In this document: positions 1-19,994 of the stretch, one piece after another | Layout of the letters: each line of letters begins with the position of its first letter | How positions within the stretch are numbered: the stretch's first letter is position 1 | Virus record (IMG/VR): IMGVR_UViG_2695420538_000013 | DNA: 19,994 nucleotides | Source of the DNA: a virus | Lineage: Duplodnaviria > Heunggongvirae > Uroviricota > Caudoviricetes | Reading direction: 5' to 3' (one strand) | Program-made: the position numbers and the translations under genes | Notes under the pieces: generated by a model | The model's input: the letters and a program-made list of their open reading frames with translations, nothing else | What the model was told of the DNA's origin: nothing | The model's database searches: none

Positions 1-7814: not shown

Positions 7815-8354
7815 ATGCAACCACTTACATACCAACAGACTAGCGGATTTAGCCCGACTGCGGTGATAAATCGTTCTCAAACAAAACAGGTGCCAGGCCA
7901 CGAAAAAATCCGTGATGCCGTCCGCGCTTGGTCTGCTGAAGATAATCAGGATGTAGTTGCCGCACTCATTGTGAATGAGTATCGAGCACAGGGCGGCGGC
8001 ACCATCGATTTTCCTGATGATGTCAGTCGTGCACGCCAGAAGCTGTTCCGCTTCCTCGATAACAAATTCGATTCTGAAAAATACCGAAATAACGTGCGTG
8101 AACTGACCCCGGCAATTCTGGCGGTACTACCGCTGGAATATCGCGGCCACCTGGTTGAGCAGGATAGCTTCATGGCTCGGCTGGCTGAAATGGAAAAGGA
8201 ACTCAGTGAGGCAAAGCAGGCGGTCATTCTCAACGCACCACGCCACCAGAAACTGAAGGAGATGAGTGAAGGCATTGTGTCGATGTTTCGAGTGGACCCG
8301 GATCTGGCTGGTCCATTGATGGCGATGGTCACCACCATGCTGGGGGCAATATGA
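7815..8354 (+). CDS. YdaT-family protein (CII-position regulator of Rac-type immunity regions)
   Basis: 179 aa with AAGGAG Shine-Dalgarno. Motifs EYRAQGGGTIDFP and LTPAILAVLPLEYRGHL resemble what I recall of Rac prophage YdaT. Sits between cro and the replication genes. Confidence 0.6.
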   Translation: MQPLTYQQTSGFSPTAVINRSQTKQVPGHEKIRDAVRAWSAEDNQDVVAALIVNEYRAQGGGTIDFPDDVSRARQKLFRFLDNKFDSEKYRNNVRELTPAILAVLPLEYRGHLVEQDSFMARLAEMEKELSEAKQAVILNAPRHQKLKEMSEGIVSMFRVDPDLAGPLMAMVTTMLGAI

Positions 8355-8440
8355 CAGGTTCAAAAATGGCGAAAGTCGGTCTGCGGGAACAGAACCGACT
8401 TTCAGGTGCAAATCGTAACACACTCATTGCGGGAGGAATT

Positions 8441-9370
8441 ATGGCAAACACTGCTGAGATATTCAATTTTCCAGTGCCGGATGCGGCACAAAAGGAGCCG
8501 CGCGTGGCAGATCTCGATGATGGTTATACGCGCATTGCAAATGAGTTGCTGGAAGCTGTGATGCTGGCCGGATTAACACAGCACCAGCTTCTGGTCTTTC
8601 TGGCTGTCATGCGCAAAACATATGGCTTTAATAAAAAACTGGATTGGGTTAGCAACGAGCAACTTTCCGAATTAACCGGGATATTGCCGCACAAGTGTTC
8701 TGCTGCAAAAAGTGTTCTGGTAAAGCGTGGGATTTTTATTCAGAGCGGGCGGAATACCGGCATTAATAATGTGGTCAGTGAATGGTCAACATTACCCGAA
8801 TCAGGTAAGAAAAATAAAGTTTACCTGAAAGAGGTAAATTTACCTGAATCAGGTAAAAAAAGTTTACCCAAATCAGGTAAAGGCGTTTACCCGAATCAGG
8901 TAAACACAAAAGACAAACTAACAAAAGACAATATAAAACCTTTTTCGTCCGAGAATTCTGGCGAATCCTCTGACCAACCAGAAAACGATCTTCCTGTGGT
9001 GAAACCGGATGCTGCAATTCAGAGCGGCAGCAAGTGGGGGACAGCAGAAGACCTGACCGCCGCAGAGTGGATGTTTGACATGGTGAAGACCATCGCGCCA
9101 TCAGCCAGAAAACCGAATTTTGCAGGGTGGGCTAACGATATCCGCCTGATGCGTGAACGTGACGGACGTAACCACCGCGACATGTGCGTGCTGTTCCGCT
9201 GGGCATGCCAGGACAACTTCTGGTCCGGTAACGTGCTAAGTCCGGCCAAACTCCGCGACAAGTGGACCCAGCTCGAAATCAACCGAAACAAGCAACAGGC
9301 TGGCGTGACAGCCGGCAAACCAAAACTCGACCTGACGAACACTGACTGGATTTACGGGGTGGAGCTATGA
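8441..9370 (+). CDS. O: Replication initiator protein O (lambda O-like)
   Basis: From MANTAEIFNFP with GGGAGG Shine-Dalgarno (the track ORF starts earlier at 8351). N-terminal VADLDDGYTRIANELLEA...KTYGFNK is similar to lambda O; contains the iteron origin; stop overlaps the P start. Confidence 0.9.
   Translation: MANTAEIFNFPVPDAAQKEPRVADLDDGYTRIANELLEAVMLAGLTQHQLLVFLAVMRKTYGFNKKLDWVSNEQLSELTGILPHKCSAAKSVLVKRGIFIQSGRNTGINNVVSEWSTLPESGKKNKVYLKEVNLPESGKKSLPKSGKGVYPNQVNTKDKLTKDNIKPFSSENSGESSDQPENDLPVVKPDAAIQSGSKWGTAEDLTAAEWMFDMVKTIAPSARKPNFAGWANDIRLMRERDGRNHRDMCVLFRWACQDNFWSGNVLSPAKLRDKWTQLEINRNKQQAGVTAGKPKLDLTNTDWIYGVEL
8791..8945 (+). repeat. ori-lambda-like replication origin: four to five about 19-bp palindromic iterons followed by an A-rich tract, embedded in the O gene
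   Basis: Iterons ATTACCCGAATCAGGTAA (8791-8808), degenerate GTTTACCTGAAAGAGGTAAA (8819-8838), TTTACCTGAATCAGGTAAA (8839-8857), GTTTACCCAAATCAGGTAAA (8862-8881), GTTTACCCGAATCAGGTAAA (8885-8904), each internally palindromic, then an A-rich stretch 8905-8945. Confidence 0.8.
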
Positions 9371-10068
9371 AAAACATCGCCGCACAGATGGTTAACTTTG
9401 ACTGTGAGCAGATGCGCCGGATCGCCAACAACATGCCGGAACAGTACGACGAAAAGCCACAGGTACAGCAGGTAGCGCAGATCATCAACGGTGTGTTCAG
9501 CCAGTTACTGGCAACTTTCCCGGCGAGCCTGGCTAACCGTGACCAGAATGAACTGAACGAAATCCGCCGCCAGTGGGTTCTGGCTTTCCGGGAAAACGGG
9601 ATCACCACAATGGAACAGGTTAACGCTGGAATGCGCGTAGCCCGTCGGCAGAATCGACCATTCCTGCCATCACCCGGGCAGTTTGTCGCCTGGTGCCGGG
9701 AAGAAGCATCTGTTAACGCCGGGCTGCCAAACGTCAGCGAGCTGGTTGATATGGTTTACGAGTATTGCCGGAAGCGTGGCCTGTATCCGGATGCAGAGTC
9801 TTATCCGTGGAAATCGAACGCGCATTACTGGTTGGTTACCAACTTGTACCAGAACATGCGGGCCAATGCGCTGACTGACGCGGAATTACGGCGCAAGGCT
9901 GCCGATGAACTGACCTGTATGACAGCGCGAATTAACCGTGGTGAGACGATACCTGAACCAGTAAAACAACTTCCTGTTATGGGCGGTAGACCTCTAAATC
10001 GTGCACAGGCTCTGGCGAAGATCGCAGAAATTAAAGCTAAGTTCGGACTGAAAGGAGCAAGTGTATGA
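9367..10068 (+). CDS. P: Replication protein P (DnaB helicase loader)
   Basis: 233 aa MKNIAAQMVNFDCEQMRRIANNMPEQYDEKPQVQQVAQIINGVFSQLL..., recognised as near-identical to lambda P. Confidence 0.95.
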   Translation: MKNIAAQMVNFDCEQMRRIANNMPEQYDEKPQVQQVAQIINGVFSQLLATFPASLANRDQNELNEIRRQWVLAFRENGITTMEQVNAGMRVARRQNRPFLPSPGQFVAWCREEASVNAGLPNVSELVDMVYEYCRKRGLYPDAESYPWKSNAHYWLVTNLYQNMRANALTDAELRRKAADELTCMTARINRGETIPEPVKQLPVMGGRPLNRAQALAKIAEIKAKFGLKGASV

Positions 10069-10367
10069 CGGGCAAAGAGGCAATTATTCATTACCTGGGG
10101 ACGCATAAGAGCTTCTGTGCACAGGACGTTGCCGCGGTAACAGGCGCAACCGTAACCAGCATAAATCAGGCTGCGGCTAAAATGGCGCGGGCAGGAATCC
10201 TGGTCGTTGATGGTAAGGTCTGGCGAACGGTGTATTACCGGTTCGCTACCAGAGAAGAACGGGAAGGAAAGGTGAGCACGAATCTGATTTTTAAGGAGTG
10301 TCGCCAGAGTGCCGCGATGAAACGGGTATTGAGGGTATATAAAAGAACATCAATGGGTACACAATGA
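10065..10367 (+). CDS. ren: Ren (Rex-exclusion relief) protein
   Basis: 100 aa MTGKEAIIHYLGTHKSFCAQDVAAVTGATVTSINQAAAKMARAG..., recognised as lambda Ren-like. Start overlaps the P stop. Confidence 0.9.
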   Translation: MTGKEAIIHYLGTHKSFCAQDVAAVTGATVTSINQAAAKMARAGILVVDGKVWRTVYYRFATREEREGKVSTNLIFKECRQSAAMKRVLRVYKRTSMGTQ

Positions 10368-10434
10368 TGAAACAGGTGAGTTGAGTTCAAACTGTAGTAC
10401 AATTCTCTCCAGTTTGAACAGGAAAGAATATGCT

Positions 10435-10767
10435 ATGAACCCTTATATTTATCTTGGTGGTGCAATACTTGCAGAGGTCATTGGTACAACCTTAATGAAG
10501 TTTTCAGAAGGTTTTACACGGTTATGGCCATCTGTTGGTACAATTATTTGTTATTGTGCATCATTCTGGTTATTAGCTCAGACGCTGGCTTATATTCCTA
10601 CAGGGATTGCTTATGCTATCTGGTCAGGAGTCGGTATTGTCCTGATTAGCTTACTGTCATGGGGACTTTTCGACCAACGGCTGGACCTGCCAGCTATTAT
10701 AGGCATGATGTTGATTTGTGCCGGTGTGTTGGTTATTAATTTATTGTCACGAAGCACACCACATTAA
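10435..10767 (+). CDS. emrE: Small multidrug resistance (SMR) efflux transporter EmrE
   Basis: 110 aa from MNPYIYLGGAILAEVIGTTLMKFSEGFTRLWPSVG..., four TM helices with the conserved Glu14. The track ORF begins at an upstream TTG. Confidence 0.95.
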   Translation: MNPYIYLGGAILAEVIGTTLMKFSEGFTRLWPSVGTIICYCASFWLLAQTLAYIPTGIAYAIWSGVGIVLISLLSWGLFDQRLDLPAIIGMMLICAGVLVINLLSRSTPH

Positions 10768-10796
10768 AATAATTTGTTTCTAAACGACTAAAATAT

Positions 10797-10830
10797 GGAG
10801 GCTCTTATATTTATATGAGCCTCGTTTTAT
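10797..10830 (+). terminator. Rho-independent terminator downstream of emrE
   Basis: GGAGGCTC (10797-10804), 12-nt loop, GAGCCTC (10817-10823), then GTTTTATGCTTTTT. Confidence 0.6.
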
Positions 10831-11021
10831 GCTTTTTGTTAATGTCTTTATTTTTTATGTATTCTTTTGTGCTTTCAAGATTATGGCGTAAGAAAATTGC
10901 AATACGATTATTGTTGTATATTCAAGATAATGTGACCTTAATTGTCTTTTTAAATAAAAATTAAACAAAAATTATATCCCACCACTAAGGTTTATAAAAG
11001 CATACGTTAGCAGGTGTCACC

Positions 11022-12548
11022 ATGAAAAAAGCCATAGCATATATGCGATTTTCATCACCAGGTCAGATGTCTGGTGACTCATTAAACCGACAGAGAAGAC
11101 TTATTGCTGAATGGTTAAAGGTAAATAGTGATTATTATCTTGATACCATAACATATGAAGATTTAGGATTAAGTGCATTCAAAGGAAAGCATGCACAATC
11201 AGGAGCTTTTTCGGAATTTTTAGATGCTATAGAGCATGGTTATATATTGCCAGGAACTACATTGTTAGTTGAAAGTCTGGACAGACTTTCAAGAGAAAAA
11301 GTCGGTGAAGCGATTGAACGTCTGAAATTGATTTTGAATCACGGTATTGATGTTATAACTCTTTGCGACAATACAGTCTATAATATTGACTCTTTGAATG
11401 AGCCATATTCATTAATAAAAGCCATACTTATAGCACAAAGGGCAAATGAAGAAAGCGAGATAAAGTCAAGTCGGGTTAAATTATCATGGAAGAAAAAACG
11501 GCAGGATGCACTGGAATCAGGTACGATTATGACGGCGTCTTGTCCGAGATGGCTCTCCTTAGATGACAAAAGAACGGCTTTTGTTCCAGACCCCGACAGG
11601 GTGAAAACTATTGAGCTAATTTTTAAACTCAGGATGGAAAGGCGCTCATTGAATGCAATAGCCAAGTATTTAAATGATCATGCTGTAAAGAATTTCTCAG
11701 GAAAAGAAAGTGCATGGGGACCTTCTGTAATTGAAAAATTATTAGCGAATAAAGCTCTGATAGGTATATGCGTACCTTCATATCGTGCAAGAGGGAAAGG
11801 GATAAGTGAAATCGCTGGCTATTATCCCAGAGTCATATCAGATGATTTGTTTTACGCTGTACAGGAAATTCGGTTGGCACCTTTTGGTATTAGCAATAGT
11901 AGCAAGAATCCTATGCTAATAAATCTACTTCGAACAGTTATGAAGTGTGAGGCTTGTGGTAATACCATGATTGTTCATGCGGTATCTGGAAGTTTGCATG
12001 GCTATTATGTTTGTCCGATGAGAAGATTACATCGATGTGACAGGCCATCAATAAAAAGAGATTTGGTTGATTATAATATCATTAATGAATTGCTTTTTAA
12101 TTGTAGCAAAATTCAACCAGTTGAAAACAAGAAAGATGCTAATGAAACTTTAGAGTTAAAAATTATTGAGCTTCAGATGAAAATTAATAATTTAATCGTT
12201 GCATTGTCTGTCGCGCCTGAAGTTACCGCTATAGCAGAGAAAATAAGACTATTAGATAAGGAATTACGAAGGGCTTCGGTATCATTGAAAACTTTGAAGA
12301 GTAAAGGTGTAAATTCATTCAGTGATTTTTATACTATTGACTTAACCAGTAAAAATGGACGAGAGTTATGCCGTACACTTGCCTATAAAACATTCGAAAA
12401 AATCATAATTAATACGGATAATAAAACCTGTGATATTTATTTTATGAATGGCATTGTTTTTAAACACTATCCTTTAATGAAAGTAATATCCGCCCAGCAG
12501 GCGATAAGTGCTCTCAAATATATGGTTGATGGTGAGATTTATTTCTAA
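11022..12548 (+). CDS. ybcK: Large serine recombinase (resolvase/invertase N-terminal catalytic domain, recombinase domain, zinc-ribbon), YbcK-like
   Basis: 508 aa. N-terminal AIAYMRFSSPGQ...SLNRQR (catalytic Ser region), central recombinase domain, Cys cluster CEACGN...YYVCP...HRCD, and C-terminal coiled-coil-like region. Confidence 0.9.
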   Translation: MKKAIAYMRFSSPGQMSGDSLNRQRRLIAEWLKVNSDYYLDTITYEDLGLSAFKGKHAQSGAFSEFLDAIEHGYILPGTTLLVESLDRLSREKVGEAIERLKLILNHGIDVITLCDNTVYNIDSLNEPYSLIKAILIAQRANEESEIKSSRVKLSWKKKRQDALESGTIMTASCPRWLSLDDKRTAFVPDPDRVKTIELIFKLRMERRSLNAIAKYLNDHAVKNFSGKESAWGPSVIEKLLANKALIGICVPSYRARGKGISEIAGYYPRVISDDLFYAVQEIRLAPFGISNSSKNPMLINLLRTVMKCEACGNTMIVHAVSGSLHGYYVCPMRRLHRCDRPSIKRDLVDYNIINELLFNCSKIQPVENKKDANETLELKIIELQMKINNLIVALSVAPEVTAIAEKIRLLDKELRRASVSLKTLKSKGVNSFSDFYTIDLTSKNGRELCRTLAYKTFEKIIINTDNKTCDIYFMNGIVFKHYPLMKVISAQQAISALKYMVDGEIYF

Positions 12549-13012
12549 ATAATGATCTCGGATTTTAAGTTATGCTATGGTGATAAAGTGCAAGACAGAA
12601 TTAATTATCTTTGACGAAACTTAATGGGTAATTACTTTGTTTGCTCCCACAAGCGAGTTTTGTACGGCTGTATTGGGGTAGTAAATGAGCTATACAATCT
12701 TAATCATTTGTCAGGTGAGAACTCTTGGTCGCAGATTCAAATACTGAAAATACGTGACAAATTATTATGAGCAAAATGGTGTATGTCACGTATTTTGAAT
12801 GATAGGTTAAAAAATAACACCGACTTTCGTAGGTATTACTAATAATAAAGCAGAGTTTTTAGATAGTATCAATGTGCTTTGTGTATATTGTGGCAAATAA
12901 TTGGGTTGGGGGTACAATTGTGATTGCTTTTGCATAAAAATTGCGCCTTTATGCATAATGAGATAAAGGAATATCAAATAAAATAACGATAGGTCATAAC
13001 AAAGAGGTTTTT

Positions 13013-13564
13013 ATGAAAACACTTATCGTTTCAACTGTATTGGCATTCATAACATTTTCTGCGCAGGCTGCAGCATTTCAGGTCACTAGTAATGAAATAA
13101 AAACAGGAGAGCAACTTACAACGTCTCATGTCTTTTCTGGATTTGGGTGTGAAGGTGGTAATACATCGCCCTCATTAACCTGGTCTGGTGTTCCTGAAGG
13201 TACCAAAAGCTTTGCCGTAACTGTATATGATCCAGATGCACCTACAGGCAGTGGTTGGTGGCATTGGACTGTTGTTAATATTCCAGCAACAATAACATAT
13301 TTGCCCGTTGATGCAGGGAGACGTGATGGAACAAAACTGCCGACTGGTGCTGTTCAAGGCCGAAATGATTTTGGCTATGCTGGGTTTGGTGGCGCGTGTC
13401 CTCCTAAAGGAGATAAACCACATCATTACCAGTTTAAAGTATGGGCTCTAAAAACTGAAAAGATTCCTGTAGATTCTAACTCCAGCGGAGCGTTAGTTGG
13501 TTATATGCTTAATGCTAATAAAATCGCAACCGCTGAGATAACACCAGTTTATGAGATAAAGTAG
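13013..13564 (+). CDS. ybcL: Secreted PEBP/YbhB-YbcL family (UPF0098) protein
   Basis: 183 aa with signal peptide MKTLIVSTVLAFITFSAQAAA. PEBP motifs DPDAPTGSGWWHW and HHYQFKVWAL. AGAGG Shine-Dalgarno. Confidence 0.85.
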   Translation: MKTLIVSTVLAFITFSAQAAAFQVTSNEIKTGEQLTTSHVFSGFGCEGGNTSPSLTWSGVPEGTKSFAVTVYDPDAPTGSGWWHWTVVNIPATITYLPVDAGRRDGTKLPTGAVQGRNDFGYAGFGGACPPKGDKPHHYQFKVWALKTEKIPVDSNSSGALVGYMLNANKIATAEITPVYEIK

Positions 13565-13573
13565 GGTGAGAGT

Positions 13574-14371
13574 ATGCTGGCAAGAGGTAAGACTAACTTA
13601 AAGATCGAAGAAATACGGATGCATAAACATCATGAGATTCATAGGGTTAAGCCTCTTATGCCAGCTTTGTGTCGTATCCGTCAGGGAAAGAAAGTTATCA
13701 ATTGGGAGACGCATACTTTAACTGTTGATAATAATCAAATAATATTATTTCCTTGTGGTTATGAATTTTATATTGAGAATTATCCTGAAGCAGGGCTTTA
13801 TCTTGCAGAAATGCTTTACTTACCCATTGATTTAATTGAGAGTTTCCAAAAACTTTATACGGTAACTGATCAAATACGTAACAAAACAAGTTTCTTTTTA
13901 CCTCAGAATCCTGAGTTAATATATTGTTGGGAGCAACTAAAAACATCTGTTTCCCGAGGCTTCTCAACTAAAATTCAGGAGCACTTAGCAATGGGCGTTC
14001 TACTTTCGTTAGGAGTGAATCATGTTAATCATTTACTTTTATCATATAGTAAACAATCATTGATAAGTCGTTGTTATAACCTGCTGCTATCCGAACCCGG
14101 CACAAAATGGACAGCAAACAAGGTTGCTCGATATCTCTACATTTCTGTTTCTACATTACATCGCCGTCTAGCAAGCGAGGGGGTAAGTTTCCAAAGTATA
14201 CTGGACGATGTGAGGTTAAATAATGCGTTGTCTGCTATACAAACGACGGTAAAACCTATAAGCGAGATTGCCAGAGAAAATGGTTATAAGTGTCCTTCTC
14301 GTTTTACTGAAAGATTTCATAATCGTTTTAATATAACACCAAGAGAGATAAGAAAAGCTTCCAGAGAGTAA
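13574..14371 (+). CDS. ybcM: AraC/XylS-family transcriptional regulator YbcM-like
   Basis: 265 aa. C-terminal double HTH ([21 protein letters not shown]...[30 protein letters not shown]). Confidence 0.85.
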
Positions 14372-14487
14372 AAGTGTTTTAAGAAGGAGCAATTCTATCG
14401 ATTTTGATTTTGGGAAATCAACACGGCATAATTATGTCACCGGAGCCTGAACAACTCCGGTGACTTCTGCGCTAAACGGGGACGTTT

Positions 14488-14589
14488 ATGCGCACATACA
14501 ATCCAAACTCTCTTCTCCCTTCACAGATGCAGAAATGCACCTGCAATTCTTTGCATCTAGCGTTTGACCTCTGCGGAGGTGAAGCGTGA
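14488..14589 (+). CDS. ylcH: Small protein YlcH-like (33 aa)
   Basis: Hand-translated [36 protein letters not shown], too short for the ORF track. Its stop overlaps the GTG start of ybcN, and it matches my recollection of DLP12 ylcH. Confidence 0.45.
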
Positions 14590-15041
14590 ACCTCTCACAA
14601 GACGGCATCAAATTACATCGCGGCAACTTCACCGCTATCGGTCGGCAGATCCAGCCTTATCTGGAGGAGGGCAAATGCTTTCGCATGGTGCTTAAACCGT
14701 GGCGTGAGAAACGCAGTCTTTCCCAGAATGCACTCAGCCACATGTGGTACAGCGAAATCAGTGAATACCTCATCAGCAGGGGTAAAACGTTCGCCACTCC
14801 AGCTTGGGTAAAAGATGCTCTCAAACACACATATCTCGGTTATGAAACCAAAGACCTGGTTGATGTCGTAACCGGTGATATCACCACTATCCAGTCGTTA
14901 CGCCATACCTCCGATCTTGATACCGGAGAGATGTATGTCTTCCTGTGTAAGGTTGAAGCCTGGGCGGTGAATATTGGCTGCCACCTGACTATTCCGCAGA
15001 GCTGCGAGTTCCAGCTGCTCCGCGACAAGCAGGAGGCGTAA
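14586..15041 (+). CDS. ybcN: YbcN-family protein (DLP12-type nin-region protein, reported DNA base-flipping activity)
   Basis: 151 aa with GTG start and GGAGGTG Shine-Dalgarno. Sequence [30 protein letters not shown]... as recalled for YbcN. Confidence 0.8.
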
Positions 15042-15211
15042 TGGCTACACCGCTTATTCGTGTCATGAACGGACACATCTACAGAGTATCAAATCGTCGT
15101 AAGCGTAAGCCTGAGCTGAAGCCATCCGAAATACCAACACTGCTCGGATATACCGCTAGCCTGGTTGATAAAAAATGGTTGCGACTGGCAGCAAGGAGGA
15201 ATCATGGCTGA
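15041..15211 (+). CDS. ninE: NinE-like protein (56 aa)
   Basis: Hand-translated [56 protein letters not shown]. Start overlaps the ybcN stop (TAATG) and its end overlaps the ybcO start. Basic small protein in the nin position. Confidence 0.6.
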   Translation: MATPLIRVMNGHIYRVSNRRKRKPELKPSEIPTLLGYTASLVDKKWLRLAARRNHG

Positions 15212-15494
15212 TTTGAGAAAAGCAGCGCGTGGTCGGGAATGCCAGGTAAGAATCCCTGGCGTATGTAATGGCAATTCTGAAACGTCTGTACTGGCACATA
15301 TCCGGCTGGCTGGATTGTGCGGTACCGGTATCAAACCGCCAGACCTGATTGCCACCATTGCATGTTCTGCCTGCCACGACGAAATCGACCGCCGCACACA
15401 TTTTGTCGATGCTGCATATGCAAAAGAATGCGCGCTGGAAGGTATGGCGAGAACACAGGTTATCTGGCTGAAAGAGGGGGTTATTAAGGCGTGA
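15204..15494 (+). CDS. ybcO: YbcO-family (DUF1364) Cys-rich putative nuclease
   Basis: 96 aa from [34 protein letters not shown]...[11 protein letters not shown]. The track ORF starts earlier at 15165. Confidence 0.8.
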
Positions 15495-15854
15495 ATACCT
15501 ACAGTATCACATTACCCTGGCCTCCGAGCAATAATCGCTATTACCGCCATAATCGCGGGCGCACGCACGTCAGTGCAGAGGGGGCAGGCATACCGCGATA
15601 ACGTCGCCCGAATCATTAAAAACGCAATGCTGGATATCGGCCTGGCTATGCCTGTGAAAATCCGCATTGAGTGCCACATGCCGGATCGCCGTAGCCGTGA
15701 CCTGGATAATCTGCAAAAAGCCGCTTTTGACGCACTCACTAAAGCAGGTTTCTGGCTGGATGATGCTCAGGTCGTTGATTACCGCGTTGTGAAGATGCCT
15801 GTTACCAAAGGTGGGAGGCTGGAACTGACCATCACCGAAATGGGGAATGAATGA
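15491..15854 (+). pseudogene. rusA: Holliday-junction resolvase RusA, disrupted by a +1 frameshift in a G5 run (15580-15584)
   Basis: The GTG-start frame gives (M)[30 protein letters not shown] and then stops. The remaining RusA sequence [36 protein letters not shown]...TITEMGNE continues in the next frame (track ORF 15573..15854). Confidence 0.75.
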
Positions 15855-15991
15855 TGTTTGAGTTTAATATGGCAGAACTTCTTCGCCACCGCTGGGGGCG
15901 TCTGCGCTTATATCGTTTCCCCGGCTCTGTTTTGACCGATTACCGAATACTGAAGAATTACGCCAAAACACTGACAGGAGCAGGAGTATGA
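15851..15991 (+). CDS. ylcG: Small protein YlcG-like (46 aa)
   Basis: Hand-translated [46 protein letters not shown]. Start overlaps the rusA stop. Confidence 0.55.
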
Positions 15992-16076
15992 AGTCAGAGA
16001 TAACAATCAACTAATACTGTTTTGTTGATTTTTGCTTGTAATTGGCGTTCTGGTCTGAGTTTTGTGGAGTAAGTTG

Positions 16077-16454
16077 ATGCGTGATATTCAGATGGTTCTT
16101 GAGCGTTGGGGAGCGTGGGCGGCTAATAATCATGAAGATGTGACCTGGTCGTCCATTGCCGCCGGTTTTAAGGGATTAATTCCTTCAAAAGTAAAATCTC
16201 GCCCGCAATGTTGTGACGATGACGCGATGATCATTTGCGGGTGCATGGCCCGTCTGAAAAAGAACAACAGCGATTTGCATGATTTATTGGTGGACTATTA
16301 TGTCGGCGGCATGACTTTTATGGCGCTTGCACGTAAGCATGGGCGATCTGATTGTTGGGTTGGCAGGATGCTCCAGAAAGCTGAGTGCGTAGTGGAGGGT
16401 ATGCTGATGGTGTTGGATCTCCGATTGGAGATGGATGCTGATTGTTCGAAATAA
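16077..16454 (+). CDS. quuD: Late-gene antiterminator Q (QuuD-like)
   Basis: [22 protein letters not shown]... with Cys-rich zinc-binding region ([16 protein letters not shown]). Positioned just upstream of the late promoter/terminator and lysis genes. The start may instead be the TTG one codon earlier (16074) or the TTG at 16062. Confidence 0.85.
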
Positions 16455-16466
16455 TTAAAGGAAAAG

Positions 16467-16495
16467 TTGCTGTCTGATTCTCATTAGTCTAACAT
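16467..16495 (+). promoter_or_regulatory. Candidate late promoter pR' (Q-utilisation region)
   Basis: TTGCTG (16467-16472), 17-bp spacer, TAACAT (16490-16495), located between Q and the terminator, followed by the near-palindrome AACATTTTAAATGTT. Confidence 0.25.
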
Positions 16496-16552
16496 TTTAA
16501 ATGTTGGAATCGCAACGTAGTTATTATCATATAACAGCTTGTTTCCTGATTT

Positions 16553-16582
16553 AGCCAGCCTCCCCAAAGGCTGGTTTTTTTC
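16553..16582 (+). terminator. Rho-independent terminator (tR'-like) downstream of Q and its promoter region
   Basis: AGCCAGCC, loop TCCCCAAA, GGCTGG, followed by a T7 run (16575-16581). Confidence 0.7.
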
Positions 16583-16609
16583 TAATAAGTATTATTTCGG
16601 GTAGGGATT

Positions 16610-17134
16610 TTATTGTTTAACCCATAATAATTCATTGACATTGAATCCCAACTTTTGAGCGGTTCGCACATAGTCTGCTTTTACTTTATCTGGAATAGTT
16701 GGGGTCCTTGCCAGAATCCATAGGTATTCTCTGTTCGGACCACTGACAAGAGCATACTTATACTCATCATCCAGTTTGATTACATTATAGCCACCATAGA
16801 AGGGGCCAAAAAACGAAACCTTCAACGCTGCAGTTTTAGTATCTCCAGTAAAGTATGCTTTACCTTCGCTCTCGCTCCATTTATTTTTCGTTGGATCGTA
16901 TCCACGGTTAAGTACACGAATCCCTCCGTCGTTCCGTTTTCCATAGGTAGCGCTGACCTGTTCCAGACCACGTTCGAACCGGTTCTCGAGGCGAGCTATT
17001 TCATACCATTTTCCGAGGTAGCGGTTGGCGTCAAAATTTGTAATCGGCTGCACACCTTTAGGTGGTGTCGGGGCCTTACATGCTATAAGAGTGAAAGAGA
17101 GTGCAATGCCAGTCAACACAGGCCATAACTTCAT
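16610..17134 (-). CDS. Bacterial lipocalin (Blc-like) outer-membrane lipoprotein
   Basis: 174 aa with lipoprotein signal and lipobox LIAC (MKLWPVLTGIALSFTLIACKAP). Lipocalin motifs NFDANRYLGKWYEIARLENRFERG and KVSFFGPFYGGYNVIKLD. Diverged from, not identical to, my recollection of chromosomal Blc. Confidence 0.85.
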   Translation of the reverse strand: MKLWPVLTGIALSFTLIACKAPTPPKGVQPITNFDANRYLGKWYEIARLENRFERGLEQVSATYGKRNDGGIRVLNRGYDPTKNKWSESEGKAYFTGDTKTAALKVSFFGPFYGGYNVIKLDDEYKYALVSGPNREYLWILARTPTIPDKVKADYVRTAQKLGFNVNELLWVKQ

Positions 17135-17326
17135 AATAAATCCTGTACTTTTGATAGTTGAGAGTAAGTATGAAAGATAGATGATTACGACCGATCACTT
17201 AAAGAACTTTCATACTATATTAGGAATAGTCTATAACAGAAAAATTGTCAGTGATGACGCCAGAAAGGCAATTTATTCCGTGCACTACACAGTTTATGTG
17301 TTAATGAATTAGTCAAGGGGGAGAAT

Positions 17327-18286
17327 ATGATAAAAAAACCTGTGATTGGAATCAGCGGTTGTTTGGCCGGCTCTGCTGTTCGTTTTGATGGTGGTCACAA
17401 AAGAGCTGACTTTTTAATGGACAAATTAGTGGAATGGGTAACATTCAGACCAGTATGTCCGGAAATGGCTATAGGGCTGCCAGTTCCGCGTCCTGCTCTA
17501 CGTCTTGTGCGCTCGACGCAAGGAAATATACGGATGTGTTTCAGCCACGACCAGAATGAGGATGTGACAGAGAGAATGACAGAGTTTAGTCGTTCTTATA
17601 TGGACAAATTAAAGGATGTATCGGGGTTTGTGGTTTGTGCTAAATCTCCCAGCTGTGGCATGGAGCGCGTGCGTGTCTATGATGAAAATGGTAATCGAGG
17701 TCGTAAAGATGGAGTGGGACTATTTACGAGCACTTTGATGGAAAAGTTTTCCTGGCTACCGGTTGAAGAGGATGGGCGATTACATGATCCAGTGCTTCGT
17801 GAGAATTTTGTTGAAAGAGTTTTTGCTTTGCATGAGCTCAATCACCTTTACAAGGAGAAATTATCAAGAAGAGAGTTATTAGCTTTTCATAGTCGTTATA
17901 AGCTTCAGTTGTTGGCGCATAGTCAGGCAGGCTATAAAGATATGGGACCATTTGTGGCTGCAATACACGAGTGGGCGGACCTTGAATCATACTTTGAGGT
18001 GTATCGTGATAAGCTGATGGCGATTCTCAGAAAACCTGCATCACGTAAAAATCACACGAATGTGCTGATGCATATACAGGGGTATTTTAGTAACTACTTA
18101 AGTACACGCCAGCGTAAAGAGTTGAGCGAGGTTATACTTAACTATCGTTCTGGCACATTACCTCTTCTTGCGCCGTTGACTCTGCTGAAGCATTATCTGG
18201 GTGAGTATCCTAATGATTACTTGCTTACACAGAATTACTTCGATCCCTATCCGGACGAACTGGCTCTAAGACTGATGGTAAATTAA
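17327..18286 (+). CDS. DUF523 (TudS-type Fe-S desulfidase) fused to DUF1722 (YbgA-like) protein; candidate RudS-like thionucleoside/tRNA desulfidase
   Basis: 319 aa with AAGGGGGAG Shine-Dalgarno. N-terminal half has conserved Cys residues (GISGCLAGS, VCPEMAIGLP, VVCAKSPSCGMERV) as in DUF523; C-terminal half resembles YbgA/DUF1722. Domain assignment from memory, not a search. Confidence 0.75.
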   Translation: MIKKPVIGISGCLAGSAVRFDGGHKRADFLMDKLVEWVTFRPVCPEMAIGLPVPRPALRLVRSTQGNIRMCFSHDQNEDVTERMTEFSRSYMDKLKDVSGFVVCAKSPSCGMERVRVYDENGNRGRKDGVGLFTSTLMEKFSWLPVEEDGRLHDPVLRENFVERVFALHELNHLYKEKLSRRELLAFHSRYKLQLLAHSQAGYKDMGPFVAAIHEWADLESYFEVYRDKLMAILRKPASRKNHTNVLMHIQGYFSNYLSTRQRKELSEVILNYRSGTLPLLAPLTLLKHYLGEYPNDYLLTQNYFDPYPDELALRLMVN

Positions 18287-18637
18287 TTGTATGCGATATC
18301 ATCCAAAAGGATGAGTTCCTGCATGCAGGATATTTACAATCGTAAAAACTACACTATGATACCCAGAGTGTCAGTTTGTATAAAAACTCTGTTTACGCTG
18401 AAGAAACCATTGAGATGCAACTTAAAGTTGGTAAACATGCCAGTCAAAATATATAATATTATGATTCCACGCAGCTATATATAATATAACAGATTGGTTT
18501 AATAATTTGTCTTTGTGAGTTAAATACATAATTTTATACTTGTGATGCAATGAGATTTTCCTTATTGTTGAACTGGCGAATATTGATTTTCCACCTATAC
18601 TTACCTGGTGTAACCCCAATGATATCAGGTGGATAAT

Positions 18638-19369
18638 ATGCCATACATATGTTCTATCATTTTGGTGTTGAACTCGTTTGATGTCCGAATTGGTAAAGAA
18701 GATATTTTGTTTAAAAAAGGAAGTGCTGTTCTCATTGATTACAATTTAAAAGATTTTTTTTCATCAAATATAGATCATGTAATGATCGTAGATGTTGAAG
18801 AGAAAACAGTTAATGATTTCTTTAAAAGCAACACACTCTCACCTTTTTCTGTAAGAAGGTTTTATCCGGCATACTTGATGGTGGAATGTGAAGATTTTTC
18901 ATTGTTAAAGAACTTGATTGCATGCTTGAATTGTGATGGCAGAACTGTGGATTTTGTTAGAAATCAAATATCACTTGCATGTCTTGCTATCTTATCTTCA
19001 GAGAAAATAGTGCAAAGTTTTTTATTTGGATGTCTTAATAGTTTAGGAAGTAAAGTTAAGGCTATTATTCACACGGATATATCTGCAGCATGGAGACTTT
19101 GTGATATATCTTCAAGACTGTATCTGAGTGAAAGTCTGTTAAAAAGAAAATTAAAGCACGAAGGCTTATCATTTAGTAAGTTAATTCTTGAAGAGCGAAT
19201 GGTGATGGCGGAAAGGTTATTAAGCTACAATTTATATTCTGTTGGAAAAGTTGCTGAGATATGCGGTTATGAAAACACGTCATATTTTGTGAGTGTTTTC
19301 AGAAGATATTTTGGTGTTCCTCCCCATCAATATTCATCAAGACTTTTTTTAGAAAAAGACATGATGTAA
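18638..19369 (+). CDS. AraC-family transcriptional regulator, AppY/EnvY-like, in AT-rich DNA
   Basis: From MPYICSIILVLNSFDV... (AGGTGG Shine-Dalgarno 5 nt upstream; the track ORF begins at GTG 18629). C-terminal AraC double HTH (WRLCDISSRLYLSESLLKRKLKHEGLSFSKL...VAEICGYENTSYFVSVFRRYFGVPP). N-terminus resembles what I recall of AppY. Confidence 0.8.
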   Translation: MPYICSIILVLNSFDVRIGKEDILFKKGSAVLIDYNLKDFFSSNIDHVMIVDVEEKTVNDFFKSNTLSPFSVRRFYPAYLMVECEDFSLLKNLIACLNCDGRTVDFVRNQISLACLAILSSEKIVQSFLFGCLNSLGSKVKAIIHTDISAAWRLCDISSRLYLSESLLKRKLKHEGLSFSKLILEERMVMAERLLSYNLYSVGKVAEICGYENTSYFVSVFRRYFGVPPHQYSSRLFLEKDMM

Positions 19370-19557
19370 CGTGATGCGTTTTAATGATTTTGTAATTTTC
19401 GTATTTGATAATTGTATGATGCTTTCAGCTACGCCAGAATAATCGCTGGCGTTTTTCTTTTTGAATAGATGTTCAAGCCTTACGCTAATGTAACTTCTAT
19501 ACCTTTCCTCTTCGTTCCGAACCGTGTACACCATCCGTTATTTGCGGAGGTGAGGCT

Positions 19558-19773
19558 ATGAAATCCATGGATAAGTTAACAACGGGCATTGCCTACGGCA
19601 CCTCCGCAGGCAGTGCTGGCTACTGGTTTTTACAGCTGCTCGATAAAGTCACGCCCTCACAGTGGGCAGCAATAGGTGTGCTGGGTAGCTTGGTATTTGG
19701 CTTGCTGACGTACCTGACAAACCTTTATTTCAAGATTAAAGAAGATAAGCGCAAGGCTGCGAGAGGTGAATAA
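19558..19773 (+). CDS. Phage 21-type class II holin (pinholin S21-like)
   Basis: 71 aa [71 protein letters not shown]. Dual-start MKSM motif, two TM segments, GGAGGTG Shine-Dalgarno. Confidence 0.9.
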
Positions 19774-19994
19774 TGCCTCCATCATTACGAAAAGCCGTTG
19801 CTGCTGCTATTGGTGGCGGAGCAATTGCTATAGCATCAGTGTTAATCACTGGCTCAAGTGGTAACGATGGTCTGGAGGGTGTCAGCTACATACCATACAA
19901 AGATATTGTTGGTGTATGGACTGTATGTCACGGGCATACAGGAAAAGACATCATGCTCGGTAAAACGTATACCAAAGCAGAATGCAAAACACAC
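19773..19994 (+). CDS. SAR (signal-anchor-release) endolysin, R21-like lysozyme; 3' end beyond window
   Basis: [57 protein letters not shown]...: Gly/Ala-rich SAR domain then lysozyme N-terminus. Start overlaps the holin stop (TAATG). Confidence 0.9.

Follow-up and report, generated by a model that had tools for sequence, protein, structure and literature searches.

The AT-rich block that follows ren in this lambda-like prophage consists of emrE-ylcJ-ybcK-ybcL-ybcM, cargo that has already been annotated in lambda-like prophages of the DLP12 type. It is a mosaic, a composite of parts that assort separately in other genomes. It probably represents one allele of a hypervariable slot between ren and ybcN that was assembled in layers and has been exchanged mainly via conserved flanks among phages of the DLP12 and phage 82 type. 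Positions are those of the window (the whole stretch of 19,994 nucleotides that was analyzed), and the genes and modules described are on the plus strand, except segment X, to which no strand is assigned.

Extent, composition, and gene content of the block

The last backbone gene before the block is ren (10065 to 10367), designated "protein ren" in a 100%-identical record. The AT-rich DNA extends from a left edge at about 10332 to 10368 to a right end at 14402 and thus occupies the interval from ren to ybcN, the NinB homologue. GC content drops from 0.505 across O-P-ren (8351 to 10367) to 0.362 in 10368 to 14402 and returns to 0.475 to 0.497 from 14403 onward. The individual modules have GC contents of 0.34 to 0.40, versus 0.50 in the flanks, the foreign composition that characterizes morons. 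The block is 100% identical to that of E. coli 266917_2, in which RefSeq names the genes emrE, ylcJ, ybcK, ybcL, and ybcM, and 99.6% identical to that of K-12 DH10B. It is carried by induced or isolated lambda-like phages and was found complete in phages PhiR70_1, PhiR68_2, and PhiR34_1.

The GC drop and the gene families bear out the claim of an earlier note that AT-rich, nonbackbone cargo follows ren, and family matches support each of the four functions that it listed (efflux pump, serine recombinase, secreted PEBP, and AraC regulator). The further claim that this cargo replaces the proximal nin region was not borne out. The first nin-region gene, ybcN (14586 to 15041), is a NinB/Orf homologue (phrog_72, E 6e-52; the Pfam NinB match is slightly under the cutoff, and the name is supported by RefSeq), and it is followed by ninE, ybcO, rusA, ylcG, and Q. 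In lambda, only a short spacer separates ren from ninB.

The emrE module (10368 to 10774) consists of a 13-nt inverted repeat (10385 to 10419) and emrE (10435 to 10767). EmrE matches Pfam PF00893 (Multi_Drug_Res; E 4e-35, profile positions 2 to 93 of 93) and phrog_1395 in the moron category, is named EmrE by RefSeq, and belongs to the SMR family of roughly 110-amino-acid, four-helix proteins; it would be expected to export cationic drugs. The ylcJ-ybcK module (10775 to 12589) comprises a hairpin, the small open reading frame ylcJ (10815 to 10964; Pfam YlcJ), which has been tagged experimentally (PMC6001520), a zone with the ybcK promoter and a Rho-dependent terminator, the large serine recombinase gene ybcK (11022 to 12548), and a 41-nt 3' tail. 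This module is carried by 1,427 of 5,426 E. coli genomes (26%). Segment X (12590 to 12857) is a 268-bp junction segment present in this allele only (about 675 genomes). Within it, the perfect arms (13 nt each) of an inverted repeat lie 24 nt apart (12747 to 12796) between an A tract and a T tract and are predicted to fold as a hairpin (-18.7 kcal/mol, z -3.8). The E. albertii spacer may align with the right ~40 nt of the segment. The ybcLM module (12858 to 14402) starts with a promoter-like site (GTGGCA-17-TACAAT, 12890 to 12918), followed by ybcL (13013 to 13564), which encodes a periplasmic protein of the PBP/PEBP family with a signal peptide ending in AQA, and by ybcM (13574 to 14371), which encodes an AraC-type helix-turn-helix protein that probably regulates the ybcLM unit. 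The ybcL-ybcM pair was also found in Plesiomonas. The cargo genes are under purifying selection, with dN/dS values of 0.01 to 0.33 for emrE, 0.05 to 0.18 for ybcK, 0.08 for ybcL, and 0.12 for ybcM.

The earlier note had pointed to unusually long spacers at 10768 to 11021 and 12549 to 13012. Both are long but neither is empty: the first contains ylcJ, a terminator-like hairpin (10798 to 10824), and a published promoter and Rho-dependent terminator, and the second holds segment X followed by the ybcLM promoter. Sigma-70 promoters and H-NS binding have been published for both spacers (PMC3946193), as has a Rho-dependent terminator upstream of ybcK (PMC4150792). Promoter consensus scans by themselves performed at chance level (17 sites found versus 16.4 expected), and the assignment of each unit's own promoter and terminator therefore relies mainly on those two studies. 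With its own promoter and terminator-like element, each unit acts as a moron. These AT-rich units are bound by H-NS in the lysogen, where the Rho-dependent terminator additionally holds ybcK down.

A sharply bounded slot with alternative cargo

Comparison of the ren-to-ybcN interval across relatives, which the earlier note had recommended, yielded sharp boundaries. The final ~10 to 36 nt of ren (from 10332 to 10358) travel with the cargo allele. Homology of other alleles leaves ren at 10310 to 10339 (10331 to 10339 in alleles without emrE), and homology to the block is kept from 10334 in E. albertii and from 10358 in an islet beside fliE. At the right end, all nine of the other cargo alleles rejoin the backbone at 14402 to 14404, one base before a promoter-like site and a hairpin. 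These elements belong to a backbone linker (14403 to 14585) with promoter-like elements TTGATT (14404 to 14409) and CATAAT (14427 to 14432), a hairpin at 14436 to 14464 (fold z -5.5), and ylcH (14488 to 14589). The phage 82 record X92588 annotates the linker as a putative promoter plus a "possible regulator-binding site," and the cargo arrays of alleles L012 and L014 contain the linker in duplicate, between cassettes. The backbone, which the earlier note had resuming at ylcH/ybcN, thus resumes at 14403, 85 bp ahead of the end coordinate of 14487 given for the block.

At least 10 different cargo alleles, including that of the window, occupy the slot in relatives that are otherwise collinear, the presence/absence pattern of morons. 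A universal gene order, which had been named as a result that would count against a captured module, was not seen. The other alleles contain a truncated Rha with a hypothetical gene, an alpha/beta hydrolase (esterase), only 280 bp, PD-lambda-1 with Rha, an acyltransferase with a lipoprotein, small hypothetical genes, or a TIR protein. In alleles L003, L004, and L005, ybcL-ybcM is replaced by other cassettes. An empty ren-linker junction was not found among the best 40 places of the 3,669 genomes that matched the ren/ybcN flanks, and our literature search found no paper describing the ren/ninB junction as a hotspot.

Probable layered origin of the block

The internal breakpoints of the block are at 10774/10775, 12589/12590, and 12857/12858. 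The fliE islet matches 10358 to 10774 (92% identity) and 12858 to 14588 (89% identity over the ybcLM module) with only 4 nt between the two matches, in place of 2,083 bp in the block. E. albertii likewise has emrE-ybcL-ybcM without ybcK, together with the last 34 nt of ren and the linker hairpin, and the ylcJ-ybcK module is missing from both. The ends of the fliE islet are phage-like, with the last 10 nt of ren on the left and, on the right, the linker together with a ylcH homologue as far as the start of ybcN. On the left the islet is flanked by the remains of a phage integrase gene (87% identity to the corresponding gene of IdasGreatGrand), which marks the fliE islets as decayed prophages and the absence of ybcK as the outgroup state. 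The presence of emrE-ybcL-ybcM without ybcK in both E. albertii and the fliE islet therefore suggests that ylcJ-ybcK, with its 268-bp tail, is an insertion of about 2.1 kb. This direction is the more parsimonious reading of two ybcK-less relics, although ybcK may instead have been deleted independently in each of them. Synonymous divergence of the fliE copy from the prophage copy is comparable for the three genes (dS of 0.36 for emrE, 0.20 for ybcL, and 0.33 for ybcM). Counting against this order, phage-type emrE seems always to occur with ybcK (1,421 genomes with emrE at ≥95% identity versus 1,427 with ybcK), and no living phage carrying emrE-ybcL-ybcM, the proposed ancestral allele, came to light.

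These observations are consistent with three layers. An older phage-borne cassette would have consisted of emrE-ybcL-ybcM. The emrE-ybcL spacer would then have received a self-contained transcriptional unit of about 2.1 kb that comprises ylcJ-ybcK and segment X (10775 to about 12816 to 12857), and in sister phages X-ybcL-ybcM would later have been swapped for other cassettes. Whole alleles would be exchanged through the body of ren on the left and the promoter-hairpin-ylcH linker starting at 14403 on the right, and the internal breakpoints would come from illegitimate joins. Exchange via homologous flanks has been demonstrated experimentally for lambda and DLP12 (PMC3945230).

YbcK and the question of self-mobility

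Motifs, domains, and the predicted fold indicate that YbcK is an intact large serine recombinase. It matches Pfam PF00239 (E 5e-19), PF07508 (E 2e-14), and PF13408 (E 7e-8), corresponding to the Resolvase, Recombinase, and Zn_ribbon_recom families, as well as a PHROG integrase family. In the catalytic domain, R9, S11, Q15, and D87-R88-x-S90-R91 (DRLSR in YbcK) do not vary among 38 homologues, and the zinc-ribbon cysteines C309, C312, C331, and C339 are kept in ≥90% of homologues. The AlphaFold model (mean pLDDT of 81) has paired long helices (367 to 397 and 401 to 426) that correspond to the coiled-coil hairpin inserted in the zinc-ribbon domain of such enzymes. In Foldseek it aligns full length, over about 550 alignment columns, to PDB 9dxd (E 1.7e-18), 9dxh, and the Bxb1 and phiC31 integrases (1e-13), within an overall range of 1e-18 to 1e-13; TM scores are low (0.2 to 0.47), which we ascribe to flexible domain arrangement. 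YbcK thus shares the four-part build and catalytic motif of large serine integrases such as those of Bxb1, phiC31, A118/LI, and TP901-1; any recombinase activity is inferred. However, identity to the solved serine integrases is 14 to 19%, and the sequence-only match is to the C-terminal part of A118 (E 0.005). Unlike those enzymes, YbcK carries an additional domain of about 65 residues at its C terminus (444 to 508), and it is encoded away from the phage attachment site in phages with a coresident tyrosine integrase and excisionase, as in phage Perceval. YbcK is not the integrase of its phage, and it has left no detectable mark on the block locus.

Homologues of YbcK with 40 to 60% identity are found as lone genes in variable zones of unrelated prophages. 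Four of them follow tail-fiber genes (Atlantibacter, Yersinia, Erwinia, and Ewingella), and others lie between the replication genes and Q (Pantoea and metagenomic lambdoid contigs). One homologue adjoins a PilV/shufflon-like gene. Adjacency to tail-fiber genes is also a feature of the serine invertases Gin of Mu, Cin of P1, and Pin of e14. However, those enzymes are smaller than YbcK, at about 190 amino acids, with inverted repeats and inverted alternative gene ends flanking them. Neither of these features was detected next to YbcK or its homologues, and no orientation variants were found in E. coli.

The distribution of these homologues would be consistent with a self-mobile minielement, made up of ylcJ-ybcK either alone or together with segment X, that YbcK inserted into the emrE-ybcL spacer and whose relatives hop among the accessory zones of temperate phages. 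The clean indel relative to the fliE islet would fit this explanation, as would locus L035, in which a YbcK homologue and two genes lie between 229-bp direct repeats corresponding to the 5' part of a nin gene, and the 50-bp, perfect-armed inverted repeat 199 bp downstream of ybcK. However, the ends of the ybcK insert have no common sequence above chance and no dyad-symmetric sites, and no candidate attachment-site pair for YbcK was found at the ends of the block or of the insert. The other ybcK-bearing alleles lack the 50-bp inverted repeat, and neither L038 nor L039 has the L035 repeat, which fits a scar of illegitimate recombination. The module was seen in a single context in E. coli (the five examined loci, with no second location), and the contexts of the homologues share no flanking sequence beyond ~40 nt before the start codon. 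Self-mobility of this unit is thus unlikely. The broader idea that YbcK-type recombinases drive hitchhiking elements of about 2 to 3 kb in enterobacterial temperate phages, or provide a second DNA-rearranging phage function, is similarly doubtful. Such elements would ride inside viable virions, independent of the phage's own integrase. The idea draws on the intact, selected gene, its carriage by 26% of E. coli genomes and by functional phages, the insertion relative to two outgroup copies of the cargo, the occurrence of relatives as lone genes in variable regions of unrelated prophages, and the L035 duplication.

Even less probable is the opposite direction of transfer, in which emrE-ybcL-ybcM was an old chromosomal locus next to fliE that was picked up by a lambdoid phage. 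The trio is under strong purifying selection, and its ybcK-less form appears far commoner than the prophage form: genomes with a best match 80 to 95% identical number about 2,740, versus about 1,420, and about half of E. coli genomes appear to have the fliE-type copy. However, the fliE copy has phage backbone at both ends and adjoins phage integrase gene fragments, the E. albertii trio has the same phage-derived ends in flanks unlike the fliE locus, and the GC content of the trio (36 to 42%) is foreign to the E. coli chromosome.

In the earlier note, the block was suggested to be an integrative or invertible module that was once independent and had been captured by the prophage. On comparative data this proposal, in which YbcK inserted the entire 4.1 kb and could still excise or flip it, is already largely refuted and very improbable. 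In its favor, the block is compositionally foreign, YbcK is intact and selected, and no other site-specific recombinase gene of the window was identified as intact, the prophage's own tyrosine integrase gene being interrupted there by an IS element. Att-like repeats sought at 10368 to 10434 and 14372 to 14487 did not exceed chance: the best direct-repeat score of 9 was equaled in 27 of 300 shuffles and the best inverted match in 292 of 300. There was thus no sign of attL/attR ends, nor was an empty site seen among the 40 best-ranked places for the ren/ybcN flanks, and the only flanking inverted repeats of the kind that bound invertible segments were short and at chance level. The block is collinear and in one piece in 671 of about 675 genomes carrying segment X, which indicates no inversion polymorphism; an inverted or precisely excised block was not seen in these genomes, and the one deletion found was IS1 mediated. 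The joins downstream of ybcK lie 41, 66, or 283 nt past the stop codon in different alleles and thus do not represent one crossover site. The mosaic structure, the unrelated, recombinase-free cargo in the same slot, and the tyrosine integrase coresident in Perceval further argue against a single YbcK-driven module.

Comparison with other accessory loci

The block most closely resembles the morons and accessory slots of lambdoid phages, which include lom, bor, and rexAB in lambda and nmpC, bor, and emrE in DLP12. Like those, the block is dispensable for phage growth, has foreign composition and its own promoters and terminator-like ends, is present or absent in collinear relatives, and has breakpoints at gene boundaries beside conserved flanks. 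It differs in that the ren-ybcN slot was never empty in the examined records, in that cassettes are stacked and nested, and in that one cassette here is a full-length serine recombinase. The slot is also comparable to the mosaic "linkers" of modular phage evolution. As in the defense hotspots of P2-like phages and P4-like satellites (PMC9122126, PMC9519451), many alternative cargo sets occupy a fixed position, and defense-type genes occur at the slot (PD-lambda-1 and the TIR protein), with a SIR2 gene nearby in L035. Unlike in those hotspots, the window's allele encodes an efflux pump, a PEBP, a regulator, and a recombinase, and none of its five proteins matched PADLOC defense models.

Implications

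These genes are textbook K-12 DLP12 cargo, and the finding therefore adds no new system; none of these observations needs a new mechanism. For this phage lineage, the ren/ninB junction serves as a cargo slot with sharp boundaries, and the defense-type genes found there make it worth mining for new phage-borne functions. YbcK is an uncharacterized, native E. coli large serine recombinase whose sites, if it is active, would interest genome engineers. emrE, ybcL, and ybcM came to Escherichia on lambda-like phages, and the retention of this trio under selection after prophage decay, next to fliE and in E. albertii, makes it a clear case of domesticated prophage cargo, in which ybcL is relevant to urinary tract virulence.

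The cargo block lies ahead of the nin region

The window carries a DLP12-type lambda-like prophage, with positions 2183-19992 being 99.97% identical to E. coli 266917_2. The interval that holds the cargo block (10368-14487) showed 100% identity to that strain and 99.6% identity to K-12 DH10B, in which the RefSeq gene names are emrE, ylcJ, ybcK, ybcL, and ybcM. Pfam placed emrE among the SMR pumps, ybcK among the recombinases (Resolvase, Recombinase, and Zn_ribbon_recom domains), ybcL among the PEBPs, and ybcM among the AraC-type regulators, and it also identified the small protein YlcJ, which the earlier note had overlooked. The block (10368-14402) had a GC content of 0.362, whereas that of O-P-ren was 0.505 and that of ybcN-Q was 0.497. 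These results bear out the earlier description of the block as AT-rich cargo, but not the claim that it replaces the proximal nin region, because ybcN is the NinB/Orf homolog (phrog_72; E, 6e-52) and the remaining nin region of this phage type is found 3' of ybcN. Thus, the block is accessory cargo inserted ahead of nin, not in its place.

EmrE is a well-known exporter of the SMR family. YbcL is a PEBP of the periplasm, and a uropathogenic YbcL variant suppresses neutrophil migration (PMC4810123). The conserved pairing of ybcL with ybcM suggests that YbcM regulates the ybcL unit. None of the five proteins of the block matched a PADLOC model for a defense function.

An IS3-family element (876-2182, with 1-875 and 2183-2522 on either side) splits the prophage tyrosine integrase gene. 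It comprises orfA (1805-2131) and orfB (918-1808), both on the minus strand, and an ALIL frameshift pseudoknot (1734-1850; 120 bits). This gene is intact in the otherwise identical prophage of NZ_CP026723, and thus the copy in the window is probably locked in place. The rusA gene (15491-15854) is 364 nt long, hence frameshifted, and is a pseudogene in a near-identical RefSeq record. Between Q and the lysis genes there is a second AT-rich cargo zone (16455-19557; GC, 0.38), which encodes a lipocalin (16610-17134, minus strand), a YbgA-like 2-thiouracil desulfurase/DUF1722 protein (17327-18286), and another regulator of the AraC type (18629-19369); the corresponding position in K-12 DLP12 is occupied by nmpC. 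A weak Rfam match within this zone to a betaproteobacterial toxic small RNA (16540-16583; 28.6 bits versus a gathering score of 50; E, 0.035) is probably due to chance.

The ren-ybcN slot has sharp boundaries

The earlier note had suggested that the limits of the insertion might be found by comparing ren-to-ybcN junctions, and sharp edges emerged when nine other alleles of this slot, from E. coli prophages and sequenced phages, were aligned to the window. All nine regained homology at 14402-14404. On the left, alleles departed from ren at 10310-10339 or, if they carried emrE, after 10367. The contents differed widely. In three alleles emrE-ylcJ-ybcK was followed by a truncated Rha (P22AR C-terminal domain) and a hypothetical gene (L003), by an alpha/beta hydrolase (L004, and also phages 4A7, Perceval, 1W, and 3W), or by only 280 bp (L005, from O157:H7). 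The others held PD-lambda-1, Rha, and a hypothetical gene (PhiR26_1), an acyltransferase and a lipoprotein (PhiR30_1), many small open reading frames (IdasGreatGrand), two small hypothetical genes (L015 and L016), or a TIR-domain protein (L017).

The linker at the right edge begins with a promoter-like element. A TTGATT hexamer, annotated as a putative -35 element in the phage 82 record X92588, starts one base after 14403 and is followed by a CATAAT -10 element and a 29-nt inverted repeat designated a "possible regulator-binding site" in X92588. The predicted fold of this stretch is strong (z, -5.5). Between cassettes in PhiR26_1 (L012, 3797-3951) and IdasGreatGrand (L014, 3023-3151), the linker (14403-14556 in the window) recurs as a second, diverged copy. 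The hairpin arms of these duplicated linkers were altered in compensatory fashion, which suggests a conserved structure, possibly a recombination linker or a regulatory site.

A query in which ren was fused directly to 14403 matched 3669 genomes, and in the 40 best-ranked places among them no empty ren-linker junction was found, the shortest cargo being ca. 740 to 900 bp. The boundaries, the lack of an empty junction in these places, and the linker copies indicate that the slot is a sharply bounded accessory hotspot that is apparently always filled. A literature search returned nothing specific on the ren/ninB junction as a hotspot. Cargo would be exchanged most simply through recombination between conserved flanks; elsewhere, experiments with lambda and DLP12 have demonstrated this route (PMC3945230).

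The block is a layered mosaic

Compared with the ybcK-bearing alleles, homology extended up to 12589 and returned at 14403. This gap (12590-14402) indicates that segment X (268 bp, 12590-12857), ybcL, and ybcM form one interchangeable unit. A different pattern was seen with an emrE-ybcL-ybcM copy that adjoins fliE and lacks ybcK. In the one copy of this type that was inspected in full (E. coli 21AR0807; L002, 8722-11141), homology covered 10358-10774 and 12858-14588, with 4 nt in place of 2083 bp in the window. This type accounted for 15 of 15 sampled rows in the 90 to 95% identity band. A copy with at least 95% identity was present in 1421 genomes, close to the 1427 with ylcJ-ybcK, and the band counts suggest that the diverged type is the best match in ca. 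2740 genomes. About half of the complete E. coli genomes apparently carry the fliE-type copy.

The fliE copy retains the last 10 nt of ren, the linker, and a ylcH homolog up to the start of ybcN, and it is bordered on the left by pieces of a phage integrase gene that share 87% identity with the IdasGreatGrand gene. Judged from these sequence remnants, the fliE copy is a decayed lambdoid prophage that kept its cargo. An E. albertii trio (L030, 4734-6899) likewise lacks ybcK and keeps the last 34 nt of ren and the linker hairpin; its flanks do not match the fliE locus. In both decayed prophages emrE-ybcL-ybcM survives under purifying selection, and the ybcL-ybcM pair is also present in Plesiomonas. 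The dS between phage and fliE copies was similar across emrE, ybcL, and ybcM (0.20 to 0.36). From the two independent ybcK-less copies and the similar dS of the three genes, we infer as the most economical history that a phage-borne emrE-ybcL-ybcM cassette was the older state, that ylcJ-ybcK-X would have been inserted into its emrE-ybcL spacer, and that the distal part would have been replaced later in some phages.

The block has two long spacers. The first (10768-11021) includes a terminator-like hairpin that leads into a U-rich run (10798-10824), ylcJ (10815-10964), a sigma-70 promoter with H-NS binding (PMC3946193), and a terminator, dependent on Rho and NusG, by which expression of ybcK is limited (PMC4150792). 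Synthesis of YlcJ has been confirmed by epitope tagging (PMC6001520). The dN/dS of ylcJ was ca. 2, with 8 nonsynonymous versus 1 synonymous changes between two alleles; the gene, whose start codon falls within the terminator-like hairpin of emrE, is frameshifted in L003. The RNA or the regulatory region may matter more than the peptide itself. The second spacer (12549-13012) comprises a conserved 41-nt ybcK tail, segment X (found only in the allele of the window), and a ybcLM promoter (GTGGCA-17-TACAAT) found in a promoter scan and in PMC3946193. Segment X contains a perfect inverted repeat with 13-nt arms 24 nt apart, bordered by an A tract and a T tract (-18.7 kcal/mol; z, -3.8); we read this structure as a putative bidirectional terminator-like insulator. 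There was no Rfam match to a known noncoding RNA within 10368-14487. With promoters and terminator-like elements in both spacers, each unit has the anatomy of a moron.

YbcK has left no detectable signature at the locus

Its sequence and structural model indicate that YbcK is a genuine large serine recombinase and apparently a functional one. The protein retains R9, S11, and an intact DRLSR motif, four cysteines are conserved, and dN/dS was 0.05 to 0.18. The model (mean pLDDT, 81), coiled-coil hairpin included, aligned over its full length with serine integrases of solved structure (E, 1e-18 to 1e-13). Overexpression of ybcK has been linked only to sabinene tolerance (PMC7181518).

The earlier note proposed that the block was a once-independent integrative or invertible module captured by the prophage. 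Matches between the block ends (10340-10450 versus 14360-14500), which were compared for att-like repeats, were at chance level only, and the ends of the ybcK insert shared no repeat beyond chance. By eye and with MAFFT, 30 nt at the right end of the insert appeared to duplicate the 3' end of emrE, but this match was not significant, since 779 of 1000 shuffles and 51 of 74 background windows scored as well. A 13-nt direct repeat, ATTT(G/A)TTTCTAAA, at 10772 and 12537 was not conserved in other ybcK alleles and was taken as chance. Cassette capture by YbcK at a single site 3' of ybcK was rejected because breakpoints varied by allele (+41, +66, and +283 nt). The whole block was collinear and in one piece in 671 of ca. 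675 genomes with segment X, and thus there were no inversion variants in the assemblies. The only partial deletion found, a lone 66-bp ybcK 3' fragment in strain LR-50, was IS1 mediated and not an excision scar. The ybcK-bearing phage Perceval also has a tyrosine integrase and excisionase. No YbcK signature was therefore detected among end repeats, breakpoints, inversion variants, or deletions, and the module reading is not supported.

More distant YbcK homologs (40 to 60% identity) are lone genes in variable zones of unrelated prophages, with neither ylcJ nor conserved flanks beside them. They lie 3' of tail fiber genes in Atlantibacter, Yersinia, Erwinia, and Ewingella, where the inverted repeats were not convincing for an invertase role, and between replication genes and Q in Pantoea and metagenomic lambdoid contigs. 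On a conjugative element of Citrobacter koseri (L021), a homolog adjoins, and is divergent from, a PilV/Shufflon_N-like gene; the 16-nt inverted repeat (14/16 matched; 9805-9820 and 11623-11638) that brackets this recombinase gene may be chance. Homologs repeatedly adjoined SOS-type cargo (such as DinI and UmuD/UmuC-like genes) in L023, L025, L035, L036, L038, and L039. In L035, a metagenomic lambdoid contig whose variable zone also holds a SIR2-domain gene, a homolog with 59% identity occurs together with KGG and DinI genes. This cassette is flanked by a 229-bp direct repeat (9623-9851 and 12609-12831; 82.5% identical) of the first 60 codons of the nin gene DUF1367. The duplication, which did not recur in L038 or L039, could equally well be an integration mark or a scar of illegitimate recombination.

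The block, already annotated, is ordinary, though neatly layered, lambdoid mosaicism at a cargo hotspot.

Follow-up and report, generated by a model that had tools for sequence, protein, structure and literature searches.

A perfect inverted repeat between ybcK and ybcL of a DLP12-like prophage: a possible terminator-like hairpin, distinct from the probable operator of YbcM

Between ybcK and ybcL of a DLP12-like lambdoid prophage of E. coli lies a perfect 13-bp inverted repeat with a 24-bp spacer, first noticed in a sequence-only reading of this DNA and confirmed here at positions 12747-12759 and 12784-12796 of the window (the whole stretch of DNA analysed, 19,994 bp). We tentatively read this dyad, on the strength of folding predictions and its position between two gene units, as a bidirectional, factor-independent terminator-like hairpin or insulator that may close the ybcK unit and shield the ybcLM promoter, an interpretation that we regard as possible rather than probable. 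The competing explanations are weighed below together with the evidence that bears on each of them.

Results

An inverted repeat longer than expected by chance

The genes in this part of the window are arranged in the order ren (10065-10367), emrE, ylcJ, ybcK (11022-12548), ybcL (13013-13564), ybcM (13574-14371), ylcH and ybcN. ybcK encodes a large serine recombinase with Resolvase, Recombinase and Zn-ribbon domains, ybcL a PEBP-family protein and ybcM an AraC-type regulator. The spacer between the end of the ybcK stop codon (12548) and the ybcL ATG (13013) is 464 bp long and shows 100% identity to strain 2452 and 98.9% identity to K-12. Elsewhere in the window, the minus strand carries an ALIL pseudoknot at 1734-1850 (Rfam RF01497, 120 bits), which is the signal for frameshifting in an IS3-family element.

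The left arm of the dyad, AAAATACGTGACA (12747-12759), consists of an A4 tract (12747-12750) followed by a 9-nt stem half (12751-12759). After an asymmetric spacer of 24 nt (12760-12783), the right arm, TGTCACGTATTTT (12784-12796), provides the second 9-nt stem half (12784-12792) and a T4 tract (12793-12796), which runs on as TTTTGAAT to 12800. The two arms are complementary at 13/13 positions, and the symmetry extends to 15/17 matches over 12743-12800. Since A4 and T4 tracts flank a 9-bp stem, which includes 4 G-C pairs, the "13-bp dyad" amounts to an A-tract plus stem on one side and a stem plus U-tract on the other. It begins 199 bp past the ybcK stop codon, ends 27 bp ahead of the ancestral ybcL-upstream homology block GACTTTCGT, and corresponds to about 570,627-570,676 of K-12 (U00096.3).

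When all 19,994 bp were scanned for inverted repeats with a spacer of ≤60 nt, the dyad proved to be the longest perfect repeat of the window, and only one other repeat reached 11 nt. In composition-matched, block-wise first-order Markov simulations, perfect repeats of 13 nt or more were obtained for 3 of 400 simulated windows (0.75%) and, when only the 464-bp spacer was simulated, for 18 of 20,000 sequences (0.09%). The dyad therefore exceeds chance for one window, and the earlier judgement that it is improbable by chance was right; for an E. coli-sized genome, about one or two perfect 13-mers are expected by chance. The recurrence of a short GTGAC-type motif, which the same reading had pointed out, is at chance level: ATGTCAC was found 4 times against 2.7 expected, with 55 of 200 shuffles doing as well, and TACGTGACA, allowing at most one mismatch, was found 6 times (both arms included) against 3.3 expected.

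Searches for an established class of element at the dyad returned little. Apart from the ALIL pseudoknot, no Rfam covariance model reached its gathering score in the window, and none reached E ≤ 1 within 12480-13020. A REP/ERIC/MITE-type repeat was considered and rejected, because each of the 675 genomes with the dyad has it at exactly one place, and no match elsewhere reaches E ≤ 10. RefSeq K-12 records carry no annotation over the dyad, and we found no mention of it in the literature. A 48-aa ORF that ends inside the dyad (12624-12770), the only sizeable one of the segment around it, belongs to no protein family among 1.84 billion representatives, and a 56-aa minus-strand ORF whose end is 11 nt away from the dyad lacks conservation in E. 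albertii.

A predicted hairpin between two gene units

The predicted RNA hairpin has its core at 12751-12792, with a folding energy of -13.2 kcal/mol on the plus strand and -10.2 kcal/mol on the minus strand; including the tails, it reaches -18.7 kcal/mol (z about -3.4), and it persists when folded in a 193-nt context. This energy is comparable to that of the emrE terminator, which is located 2 kb upstream in the same window, inside the annotated small ORF ylcJ (GAGGCTC...GAGCCTC at 10798-10826, followed by GTTTTATGCTTTTTG; folded over 10796-10828, -13.6 kcal/mol). A U-rich tract is present 3′ of the stem on either strand (TTTTGAAT on the plus strand and TTTTCAGT on the minus strand, each with 5 T in 8). 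The position is also that expected of a terminator, past the ybcK stop codon and upstream of the ybcLM promoter elements, and no other plus-strand hairpin candidate was detected between ybcK and the ybcL promoter. Several features argue against a terminator: the stem is A/U-rich, the U-tract has only four residues and is able to pair with the A-tract, and the loop of 24 nt is reduced to 7 nt only by a weak inner helix with three G-U pairs, formed in the plus-strand RNA by 12763-12768 and 12776-12781. A consensus terminator scan, which admits loops of 3-8 nt, did not call the dyad hairpin. As the consensus promoter and terminator scans did no better here, in A+T-rich DNA, than on shuffled sequence, and missed the emrE terminator as well, we give them little weight either way.

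Related loci carry terminators in similar places. In E. albertii, which has no ybcK here, the shared GAC(T/A)TTCGT...ybcL promoter block is immediately preceded by the emrE terminator GCCCGCATTTTTATGTGGGCAATTTTTT, in a position equivalent to that of the dyad. Canonical terminators are likewise found 100-400 bp downstream of the recombinase gene in phage Perceval (AGCCCGCATAAGTGCGGGCTGCTTTTT) and in the Atlantibacter ybcK-family locus (AAAAAAGCCCGC-N4-GCGGGCTTTTTT).

Published transcription data have a limited bearing on the hairpin. One E. coli 3′-end data set lists no RNA 3′ end at the dyad but records termination by Rho close to where ybcK starts (568940), and a further terminator, in the untranslated region that precedes ybcK, has been reported. 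Start-site tables list no plus-strand start between 568538 and 570094 (U00096.2). The locus is bound by H-NS, in an interval (570312-570725) that contains the dyad, and is derepressed in hns mutants. Given silencing by H-NS and the early stop that Rho imposes on ybcK transcription, the missing 3′ end is uninformative; little transcription may ever reach the dyad. The predicted stable hairpin and its A4/T4 flanks are compatible with the earlier suggestion of a structured RNA element.

The dyad lies in an orphan segment of one prophage lineage

In the sequence collections searched, only a single young lineage of E. coli prophages has the dyad. It occurs there as the full site, always within the same context, and was recovered from 675 of 5,426 E. 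coli genomes, from 40 IMG/VR contigs and from 20 metagenome contigs. Copies in 42 + 20 related loci are identical, spacer included (62/62); flanking diversity is only ~2%, so that zero SNPs in 50 bp would be expected in about 1 of 3 cases. As all copies are identical, the comparative data are unable to separate the readings further. Absence of conservation in relatives had been named earlier among the findings that would speak against a functional site, and the absence of the dyad outside one lineage weakens the readings that make it a protein site.

The IMG/VR profile scan with a YbcK alignment returned only copies of at least 97% identity, and more distant relatives were fetched singly. Among 79 IMG/VR loci with 97-100% identical ybcK, 28 carry the dyad together with ybcLM, ~42 an alpha/beta-hydrolase cassette as in phage Perceval, 6 a 280-bp filler and 1 an insertion sequence, while 2 were too short for classing; about 50 of the 79 are without the dyad, and none of the other cassette types has it after ybcK. 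All cargo variants share ybcK and ~40-70 bp past its stop codon (to ~12589-12618), and they rejoin the window at 14402-14404. The interval from ~12590/12618 to 14402 is thus a variable cargo slot, occupied by ybcLM, an opposite-strand alpha/beta hydrolase, the 280-bp filler or insertion sequences. Every cargo variant keeps two elements at its right border, an inverted repeat TTGATT-N6-AATCAA (14404-14421) and a G+C-rich hairpin GTCACCGGAG-N9-CTCCGGTGAC (14436-14464); located just upstream of ylcH/ybcN, they may represent a tR2-like terminator or nin-region regulatory signals.

The dyad is carried by an orphan segment of ~200 bp (12619-12822), which is absent from the related arrangements: it is missing from hydrolase-type phages with ybcK as well as from the emrE-ybcL loci of E. 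albertii and S. flexneri, and no homologue was found in E. coli genomes outside its context, in phage records or in plasmids. In E. albertii and in the S. flexneri prophage variant (L047 and L057), emrE directly abuts ybcL. Compared with these loci, the window contains an insert of ~2.05 kb from 10774 to ~12822, and since the ylcJ-ybcK unit is missing there, ybcK behaves as a ~2.05-kb insertion, for which no recognisable terminal repeats or duplication were detected. Given that ybcK variants without the dyad and ybcLM loci without the dyad both exist, the ~200-bp segment goes with neither ybcK nor ybcLM; on its left is the ybcK unit and on its right the ancestral promoter region of ybcLM. An apparent left module junction at 12713 in one locus (L024) was rejected, as it is an IS5 inserted at TTAG, 34 bp left of the dyad. 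At 12710-12713, most strains have TTAG and the window has TCAG (a C/T polymorphism at 12712). Another locus (L035) has an insertion sequence within ybcL.

This distribution is pertinent to a neutral origin, in which a dyad without function would have arisen by chance, or as a quasi-palindrome of mechanical origin, and would have hitch-hiked with a prophage segment that is young and almost clonal; an imperfect repeat could have been made perfect by template switching in A+T-rich foreign DNA. The identity of 62/62 copies is compatible with such an origin, the low flanking diversity making the lack of SNPs unsurprising, and so are the confinement of the dyad to one orphan segment without homologue, its absence from every related arrangement, the one or two perfect 13-mers expected per genome, and the absence of any signal at the dyad in the ChIP, start-site and 3′-end data sets consulted. 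The simulated frequencies (just 0.75% of windows and 0.09% of spacers) speak against it, as does the resemblance to a terminator of the A4-stem/stem-T4 layout and of the position at a unit boundary. On balance, we doubt a neutral origin, while granting it an appreciable chance.

YbcM probably binds a conserved direct repeat near the ybcL promoter

ybcL and ybcM are adjacent in E. albertii, the S. flexneri prophage variant, Phytobacter, an Enterobacteriaceae isolate, Lelliottia, Limnobaculum, Plesiomonas, Brenneria, Yersinia ruckeri and Rahnella. YbcM identity across these loci ranges from 39% to 82%, and most of the loci are chromosomal and outside prophages. The occurrence of chromosomal ybcL-ybcM pairs in many Enterobacterales indicates that these DLP12 "prophage genes" are a captured host operon, that is, an old Enterobacterales gene pair taken up by lambdoid phages.

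Eleven ybcLM loci from different genera have a direct repeat, TTTGCAYGAT-N11-TGCAYGAT, upstream of ybcL, and the dyad is present in none of them (0/11). In the window, the two copies of the direct repeat are TTTTGCATAAAA (12928-12939) and TTATGCATAATG (12949-12960), with a 21-bp period, followed by a -10 element TAAAAT (12979-12984). A Cappable-seq plus-strand start at 570094 (U00096.2; window ~12991) lies 7 nt past the -10 element and 22 nt before the ybcL ATG. Both the -10 element and this start are conserved as well.

In a ChIP-exo study of YbcM, 12 sites were mapped (PMC8464067, Gao et al. 2021), one of them a peak at ybcL (570015-570048, S/N 357; PMC8464067). Positions in U00096.2 were converted to the window via the ybcL ATG, with an accuracy of ±1. 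We take the ChIP-exo coordinates to be those of U00096.2, because a YedW site just upstream of lpp and the csrB site fit that version only. This places the peak at ~12912-12945 of the window, downstream of the dyad by some 115 bp, where it overlaps the direct repeat at 12928-12960, which itself is located just upstream of the -35 position. A 21-bp direct repeat abutting the -35 element is the classic AraC/XylS arrangement. The true operator of YbcM is therefore probably this direct repeat, arranged in a class II-like manner, and YbcM binding can now be placed on a phylogenetically conserved element. With the YbcM operator accounted for in this way, the dyad is not the operator of the adjacent regulator, and the earlier proposal that assigned it to the neighbouring AraC protein is contradicted both by the offset of the ChIP-exo peak and by the ybcLM loci that have the repeat and no dyad.

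The dyad could instead serve as an operator for a dimeric or tetrameric protein other than YbcM, such as a host or prophage regulator, or as a nucleation site of the H-NS tract, which we consider unlikely. Its perfect 13-bp arms are longer than an RNA stem strictly needs, and it is included in the H-NS-bound interval. The half-sites, however, are 37 bp apart centre to centre, or 3.5 helical turns, and would therefore be on opposite faces of the helix. Moreover, the arms do not recur in the window, the cI/cro immunity region shows no similarity to them, YbcM binds elsewhere, and the dyad is single-copy in E. coli, so that there would be no regulon.

Another explanation, to which we assign a low probability, is that the functional element is an embedded minus-strand promoter that would drive an antisense RNA across the 3′ end of ybcK, the symmetry being incidental. 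The putative promoter comprises a -35 element GTGACA (12789-12784), a 17-bp spacer and a -10 element AATAAT (12766-12761); with a 10/12 match and optimal spacing, it is among the three best in 10000-15200. A terminator-like hairpin on the minus strand ~250 nt downstream (12504-12490) would provide a possible end for such an RNA over the ybcK stop codon. H-NS-silenced A+T-rich DNA is known to contain many promoters of this kind (PMC3923964, PMC8894471). Against this explanation, promoter-like matches are not enriched (17 against 15.4 expected in shuffles), and the perfect symmetry is left unexplained.

Little to connect the dyad with YbcK

The least probable explanation, and a very improbable one, is that the dyad is a cognate attP-like site of YbcK, with the outer arms as zinc-ribbon motifs and crossover at 12771/12772. 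YbcK has all the domains of a large serine recombinase (3/3) and the conserved R9/S11 catalytic motif. The dyad is exactly 50 bp long, is found close to ybcK (199 bp) within the ~2.05-kb insert that contains this gene relative to E. albertii and S. flexneri, and has its arms at positions 13-25 from the centre. The outer motifs of the phiC31, Bxb1 and A118 attP sites are at these same positions. However, the central dinucleotide (G12771-C12772) is palindromic and gives no polarity, and the inner halves, AATTATTATGAG and TACACCATTTTG, match at only 3/12 positions, whereas the outer arms are symmetric at 13/13. Phages with a 97%-identical ybcK lack the dyad, and the homologues checked, from Atlantibacter, Y. 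enterocolitica and a lambdoid contig (56-61% identity), have neither a comparable dyad nor an arm-like 10-mer. Half-sites alone, as in attL or attR, were not found in the 5,426 E. coli genomes, IMG/VR or metagenomes; every match to the site or to its left half is a complete site in the same context, and thus no attL/attR-like product exists anywhere searched. The proposal of a serine-recombinase crossover site, also made in the sequence-only reading, accordingly gains no support.

Two of these homologues sit in phages of other types. That of Atlantibacter (L137, 5001-7432) is at the end of a Mu/P2-like prophage and adjoins the tmRNA gene ssrA, and that of Y. enterocolitica (L139, 5001-6770) has as neighbours, within a P2-like prophage, an autotransporter gene and a partial tRNA-Leu(UAA) 3′ half. 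Both are 56-59% identical to YbcK, and the YbcK family may include working integrases.

Discussion

The hairpin of a weak terminator or insulator remains our tentative interpretation of the dyad. Under this model, RNA polymerase arriving from ybcK, or in antisense from the ybcL side, would pause on the U-tract, the dyad hairpin would form at the paused polymerase, and the transcript would be released. The ybcK unit would then constitute a moron, an extra piece of cargo in the phage genome, closed by the dyad hairpin, and the autoregulated ybcLM promoter region would be shielded from read-through. Phage morons are, according to reports by Hendrix and colleagues, as a rule delimited by a promoter and a factor-independent terminator. 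If the dyad is a terminator, it marks a further boundary of a moron in a defective prophage that has been studied well, and helps to annotate the ybcK and ybcLM units of K-12.

The reading of the dyad as a YbcK site, improbable as it is, would have consequences of a different kind. YbcK is a conserved, intact serine recombinase, for which the 50-mer would be the first candidate DNA substrate. DLP12-type prophages would then carry a second, serine-type recombination module beside the variable-cargo slot, and recombination there could underlie the exchange of cargo (ybcLM, alpha/beta hydrolase or short filler).

Three known systems can be compared with the dyad. With the attP sites of large serine integrases (phiC31, Bxb1, A118/LI), it shares a length of ~50 bp, symmetric outer motifs and an adjoining recombinase gene; it differs from them in its palindromic centre, in its asymmetric recombinase-domain halves and in not being linked to the gene across lineages. 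AraC-family operators take the form of direct repeats adjoining the -35 element, or of distal looping sites such as araO2. The dyad is likewise located upstream of an operon with an autoregulating AraC-type gene, but its arms are unlike the YbcM direct repeat at 12928-12960. Compared with the usual terminators, its loop is long (24 nt versus 3-8), only 4/9 stem pairs are G-C, and the U-run has four residues. With the bidirectional terminators that bound morons, the dyad nevertheless has in common a stem-loop between an A-tract and a U-tract, placed at the 3′ end of an inserted unit and before the next promoter.

Follow-up and report, generated by a model that had tools for sequence, protein, structure and literature searches.

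Phage lambda carrying nin5 deletions is viable, and in the host cell junctions are resolved by the RuvABC system. The nin region of lambdoid phages has been described as non-essential (PMC3945230) and its synteny is conserved (PMC4118853). RusA binds DNA through an arginine-rich loop formed by residues 65–69, with R69 of special importance, while catalysis needs D70, D72, K76 and D90/D91 (PMC1636454). The rusA gene of Escherichia coli K-12 is "normally quiescent" and becomes active only when an IS2 or IS10 insertion upstream supplies a promoter (PMC1636454; PMC4118853). Phage lambda Rap (NinG), the analogous junction resolvase, is encoded in the nin region between orf/ninB and Q and has a dispensable accessory role in phage recombination, two properties that it shares with the gene described here (PMC4118853). 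In contrast to RusA, lambda Rap belongs to a structurally unrelated protein family, and no rap gene is present in the prophage studied here.

The DNA analysed, termed the window, is a stretch of 19,994 nucleotides from a Caudoviricetes record (IMGVR_UViG_2695420538_000013). Its rusA corresponds to K-12 RusA (ybcP) of the cryptic prophage DLP12 (PDB 1Q8R, 2H8C and 2H8E; PF05866), with which it shares the gene, the neighbours ybcN-ninE-ybcO-rusA-ylcG-Q and the sequence. Unlike K-12 RusA, the frame is broken here after codon 31 and residue 68 is Ser rather than Arg. Similarly, unlike DLP12, which occupies the tRNA-Arg site, the prophage lies by espL1 and keeps the exo-bet-gam, immunity and O-P genes. 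The in-frame parent WP_001099715.1 has a haplotype identical to that of the window, including Ser68 and a synonymous T at 15740, but its allele carries GGGG and encodes an intact 120-residue RusA. The same allele as in the window is found base for base in the RefSeq rusA pseudogenes D0R13_RS11090 (strain 2452), AC6IZJ_RS06825 (strain 23CRST050) and L6L56_RS16990 (strain KKa019), with no difference in rusA itself; the prophages around it differ in their deletions, IS insertions and backbone.

Organization of the rusA locus

The gene is one of the nin genes of a lambdoid prophage and stands between the orf/ninB homologue and Q. Its neighbours, taken from the list of open reading frames and from strain 2452, where the identical region is annotated (offset 601), are the following:

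14586–15041, plus strand: ybcN (ninB/orf homologue)
15041–15211, plus strand: ninE
15204–15494, plus strand: ybcO
15851–15991, plus strand: ylcG
16077–16454, plus strand: antiterminator Q

The start codon of rusA overlaps the stop codon of ybcO (GTGA) and its stop codon overlaps the ATG of ylcG (ATGA), an arrangement that corresponds, as judged from the sequence, to the usual tightly packed operon layout. The gene itself is divided as follows:

15491–15854, plus strand: rusA, frameshifted (ORF list, Pfam)
15491–15583, plus strand: rusA 5' segment, GTG start and codons 1–31 in frame 0, comprising beta-strand 1 and the flexible loop 15–28 (identical to 1Q8R residues 1–31; fold from PMC1636454)
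15580–15584, plus strand: G5 homopolymer with a one-base insertion, the intact form being G4 (alignment to 4G relatives)
15584–15601, plus strand: out-of-frame tail GCA GGC ATA CCG CGA TAA, encoding AGIPR and a premature stop (ORF list)
15585–15854, plus strand: rusA 3' segment, codons 32–120 and the stop in the +1 frame, comprising helix alpha1, the Arg-rich DNA-binding loop 65–69 and the catalytic residues (Pfam, 1Q8R alignment, translation minus one G)
15693–15695, plus strand: AGC codon for Ser68 (Arg in K-12 RusA), a linked haplotype marker (alignments; shared with WP_001099715.1)

Where an intact gene would have about 120 uninterrupted codons, the native frame is lost after codon 31 and a stop is reached at 15599–15601. 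The frame 0 ORF (15491–15601) begins with the GTG, ends with this TAA and encodes 36 residues, namely RusA residues 1–31 followed by AGIPR. The remainder is read in the +1 frame, where an ORF of 93 residues extends from 15573 to 15854 and terminates at the TGA in 15852–15854. The two frames meet at the G5 run in 15580–15584 (plus strand 15570–15589, tcagtgcaga gggggcaggc), where intact rusA alleles display GGGG, one G fewer at the same spot of the alignment; the difference (15580G>-) is seen in all four 4G relatives compared. The G5 run by itself is unremarkable, because the window holds 12 G/C runs of five or more bases, and it is the comparison with intact alleles that matters. The initial annotation had placed a frameshift caused by one extra G at this very run, and the sequence, the ORFs, the Pfam matches and the intact alleles all bear this out; the alignment with the latter, which had been suggested as a check, reveals exactly one extra G there. 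It had also described the two parts of RusA as lying in different frames, which holds, and had counted 29 N-terminal codons, which does not: 31 codons are kept, through Gly31, and 29 is the number of complete codons ahead of the start of the G-run.

The 93-residue piece matches the Pfam RusA profile PF05866 (cut-off used, 22.8 bits) over profile positions 25–124, with an E-value of 4.2e-17 and 63.3 bits. When one G is removed, the whole profile is matched (positions 1–123; E-value 2.7e-22; 80.1 bits) and the resulting protein is identical at 119 of 120 residues to the crystallised E. coli K-12 RusA (PDB 1Q8R), the sole difference being Arg68 to Ser. In the 1Q8R alignment D70, D72, K76, D90, D91 and R69 are all retained in the 3' segment, in the +1 frame, and this part of rusA carries no further disabling mutations. 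The integrity of the 3' part is silent on selection either way, since all 5G copies are essentially identical. With its frame broken, the gene reads as a pseudogene of the RusA family PF05866 and would not count as a functional member.

Prophage context and decay

In public genomes the same prophage is integrated beside espL1/yniD and comprises int, exo-bet-gam, a cI-like repressor gene, O, P, ren, cargo, the nin genes, Q, further cargo, the lysis genes and the structural genes. The chromosomal neighbour espL1 is also frameshifted in strain 2452. Two blocks of cargo are recognized in the window. The first, between ren and ninB at about 10500–14500, holds emrE, ylcJ, ybcK (serine recombinase), ybcL and ybcM. 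The second spans 16610–19369, between Q and the lysis genes, and holds a lipocalin gene (16610–17134, minus strand), a YbgA-family gene (17327–18286) and a gene for an HTH protein; stx or nmpC sit in this slot in other lambdoid prophages. The HTH-domain gene displays a second homopolymer polymorphism of this prophage family. The window has T8 at 18747–18754 and an intact ORF of 246 residues (18629–19369); the gene has T7 and is annotated as "frameshifted" in strain WP3-W18-ESBL-08 (20324–21054) and in the second prophage of KKa019 (20239–20963).

An insertion sequence interrupts the integrase gene of the window:

876–2185, minus strand: IS3-family element (IS629/IS1203-like) of 1310 bp that splits the tyrosine integrase, with target duplication ATA (sequence, Rfam ALIL)
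1805–2131: orfA of the element
918–1808: orfB of the element
1734–1850: ALIL -1 frameshift pseudoknot of the element
1–875 and 2186–2522: integrase fragments

The prophage of the window is itself decaying, because this element splits its integrase. Most related genomes are without this element at 876–2185; in several, another IS lies at some other place in the prophage. Relatives with five Gs in rusA show further, independent damage: in 23CRST050 an IS3-family element lies in ylcG (locus 20626–21839) and the portal gene is interrupted by an internal stop (locus 30367–31968), and 2452 has lost the exo-to-ren recombination-immunity-replication block together with most late genes (deletions at locus 10750–10968 and 20189–22487). 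These lesions, with the split integrase of the window, support the earlier suggestion that a nin-region gene is in decay. The Rfam scan of the whole window returned the ALIL pseudoknot of the IS as its sole match, with none near rusA. A scan for promoter and terminator consensus sequences over 14400–16700 gave counts that lay no further than about 1.3 standard deviations from the shuffle mean; it has no bearing on rusA.

The 5G allele in public genomes

At least 40 complete E. coli genomes match the window at 100% identity over 551 bp around rusA, G5 included; their sources are humans, dogs, chickens, river water and wastewater, and they come from several continents. The exact 56-mer centred on the run with five Gs (5G) occurs in 58 of 2,281 matching records; the others align over 55 bases and have four (4G), so that about 97% of the matching E. 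coli records display the in-frame form. The 5G allele was sought in 47 isolated phage records that match the region and was found in none, all being 4G, as their full-length matches span 550 record bases for the 551-base query. In all three carriers inspected (2452, 23CRST050 and KKa019) NCBI PGAP labels the gene "crossover junction endodeoxyribonuclease RusA, frameshifted"; the rusA pseudogene is already annotated and thus known. Across NCBI, ENA and Logan assemblies the exact 93-residue fragment is present on at least 1,000 contigs, against 550 contigs with the in-frame parent protein in the same collection.

The five Gs are always found on one linked haplotype, defined by T15574 and Ser68. 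The commonest flank, of the K-12 type (about 1,700 records, as estimated from identity bands), differs from the window solely in having C at position 15574; when five Gs are put into this flank, the artificial sequence matches no record exactly. Artificial 56-mers with six or three Gs are similarly without an exact match in 5,426 genomes (more than 2,200 matching records), which leaves two tract states, 4G and 5G. The 5G form is a heritable allele, since an artefact would strike every haplotype, yet 5G is absent on the K-12-type flank.

The same flank with four Gs occurs in about 219 records (277 minus 58 in the 95–99% identity band). Five genomes, AR_0013, CE10, NZ_OZ546943.1, 23CRST032 and KH_005, are 100% identical to a 189-nucleotide query that combines 4G with Ser68 and the linked synonymous T at 15740, and their RusA is WP_001099715.1. 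Over 1.5 kb (14883–16385) CE10 and the window are identical except for the extra G. The CE10 copy occupies the classical DLP12 position next to tRNA-Arg and belongs to a different host, as would be expected of an ancestor but not of a revertant. The pattern points to R68S having arisen first, in a working gene, and to a single later addition of one G. This single origin, as opposed to a mutational hotspot, is suggested because neither 6G nor 3G nor a 5G on the K-12-type flank occurs.

Spread between hosts and prophages

The chromosomal flanks of 2452 and 23CRST050 are 97.2% identical, with 142 mismatches in 5.3 kb (2.8% difference), and their prophages each differ from the window by three SNPs, over 9.4 kb and 13.7 kb, respectively. 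KKa019 harbours two related prophages, one of them at the espL1 site, and the second carries the 5G allele:

NZ_CP091664.1 3448400–3482950: second prophage of KKa019, with rusA at 17092–17455 of the locus

This prophage is identical to the window only over 15277–15969, about 0.7 kb; outside this tract it follows the SNP pattern of WP3-W18-ESBL-08. Its integrase and immunity region both differ, and its cargo includes a 3.9-kb inverse-autotransporter gene. Mosaics between lambdoid prophages have a median size of 400–500 bp and such exchange is commonplace (PMC3945230), a size that the tract of about 0.7 kb fits. The patch is what homologous exchange of short patches between lambdoid prophages would leave behind; a second, independent addition of G on the rare Ser68 haplotype in KKa019 is possible but less parsimonious. 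The 5G allele has evidently spread horizontally, because hosts with divergent flanks, and a second prophage through the patch of about 0.7 kb, share it. The structural genes of the second KKa019 prophage all look intact and the element is apparently complete, so 5G is not limited to dead prophages, and the word decay describes the gene and not every element that carries it.

Two further comparisons concern the surroundings of the gene. The flanks of 23CRST050 (5G) and WP3-W18-ESBL-08 (intact rusA) differ at two positions in 3 kb, and their prophages display a dense SNP cluster over 15374–15970. Between the window and the WP3-W18-ESBL-08 prophage, at the same site in near-identical hosts, there is about one SNP in the first 13 kb, about 35 SNPs are clustered across ybcO-rusA-ylcG, and sparser differences continue up to 18780. 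This cluster suggests that the segment from nin through Q to the cargo genes was replaced by recombination in one of the two lineages.

Taken together, the 5G form of rusA is very probably a fixed loss-of-function pseudogene allele, created by a slippage insertion in a dispensable nin-region resolvase gene of a decaying lambdoid prophage. The extra G was added to GGGG on the T15574/Ser68 haplotype, presumably by replication slippage. Ribosomes that start at the GTG in 15491 would then produce the 36-residue peptide described above and no resolvase. The allele then spread by descent, with the prophage as it moved from one E. coli lineage to another, and through short-patch recombination into a second lambdoid prophage, carried passively, and probably neutrally, by a mobile, recombining and partly decaying prophage module. 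Its loss would be tolerated in view of the quiescence of K-12 rusA, the non-essential nin region and junction resolution by the host RuvABC.

The numbers of public contigs, at least 1,000 with the frameshifted allele against 550 with its parent, and the presence of 5G in divergent hosts and on two prophage backbones would also fit an adaptive loss, in which inactivation of rusA is positively selected in the lysogen or the phage, for example by avoiding harmful junction cleavage when the operon is transcribed. This explanation is unlikely, as the frequency is explicable by clonal expansion of the carriers and sampling bias toward clinical isolates, a single inactivating event was found with no recurrence on other haplotypes, and none of the 47 isolated phages has 5G. 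Clonal expansion, sampling or hitch-hiking on successful clones may account for the apparent excess of 5G over its in-frame parent in public assemblies, with a small chance that loss or attenuation of rusA brings a selective advantage.

Consequences for the protein and possible rescue

The 36-residue peptide contains one of the four beta-strands and neither of the helices, and it has neither the arginine loop that binds DNA nor any catalytic residue. Since this product keeps only strand 1 and the loop, it is a safe inference that resolvase activity is lost with the 5G allele.

Residual synthesis of RusA could in principle modify this outcome. The allele might act as a strong translational attenuator, in which low-level +1 slippage of tRNA-Gly on GGG-G yields native RusA(S68), a nuclease that would be harmful at high dose, and in which attenuation or loss is selected; such selection would explain why 5G outnumbers the in-frame parent in public assemblies, although this proposal is very unlikely. 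Marginally less probable still is a programmed or leaky +1 ribosomal frameshift as such, whereby tRNA-Gly moves from GGG in 15581–15583 to GGG in 15582–15584 and a low level of native RusA(S68) is made. Re-pairing on GGG-G would be perfect and would give the native protein, and the +1 frame is open from 15573, so that any shift before the stop at 15599 would lead to a near-native product. Nothing, however, would pause the ribosome at GGG-G, because the next frame 0 codon, GCA, is neither a stop nor a rare codon. A prfB-type +1 site has a Shine-Dalgarno-like element 3 nucleotides upstream of the slippery codon, which is followed by a stop. The geometry at the rusA G-run does not fit such a site: GCA follows in place of a stop, no stimulator stands at the required distance, and folding of 15560–15680 reveals no significant structure after the G-run (z = -1.7; 13 of 200 shuffles fold at least as well). 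In addition, the frameshifted arrangement is not conserved among homologues, with 4G in about 97% of records and in 47 of 47 phages, the opposite of what a programmed site would display.

A functional, N-terminally truncated RusA made by internal initiation or re-initiation, either of 93 residues from GTG 15573 or of 75 residues from ATG 15627, is highly improbable. Gene callers do report both ORFs, the catalytic residues all lie in the 3' part, and ATG 15627 is in frame 26 nucleotides past the premature stop. Against this, no Shine-Dalgarno-like sequence precedes GTG 15573, ATG 15627 or ATG 15648, and the 93-residue piece covers only Pfam positions 25–124. Truncated forms would be without beta-strand 1 of the four-stranded sheet at the dimer interface, the loop 15–28 and the DNA contact S13, and the 75-residue form would also be without most of helix alpha1 (PMC1636454). 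In a public protein collection clustered at 90% identity, the 75-residue fragment is grouped with entries called "protein ren", which suggests a clustering or annotation mix-up and not biology.

Tract length and assembly accuracy

The initial annotation had also raised the possibility of a slippage-prone, phase-variable tract, in which frequent switching of the length of the G-run turns rusA on and off. The frameshift does lie in a homopolymer, and 4G and 5G both occur on the Ser68 haplotype, where the five in-frame genomes could be revertants. Known contingency homopolymers are usually at least 7 bases long, and the tract, of five bases, is shorter. Several length states among close relatives, typical of a contingency locus, are not seen: no 3G or 6G form exists in more than 2,200 records, 5G does not occur on the commonest haplotype, and it is uniform in the at least 40 genomes identical over 551 bp, stable and without flicker among close relatives. 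The CE10 copy, furthermore, sits at another site in another host. The suggestion of phase variation is therefore not supported, its chance being as slim as that of a functional truncated protein.

Least credible, to the point of being virtually negligible, is an error of sequencing or assembly in a genome that really has GGGG: homopolymer indels are a common error class on some platforms and the window is known as an assembled sequence, but the identical 5G stands in 58 complete-genome records that differ widely in laboratory, year, host and country, with the 93-residue ORF on at least 1,000 contigs, and co-segregates perfectly with T15574 and Ser68, never appearing on the K-12-type flank (about 1,700 records, inferred). 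These records refute the earlier proposal of a sequencing error in the homopolymer, and the resequencing that was to reveal four Gs is in effect answered by independent assemblies: the five Gs are real.

Biological significance

The gene is to be labelled a rusA pseudogene, and the ORFs of 36, 75 and 93 residues reported by gene callers are not to count as proteins. Beyond correct annotation the significance is small. Of mild interest are the horizontal spread of a dead rusA allele and its apparent excess over the in-frame parent among public assemblies. In strains whose only copy is 5G, the classical rus-1/rus-2 activation of rusA by IS elements would not suppress ruv mutations unless the frameshift reverts. 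Finally, the 5G allele offers a convenient neutral marker with which to follow one lambdoid nin-region module from one E. coli lineage to another and, through recombination, into other prophages.

Follow-up and report, generated by a model that had tools for sequence, protein, structure and literature searches.

The 3.1-kb segment between the Q antiterminator/tR' and the holin gene is best explained, with a probability of about 60%, as a composite lysogenic-conversion cargo that came together through two independent acquisitions, its genes having the roles proposed below. The real unit within it is the divergent pair of a lipocalin gene and rudS, while the AraC-type regulator gene forms a separate stratum. 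In itself, the cassette is an ordinary composite moron in a well-known slot, made of parts already known. The earlier note on this DNA, made from the sequence alone, had not recognised it as a described moron; in 2020, however, the lipocalin was catalogued among the morons of lambda phages, being present in over 50% of 19 such phages from the infant gut (PMC6969025), and the desulfidase orthologue of phage 1H12 has been tested as RudS_vir (PMC11417400). New here are the origin of the lipocalin and rudS genes as an ancestral divergent pair from Enterobacteriaceae chromosomes with loss of the MerR gene and operator, the placement of the AraC gene in a stratum of its own, and the T8-to-T7 inactivation of that gene in 239 genomes. 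By the window we mean the whole stretch of DNA analysed, 19,994 nucleotides of the Caudoviricetes record IMGVR_UViG_2695420538_000013 (IMG/VR).

Organisation and boundaries of the cassette

Three intact genes occupy the interval between Q/tR' and the holin, as had been proposed, and their open reading frames agree with the Pfam matches (Table 1). The same three coding sequences are annotated by RefSeq in hundreds of genomes, and dN/dS between the two main alleles is low (lipocalin 0.06, rudS 0.10, AraC gene 0.27, at dS of 0.20-0.35); for these reasons they are real genes and not chance open reading frames.

Homology to the K-12 prophage DLP12 stops within the 3' end of Q, at 16436, and restarts at 19543, with identities of 98.6% up to the Q end and 95% from 15 bp ahead of the holin start. 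The replacement relative to DLP12 thus begins within Q and ends about 15 bp ahead of the holin, and since DLP12 carries nmpC/IS5 at the equivalent position, the view of the segment as a Q-to-holin moron block holds: it is an insertion between otherwise neighbouring or cargo-bearing genes, and its base composition (AraC gene 32.0% GC; lipocalin and rudS 44%, equal to the window average) is unlike that of the flanking Q and holin genes (48%). The stx genes of Stx phages lie, like nmpC, between Q/tR' and the holin, whereas the cargo described here is a composite of three genes, of which one runs antisense and the others sense. The depiction of the whole block as AT-rich was correct for the AraC gene and the intergenic regions (32-35% GC) and failed for the lipocalin and rudS genes.

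Q is labelled in RefSeq as antiterminator Q family protein. The terminator that follows it has a predicted folding energy of -26.2 kcal/mol (z = -4.2) and is kept in the 1H12 and 2013C-4282 alleles; the hairpin ahead of the holin is present in 1H12 and missing from K-12 DLP12.

Table 1 Features of the Q-to-holin region of the window
Feature	Position	Strand	Remarks
Q antiterminator (QuuD type)	16062/16077-16454	+	Pfam Phage_antitermQ 3e-50; left anchor of the module
tR'-like intrinsic terminator	16553-16585	+	Terminator scan; 9-bp G+C-rich stem, 6-nt loop, T-run; just 3' of Q
Lipocalin gene	16610-17134	-	174 aa; Blc-type outer-membrane lipoprotein (predicted); Pfam Lipocalin_2 7e-44
Lipocalin-rudS divergent spacer	17135-17326		192 bp, 33% GC
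rudS	17327-18286	+	319 aa; Pfam 2-thiour_desulf (DUF523) 3e-40 and DUF1722 2e-40
AraC-gene leader, candidate promoter region	18287-18637		32.5% GC
AraC/XylS regulator gene	18638-19369	+	243 aa (246 aa from GTG at 18629); Pfam HTH_18 1e-14, HTH_AraC
T8 tract within AraC gene	18754-18761	+	Site of recurrent T7 frameshift
Intrinsic-terminator-like hairpin and T-run	19431-19460	+	Terminator scan; between AraC gene and holin
S21-type class II holin (essD)	19558-19773	+	Pfam Phage_holin_2_1 (P21 holin S family) 2e-35; right anchor

The lipocalin and RudS proteins

The proposal of an outer-membrane lipocalin on the opposite strand was well founded. The minus-strand product exceeds the cut-off of the NCBIfam Blc subfamily model NF007786 (316 bits against 267), matches PF08212 (Lipocalin_2) and PDB Blc chains at 1e-66 to 1e-69 (3mbt, 3.5e-69), and shares 60% identity with K-12 Blc. 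Its signal peptide, read by eye, carries the lipobox L-I-A-C in MKLWPVLTGIALSFTLIA-C19-K, with Cys19 followed by Lys at +2, that is, a lipoprotein signal without an inner-membrane retention residue at this position; the lipobox lines up with the VVAC-S motif of Blc. The protein is thereby predicted to reach the outer membrane as an exported lipoprotein; judging from its likeness to Blc, its ligands there under envelope stress are probably lysophospholipids or fatty acids. The lipoprotein signal, the Lipocalin_2 fold and the Blc subfamily score are common to it and E. coli Blc (b4149); nevertheless, it is a paralogue and not the chromosomal blc product, being nearer (77-82%) to a second lipocalin found beside rudS in Enterobacter, Leclercia and Citrobacter sedlakii. 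Unlike blc, its gene sits antisense within a phage late operon and therefore needs its own promoter. It should be added that an identical lipocalin (WP_000780581.1) was quantified by proteomics in uninduced cells of strain CCUG 70745, rose 2-3-fold with 15 minutes of meropenem and was assigned by prediction to the outer membrane (PMC13459554).

The product of rudS is a TudS/DUF523-DUF1722 fusion (PF04463, residues 7-149; PF08349, residues 192-309), which confirms it as a RudS-like desulfidase. It retains the three cysteines (C12, C44, C110), the CPE and SxSC motifs and the residues E46, S107 and S109; C12, C44 and E46 align to C10, C43 and E45 of TudS, and the cysteine and catalytic positions are those given for RudS_vir (Table 1 of PMC11417400). 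With RudS_vir itself (1H12 gp66, YP_009909557) it shares 93% identity, the same domain layout, the length of 319 aa, the cysteines 12/44/110, the neighbours and the genome slot, and none of its 21 substitutions affects a cluster or catalytic residue. By this likeness the enzyme would use a [4Fe-4S] cluster held by three cysteines to convert 4-thiouridine at tRNA position 8 into uridine. RudS_vir was reported in 2024 by Jamontas et al. to remove 4-thiouridine from E. coli tRNA in vivo, and it showed the weakest tRNA desulfidation, together with the shortest lag and best growth rescue on free 4-thiouracil, among the RudS enzymes tested (PMC11417400); because of these two properties, tRNA may not be its sole or main substrate. 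The corresponding activity of RudS_KT blunts the near-UV growth delay, near-UV protection having been demonstrated solely for that enzyme and not for the phage one. The work on RudS_vir left the prophage context, the lipocalin partner and the gene frequency undiscussed (PMC11417400).

Probable chromosomal origin of the lipocalin-rudS pair

Lipocalin and rudS constitute an ancestral divergent pair. In 42 of the 62 non-E. coli chromosomal rudS loci a lipocalin gene (products 69-82% identical) lies divergently upstream, the RudS proteins of the retrieved loci being 66-77% identical to that of the phage; an AraC homologue near rudS was found in none of the 62. Most lipocalin-bearing loci have an MlrA-type MerR gene and a transthyretin-like gene between lipocalin and rudS, and Citrobacter sedlakii and Citrobacter sp. 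JGM124 show the phage-like arrangement, the two genes lying about 190-230 bp apart. Homology of the phage spacer to these Citrobacter spacers was considered and dismissed, the sequences being not alignable. Likewise, the search for a donor at more than 90% identity among 185,579 species representatives returned none, the best matches coming from Citrobacter (74-77%).

Repression by MlrB and MlrA has been described for orf319, the Salmonella orthologue of RudS (bioRxiv 10.1101/2021.03.09.434593). Homologous rudS is shared by the phage with this SPI-2 mlrB-orf319 locus and with the Enterobacter locus (lipocalin, mlrB-like, transthyretin-like, rudS), where the lipocalin also stands on the opposite strand. 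In contrast to both, the phage copy is without the MerR gene, the transthyretin-like gene and the MlrA-type operator, and its GC content is 44% against 57-61% in loci of this type. The operator was sought as a AAAATTGTACA-N12-TGTACAATTTT-like dyad, scored out of 22 and compared with 300 shuffled sequences. All five MerR-bearing chromosomal loci scored had such a dyad 5' of rudS (16-18/22, equalled by 0-2 of 300 shuffles), whereas the best dyad of the phage spacer reached 14/22 with 13-nt spacing and was equalled by 125 of 300. A suggestive AAAATTGTCA...GCAATTTA dyad was for this reason rejected as an MlrA/MlrB operator. With no MerR gene in the window and no significant dyad, the phage rudS does not qualify as an MlrB/MlrA-repressed locus.

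The chromosomal homologues lie in stress clusters and not in defence islands, and the pair would derive from such an Enterobacteriaceae stress locus, in which the ancestral rudS was presumably preceded by an MlrA-family (MlrB-like) MerR gene and an MlrA-type operator. As both were lost from the phage copy, the latter should have been freed of that repression. Furthermore, the conserved pairing in enterobacterial chromosomes points at a testable functional link between two poorly understood proteins.

The AraC-type regulator as a separate stratum

The third gene encodes a protein with a C-terminal double helix-turn-helix (HTH_18, residues 161-237, 1e-14; HTH_AraC, 2e-11). It is AppY-like, as had been suggested, in that it aligns with AppY over the full length (31% identity, 3e-42) and with EnvY at 30%, and YdeO is its best NCBIfam model, although with 127 bits against a cut-off of 348 (GadX, 86 against 500). 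At these scores orthology to AppY, YdeO or GadX is not supported, and sequence comparison places the protein in the AppY/YdeO/GadX subgroup as an orthologue of no named member. Like AppY (DLP12), YdeO and, by their descriptions, PatE, PsrA and PsrB, it is a full-length, prophage-borne AraC/XylS protein of about 245 aa, and the GC content of its gene equals that of appY (32%), its own GC3 being 26.6%; the gene differs from this group in lying between Q and the holin and not near the tail-fibre or attachment end. AppY-class relatives work in trans on host genes (PMC10057817, PMC10877973), and by analogy with AppY, PatE and PsrA/B the phage regulator probably acts on host stationary-phase or acid-stress genes. 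Solitary paralogues are found elsewhere in phage genomes, beside int (mEp332, ev099) and between Q and stx2 (Stx2k phage); these, the 32%-GC DNA and the absence from the 62 chromosomal loci set the gene apart as a stratum of its own, with promoter-like sites ahead of it and a terminator-like hairpin behind.

Inactivation of this gene is recurrent. Among complete E. coli genomes the exact T8 tract was found in 244 and the exact T7 in 239, the latter shifting the frame to a stop at about codon 44, and the IMG/VR sample contained 12 indel alleles, 9 of which fall at the same tract; in BL21 the gene is deleted. The lipocalin and rudS genes were intact in the single T7 genome examined directly and appear intact elsewhere, so that the AraC gene would be dispensable for retention of the pair. 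Sequencing error was discarded as the cause, T7 being exact in 239 genomes and T9 occurring in none. In strain WCHEC035148, whose gene is annotated as frameshifted, two RefSeq records (NZ_CP029369, NZ_CP043274) each give a 740-nt match to the 741-nt AraC query at equal coordinates, which speaks for T7 being genuine, provided that neither record was built on the assembly of the other. The frameshift may also go back to a single clonal event that is over-represented among clinical genomes, and the dispensability argument would then be weakened. The T8/T7 alleles represent natural on/off variants for comparative transcriptomics.

Distribution and linkage

Among the complete E. coli genomes surveyed (5,426), 1,136 have rudS and 1,135 the lipocalin gene; the AraC gene is present in 1,034, and 985 contain the entire block. 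These counts place the number of cassette carriers at about 1,000-1,100 and make the co-occurrence of the three genes in this species near-perfect. Approximately one fifth of complete E. coli genomes thus have a phage-borne RudS, against the statement of the family-defining paper that E. coli is without RudS homologues (PMC11417400), and the gene should be reckoned with wherever tRNA thiolation, near-UV physiology or 4-thiouridine labelling is studied in strains other than K-12. The order Q-lipocalin-rudS-AraC-holin was kept in 61 of 80 IMG/VR prophage loci, and most of the other 19 preserve it with a fragmented AraC gene. The same block follows differing nin regions and appears to move between mosaic lambdoid phages together with Q and the lysis genes essD-rrrD-rzpD. 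It is also present in isolated phages, for example IdasGreatGrand and 1H12, which carry the same trio (identities between the window and 1H12 of 93%, 97% and 82%).

Competing explanations

The trio had been thought to form one functional unit of regulator plus effectors. In such a regulon the AraC protein would respond to a signal by switching on both promoters of the divergent pair and would so take over from the lost MerR control, for which the loss of the ancestral regulator and operator leaves room; the near-perfect linkage (985 whole blocks against 993 genomes with a full-length AraC gene) and the joint divergence of the three genes (dS 0.20-0.35) are in concordance with it. Nevertheless, the frameshift in 239 genomes and the deletion in BL21, a base composition unlike that of the pair, the solitary relatives in other phage slots, the 0 of 62 chromosomal AraC-rudS pairings and the action of AppY-class proteins on host genes in trans (PMC10057817, PMC10877973) speak against a single unit, which we consider quite unlikely. 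Tight linkage within one species could reflect simple hitch-hiking with a successful Q-lysis module, and the frequent inactivation of the AraC gene would fit three functionless passengers; this is disfavoured and most improbable in view of dN/dS of 0.06 (lipocalin) and 0.10 (rudS) over dS of 0.2-0.3, the retained catalytic residues of rudS, the detection of the lipocalin protein (PMC13459554) and the activity of RudS_vir (PMC11417400).

Outer-membrane lipoproteins encoded by prophages, Cor and Llp among them, exclude phages, which counts for a cargo that shields the lysogen from other phages, either with the lipoprotein masking a receptor or with reduced tRNA thiolation impairing the frameshift-dependent tail assembly of superinfecting lambdoids. 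A thiI deletion indeed renders E. coli mildly more resistant to lambda (PMC3296357). However, membership in a defence system was rejected, none of the three proteins having a PADLOC match; their PHROG families are all of 'unknown function', the chromosomal homologues lie outside defence islands, and the carrier phage would suffer too, all of which leaves little room for this idea. A less remote, still rather unlikely explanation regards rudS mainly as a lytic-cycle auxiliary, expressed from pR' by Q-modified polymerase and serving tRNA de-thiolation for post-UV translation or 4-thio-UMP recycling. The gene lies 3' of Q/tR' on the late strand, the cassette is present in infective phages, RudS_vir surpassed the other RudS enzymes of its study in rescuing growth on 4-thiouracil, and TudS enzymes recycle 4-thio-UMP (PMC10611767). 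On the other hand, loss of 4-thiouridine by thiI deletion mildly lowers lambda replication and does not help it (PMC3296357), rudS remains intact under purifying selection even in otherwise crippled prophages such as that of the window, and its partner lipocalin is antisense to late transcription.

We may also speculate on a phage-borne light-stress kit, which we hold to be unlikely: RudS, freed of MerR control, would flood the cell through Q-dependent late transcription after UV/SOS, strip 4-thiouridine from tRNA and uncouple the near-UV growth-delay/stringent alarm from phage production, the lipocalin meanwhile handling photo-oxidative and envelope lipid damage in the lysogen. If true, this would be the first epitranscriptomic eraser used by a temperate phage.

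Promoter-like signals and other elements

A pR'/qut site is expected 5' of tR', at about 16420-16550. The sole candidate from the promoter scan is a 9/12 site at 16426-16455; another one picked by eye (TTGCTG-17-TAACAT, 16467-16495) matched at only 7/12, was absent from the scan list and was dropped. Both rudS and the AraC gene are co-directional with the late operon, and therefore Q-modified RNA polymerase should also transcribe them after induction. As for the divergent promoter region attributed to the trio, the divergent arrangement stands and the promoters are at most candidates: the scan listed 13 promoter-like sites between 15900 and 19994, where shuffled sequence would give 11.6, and a weak 9/12 match (17158-17185) is the only one within the lipocalin-rudS spacer. 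The best sigma-70-like matches of the region, both 10/12, fall in the AraC leader (TTTACA-16-TATGAT, 18333-18360; TTGGTA-18-TATAAT, 18428-18457) and are consensus matches within a region-wide count not above that of shuffles. The Q-to-holin interval contained no known RNA elements and no tRNAs, the single Rfam match of the window being an IS3 frameshift pseudoknot. The prophage of the window is otherwise crippled: an IS element sits in its int gene, and rusA is frameshifted.

Organisation of the block and prior work

The earlier note had placed a lipocalin gene, a RudS-like DUF523-DUF1722 gene (rudS below; the RudS family comprises tRNA 4-thiouridine desulfidases) and an AppY-like AraC-type regulator between Q and the holin. 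This identification was correct for each gene: the open reading frames lie where they had been placed and their Pfam domains agree. The same genes were annotated by RefSeq in the lambdoid prophage of strain 266917_2, which is 99.97% identical to the window and is DLP12-like, yet complete.

Features of the cargo block and its flanks
Feature	Position	Strand	Remarks
Q (left flank)	16077-16454		Pfam Phage_antitermQ
Strong hairpin and T-run, 3' of Q	16553-16585		z = -4.2
Lipocalin	16610-17134	-	174 aa; Pfam Lipocalin_2, 7e-44
rudS	17327-18286	+	319 aa; Pfam 2-thiour_desulf/DUF523 and DUF1722, both ~1e-40
AraC gene	18638-19369	+	243 aa; Pfam HTH_18/HTH_AraC; alternative GTG start 18629
Terminator-like site of AraC gene	19431-19460		
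P21-type holin (right flank)	19558-19773		Pfam

Homology to DLP12 of E. coli K-12 ended in the last codons of Q (window position 16436) and restarted at 19543, 15 bp before the holin; where the window carries the trio, K-12 has nmpC/IS5. The trio is therefore cargo of the classical Q-to-holin slot.

The claim that this moron was undescribed did not hold. Proteins gp65, gp66 and gp67 of phage 1H12 represent the same trio (97%, 93% and 82% identical to the window proteins, respectively), and gp66 was cloned as RudS_vir, which, when overexpressed in E. coli, reduces tRNA 4-thiouridine to a lesser extent than other RudS enzymes do, and confers the shortest lag on 4-thiouracil (PMC11417400). Cys12, Cys44, Cys110, Glu46 and Ser107/109 are retained in the window RudS. 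Furthermore, the paper on the isolation of 1H12 and its relatives counts blc among the morons and reports it for over half of 19 lambda phages (PMC6969025). The statement that E. coli has no RudS is herewith corrected. PHROGs labels all three families as of 'unknown function', and our literature search found no paper in which the lipocalin and rudS, or all three genes, are considered jointly.

Distribution and selection

The block is real and very common, and its parts are already partly characterised. Its frequency was determined by a search of the 5,426 complete genomes of E. coli.

Matches of four queries in complete E. coli genomes
Query	Genomes matched	Matched at >=80% cover
rudS	1,136	1,064
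Lipocalin	1,135	1,042
AraC gene	1,034	993
Whole 3.2 kb	3,816 (mostly flank-only, Q or holin)	985

Of 80 IMG/VR prophage loci, surveyed for co-occurrence as the earlier note had proposed, 61 had Q, the lipocalin (reverse), rudS, the AraC gene and the holin all present and in that order; most of the other 19 kept this order and had a fragmented AraC gene. The block was also present in isolated phages, namely IdasGreatGrand (99.2%) and 1H12 together with about ten infant-gut lambda phages (89.6%). Its constant companions were one type of Q and the lysis genes essD-rrrD-rzpD, and the preceding nin regions varied (DLP12-like, lambda-like or Qin-like). In BL21 (NZ_CP053601, 1553651-1563797) the module resides in a Qin-like prophage with the lipocalin intact, rudS truncated after 147 nt beside an IS3 element, and the AraC and lysis genes deleted.

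Between the two main alleles, dN/dS was 0.06 for the lipocalin (dS 0.20), 0.10 for rudS (dS 0.30) and 0.27 for the AraC gene (dS 0.35). Judged from these values, the trio has been co-inherited for some time, with all three genes under constraint and the AraC gene under the least.

It should be added that two short contigs, JARKOR010000151 and JARKOR010000135, binned in a 'Candidatus Nanosynbacter' MAG, carry the E. coli phage module with 94-100% protein identity; the module is almost certainly a binning contaminant there.

Probable chromosomal origin of the lipocalin-rudS pair

A scan with one genome per species brought up RudS homologues of 66-77% identity at 62 loci outside E. coli, in genera including Citrobacter, Enterobacter, Leclercia, Kluyvera, Klebsiella, Pectobacterium and Dickeya. 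The pair is conserved: an opposite-strand lipocalin, 69-82% identical to that of the window, lay upstream of rudS in 42 of these loci. Usually, the reverse-strand lipocalin gene was separated from rudS by an MlrA-type MerR gene followed by a transthyretin-like gene, as confirmed by the Pfam domains MerR_1, MlrA_helical, MlrA_C and Transthyretin. In Citrobacter sedlakii and Citrobacter sp. JGM124, which represent other chromosomal contexts, the lipocalin is directly divergent from rudS in a phage-like manner, with spacers of ~190 and ~230 bp, correspondingly.

In Salmonella, MlrB and MlrA act via an MlrA-type operator to repress orf319, which encodes the orthologue of RudS (bioRxiv 10.1101/2021.03.09.434593). 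In all five MerR-bearing chromosomal loci scored, an MlrA-like dyad of significant score lay 27-81 bp 5' of rudS (16-18 of 22 positions, reached by 0-2 of 300 shuffles), and no significant one was found in the phage lipocalin-rudS spacer (best 14/22, reached by 125 of 300 shuffles). The phage pair has lost both the MerR gene and its operator. Its GC content of 44% (GC3 ~40%) versus 57-61% in the chromosomal homologues points to a long residence in phage DNA. This origin of the pair and its presumed release from repression by MerR proteins are new, if modest, findings.

About 40 loci, for the most part of Enterobacter and Leclercia (among those with a MerR gene adjoining the lipocalin, 35 of 39), have a secreted transthyretin/HIUase-family gene between rudS and the MlrB-like gene (at 5485-5898 in locus L013); it shows no evident connection with tRNA thiolation. 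C. braakii and C. amalonaticus have rudS in another setting, as the last gene of an operon with SnoaL-like, SDR, amine oxidase, DUF1365, cyclopropane-synthase-like, DUF2878 and DUF3833 genes. Such a gene set is part of regulons for photo-oxidative stress. Exposure of Vibrio cholerae to blue light induces a related CFA synthase (PMC5241685). C. braakii ATCC 51113 has two rudS copies on separate contigs, each 76% identical to the window RudS, the first one at the end of a DUF1365, CFA-synthase-like and DUF3833 cluster.

The AraC gene as a separate stratum

The proposal that the three genes form a single functional unit was not supported, on account of the AraC gene, which is of separate origin and frequently inactivated. 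Its GC content (32.0%, GC3 26.6%) equals that of appY, and no homologue was present near rudS at any of the 62 non-E. coli loci. Solitary paralogues were found in mEp332 and ev099 between the tail-fibre genes and int (52-53% identity), and in an Stx2k phage between Q and stx2 (39%). Along its full length the protein shares 31% identity with AppY, and its best model was YdeO, with a score far under the model cut-off. Upstream of this gene lie the region's two highest-scoring promoter-like matches, in a promoter scan that as a whole did not exceed chance.

The regulator is often dead through frameshift. In complete genomes with the window-type allele, the tract of eight T (T8, 18754-18761) in its exact 66-nt context was detected in 244 genomes and the frameshifted T7 version in 239, these being numbers of genomes and not of independent frameshift events; a T9 version in that context occurred in no complete genome. 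One T7 genome has its AraC gene annotated as frameshifted, with RudS intact and an intact lipocalin of identical protein sequence, and 9 of 12 indel alleles in the IMG/VR sample map to the T8 tract. The composite nature of the block and the T7 pseudogene allele are likewise modest additions.

Expression and possible function

In strain CCUG 70745, quantification of a lipocalin identical to that of the window (WP_000780581.1) showed a 2-3-fold rise following 15 minutes of meropenem (PMC13459554). Detection of this protein from a gene that lies antisense to the late operon implies that the gene has its own promoter. Nothing was found in the literature on expression of rudS or the AraC gene. After induction, Q-modified polymerase would also read these two genes.

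In a lysogen, RudS may lower 4-thiouridine at tRNA position 8 and thereby near-UV sensitivity; activity was demonstrated for RudS_vir, 93% identical to the window enzyme, and the UVA effect for RudS_KT only (PMC11417400). A role of RudS purely in the service of the phage is possible; the slightly reduced growth of lambda in thiI mutants (PMC3296357) agrees poorly with it. The lipocalin probably acts in the outer membrane as Blc does, and the AraC protein probably acts in trans on host genes, similarly to AppY, PatE and Psr.

Other features of the prophage

An insertion sequence of the IS3 family (1,310 bp, 876-2185), resembling IS629, splits the integrase gene (1-875 and 2183-2522), and the prophage is probably locked in place. 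The element is bounded by terminal inverted repeats of 25 nt (TGAACCGCCCCGGGTTTCCTGGAGA) and contains an ALIL frameshift pseudoknot (1734-1850, minus strand; Rfam RF01497, 120 bits). The 266917_2 prophage is without this insertion. The rusA gene (15491-15854) is frameshifted, with an ORF of 93 aa versus 120 aa in K-12, and is flagged as a pseudogene by RefSeq in the near-identical 266917_2 prophage. A second cargo island of low GC content (31-40%), common to K-12 DLP12, spans ~10400-14400 between ren and ybcN and comprises emrE, ylcJ, the recombinase gene ybcK, ybcL and ybcM, another AraC-type regulator.

Follow-up and report, generated by a model that had tools for sequence, protein, structure and literature searches.

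One described relative of the gene examined here is the chromosomal blc of E. coli (b4149; structures 1QWD, 2ACO and 3MBT), whose product belongs to the same family as the phage protein and shares its length, lipobox position, fold and ligand pocket. The two differ in the residue that follows the lipid-modified cysteine, which is lysine in phage Blc and serine in E. coli Blc, in gene linkage (rudS for the phage gene, ampC/sugE for the chromosomal one) and in distribution; the phage gene is prophage-borne and occurs in about 21% of genomes, whereas chromosomal E. coli blc occurs in about 100%. A blc gene has also been mobilised on plasmids with blaCMY-2, as part of a Citrobacter freundii ampC-blc-sugE segment. 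The plasmid gene belongs to the ampC-linked clade (clade I) and is passive beside the resistance gene, whereas phage blc belongs to a second clade (clade II) and sits in a moron slot, a moron being a gene that phage growth does not need; C. freundii Blc (L047) is only 60% identical to phage Blc. Outer-membrane protein genes that are expressed in the lysogen and likewise run against late transcription, in or near the lysis region, are lambda bor/iss, with its serum-resistance phenotype, and nmpC of DLP12, which encodes a porin. A bor/iss gene follows the lysis genes of the prophage described here and nmpC fills the slot of blc in DLP12, but the Bor/Iss and NmpC proteins are unrelated to phage Blc. 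T5 Llp and Cor are phage-encoded outer-membrane lipoproteins that block FhuA; no sequence or family relationship between them and phage Blc was found in PADLOC or PHROG.

Both the lysophospholipid binding and the heme binding of E. coli Blc are in vitro findings, the affinity for heme is about 1.4 µM, another tetrapyrrole may be preferred, and a response of chromosomal blc to starvation and to high osmolarity has been reported (PMC8177097). The phages concerned (Lambda_2E9, 1H12 and others) were annotated by Mathieu et al. in 2020, who already named blc a frequent lambda moron (PMC6969025); because of this the finding reported here is correct but known, and the gene is already annotated and has a PHROG of its own. 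The new elements are modest, namely the clade-II origin of phage blc and its linkage to rudS.

The stretch analysed, hereafter the window, comprises 19,994 nucleotides of the IMG/VR virus record IMGVR_UViG_2695420538_000013, and the features that bear on blc are collected in Table 1. Our main reading, to which we assign a probability of about 0.6, is that the product is an additional Blc outer-membrane lipocalin, a paralogue, whose gene a lambdoid prophage carries as a moron. Judged by its sequence, the blc interval holds a genuine and undamaged gene whose product is a Blc-type outer-membrane lipocalin: the ORF call on the window returned an ATG-initiated frame of 174 codons that fills the interval exactly, with the ribosome-binding site AGGA 8 nt 5' of the ATG. 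The product begins with MKLWPVLTGIALSFTLIA followed directly by cysteine, that is, with a basic residue, a hydrophobic core and the lipobox L-I-A-C. The codon of Cys19, which aligns with Cys19 of K-12 Blc, lies at 17078..17080 and the signal peptide is encoded by 17081..17134; the residue at +2 is Lys (C19-K20) and not Asp, so that by sequence this is a type II signal peptide with a non-Asp +2 residue. The precursor would leave the cytoplasm through Sec, receive its lipid at Cys19 and be processed by signal peptidase II, as expected from the signal peptide and the standard pathway, and because residue +2 is Lys the Lol system would be predicted to sort phage Blc to the outer membrane.

Family searches gave a match to Pfam Lipocalin_2 (E 7e-44) and, over residues 1-174, to NCBIfam NF007786, 'outer membrane lipoprotein Blc' (316 bits against a cutoff of 267), and in a sequence search PDB Blc chains were matched at E about 1e-68. 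Over 174 residues the protein aligns gaplessly with K-12 Blc b4149 at 60% identity, and it is identical to WP_000780581.1 / A0A0A1A117 (the RefSeq protein of identical DNA and the UniRef name of the exact sequence, respectively). An AF2 model built from 26 homologues (pLDDT 79.7) has eight main strands and a C-terminal helix at 149-161, and Foldseek superposed it on 2ACO, 1QWD and 3MBT with TM 0.84-0.95 and rmsd 1.2-1.8 Å; as modelled, the protein is a barrel of eight antiparallel beta-strands with a C-terminal helix, the lipocalin fold. The identification as a Blc-type lipocalin lipoprotein in the original prediction was thereby confirmed, both by the family profiles and by the homology and structure prediction that it had proposed as a check.

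In E. coli Blc, 19 residues lie within 4 Å of heme in wtBlc-split, and the cavity also holds vaccenic acid (Bozhanova et al., PMC8177097). Identical residues are found at 18 of these 19 positions in the phage protein, and the sole change, K77R, brings in the residue that is usual in nearly all other relatives. Since the pocket is more conserved than the overall identity of 63% predicts (hypergeometric P = 0.001), the ligand class of phage Blc should, by this comparison of sequences, be that of E. coli Blc, i.e., lysophospholipids/fatty acids or a tetrapyrrole such as heme. The outer-membrane barrel would accordingly be expected, from the conservation of its pocket, to bind small hydrophobic molecules.

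Table 1. Features of the window in and around the blc cargo slot
Feature	Coordinates	Strand	Basis or remark
Antiterminator Q	16077..16454	+	Pfam PF06530 (Phage_antitermQ) E 3e-50; RefSeq annotation of identical DNA
Presumed PR'-like late promoter and short-transcript leader	16455..16552	+	Position inferred from lambdoid architecture
tR'-like intrinsic terminator	16553..16585	+	9-bp G+C-rich stem and U-run; terminator scan; its end lies 24 nt short of the blc stop
blc-type lipocalin lipoprotein gene, 174 aa	16610..17134	-	Family, fold and sequence matches
Divergent intergenic region expected to hold the blc and rudS promoters	17135..17326	.	192 bp
rudS (YbgA family; TudS/DUF523 fused to DUF1722), cassette partner of blc	17327..18286	+	Pfam PF04463 and PF08349
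AraC-family (YdeO-like) regulator, third cassette gene	18638..19369	+	Pfam HTH_18/HTH_AraC; NCBIfam YdeO 127 bits, below cutoff
Terminator-like hairpin, cargo/holin boundary	19431..19462	+	Terminator scan
Holin (essD type), first late lysis gene, right border of the cargo slot	19558..19773	+	Annotation of identical DNA

The last 4.5 kb of the window are 100% identical to many E. coli chromosomes, and in strain 28Eco12 the host element is a complete-looking lambdoid prophage (DLP12/lambda-like). Its left part holds int, exo/bet/gam, a cI-like repressor, O/P, ren, emrE, ybcK/L/M, the nin region, rusA and Q, and its right part holds the three cargo genes followed by essD/rrrD/rzpD, iss/bor, terminase, and head and tail genes. 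The blc gene is thus phage cargo, as had been proposed, carried by a lambdoid prophage with Q on one side of it and the lysis genes on the other. It is transcribed against both Q and the holin gene, and its orientation opposite to the late operon had also been noted from the window. K-12 DLP12 has the same backbone with nmpC in the Q-holin slot, in the same (-) orientation as blc; homology between the two prophages stops just after Q and restarts about 10 nt before the holin ATG, at the ribosome-binding site. Located between conserved modules of the prophage, and dispensable in that DLP12 has nmpC there, the gene has these two attributes of a moron. One gene order, Q, blc(-), rudS, araC, holin, recurs in 74 of the 80 viral loci taken from IMG/VR (contig ends interrupt five of the others, and the remaining one is L126), Q adjoins blc in all 80, always 161-162 bp from the blc end, and the blc-rudS spacing is constant across viral loci at 193 bp. 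The three-gene cassette is also present in 12 deposited phage genomes, and it occurs in different lambdoid backbones, with DLP12-like and with Qin-like nin regions.

The RNA of 16497..16590 has a predicted folding energy of -26.2 kcal/mol (z -3.9), and none of 200 shuffled sequences was as stable; the hairpin and U-run within it start about 100 nt after Q, and the region has the look of a lambdoid PR'-tR' unit. A match to TTGCTG-17-TAACAT between Q and the terminator is weak and was read by eye, and the presumed PR' region is not homologous to the region downstream of quuD in DLP12. The predicted short transcript would converge with the 3' end of the blc mRNA; the equivalent transcript of Stx phages has been reported to act as a small RNA. 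In a sigma-70 scan of the blc-rudS intergenic region, no site at threshold was found on the blc strand and one 9/12 site (17158..17185) was found on the rudS strand. The two flanking terminators and the opposite strand fit a separate blc transcription unit, for which no promoter was identified. Because blc is placed on the opposite strand, just past the tR'-like terminator, its transcription in the lysogen would come from a promoter of its own and not from Q-modified late transcription. The latter would instead run antisense through blc and then sense through rudS and araC to the holin gene, and blc may be silenced by this antisense passage while Q-driven late transcription lasts.

An upstream motif, AGACTATTCCTAATATAGTATGAA, together with a sigma-S-like -10 element, appeared in a MAFFT alignment to be shared with the Enterobacter and Buttiauxella blc2 genes; this candidate was rejected, the local-alignment scores being reached by 10-298 of 500 shuffles. 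The same motif resembles the RcsB box (TNRGAN4TCYNA); sites of this kind are not above chance in the window, where 14 were found at one mismatch against 25.7 expected, and this candidate was likewise set aside. A search of Rfam revealed no known RNA near blc, and its sole match was the IS3 frameshift pseudoknot at 1734..1850. At the other end of the cargo, DLP12 has a hairpin analogous to that of the cargo/holin boundary at the aligned place upstream of essD (L086, about 11260..11300), despite its different cargo. This suggests that the hairpin before the holin gene is a conserved insulator of the lysis genes, and in the present prophage it probably insulates them from transcription of the cargo in the lysogen.

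The original prediction also held that the gene is likely expressed in the lysogen, and for expression outside lytic growth there is support in the literature. In a TMT proteomic study of E. coli CCUG 70745 published in 2026, the protein WP_000780581.1 / A0A0A1A117 was listed as 'Blc' and was quantified in untreated as well as treated cells, its tie to the present gene being identity of accession (PMC13459554). After 15 min at 128 or 192 µg/mL meropenem, 'Blc' was up 1.99-fold or 2.98-fold, respectively, a rise to which prophage induction by the antibiotic may have contributed, and it rose alongside Spy, PspC, IbpB, MliC and other envelope-stress proteins (PMC13459554). This is a single study, and its authors mention no prophage (PMC13459554). 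Proteomic and genomic studies label the phage protein simply 'Blc', and it is therefore easily confused with the product of the chromosomal gene. Under our main reading, the protein would be made in the growing lysogen and would increase within 15 min of cell-wall stress, as these literature data indicate (PMC13459554), and the likely benefit would be an extra or differently regulated dose of Blc for envelope lipid housekeeping under stress. Because about one fifth of genomes carry the gene and the protein responds to a last-line antibiotic, any phenotype conferred by blc would be relevant to how prophages tune the envelope of clinical strains.

In a neighbour-joining tree, phage Blc falls in clade II, apart from the ampC-linked clade of E. 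coli, Salmonella and Citrobacter Blc, to whose members it is 57-61% identical, and together with chromosomal genes of Enterobacter, Leclercia, Huaxiibacter, Buttiauxella, Kosakonia, Raoultella, Pantoea and Symbiopectobacterium at 71-81% identity; its closest non-phage relatives are 77-82% identical, and Buttiauxella izardii carries one blc of each clade. Clade-II chromosomal Blc proteins (Enterobacter, Leclercia, Buttiauxella, Cedecea, Serratia rubidaea) have in common with phage Blc the N-terminus MK(L/I)WPV...ACK-PTPPKGVQP, and clade-II chromosomes and the phage have the same divergent blc/rudS neighbourhood. In 10 of the 14 clade-II loci examined, blc has a divergent rudS (70-73% identical) at a distance of about 1.5 kb, the rudS-linked relatives being from Enterobacter, Leclercia, Buttiauxella, Huaxiibacter, Raoultella, Serratia rubidaea and a metagenome contig; the other 4 copies have no rudS within 6 kb. 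Chromosomes of clade II carry a MerR/MlrA-like gene and usually a transthyretin-like gene between blc and rudS, whereas the phage is without both. Both genes were found there in the two loci annotated in detail, and in Serratia rubidaea the MerR-like gene is present and the rest of the blc-rudS gap has no called gene. No trace of the MerR-like or the transthyretin-like gene turned up when the region between blc and rudS in the phage was searched. The GC content of phage blc is 44%, against 51-60% in its chromosomal relatives, and that of phage blc and rudS together is 44%, against 57% in a chromosomal locus.

Because both its clade and its neighbourhood (rudS, not ampC/gdx) differ from those of E. 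coli blc, the phage gene is a paralogue and not an orthologue of the latter. The description of the gene as diverged from chromosomal blc is correct, since identity to K-12 Blc is 60%; the gene is, however, not a diverged copy of host blc but a member of a separate clade that was captured with rudS. Identity with the host gene, the finding that would have marked a simple chromosomal capture, was not observed at this 60%, and capture of host blc is ruled out by this value, by the different clade and by the presence of chromosomal blc in 5425 of 5426 E. coli genomes regardless of the prophage. Synteny points to a chromosomal blc-merR-transthyretin-like-rudS locus, in some other enterobacterial lineage, as the source from which the phage received blc together with rudS, and the simplest reading of the sequences is an old joint capture of the two genes from an unsampled lineage of this kind. 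On this reading, the AraC-like gene would have been added separately from blc-rudS. It has 32% GC and its own PHROG (1450), and it presumably resembles the prophage-encoded AraC-like regulators of EHEC (PatE/Psr).

The rudS gene of the window shares 92% DNA identity with that of Lambda_2E9, which belongs to a set of 11 deposited, nearly identical phages, 1H12 among them, and RudS_vir of phage 1H12 has been characterised experimentally as a tRNA 4-thiouridine desulfidase (PMC11417400). In E. coli the sole counterpart is YbgA, a stand-alone DUF1722 protein (PMC11417400), and prophage rudS therefore adds an activity that the host lacks. RudS genes often lie in light-responsive operons controlled by MerR/LitR, and RudS lessens the growth arrest that UVA causes in E. 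coli (PMC11417400). Many Enterobacterales homologues stand at much the same distance from phage RudS (70-77%). The nearest chromosomal one (76%) comes last in an operon at 1..5960 of a Citrobacter braakii-type contig (L170), with the order SDR - amine oxidase - DUF1365 - cyclopropane-fatty-acid-synthase-like - DUF2878 - chalcone-isomerase-like - DUF3833 - RudS; the gene content of this operon links RudS to lipid-modifying genes. A 175-aa unannotated protein of the Citrobacter rudS operon was tested as a candidate lipocalin and is not one. The clade-II linkage of Blc and rudS, on chromosomes and in phage, is a modest new lead to the function of bacterial lipocalins.

This linkage admits an alternative that we consider unlikely, in which blc and rudS would form a module against near-UV or blue light or oxidative damage, the remnant of a conserved, MerR-controlled locus of enterobacteria (blc2, merR-like, transthyretin-like, rudS). 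RudS would strip UVA-reactive s4U from tRNA, and clade-II Blc would capture photosensitising tetrapyrroles or photo-oxidised lipids in the envelope. Such a module would agree with the divergent arrangement of blc and rudS in several genera around a MerR-family (MlrA-like) regulator, with the retention of the two as a pair in the phage, with the light-responsive operons and the UVA effect cited above, with the position of Citrobacter RudS at the end of an operon of lipid-modifying genes, and with the binding of heme, and possibly preference for another tetrapyrrole, by E. coli Blc (PMC8177097). The phage, however, is without the MerR regulator and the transthyretin-like gene and retains no remnants of them, so that any light control would have been lost, and the 4 of 14 clade-II chromosomal copies that have no rudS within 6 kb also speak against the module. 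Furthermore, gut E. coli meet little light, and the only expression data indicate cell-wall stress (PMC13459554). If the module were real, a temperate phage would be passing on to E. coli a stress-tolerance pair not otherwise found there, and Blc-type lipocalins would gain their first defined physiological role.

The distribution of the gene and the pattern of its substitutions bear on whether it is of use at all. Phage blc was found in 1135 of 5426 complete E. coli genomes (about 21%), and 80% or more of the gene is present in 1042 of these 1135 carriers; because all but one of the genomes carry chromosomal blc, the phage gene is a second copy, a paralogue. Among phage blc alleles that differ at 2-5% of nucleotides, dN/dS is 0.07-0.23, and alleles of 95% identity are separated by 18-20 synonymous and 5-8 non-synonymous changes. 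These data demonstrate that phage blc alleles are under purifying selection. A neutral hitch-hiker, travelling with the Q-PR' module and of no benefit to host or phage, would be consistent with two observations: a single Q allele (97-99% identical among viral loci) always accompanies blc, so that blc could owe its frequency to the module's success, and the host already has a blc. In contrast, the dN/dS values, the intactness of blc in most carriers and the fact that the protein is made and regulated (PMC13459554) all argue against a neutral gene, as does the neighbouring AraC-like gene, which is frameshifted or shortened in some alleles in which blc is not decaying. Given the selection signal and the regulated protein, we consider a neutral passenger decidedly unlikely.

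The functions suggested for the lipoprotein in the original prediction fared unequally, envelope-stress protection receiving indirect support from the proteomic data and superinfection exclusion receiving none. Masking or inactivation of an outer-membrane phage receptor by the lipoprotein, which would shield the lysogen, or phage just released, against adsorption, would suit a lysogen-expressed outer-membrane lipoprotein of the general class of Llp and Cor and the predominance of membrane proteins among lambda morons (Mathieu et al., PMC6969025), but it is most unlikely, given that no PADLOC defence model matched at E <= 0.01, that PHROG 2809, to which phage Blc belongs, carries no assigned function, that a small-molecule pocket kept at 18/19 positions marks a straightforward Blc, that the close chromosomal relatives stand in non-phage housekeeping contexts, and that a separate sie gene is listed in the same phages (Mathieu et al., PMC6969025).

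Several further observations concern the prophage copy in the window. Its integrase is split into 1..915 and 2241..2522 by an IS3-family element on the minus strand, with orfB at 918..1808, orfA at 1805..2131 and an ALIL frameshift pseudoknot at 1734..1850; this insertion is shared by no complete E. coli genome of the collection, and the prophage copy is probably locked in place. The rusA gene (15491..15854, plus strand) is frameshifted, with a 93-aa C-terminal ORF left, and is a pseudogene in the identical DNA of 28Eco12. With its integrase split and rusA frameshifted, this prophage copy is decaying; blc is nonetheless intact. Between the replication and nin regions lies a second, low-GC (32-40%) cargo block (10381..14371, plus strand) composed of emrE, ylcJ, ybcK (serine recombinase), ybcL (PEBP family) and ybcM (AraC family), and the same block is present in K-12 DLP12. 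Finally, a 2113-bp contig (L003; JARKOR010000135.1) binned as 'Candidatus Nanosynbacter' carries Q, blc and the start of rudS at 99-100% protein identity, and this prophage segment is almost certainly a binning contaminant in that MAG.

Follow-up and report, generated by a model that had tools for sequence, protein, structure and literature searches.

A probable RudS-type tRNA 4-thiouridine desulfidase encoded in the Q-to-holin cassette of a DLP12-like prophage

The gene at positions 17327-18286 of the DNA analysed here, a stretch of 19,994 nucleotides that we refer to as the window, encodes a protein with the architecture of RudS, the fusion of a TudS domain with DUF1722 that was named and characterised as a tRNA 4-thiouridine (s4U) eraser by Jamontas et al., NAR 2024 (PMC11417400). 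It is very likely that the window protein is a RudS-type tRNA s4U desulfidase which acts by the mechanism set out below; it would be expressed from an accessory cassette of a lambdoid prophage and would probably benefit the bacterium that carries it. The finding is real, and the gene had been correctly located and interpreted in the initial annotation; the enzyme is already known, including a phage-borne member that sits in the same cassette. Since the family, its chemistry and a phage member have been published, no new category is opened by this locus. What is new here is the anatomy of the locus, its distribution and the selection acting on it.

The rudS gene and its product

The open reading frame (17327..18286, plus strand) starts with ATG, is intact and encodes 319 residues. 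It is preceded by a strong Shine-Dalgarno sequence, AAGGGGGAG (17315..17323, plus strand), read off the sequence and ending 3 nt before the ATG. RefSeq places a "YbgA family protein" (WP_000592546) at the same coordinates, the E. coli records being identical over the rudS region. Pfam assigns residues 7-149 (17345..17773) to PF04463, "2-thiouracil desulfurase" (formerly DUF523), the TudS catalytic domain, with E=3.1e-40 and 137.9 bits against a cutoff of 34.7. Residues 192-309 (17900..18253) match PF08349 (DUF1722) over the full model, positions 1-117 of 117, with E=1.9e-40 and 138.2 bits against a cutoff of 22.5. Both domains exceed their curated cutoffs by a wide margin, and the fusion of DUF523 with DUF1722 claimed in the initial annotation is thereby confirmed. 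The DUF1722 domain is all-helical and has been proposed to be a tRNA anticodon-arm binding module (PMC11417400).

The conserved cysteine ligands on which the desulfidase reading depended are present as Cys12 (codon 17360-17362), Cys44 (17456-17458) and Cys110 (17654-17656, all plus strand), and the other catalytic residues are Glu46, Arg55, Ser107 and Ser109. A full HMMER scan for relatives returned 1170 representative clusters at E<=1e-30, from which 65-66 diverse full-length proteins, 35-76% identical, were aligned. Ser10, Pro45, Glu46, Gly50 and Arg55 are invariant in this alignment, and Cys12, Cys44, Ser107, Pro108, Ser109, Cys110 and Gly111 are conserved in at least 90% of the relatives. 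The family profile matched TudS (6z92) with E=3.4e-16, with the SaCLlG, CPE, PR and SPSCG motifs in register. The AlphaFold2 model of the protein is one continuous chain with a mean pLDDT of 95.7 and a pTM of 0.92, and its N-terminal domain superimposes on TudS (6z93/6z96) with TM scores of 0.71-0.76 and a probability of 1.00. The C-terminal half consists of helices spanning residues 155-300, for which the structure comparison of the model returned no solved relative, as was also the case for the RudS authors (PMC11417400). No required residue is thus missing from the window protein, and its fold is the correct one; judging from its ligands it would bind a [4Fe-4S] cluster.

Comparison with characterised desulfidases

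RudS_vir, encoded by gp66 of phage 1H12 (YP_009909557), is likewise 319 residues long, is identical to the window protein at 298 of these (93%) without gaps, and has the same Cys12, Cys44 and Cys110. The two differ by 21 amino acid substitutions, with a dS of about 0.30, and the 1H12 gene lies in the same cassette of Q, blc-like gene, rudS, AraC-like gene and holin. The window copy is found in a chromosomal DLP12-like prophage with an IS-split integrase, whereas the 1H12 copy is found in a free phage. By this comparison the window gene is essentially an allele of the published one. RudS_vir was one of the six orthologs tested by Jamontas et al., synthesised from Escherichia phage 1H12 (NC_049947, H3V29_gp66) and described with Cys12/44/110; its overexpression left less s4U in E. 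coli tRNA, as measured by HPLC-MS/MS (PMC11417400). Across the six orthologs overexpressed in E. coli, tRNA s4U fell 4.7- to 26-fold, and tRNA desulfidation by RudS_vir was apparently lower than that by RudS_ST with comparable soluble protein (PMC11417400). The window allele, 93% identical to RudS_vir, would be predicted to remove s4U from tRNA as well. The RudS architecture and this identity support the desulfidase function that had been suggested for the gene, and the accompanying remark that no phage function was established is outdated as far as the enzymatic activity is concerned, since RudS_vir of 1H12 lowers s4U in E. coli tRNA (PMC11417400). A literature search for RudS, DUF1722 or YbgA with phage or prophage, and for the WP/YP accessions, returned nothing on the prophage gene beyond PMC11417400. 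A paper on phiv142-3 orf6/orf10 was considered and set aside as unrelated, none of its primer arms occurring in the window.

Two chromosomal orthologs, RudS_KT (Pseudomonas putida PP_0741) and RudS_ST (Salmonella STM1389/ORF319), have the same two-domain fusion and catalytic set as the window protein, and RudS_ST and RudS_vir are reported to have their Fe-S cysteines at the window-protein positions (PMC11417400). Assigned by offset and motif, RudS_KT Cys17/49/114 correspond to window Cys12/44/110, E51 to E46, R60 to R55, S111 to S107 and S113 to S109; mutation of the catalytic Glu, the two Ser or Arg60 abolished RudS_KT activity (PMC11417400). By the same assignment R24 corresponds to R19 and G27 to G22, Y25 is F20 in the window protein, a change that leaves RudS_KT fully active as the Y25F mutant (PMC11417400), and N26 differs, being D21. 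The tRNA-binding residues of the RudS_KT DUF1722 domain are N202, N203, S243, R244 and T246 (PMC11417400), and for these a motif match is suggested only at Ser239-Arg240 of the window protein. The chromosomal genes also differ in their surroundings, MerR/LitR regulators being linked to them and, in many cases, photolyase or light-response operons as well, whereas the window gene neighbours a lipocalin and an AraC-type regulator. Neither a MerR/LitR light-responsive regulator nor a photolyase was found among the neighbours of the window gene, though these are usual beside bacterial rudS, and their absence counts against the preferred reading.

TudS (DUF523, PDB 6Z92/6Z96) is a [4Fe-4S] desulfidase of thiouracil and 4-thio-UMP that has the same fold as the window N-terminal domain at 26-27% identity, with the same Cys/Glu/Arg/Ser active-site motifs; its ligand motifs Cys10/43/104 align to window Cys12/44/110. 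Unlike the window protein it stands alone without DUF1722, takes free bases and nucleotides as substrates and fails to reduce the s4U of tRNA in vivo. With 319 residues and a fused DUF1722, the window protein is not itself a stand-alone TudS (DUF523 alone, about 150-165 aa), although the catalytic domain is homologous. The RefSeq name derives from the other half of the fusion. YbgA of E. coli K-12 (b0707), a stand-alone DUF1722 protein encoded upstream of the photolyase gene phr, is 49% identical to the window protein over residues 164-315 but lacks the catalytic domain and has no effect on s4U; overexpression of either TudS alone or YbgA did not lower tRNA s4U in E. coli (PMC11417400). Since the window protein scores 190.8 bits against the YbgA equivalog (NCBIfam NF007549, a 169-aa model of DUF1722 only), below its cutoff of 237 and over residues 160-315 only, it is not a YbgA equivalog, and by this measure the name undersells the phage gene. 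Derivation of rudS from E. coli's own ybgA can also be rejected, given the identity of only 49% and the closest full-length relatives at about 76% in other Enterobacteriaceae.

Organisation of the Q-to-holin cassette

The block containing rudS runs in the order Q (+), Blc-like lipocalin (-), rudS (+), AraC-YdeO-like regulator (+) and holin (+). The late-gene antiterminator Q (16077..16454, plus strand; PF06530, E=3e-50, and RefSeq annotation) is followed after about 100 nt by an intrinsic terminator (16553..16583, plus strand; scan hit with a hairpin of -14.9 kcal/mol, z=-3.6), which would occupy the position of lambda tR'. Divergent to rudS lies the gene for a Blc-like outer-membrane lipocalin lipoprotein (16610..17134, minus strand; PF08212, E=7e-44), which scores 316 bits against the cutoff of 267 for the NCBIfam Blc subfamily. 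This lipocalin paralog is always paired divergently with rudS and has no apparent functional tie to a tRNA desulfidase.

The 192-bp region between the two divergent genes (17135..17326) is AT-rich (33% GC) and about 90% conserved between diverged cassette variants, and presumably holds the cassette's own promoters. A sigma-70-like match at 17158-17185 (9 of 12 positions) is weak and not above chance, the region holding 13 such matches with 11.6 expected, which is the chance level. A perfect 10-nt inverted repeat, AGTATGAAAG and CTTTCATACT separated by 30 nt (17167-17176 and 17207-17216), was considered as a regulatory palindrome. Its arms are degraded in the 1H12 and HS variants without compensatory changes, and it is therefore probably fortuitous.

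Downstream of rudS, after an AT-rich spacer of 342 bp, is the gene for an AraC-family (YdeO/GadX-like) regulator (18638..19369, plus strand; 32% GC) with HTH_18/HTH_AraC domains, which belongs to the prophage-borne AppY/PatE/Psr-like class and scores 126.8 bits with the YdeO model, below the cutoff of 348. Its nearest models are YdeO, GadX and HilD, and it falls under every equivalog cutoff. Since the scan predicted no terminator between rudS and this gene (18286-18629), the two may be co-transcribed. A second intrinsic terminator (19431..19457, plus strand; scan hit with a hairpin of -12.1 kcal/mol, z=-2.2) stands between the cassette and the lysis genes, of which the P21-type holin S (essD; 19558..19773, plus strand; PF04971, E=2e-35, and annotation) is the first. 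The hairpin at 16553 is invariant in four diverged variants and the stem at 19431 is kept in all four even where its flanks diverge; cassette variants with both hairpins differ by a dS of 0.2-0.3.

Homology to the sister phage ev243, which carries a porin at this position, ends within the last part of Q (16436) and restarts at 19547, just before the holin. Since homology breaks and resumes at these points, the 3.1-kb segment between Q and the holin is a swappable cassette. It has the classic layout of a moron, namely inserted, replaceable cargo flanked by conserved terminators. Stx phages carry stx at the same Q-to-S position. PHROGs recognises all three cassette genes (phrog_3275, 2809 and 1450) and gives no function for them. 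No tRNA genes were found near rudS, and the only Rfam match was the ALIL frameshift pseudoknot of the IS3 element.

The carrier prophage

That the gene is prophage-encoded, as first proposed, was confirmed by the gene set of the window, which is that of a DLP12-like lambdoid prophage: int, exo/bet/gam, a cI-like S24 repressor, the O/P replication genes and ren, together with emrE, ybcK/L/M/N, ninE, rusA, Q, holin S and lysozyme. In the closest genomes the insertion adjoins espL1. An IS3-family element interrupts the tyrosine integrase, leaving an N-terminal part (1-915) and a C-terminal part (2241-2522); between them are the minus-strand transposase reading frames (918-1808 and 1805-2131) and the ALIL frameshift pseudoknot (1734-1850). 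In other strains the integrase of near-identical prophages is intact; the window prophage is probably unable to excise. A second sign of decay is rusA (15573-15854), which lacks its N-terminal part, the Pfam match starting at model position 25, and is annotated as frameshifted in near-identical records. More accessory genes are found in the early-right region (10435-14371), namely those for an emrE-like SMR efflux pump, the serine recombinase ybcK (11022-12548), the PEBP/Raf-kinase-inhibitor-like YbcL (13013-13564) and a second AraC-type regulator, YbcM (13574-14371).

Proposed mechanism and role

Close homologs have been shown to replace the C4 sulfur of tRNA s4U in a non-redox reaction that depends on a [4Fe-4S] cluster, and DUF1722 has been modelled onto the tRNA anticodon arm (PMC11417400). 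By homology, Cys12, Cys44 and Cys110 of the window protein would hold the [4Fe-4S] cluster, and its fourth iron would bind a flipped-out s4U8 through the sulfur. Water would be activated by Glu46, which Arg55, Ser107 and Ser109 hold in position, and s4U would be converted to U. Docking of the C-terminal DUF1722 helices on the anticodon arm would make tRNA, rather than free thiouracil, the substrate.

In the lysogen, transcription of rudS, and possibly of the AraC-like gene with it, would start in the AT-rich region upstream of rudS and end at the terminator at 19431 so that lysis is not turned on. After induction, Q-modified RNA polymerase would pass both terminators, and rudS would come first among the sense genes of the late operon. 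The level of s4U may thus be lowered in the lysogen, after induction, or both. E. coli itself would have only the inactive stand-alone DUF1722 protein YbgA, and the cassette would add the ability to lower s4U. With less s4U, fewer s4U8-C13 cross-links would be expected to form under UVA, with a shorter growth delay and less ppGpp and stringent response. The links among s4U, UVA, growth delay and ppGpp have been described, and rescue from the UVA growth delay has been reported only for RudS_KT of Pseudomonas (PMC11417400).

It is possible, though not likely, that the enzyme acts mainly in the lytic cycle, where a burst of RudS after SOS or UV induction would erase s4U, keep tRNA chargeable and avoid arrest by UVA cross-links and ppGpp, so that the synthesis of virion and lysis proteins is protected. 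Such a role is compatible with lysogenic conversion, and it is the position of rudS in the late operon that keeps it under consideration: the gene lies between Q and the holin in late-operon orientation, with terminators that are passable only by Q-modified polymerase. The presence of the cassette in the plaque-forming phages 1H12, the Lambda_ev series and IdasGreatGrand, as well as the described s4U/UVA/growth-delay/ppGpp connection (PMC11417400), also favour a lytic role. However, while RudS can keep s4U8-C13 cross-links from forming, it is not known to undo existing ones. Furthermore, the cassette is intact both in the decayed remnant of E. coli HS, which has no tail genes nearby, and in the window prophage with its IS-disrupted integrase. 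Its persistence in these two prophages speaks for an advantage to the host that does not depend on lytic growth. A more specific proposal is that the cassette constitutes a phage-timed epitranscriptomic switch in which induction by sunlight or UV leads to read-through by Q and a burst of RudS that strips s4U8 from host tRNA. We regard this as unlikely; if true, there would be no earlier example of a virus that secures its own translation with a tRNA de-modification enzyme.

The remaining explanations, namely thiopyrimidine salvage, neutral carriage and defence, are weaker. It is improbable that the enzyme serves, like stand-alone TudS, in the salvage or detoxification of thiouracil or 4-thio-UMP with tRNA not being its physiological substrate. 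The active-site residues are common to TudS, and in a uracil auxotroph growing on 4-thiouracil RudS_vir gave delayed growth and yet the shortest lag among the RudS proteins tested (PMC11417400). However, no RudS supported growth on thiopyrimidines as well as TudS does, and there was no growth on 2-thiouracil with any RudS tested (PMC11417400), which makes the 2-thiouracil assay suggested in the initial annotation a poor choice. In addition, tRNA s4U is lowered in vivo by RudS_vir and not by TudS (PMC11417400), and the tRNA-binding DUF1722 domain has been kept under purifying selection.

Distribution, selection and origin

The preferred reading, that of a tRNA s4U desulfidase of benefit to the host, is supported by the distribution of the gene. 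In a scan of complete E. coli genomes rudS was found in 1136 of 5426 (21%), with at least 80% of the gene present in 1064, and almost all copies are chromosomal. The 4-kb region from Q to the lysis genes was at least 80% present in 979 genomes. E. coli has been said to be without RudS (PMC11417400); since 21% of the complete genomes carry the gene, this holds for K-12-type strains and not for the species. Lambdoid prophages thus provide about a fifth of complete E. coli genomes with full-length RudS. Among IMG/VR viral contigs, a scan with a single protein query that reaches close relatives identified 80 contigs; the rudS frame is intact in every one, and the five-gene order (Q+, Blc-, RudS+, AraC+, Holin+) is complete in 71, the exceptions being mostly at contig ends. 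Among sequenced phage isolates, full-length RudS occurs in 12 records, all of them of E. coli lambdoid phages. The cassette is found in different backbones, including the DLP12-like phage of the window, a KilA-N/DUF968 lambdoid phage and the decayed Qin-like remnant of E. coli HS.

Comparison of cassette variants gave a dN/dS of 0.10-0.19 in rudS, which indicates that this gene is under purifying selection; in blc the value was 0.06-0.12. It could be argued that rudS is a neutral passenger, an enterobacterial chromosomal gene that hitch-hikes with the Q-S region and is useless to phage and host alike. The nearest non-phage relatives are indeed chromosomal genes at about 76% identity in Citrobacter, Serratia, Klebsiella and Enterobacter, and the copy in BL21 has been destroyed by IS3 with no obvious cost. 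The low dN/dS, the intact frame in all 80 viral contigs and the retention of the gene in 21% of complete genomes and in different prophage backbones make neutrality very improbable. Least probable of all is a role in inter-phage conflict or host defence, in which altered tRNA thiolation would affect a tRNA-targeting nuclease or a superinfecting phage. Phages are known to manipulate tRNA pools, which is the sole point in favour, whereas neither rudS nor its two neighbours gave a PADLOC match, the genes beside rudS include none for defence or anti-defence, and literature support was not found; the counter-interference role raised initially is therefore without evidence.

Its authors present RudS as a bacterial tRNA modification "eraser" of a newly described type (PMC11417400), and the residual interest of the locus lies in the biology of such a widespread prophage-borne eraser, that is, in its benefit to phage or host. 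Lysogens carrying rudS provide a natural system for the tuning of host tRNA s4U, UVA tolerance and the stringent response by a prophage.

In BL21, a common laboratory strain, the Qin-like prophage carries the Q/blc-like/rudS cassette with rudS cut by IS3 after 147 nt (NZ_CP053601.1, 1558651-1558797; locus L005, 6001-6147), so that only a remnant is left. BL21 was the expression host of the RudS assays, which accordingly has only a remnant of the same gene. In Citrobacter braakii (locus L006, 110-6960) the chromosomal rudS closes a cluster of SnoaL, SDR, amine oxidase, DUF1365, cyclopropane-fatty-acid-synthase-like (CMAS), DUF2878, unknown and DUF3833 genes that all point the same way, and none of these has been inherited by the phage cassette. 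Origin of the lipocalin from this cluster was rejected, BLASTP showing no similarity to the two proteins of about 175 aa found there. The Blc-like lipocalin is unrelated to the DUF3833 and chalcone-isomerase-like proteins beside Citrobacter chromosomal rudS.

RudS homologs about 74% identical, encoded beside a DUF3833 gene, were also found on some 200 mostly conjugative plasmids (e.g. NZ_CP129856.1, 511655-512611) of Klebsiella, E. coli, Shigella, Enterobacter and Salmonella, and these plasmids are a second mobile route for the enzyme. In a contig of Salmonella Derby (locus L009, 4285-6960) a 74%-identical rudS adjoins a phage-type DUF1367 gene and ttcA (seen as a PF01171 domain), which we take to encode the tRNA 2-thiocytidine synthetase. 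On the E. coli K-12 map this is the site of the Rac prophage, and the arrangement may be what is left of a prophage, or two tRNA-sulfur genes may have come together by coincidence.

Follow-up and report, generated by a model that had tools for sequence, protein, structure and literature searches.

An uncharacterized AraC-like regulator of the PatE/Psr clade in the Q-to-holin slot of a DLP12-like prophage of Escherichia coli

INTRODUCTION

AppY, PatE, PsrA, and PsrB are the best-documented examples of regulators through which phage cargo rewires the core stress regulons in Escherichia coli, and prophage regulators of this type have been studied in K-12 and enterohemorrhagic E. coli (EHEC) O157 only. 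AppY (b0564), carried by the DLP12 prophage of K-12, binds the promoters of gadE and gadY and activates both genes, and its K170E substitution abolishes DNA binding (PMC10057817). According to PMC10877973, PatE activates gadB, gadC, gadE, and hdeAB, with patE expression tracking rpoS; gadE and hdeA are activated by PsrB as well as by PatE; and PsrA and PsrB act through gadE and yhiF, PsrB binding the hdeA and gadE promoters. PatE (Z0321/ECs0287) resides in O-island 8 (CP-933H/Sp1) of O157:H7. PsrA and PsrB (Z1789/ECs1087 and Z2104; O-islands 50 and 57) are encoded by lambdoid prophages downstream of the antiterminator gene Q; in EHEC they are tied to effector loci, tRNA genes, and pch regulators, and the read-out that has been studied is repression of LEE type III secretion. 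The related GadW, YdeO, and GadX are chromosomal regulators of acid resistance.

Here, we describe a phage-borne member of this group, encoded outside the acid-fitness island on a mobile element. A literature search found no paper on this allele. The window analyzed is the whole 19,994-nucleotide stretch of IMG/VR record IMGVR_UViG_2695420538_000013; features lie on the plus strand unless stated otherwise.

RESULTS

The regulator gene lies in the cargo slot of an intact lambdoid prophage

The host element is an intact DLP12-like lambdoid prophage of E. coli, in which the gene order emrE, ybcK, ybcL, ybcM, ybcN, ninE, ybcO, rusA, ylcG, Q, essD is that of DLP12. The late-gene antiterminator Q (QuuD-like; 16062 to 16454; Phage_antitermQ, E = 3e-50; RefSeq "antiterminator Q family protein") forms the upstream edge of the cargo slot, and a class II holin of the EssD/phage 21 S type (19558 to 19773; Phage_holin_2_1, E = 2e-35; RefSeq essD) forms its downstream edge. 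About 100 nt downstream of Q, an intrinsic terminator resembling tR' (16553 to 16576; 9-bp stem and T-run) was found by terminator scan and is evident in the sequence; it also lies just beyond the end of the convergent blc-like gene. By analogy with the architecture of lambdoid late operons, we infer that it would halt late-promoter transcripts ahead of the cargo in a lysogen.

Between these edges lie a Blc-like outer-membrane lipocalin on the minus strand (16610 to 17134; Lipocalin_2, E = 7e-44; NCBIfam Blc subfamily, 316 bits against a cutoff of 267), a YbgA-like protein with a 2-thiouracil desulfurase domain and DUF1722 (17327 to 18286; PF04463, E = 3e-40; PF08349, E = 2e-40), a 351-bp AT-rich noncoding leader (18287 to 18637), and the regulator gene (18638 to 19369). 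A Blc-like protein identical to this one (WP_000780581.1) has been detected in a proteome, and the blc-like module is thus expressed in lysogens.

The gene encodes a two-domain AraC-family protein

The 243-residue product (WP_001146309.1) matches Pfam HTH_18 (E = 1.1e-14, 54.9 bits, cutoff 33.6) and HTH_AraC (E = 2.1e-11, 44.1 bits, cutoff 26.6) over residues 161 to 237 and matches PHROG 1450 over its full length (E = 9e-107). [quoted passage not shown] In the AlphaFold2 model (pLDDT, 81), the C-terminal domain superimposes on the DNA-binding domain of GadX (3mkl; 41% identical) with TM scores of 0.85 to 0.88 and an rmsd of 1.4 to 1.6 Å. The best full-length structural matches are the virulence regulators Rns, CsvR, and ToxT (Foldseek E values of 2e-11 to 1e-8, TM scores of 0.50 to 0.58), which have the same two-domain architecture and a fatty-acid-binding N-terminal domain; their identity to the regulator is only 16 to 20%, and their targets (pili and toxin genes) are unrelated.

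RefSeq places the start at ATG 18638, which is probably correct. The GTG at 18629, from which the open reading frame had been called mechanically, is improbable as a start because it lies inside the Shine-Dalgarno sequence AGGTGG (18627 to 18632), 5 nt upstream of ATG 18638. The AGGTGG is kept in five of six aligned alleles, the sixth, PatE, having GGGGGG.

PatE is the closest characterized relative

BLASTP alignments with PatE, GadW, AppY, and YdeO run from residue 1 to approximately residue 235 (E = 1e-37 to 2e-87), with full-length identities of 54% (PatE), 34% (GadW), 32% (YdeO), and 31% (AppY); for PsrA, the identity is 47% across the C-terminal 163 residues. In a 10-sequence alignment of the subfamily, M1, C5, and S6 (an M-x3-C-S N-terminal motif) are invariant, and K169, which aligns with AppY K170, is a lysine in all 10 sequences. 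On the strength of this whole-length homology and the conserved lysine, the regulator is by sequence a member of the GadW/YdeO/AppY/PatE/Psr subfamily. The sequence-only reading had called it AppY-like, which is right as to the group but not as to the nearest relative, and had spoken of an AppY/EnvY/GadX type, of which the subfamily homology stands, whereas EnvY and GadX match well in the DNA-binding domain only. The regulator is also not the YdeO equivalog: the best NCBIfam model is YdeO (NF007407; residues 4 to 237), but at 126.8 bits against a cutoff of 348, and GadX scores 85.7 against 500.

Like the regulator, PatE is prophage-borne and AT-rich (35% G+C), and a TATACTT -10 element stands about as far from its start codon; the DNA-binding domains are 72% identical, and the first recognition helix (SESLLKRKLK) is the same in both. 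In contrast, identity in the N-terminal domain is only 40%, and 4 of the 11 residues in the second recognition helix are different (NTSYFVSVFRR in the regulator, SVSYFTYVFRR in PatE), so that DNA specificity may differ. The leader of the regulator is also longer, with a distal promoter-like site that PatE lacks, and the regulator travels with blc and ybgA. Between the regulator and PatE, dN is 0.43 and dS is saturated; we therefore regard the regulator as a distinct, paralogous sister clade and not as a PatE allele or orthologue. PsrA and PsrB are more distant than PatE but share with the regulator the position behind Q, and PsrA acts through GadE.

Two distant alleles (64% and 56% identity) occur alone behind other Q types, without blc or ybgA. 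In one of them, L012, the holin follows directly; the contig of the other, L011, ends just past the gene. L012 is a PatE orthologue (dN of 0.08 and dS of 0.50 against PatE) in the same Q-to-holin slot and with the same terminator. PatE itself lies in O157 at the end of a decayed prophage, by pinE and an IS fragment, without adjacent Q or lysis genes. The comparison shows O157 patE to be a displaced copy of a portable promoter-gene-terminator unit.

One report was set aside as evidence. A preprint (10.1101/2025.08.01.668021) describes higher acid survival upon overexpression of "PatE (CIW80_12240)" in E. coli Nissle 1917. In RefSeq, CIW80_RS12240 is bcsZ, with locus tags shifted relative to those of the preprint (15360 there and RS15205 in RefSeq for dinF); the gene in question may be gadW or gadX.

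The regulator is a moron separate from its neighbors

The regulator coding sequence (32.0% G+C) and the leader (32.5%) are poorer in G+C than the window as a whole (44.8%), the ybgA-like gene (43.5%), and the blc-like gene (44.2%). This drop coincides at the ybgA-like stop codon with a drop in identity between alleles, which is 95 to 98% for the blc-like gene and 92 to 98% for the ybgA-like gene but 75 to 80%, with indels, for the leader and 83 to 89% for the AraC gene. The blc-like and ybgA-like genes are a module separate from the regulator, with a mosaic boundary in between. Since the distant alleles sit alone between Q and holin, the regulator is not tied to these neighbors. Its Q-to-holin position, its base composition, and its conserved -10 element and terminator make it a self-contained moron, with a predicted promoter, the gene, and an intrinsic terminator. 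Thus, the claims that an AraC-family gene lies in strongly AT-rich DNA behind a leader of about 350 bp, and does so as a late-gene moron, all held.

The terminator, found by terminator scan at 19431 to 19452, consists of a 7-bp stem rich in G+C with TTTTTCTTTTT behind it; the folding energy of the hairpin is -12.3 kcal/mol (z = -1.75), and both stem and T-run are kept in four of four aligned alleles, including the PatE-like L012.

A G+C content of 32% over approximately 1.1 kb makes the locus AT-rich, as H-NS-silenced xenogeneic loci are, and, judging from base composition alone, the locus is probably repressed by H-NS. The high-affinity motif TCGATAAATT has no match in 18287 to 19369 with up to two mismatches allowed, and the window holds 19 matches compared to 28 expected; the absence of a match neither supports nor excludes H-NS binding at the regulator locus.

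The leader carries two candidate promoters

The leader has diverged faster than all of its surroundings, a small number of conserved blocks excepted. Its open reading frames (65 codons, one on each strand) have no Pfam match and contain frameshifting indels in other alleles, and an Rfam search of 16000 to 19994 returned nothing near gathering score, placing the leader in no Rfam family. Promoter-like sites overall are not in excess (13 compared to 10.8 ± 3.6 in shuffled sequence).

The proximal candidate, P2 (18573 to 18601), combines a weak -35 element, CTGGCG (18573 to 18578; 3/6), with a 17-nt spacer and the -10 element TATACT (18596 to 18601), which is preceded by C. Its extended -10 region, CCTATACTTAC (18594 to 18604), agrees at 9 of 11 positions with the sigma-S extended -10 consensus, TCTATACTTAA (PMC3367168). 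All six aligned alleles, PatE included, have the TATACTT unchanged, and PsrA has CTATAAT at an equal distance from its start, provided that the distance is counted from an in-frame upstream ATG (L007 18677) and not from the annotated start at 18803. The distal site, P1 (18333 to 18360), was found by promoter scan as TTTACA-16 nt-TATGAT (10/12 consensus positions). In four alleles whose flanking sequences are 75 to 80% identical, 27 of 30 columns at 18331 to 18360 are invariant, whereas L011, L012, and PatE lack the site. If used, P1 would give a 5' UTR of approximately 270 nt. Another 10/12 site (18428 to 18457) is probably a chance match, as allele L008 has an insertion of about 54 nt there and L009 lacks the site.

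At 18468 to 18508, the leader contains a diverged duplicate of the segment just downstream of Q (16514 to 16552), matching at 31 of 40 positions (score 31 compared to 18.9 ± 2.4 in shuffles, reached by none of 500). L008 has this duplicate, and L009 and L010 have lost it by deletion; it is probably left over from an earlier location immediately after a Q gene.

A hairpin that sequesters the Shine-Dalgarno sequence, or an RNA thermometer, was considered and rejected. The complementary CCACCU (18591 to 18596) could pair with it, but the 91-nt fold has a z score of only -1.3, and folding the 294-nt leader to minimum energy (z = -0.3) does not yield the pairing. L011 and L012 keep the Shine-Dalgarno sequence but not CCACCU, which PatE also lacks, and no compensatory changes were seen. 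The location of CCACCU inside the P2 spacer would explain its conservation among close alleles.

The gene is widespread and under purifying selection

The whole blc-ybgA-araC stretch is present in 979 of 5,426 complete E. coli genomes (approximately 18%), and the leader with the AraC gene is present in 976; blc plus ybgA occurs in 1,045. The exact protein was found on at least 1,000 contigs, and temperate phages that have been isolated (IdasGreatGrand and the Lambda_ev series) carry the cassette as well. Wherever dS is unsaturated, dN/dS is 0.13 to 0.26, and the AraC gene is intact and under purifying selection. Some genomes have copies that are truncated or interrupted by IS elements (H50, H70; P0011, P0014).

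DISCUSSION

We consider it reasonably probable that this gene, as a self-contained moron in the Q-to-holin slot of a DLP12-like prophage, encodes an uncharacterized but functional AraC-like activator of the PatE/Psr clade that acts as follows. In a lysogen, late-promoter transcripts would end at the tR'-like terminator behind Q, and the regulator would be read from its own promoters, mainly the proximal one. Given the sigma-S-type extended -10 element of that promoter, expression would be higher under stress or in stationary phase and would probably have to overcome repression of the AT-rich DNA by H-NS. Through its double helix-turn-helix, the protein would bind AT-rich promoter DNA and activate host genes, of which gadE and hdeAB of the acid-fitness island are the likeliest from homology with PatE, PsrB, and AppY, with greater acid resistance as the outcome. 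In lytic growth, Q-modified RNA polymerase would pass both terminators and include the gene in the late-operon transcript. The use of the promoters, their control by sigma-S and H-NS, the target regulon, and the phenotype are all inferred here; homology points to activation of the gadE/hdeA acid-fitness regulon in stationary phase as the most likely function. Action on host regulons, as the sequence-only reading proposed, is thus probable by analogy with the characterized relatives. The LEE read-out of PsrA and PsrB may be irrelevant to the host of this regulator, which matches an isolate from urine.

One alternative is local control: AraC-family regulators often act on adjacent divergent operons, and the gene could serve the blc-like and ybgA-like genes through the divergent promoter at 17135 to 17326, where a search for the AraC binding motif had been suggested. 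The three genes are nearly always found together in E. coli, and the Blc-like protein is seen in a proteome. Yet neither blc nor ybgA accompanies the distant alleles, PatE, or PsrA, and a boundary in both identity and composition separates the regulator from the module. We found no convincing sequence shared by the divergent promoter and the leader, and the AppY 8-mer ATGSCWGM, the only related motif available, is missing from both. We consider this link rather unlikely. Equivalence to AppY, with control of the hya and app/cbd operons and a role in the anaerobic and phosphate-starvation response, is in our view very unlikely. AppY is of the same subfamily and length class, shares the MxxxCS motif and the DNA-binding lysine, and is likewise prophage-borne and AT-rich (31.7% G+C); however, it is only 31% identical, its best hit is GadW whereas that of the regulator is PatE, and its place is in the right arm of DLP12, next to ompT and past the tail-fiber genes, the slot of the regulator being held in K-12 by nmpC. 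Nor is the AppY 8-mer usefully enriched in the window (11 matches compared to 6.2 expected, one of them inside the coding sequence at 18936). These considerations argue against orthology.

That the regulator mainly serves the phage, modulating lytic growth from the Q-antiterminated late transcript and having no relevance in the lysogen, would suit a gene on the same strand within the late transcription unit, between Q/tR' and holin, whose leader holds a relic of sequence from behind Q. We judge it very improbable, as a -10 element and a terminator of its own are conserved, a hallmark of morons expressed in lysogens; PatE is retained in a decayed prophage without adjacent Q or lysis genes; and the characterized relatives show phenotypes in uninduced lysogens. 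Silent, decaying cargo with no current function is a very improbable description: AT-rich DNA that is likely bound by H-NS and the disrupted copies in some genomes speak for it, but dN/dS stays low across alleles up to saturating dS, about 18% of complete E. coli genomes have an intact open reading frame, and the DNA-binding residues, -10 element, Shine-Dalgarno sequence, and terminator are all conserved.

An elaboration of the favored acid-fitness reading, which we regard as quite unlikely, is that the gene is dual-mode cargo, in which a short sigma-S transcript from P2 would be translated freely in stressed lysogens, while long transcripts, from P1 or from Q-antiterminated late read-through, would carry CCACCU and be damped by its pairing with AGGUGG. 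The Rns/ToxT-like N-terminal domain might in that case sense gut fatty acids, coupling host lipid cues and growth phase to acid resistance. If true, the setting would be extraintestinal pathogenic E. coli, which lacks the LEE through which the EHEC relatives have been studied.

The regulator extends a known pattern of prophage-borne activators and adds no new mechanism or concept. In this comparison, the whole family is one portable promoter-gene-terminator unit that has landed repeatedly in the Q-to-holin slot, which is also that of the Shiga toxin genes. About one-sixth of complete E. coli genomes, many of them from clinical material such as human urine, carry this allele, as do inducible temperate phages. 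Should it switch on the acid-fitness island in the manner of its relatives, acid resistance that phages confer and that can be transferred horizontally would be common far outside EHEC.

Prophage and cargo slot

An intact E. coli prophage of the DLP12-like lambdoid type occupies the window. Over positions 16000-19994 the sequence matches strain 28Eco12, a urine isolate (NZ_CP038505), at 100% identity, and in that strain's record RefSeq annotates an integrase, exo/bet/gam, a repressor, O/P, emrE, ybcK, ybcL, ybcM, ybcN, ninE, ybcO, rusA, ylcG, Q, three cargo genes and, 3' of these, essD, rrrD, rzpD, iss, and a full complement of head and tail genes. K-12 DLP12 has the same gene order, except that nmpC occupies the Q-to-holin slot. 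The regulator studied here is one of the three cargo genes in that slot, in keeping with the late-gene moron placement proposed by the sequence-only reading. In lambdoid phages a tR' terminator is expected about 100 nt past Q, and a terminator scan placed a tR'-like hairpin there (16553-16576, + strand).

Other parts of the prophage also deserve mention. Its integration site adjoins espL1, which encodes a type III secretion effector (L001:742-2640; window 1-639); the strain that matches the window came from urine. RefSeq calls a frameshift in rusA (15491-15854, +) in the identical genome, and the window retains only a 93-aa ORF (15573-15854) versus the 120-aa gene. A long AT-rich block at 10400-13200 (31-36% G+C, GC skew persistently positive), spanning emrE, ylcJ, and ybcK in the early region, is a further insert of foreign composition. 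A second AraC-family gene, ybcM (13574-14371, +), lies in AT-rich DNA (35-37% G+C) and is identical to K-12 YbcM, whose regulon is uncharacterised (PMC10057817); its protein shares only 22% identity with the cargo regulator, over the HTH domain. The phage "YbgA" (17327-18286, +; 319 aa) fuses a 2-thiouracil desulfurase (TudS/DUF523) domain to DUF1722, whereas K-12 YbgA-type proteins in RefSeq have DUF1722 alone; as metabolic cargo, the fusion is unusual in a late-operon slot. At 16610-17134 (-), the reference record (100% match, 3993 bases) annotates the Blc-like lipoprotein WP_000780581.1. Because this protein was detected in the proteome of carbapenem-resistant E. coli, where it was 2- to 3-fold up under meropenem (PMC13459554), we take the prophage blc-like gene to be expressed in lysogens.

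Identity of the regulator

The ORF ending at 19369 belongs to the AraC family (Pfam HTH_18, E 1.1e-14; HTH_AraC, E 2.1e-11) and its protein matches PHROG 1450 along its whole length (E 9e-107). The start assumed earlier, GTG 18629, is the mechanical ORF start and falls within AGGTGG (18627-18632), which lies 5 nt 5' of the RefSeq start, ATG 18638; we therefore replace it with the latter, giving a 243-aa product (18638-19369, +). The coding sequence has 32.0% G+C and the 351-bp leader (18287-18637) 32.5%, compared with a window mean of 44.8% and 43.5% and 44.2% in the two upstream cargo genes, which bears out the description of an AraC-family gene in AT-rich DNA behind a leader of about 350 bp.

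BLASTP against K-12 and O157 paralogues taken from annotated records gave 54% identity to PatE (ECs0287/Z0321; residues 1-235) and 47% to PsrA (ECs1087; C-terminal 163 residues). Full-length identities were 34% to GadW, 32% to YdeO, and 31% to AppY; GadX matched at 41% in the HTH domain only, and EnvY at 30% over residues 43-232, with conservation mostly in the HTH domain. The O157 relative, encoded by a 744-bp gene, lies between pinE and a 774-bp gene on one side and an IS3 fragment and the Sp2 integrase on the other; it is PatE because this context marks where Sakai prophage Sp1, O-island 8, ends (PMC10877973). The top NCBIfam model, YdeO, covers residues 4-237 and scores 126.8 bits, below its 348-bit cutoff. 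PatE shares 72% identity with our protein in the DNA-binding domain and 40% in the N-terminal domain; the two have the same first recognition helix (SESLLKRKLK), whereas the second differs at 4 of 11 positions. K169 aligns with AppY K170, whose substitution K170E abolishes DNA binding (PMC10057817). An AlphaFold2 model (pLDDT 81, pTM 0.65) has full-length structural matches to Rns, CsvR, and ToxT (Foldseek E 2e-11 to 1e-8, TM 0.50-0.58), and its C-terminal domain superposes on that of GadX (DNA-binding domain, 3mkl) at TM 0.85-0.88, rmsd 1.4-1.6 A, and 41% identity. From these identities, helices, and model comparisons, the earlier label "AppY-like" is correct at the subfamily level but missed the nearest relatives. 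We conclude that the gene encodes an AraC regulator of the PatE/Psr clade, intact and with two domains.

Leader, promoters, and terminator

The leader does not encode a protein. Pfam gave no match to its 65-aa ORFs, indels break both in other alleles, and no Rfam family matched within it. Across six alleles including PatE, the sole leader elements kept are TATACTT (18596-18602), the TGG of a weak -35 located 17-18 nt upstream of it, and the Shine-Dalgarno (SD) and start region, the SD being GGGGGG in PatE. With its flanks the -10 element reads CCTATACTTAC, with the C at -13 present; the sigma-S extended -10 consensus is TCTATACTTAA (PMC3367168). PsrA has CTATAAT at an equal distance from its start, counting from the in-frame upstream ATG (position 18677 of the PsrA locus, L007) and not the annotated 18803. 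Expression of patE tracks rpoS, according to a review (PMC10877973), and appY is controlled by RpoS, H-NS, and ArcA (PMC10057817). We propose a proximal promoter of the sigma-S type, P2, with a poor -35 and a predicted start near 18608. A distal candidate, P1 (TTTACA-16-TATGAT, 18333-18360, +; promoter scan, 10/12), is nearly invariant in four blc/ybgA-linked alleles despite variable flanks and is absent from distant alleles. Promoter-like matches are not above shuffles (13 versus 10.8 +/- 3.6), so the case for P1 and P2 rests on conservation.

Judged by composition alone, the AraC locus may be under H-NS control, as had been suspected; a sequence scan of 18287-19369 found no high-affinity H-NS motif. 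A candidate SD-sequestering hairpin (CCACCU/AGGUGG) was rejected, with a local fold z of -1.3, no counterpart in the long-leader fold, and no conservation in distant alleles. Beyond the gene, a terminator scan predicted an intrinsic terminator with hairpin and T-run (19431-19452, +; -12.3 kcal/mol), and both hairpin and T-run are kept in 4/4 aligned alleles, including the PatE-like allele. Within the late-operon cargo slot, the regulator is accompanied by a -10 element and a terminator, both conserved.

Module boundaries and mosaicism

Identity between alleles is 92-98% for the blc-like and ybgA-like genes, 83-89% for the AraC gene, and 75-80%, with indels, for the leader; the break at the ybgA stop codon coincides with the drop in G+C. 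Two relatives, P0013 (64% identity) and P0015 (56%), are encoded directly 3' of Q genes from two other Pfam families, and blc and ybgA are absent between Q and the AraC gene at both loci. In the distant allele L012 the holin directly follows the AraC gene, and in L011 the contig ends just past it. The 56%-identity protein is a PatE orthologue (dN 0.08 to PatE), and PsrA likewise lies downstream of a Q gene. Given these Q-adjacent, blc/ybgA-free alleles and the position of PsrA, we consider the regulator and its leader an independent unit found repeatedly in the Q-to-holin slot.

Leader positions 18468-18508 are a diverged copy (31/40) of 16514-16552, just 3' of Q and 5' of the tR'-like terminator; none of 500 shuffles (18.9 +/- 2.4) reached its alignment score of 31, and a related ATATAACAG core follows quuD in K-12 DLP12. 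This repeat may be a late-promoter-region relic moved with the regulator module, or a recombination joint. The AraC gene (18638-19369) is itself mosaic against a Qin-like allele (L008:4406-5119), with dS of 0.10 in the N-terminal domain and 0.78 in the DNA-binding domain, a contrast that suggests a recombination breakpoint within the gene; against L009, dS differs little between the halves (0.42 and 0.34). In O157 Sakai, the patE upstream region (L006:18800-19101) aligns with the Q-to-AraC region of an intact lambdoid prophage (L012:4761-5000), including a degenerate copy of the L012 terminator hairpin, and PatE in Sp1 thus looks like a displaced Q-to-holin cargo unit.

Selection and prevalence

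The AraC gene is under purifying selection, with pairwise Nei-Gojobori dN/dS of 0.13-0.26 in all comparisons with unsaturated dS. The exact protein occurs on at least 1000 contigs, labeled by one source "glutamate-dependent acid resistance regulator." The stretch 16000-19994, comprising Q, the three cargo genes, the holin, and the beginning of the lysozyme gene, is present in 979 of 5426 complete E. coli genomes (>=80% coverage), and the leader and AraC gene are covered in 976. Isolated temperate phages also carry the cassette (IdasGreatGrand, 98.8% amino acid identity; Lambda_ev/1H12 series, 82%), and coliphages mEp332, PhiR70_1, ev099, and phiSTEC1575-Stx2k have PatE-like and more distant family members.

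Proposed function

In a lysogen, the AraC gene would be read from its own promoter(s), chiefly in stationary phase and against H-NS repression. Its product would activate host promoters, most probably gadE and hdeAB, by analogy with PatE, PsrB, and AppY, which are activators of such promoters (PMC10877973; PMC10057817). During lytic growth, Q-modified polymerase would pass both terminators and co-transcribe the gene. A preprint on Nissle 1917 "PatE" reports the expected phenotype, but we set it aside, as the gene used is not identifiable from its label.

Local regulation of blc and ybgA would fit their high co-occurrence with the regulator (976 versus 1045 genomes). However, relatives occur independently of blc/ybgA, a mosaic boundary separates the modules, and the AraC-motif search suggested for the divergent promoter (17135-17326) found no motif shared with the leader; we regard this role as unlikely. 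It is quite improbable that the gene is an AppY orthologue, given its identity, reciprocal best hits, and position. A purely lytic-phase function is very unlikely given the gene's own conserved promoter and terminator and the fact that a decayed prophage has kept PatE, and purifying selection makes dead cargo very improbable.

The AraC moron, which we favor as a lysogen-expressed activator of host promoters, is a real and well-defined feature. It is not a new mechanism but an uncharacterised and unremarkable addition to an established class of phage cargo regulators, and modest follow-up is worthwhile because it is prevalent outside EHEC.
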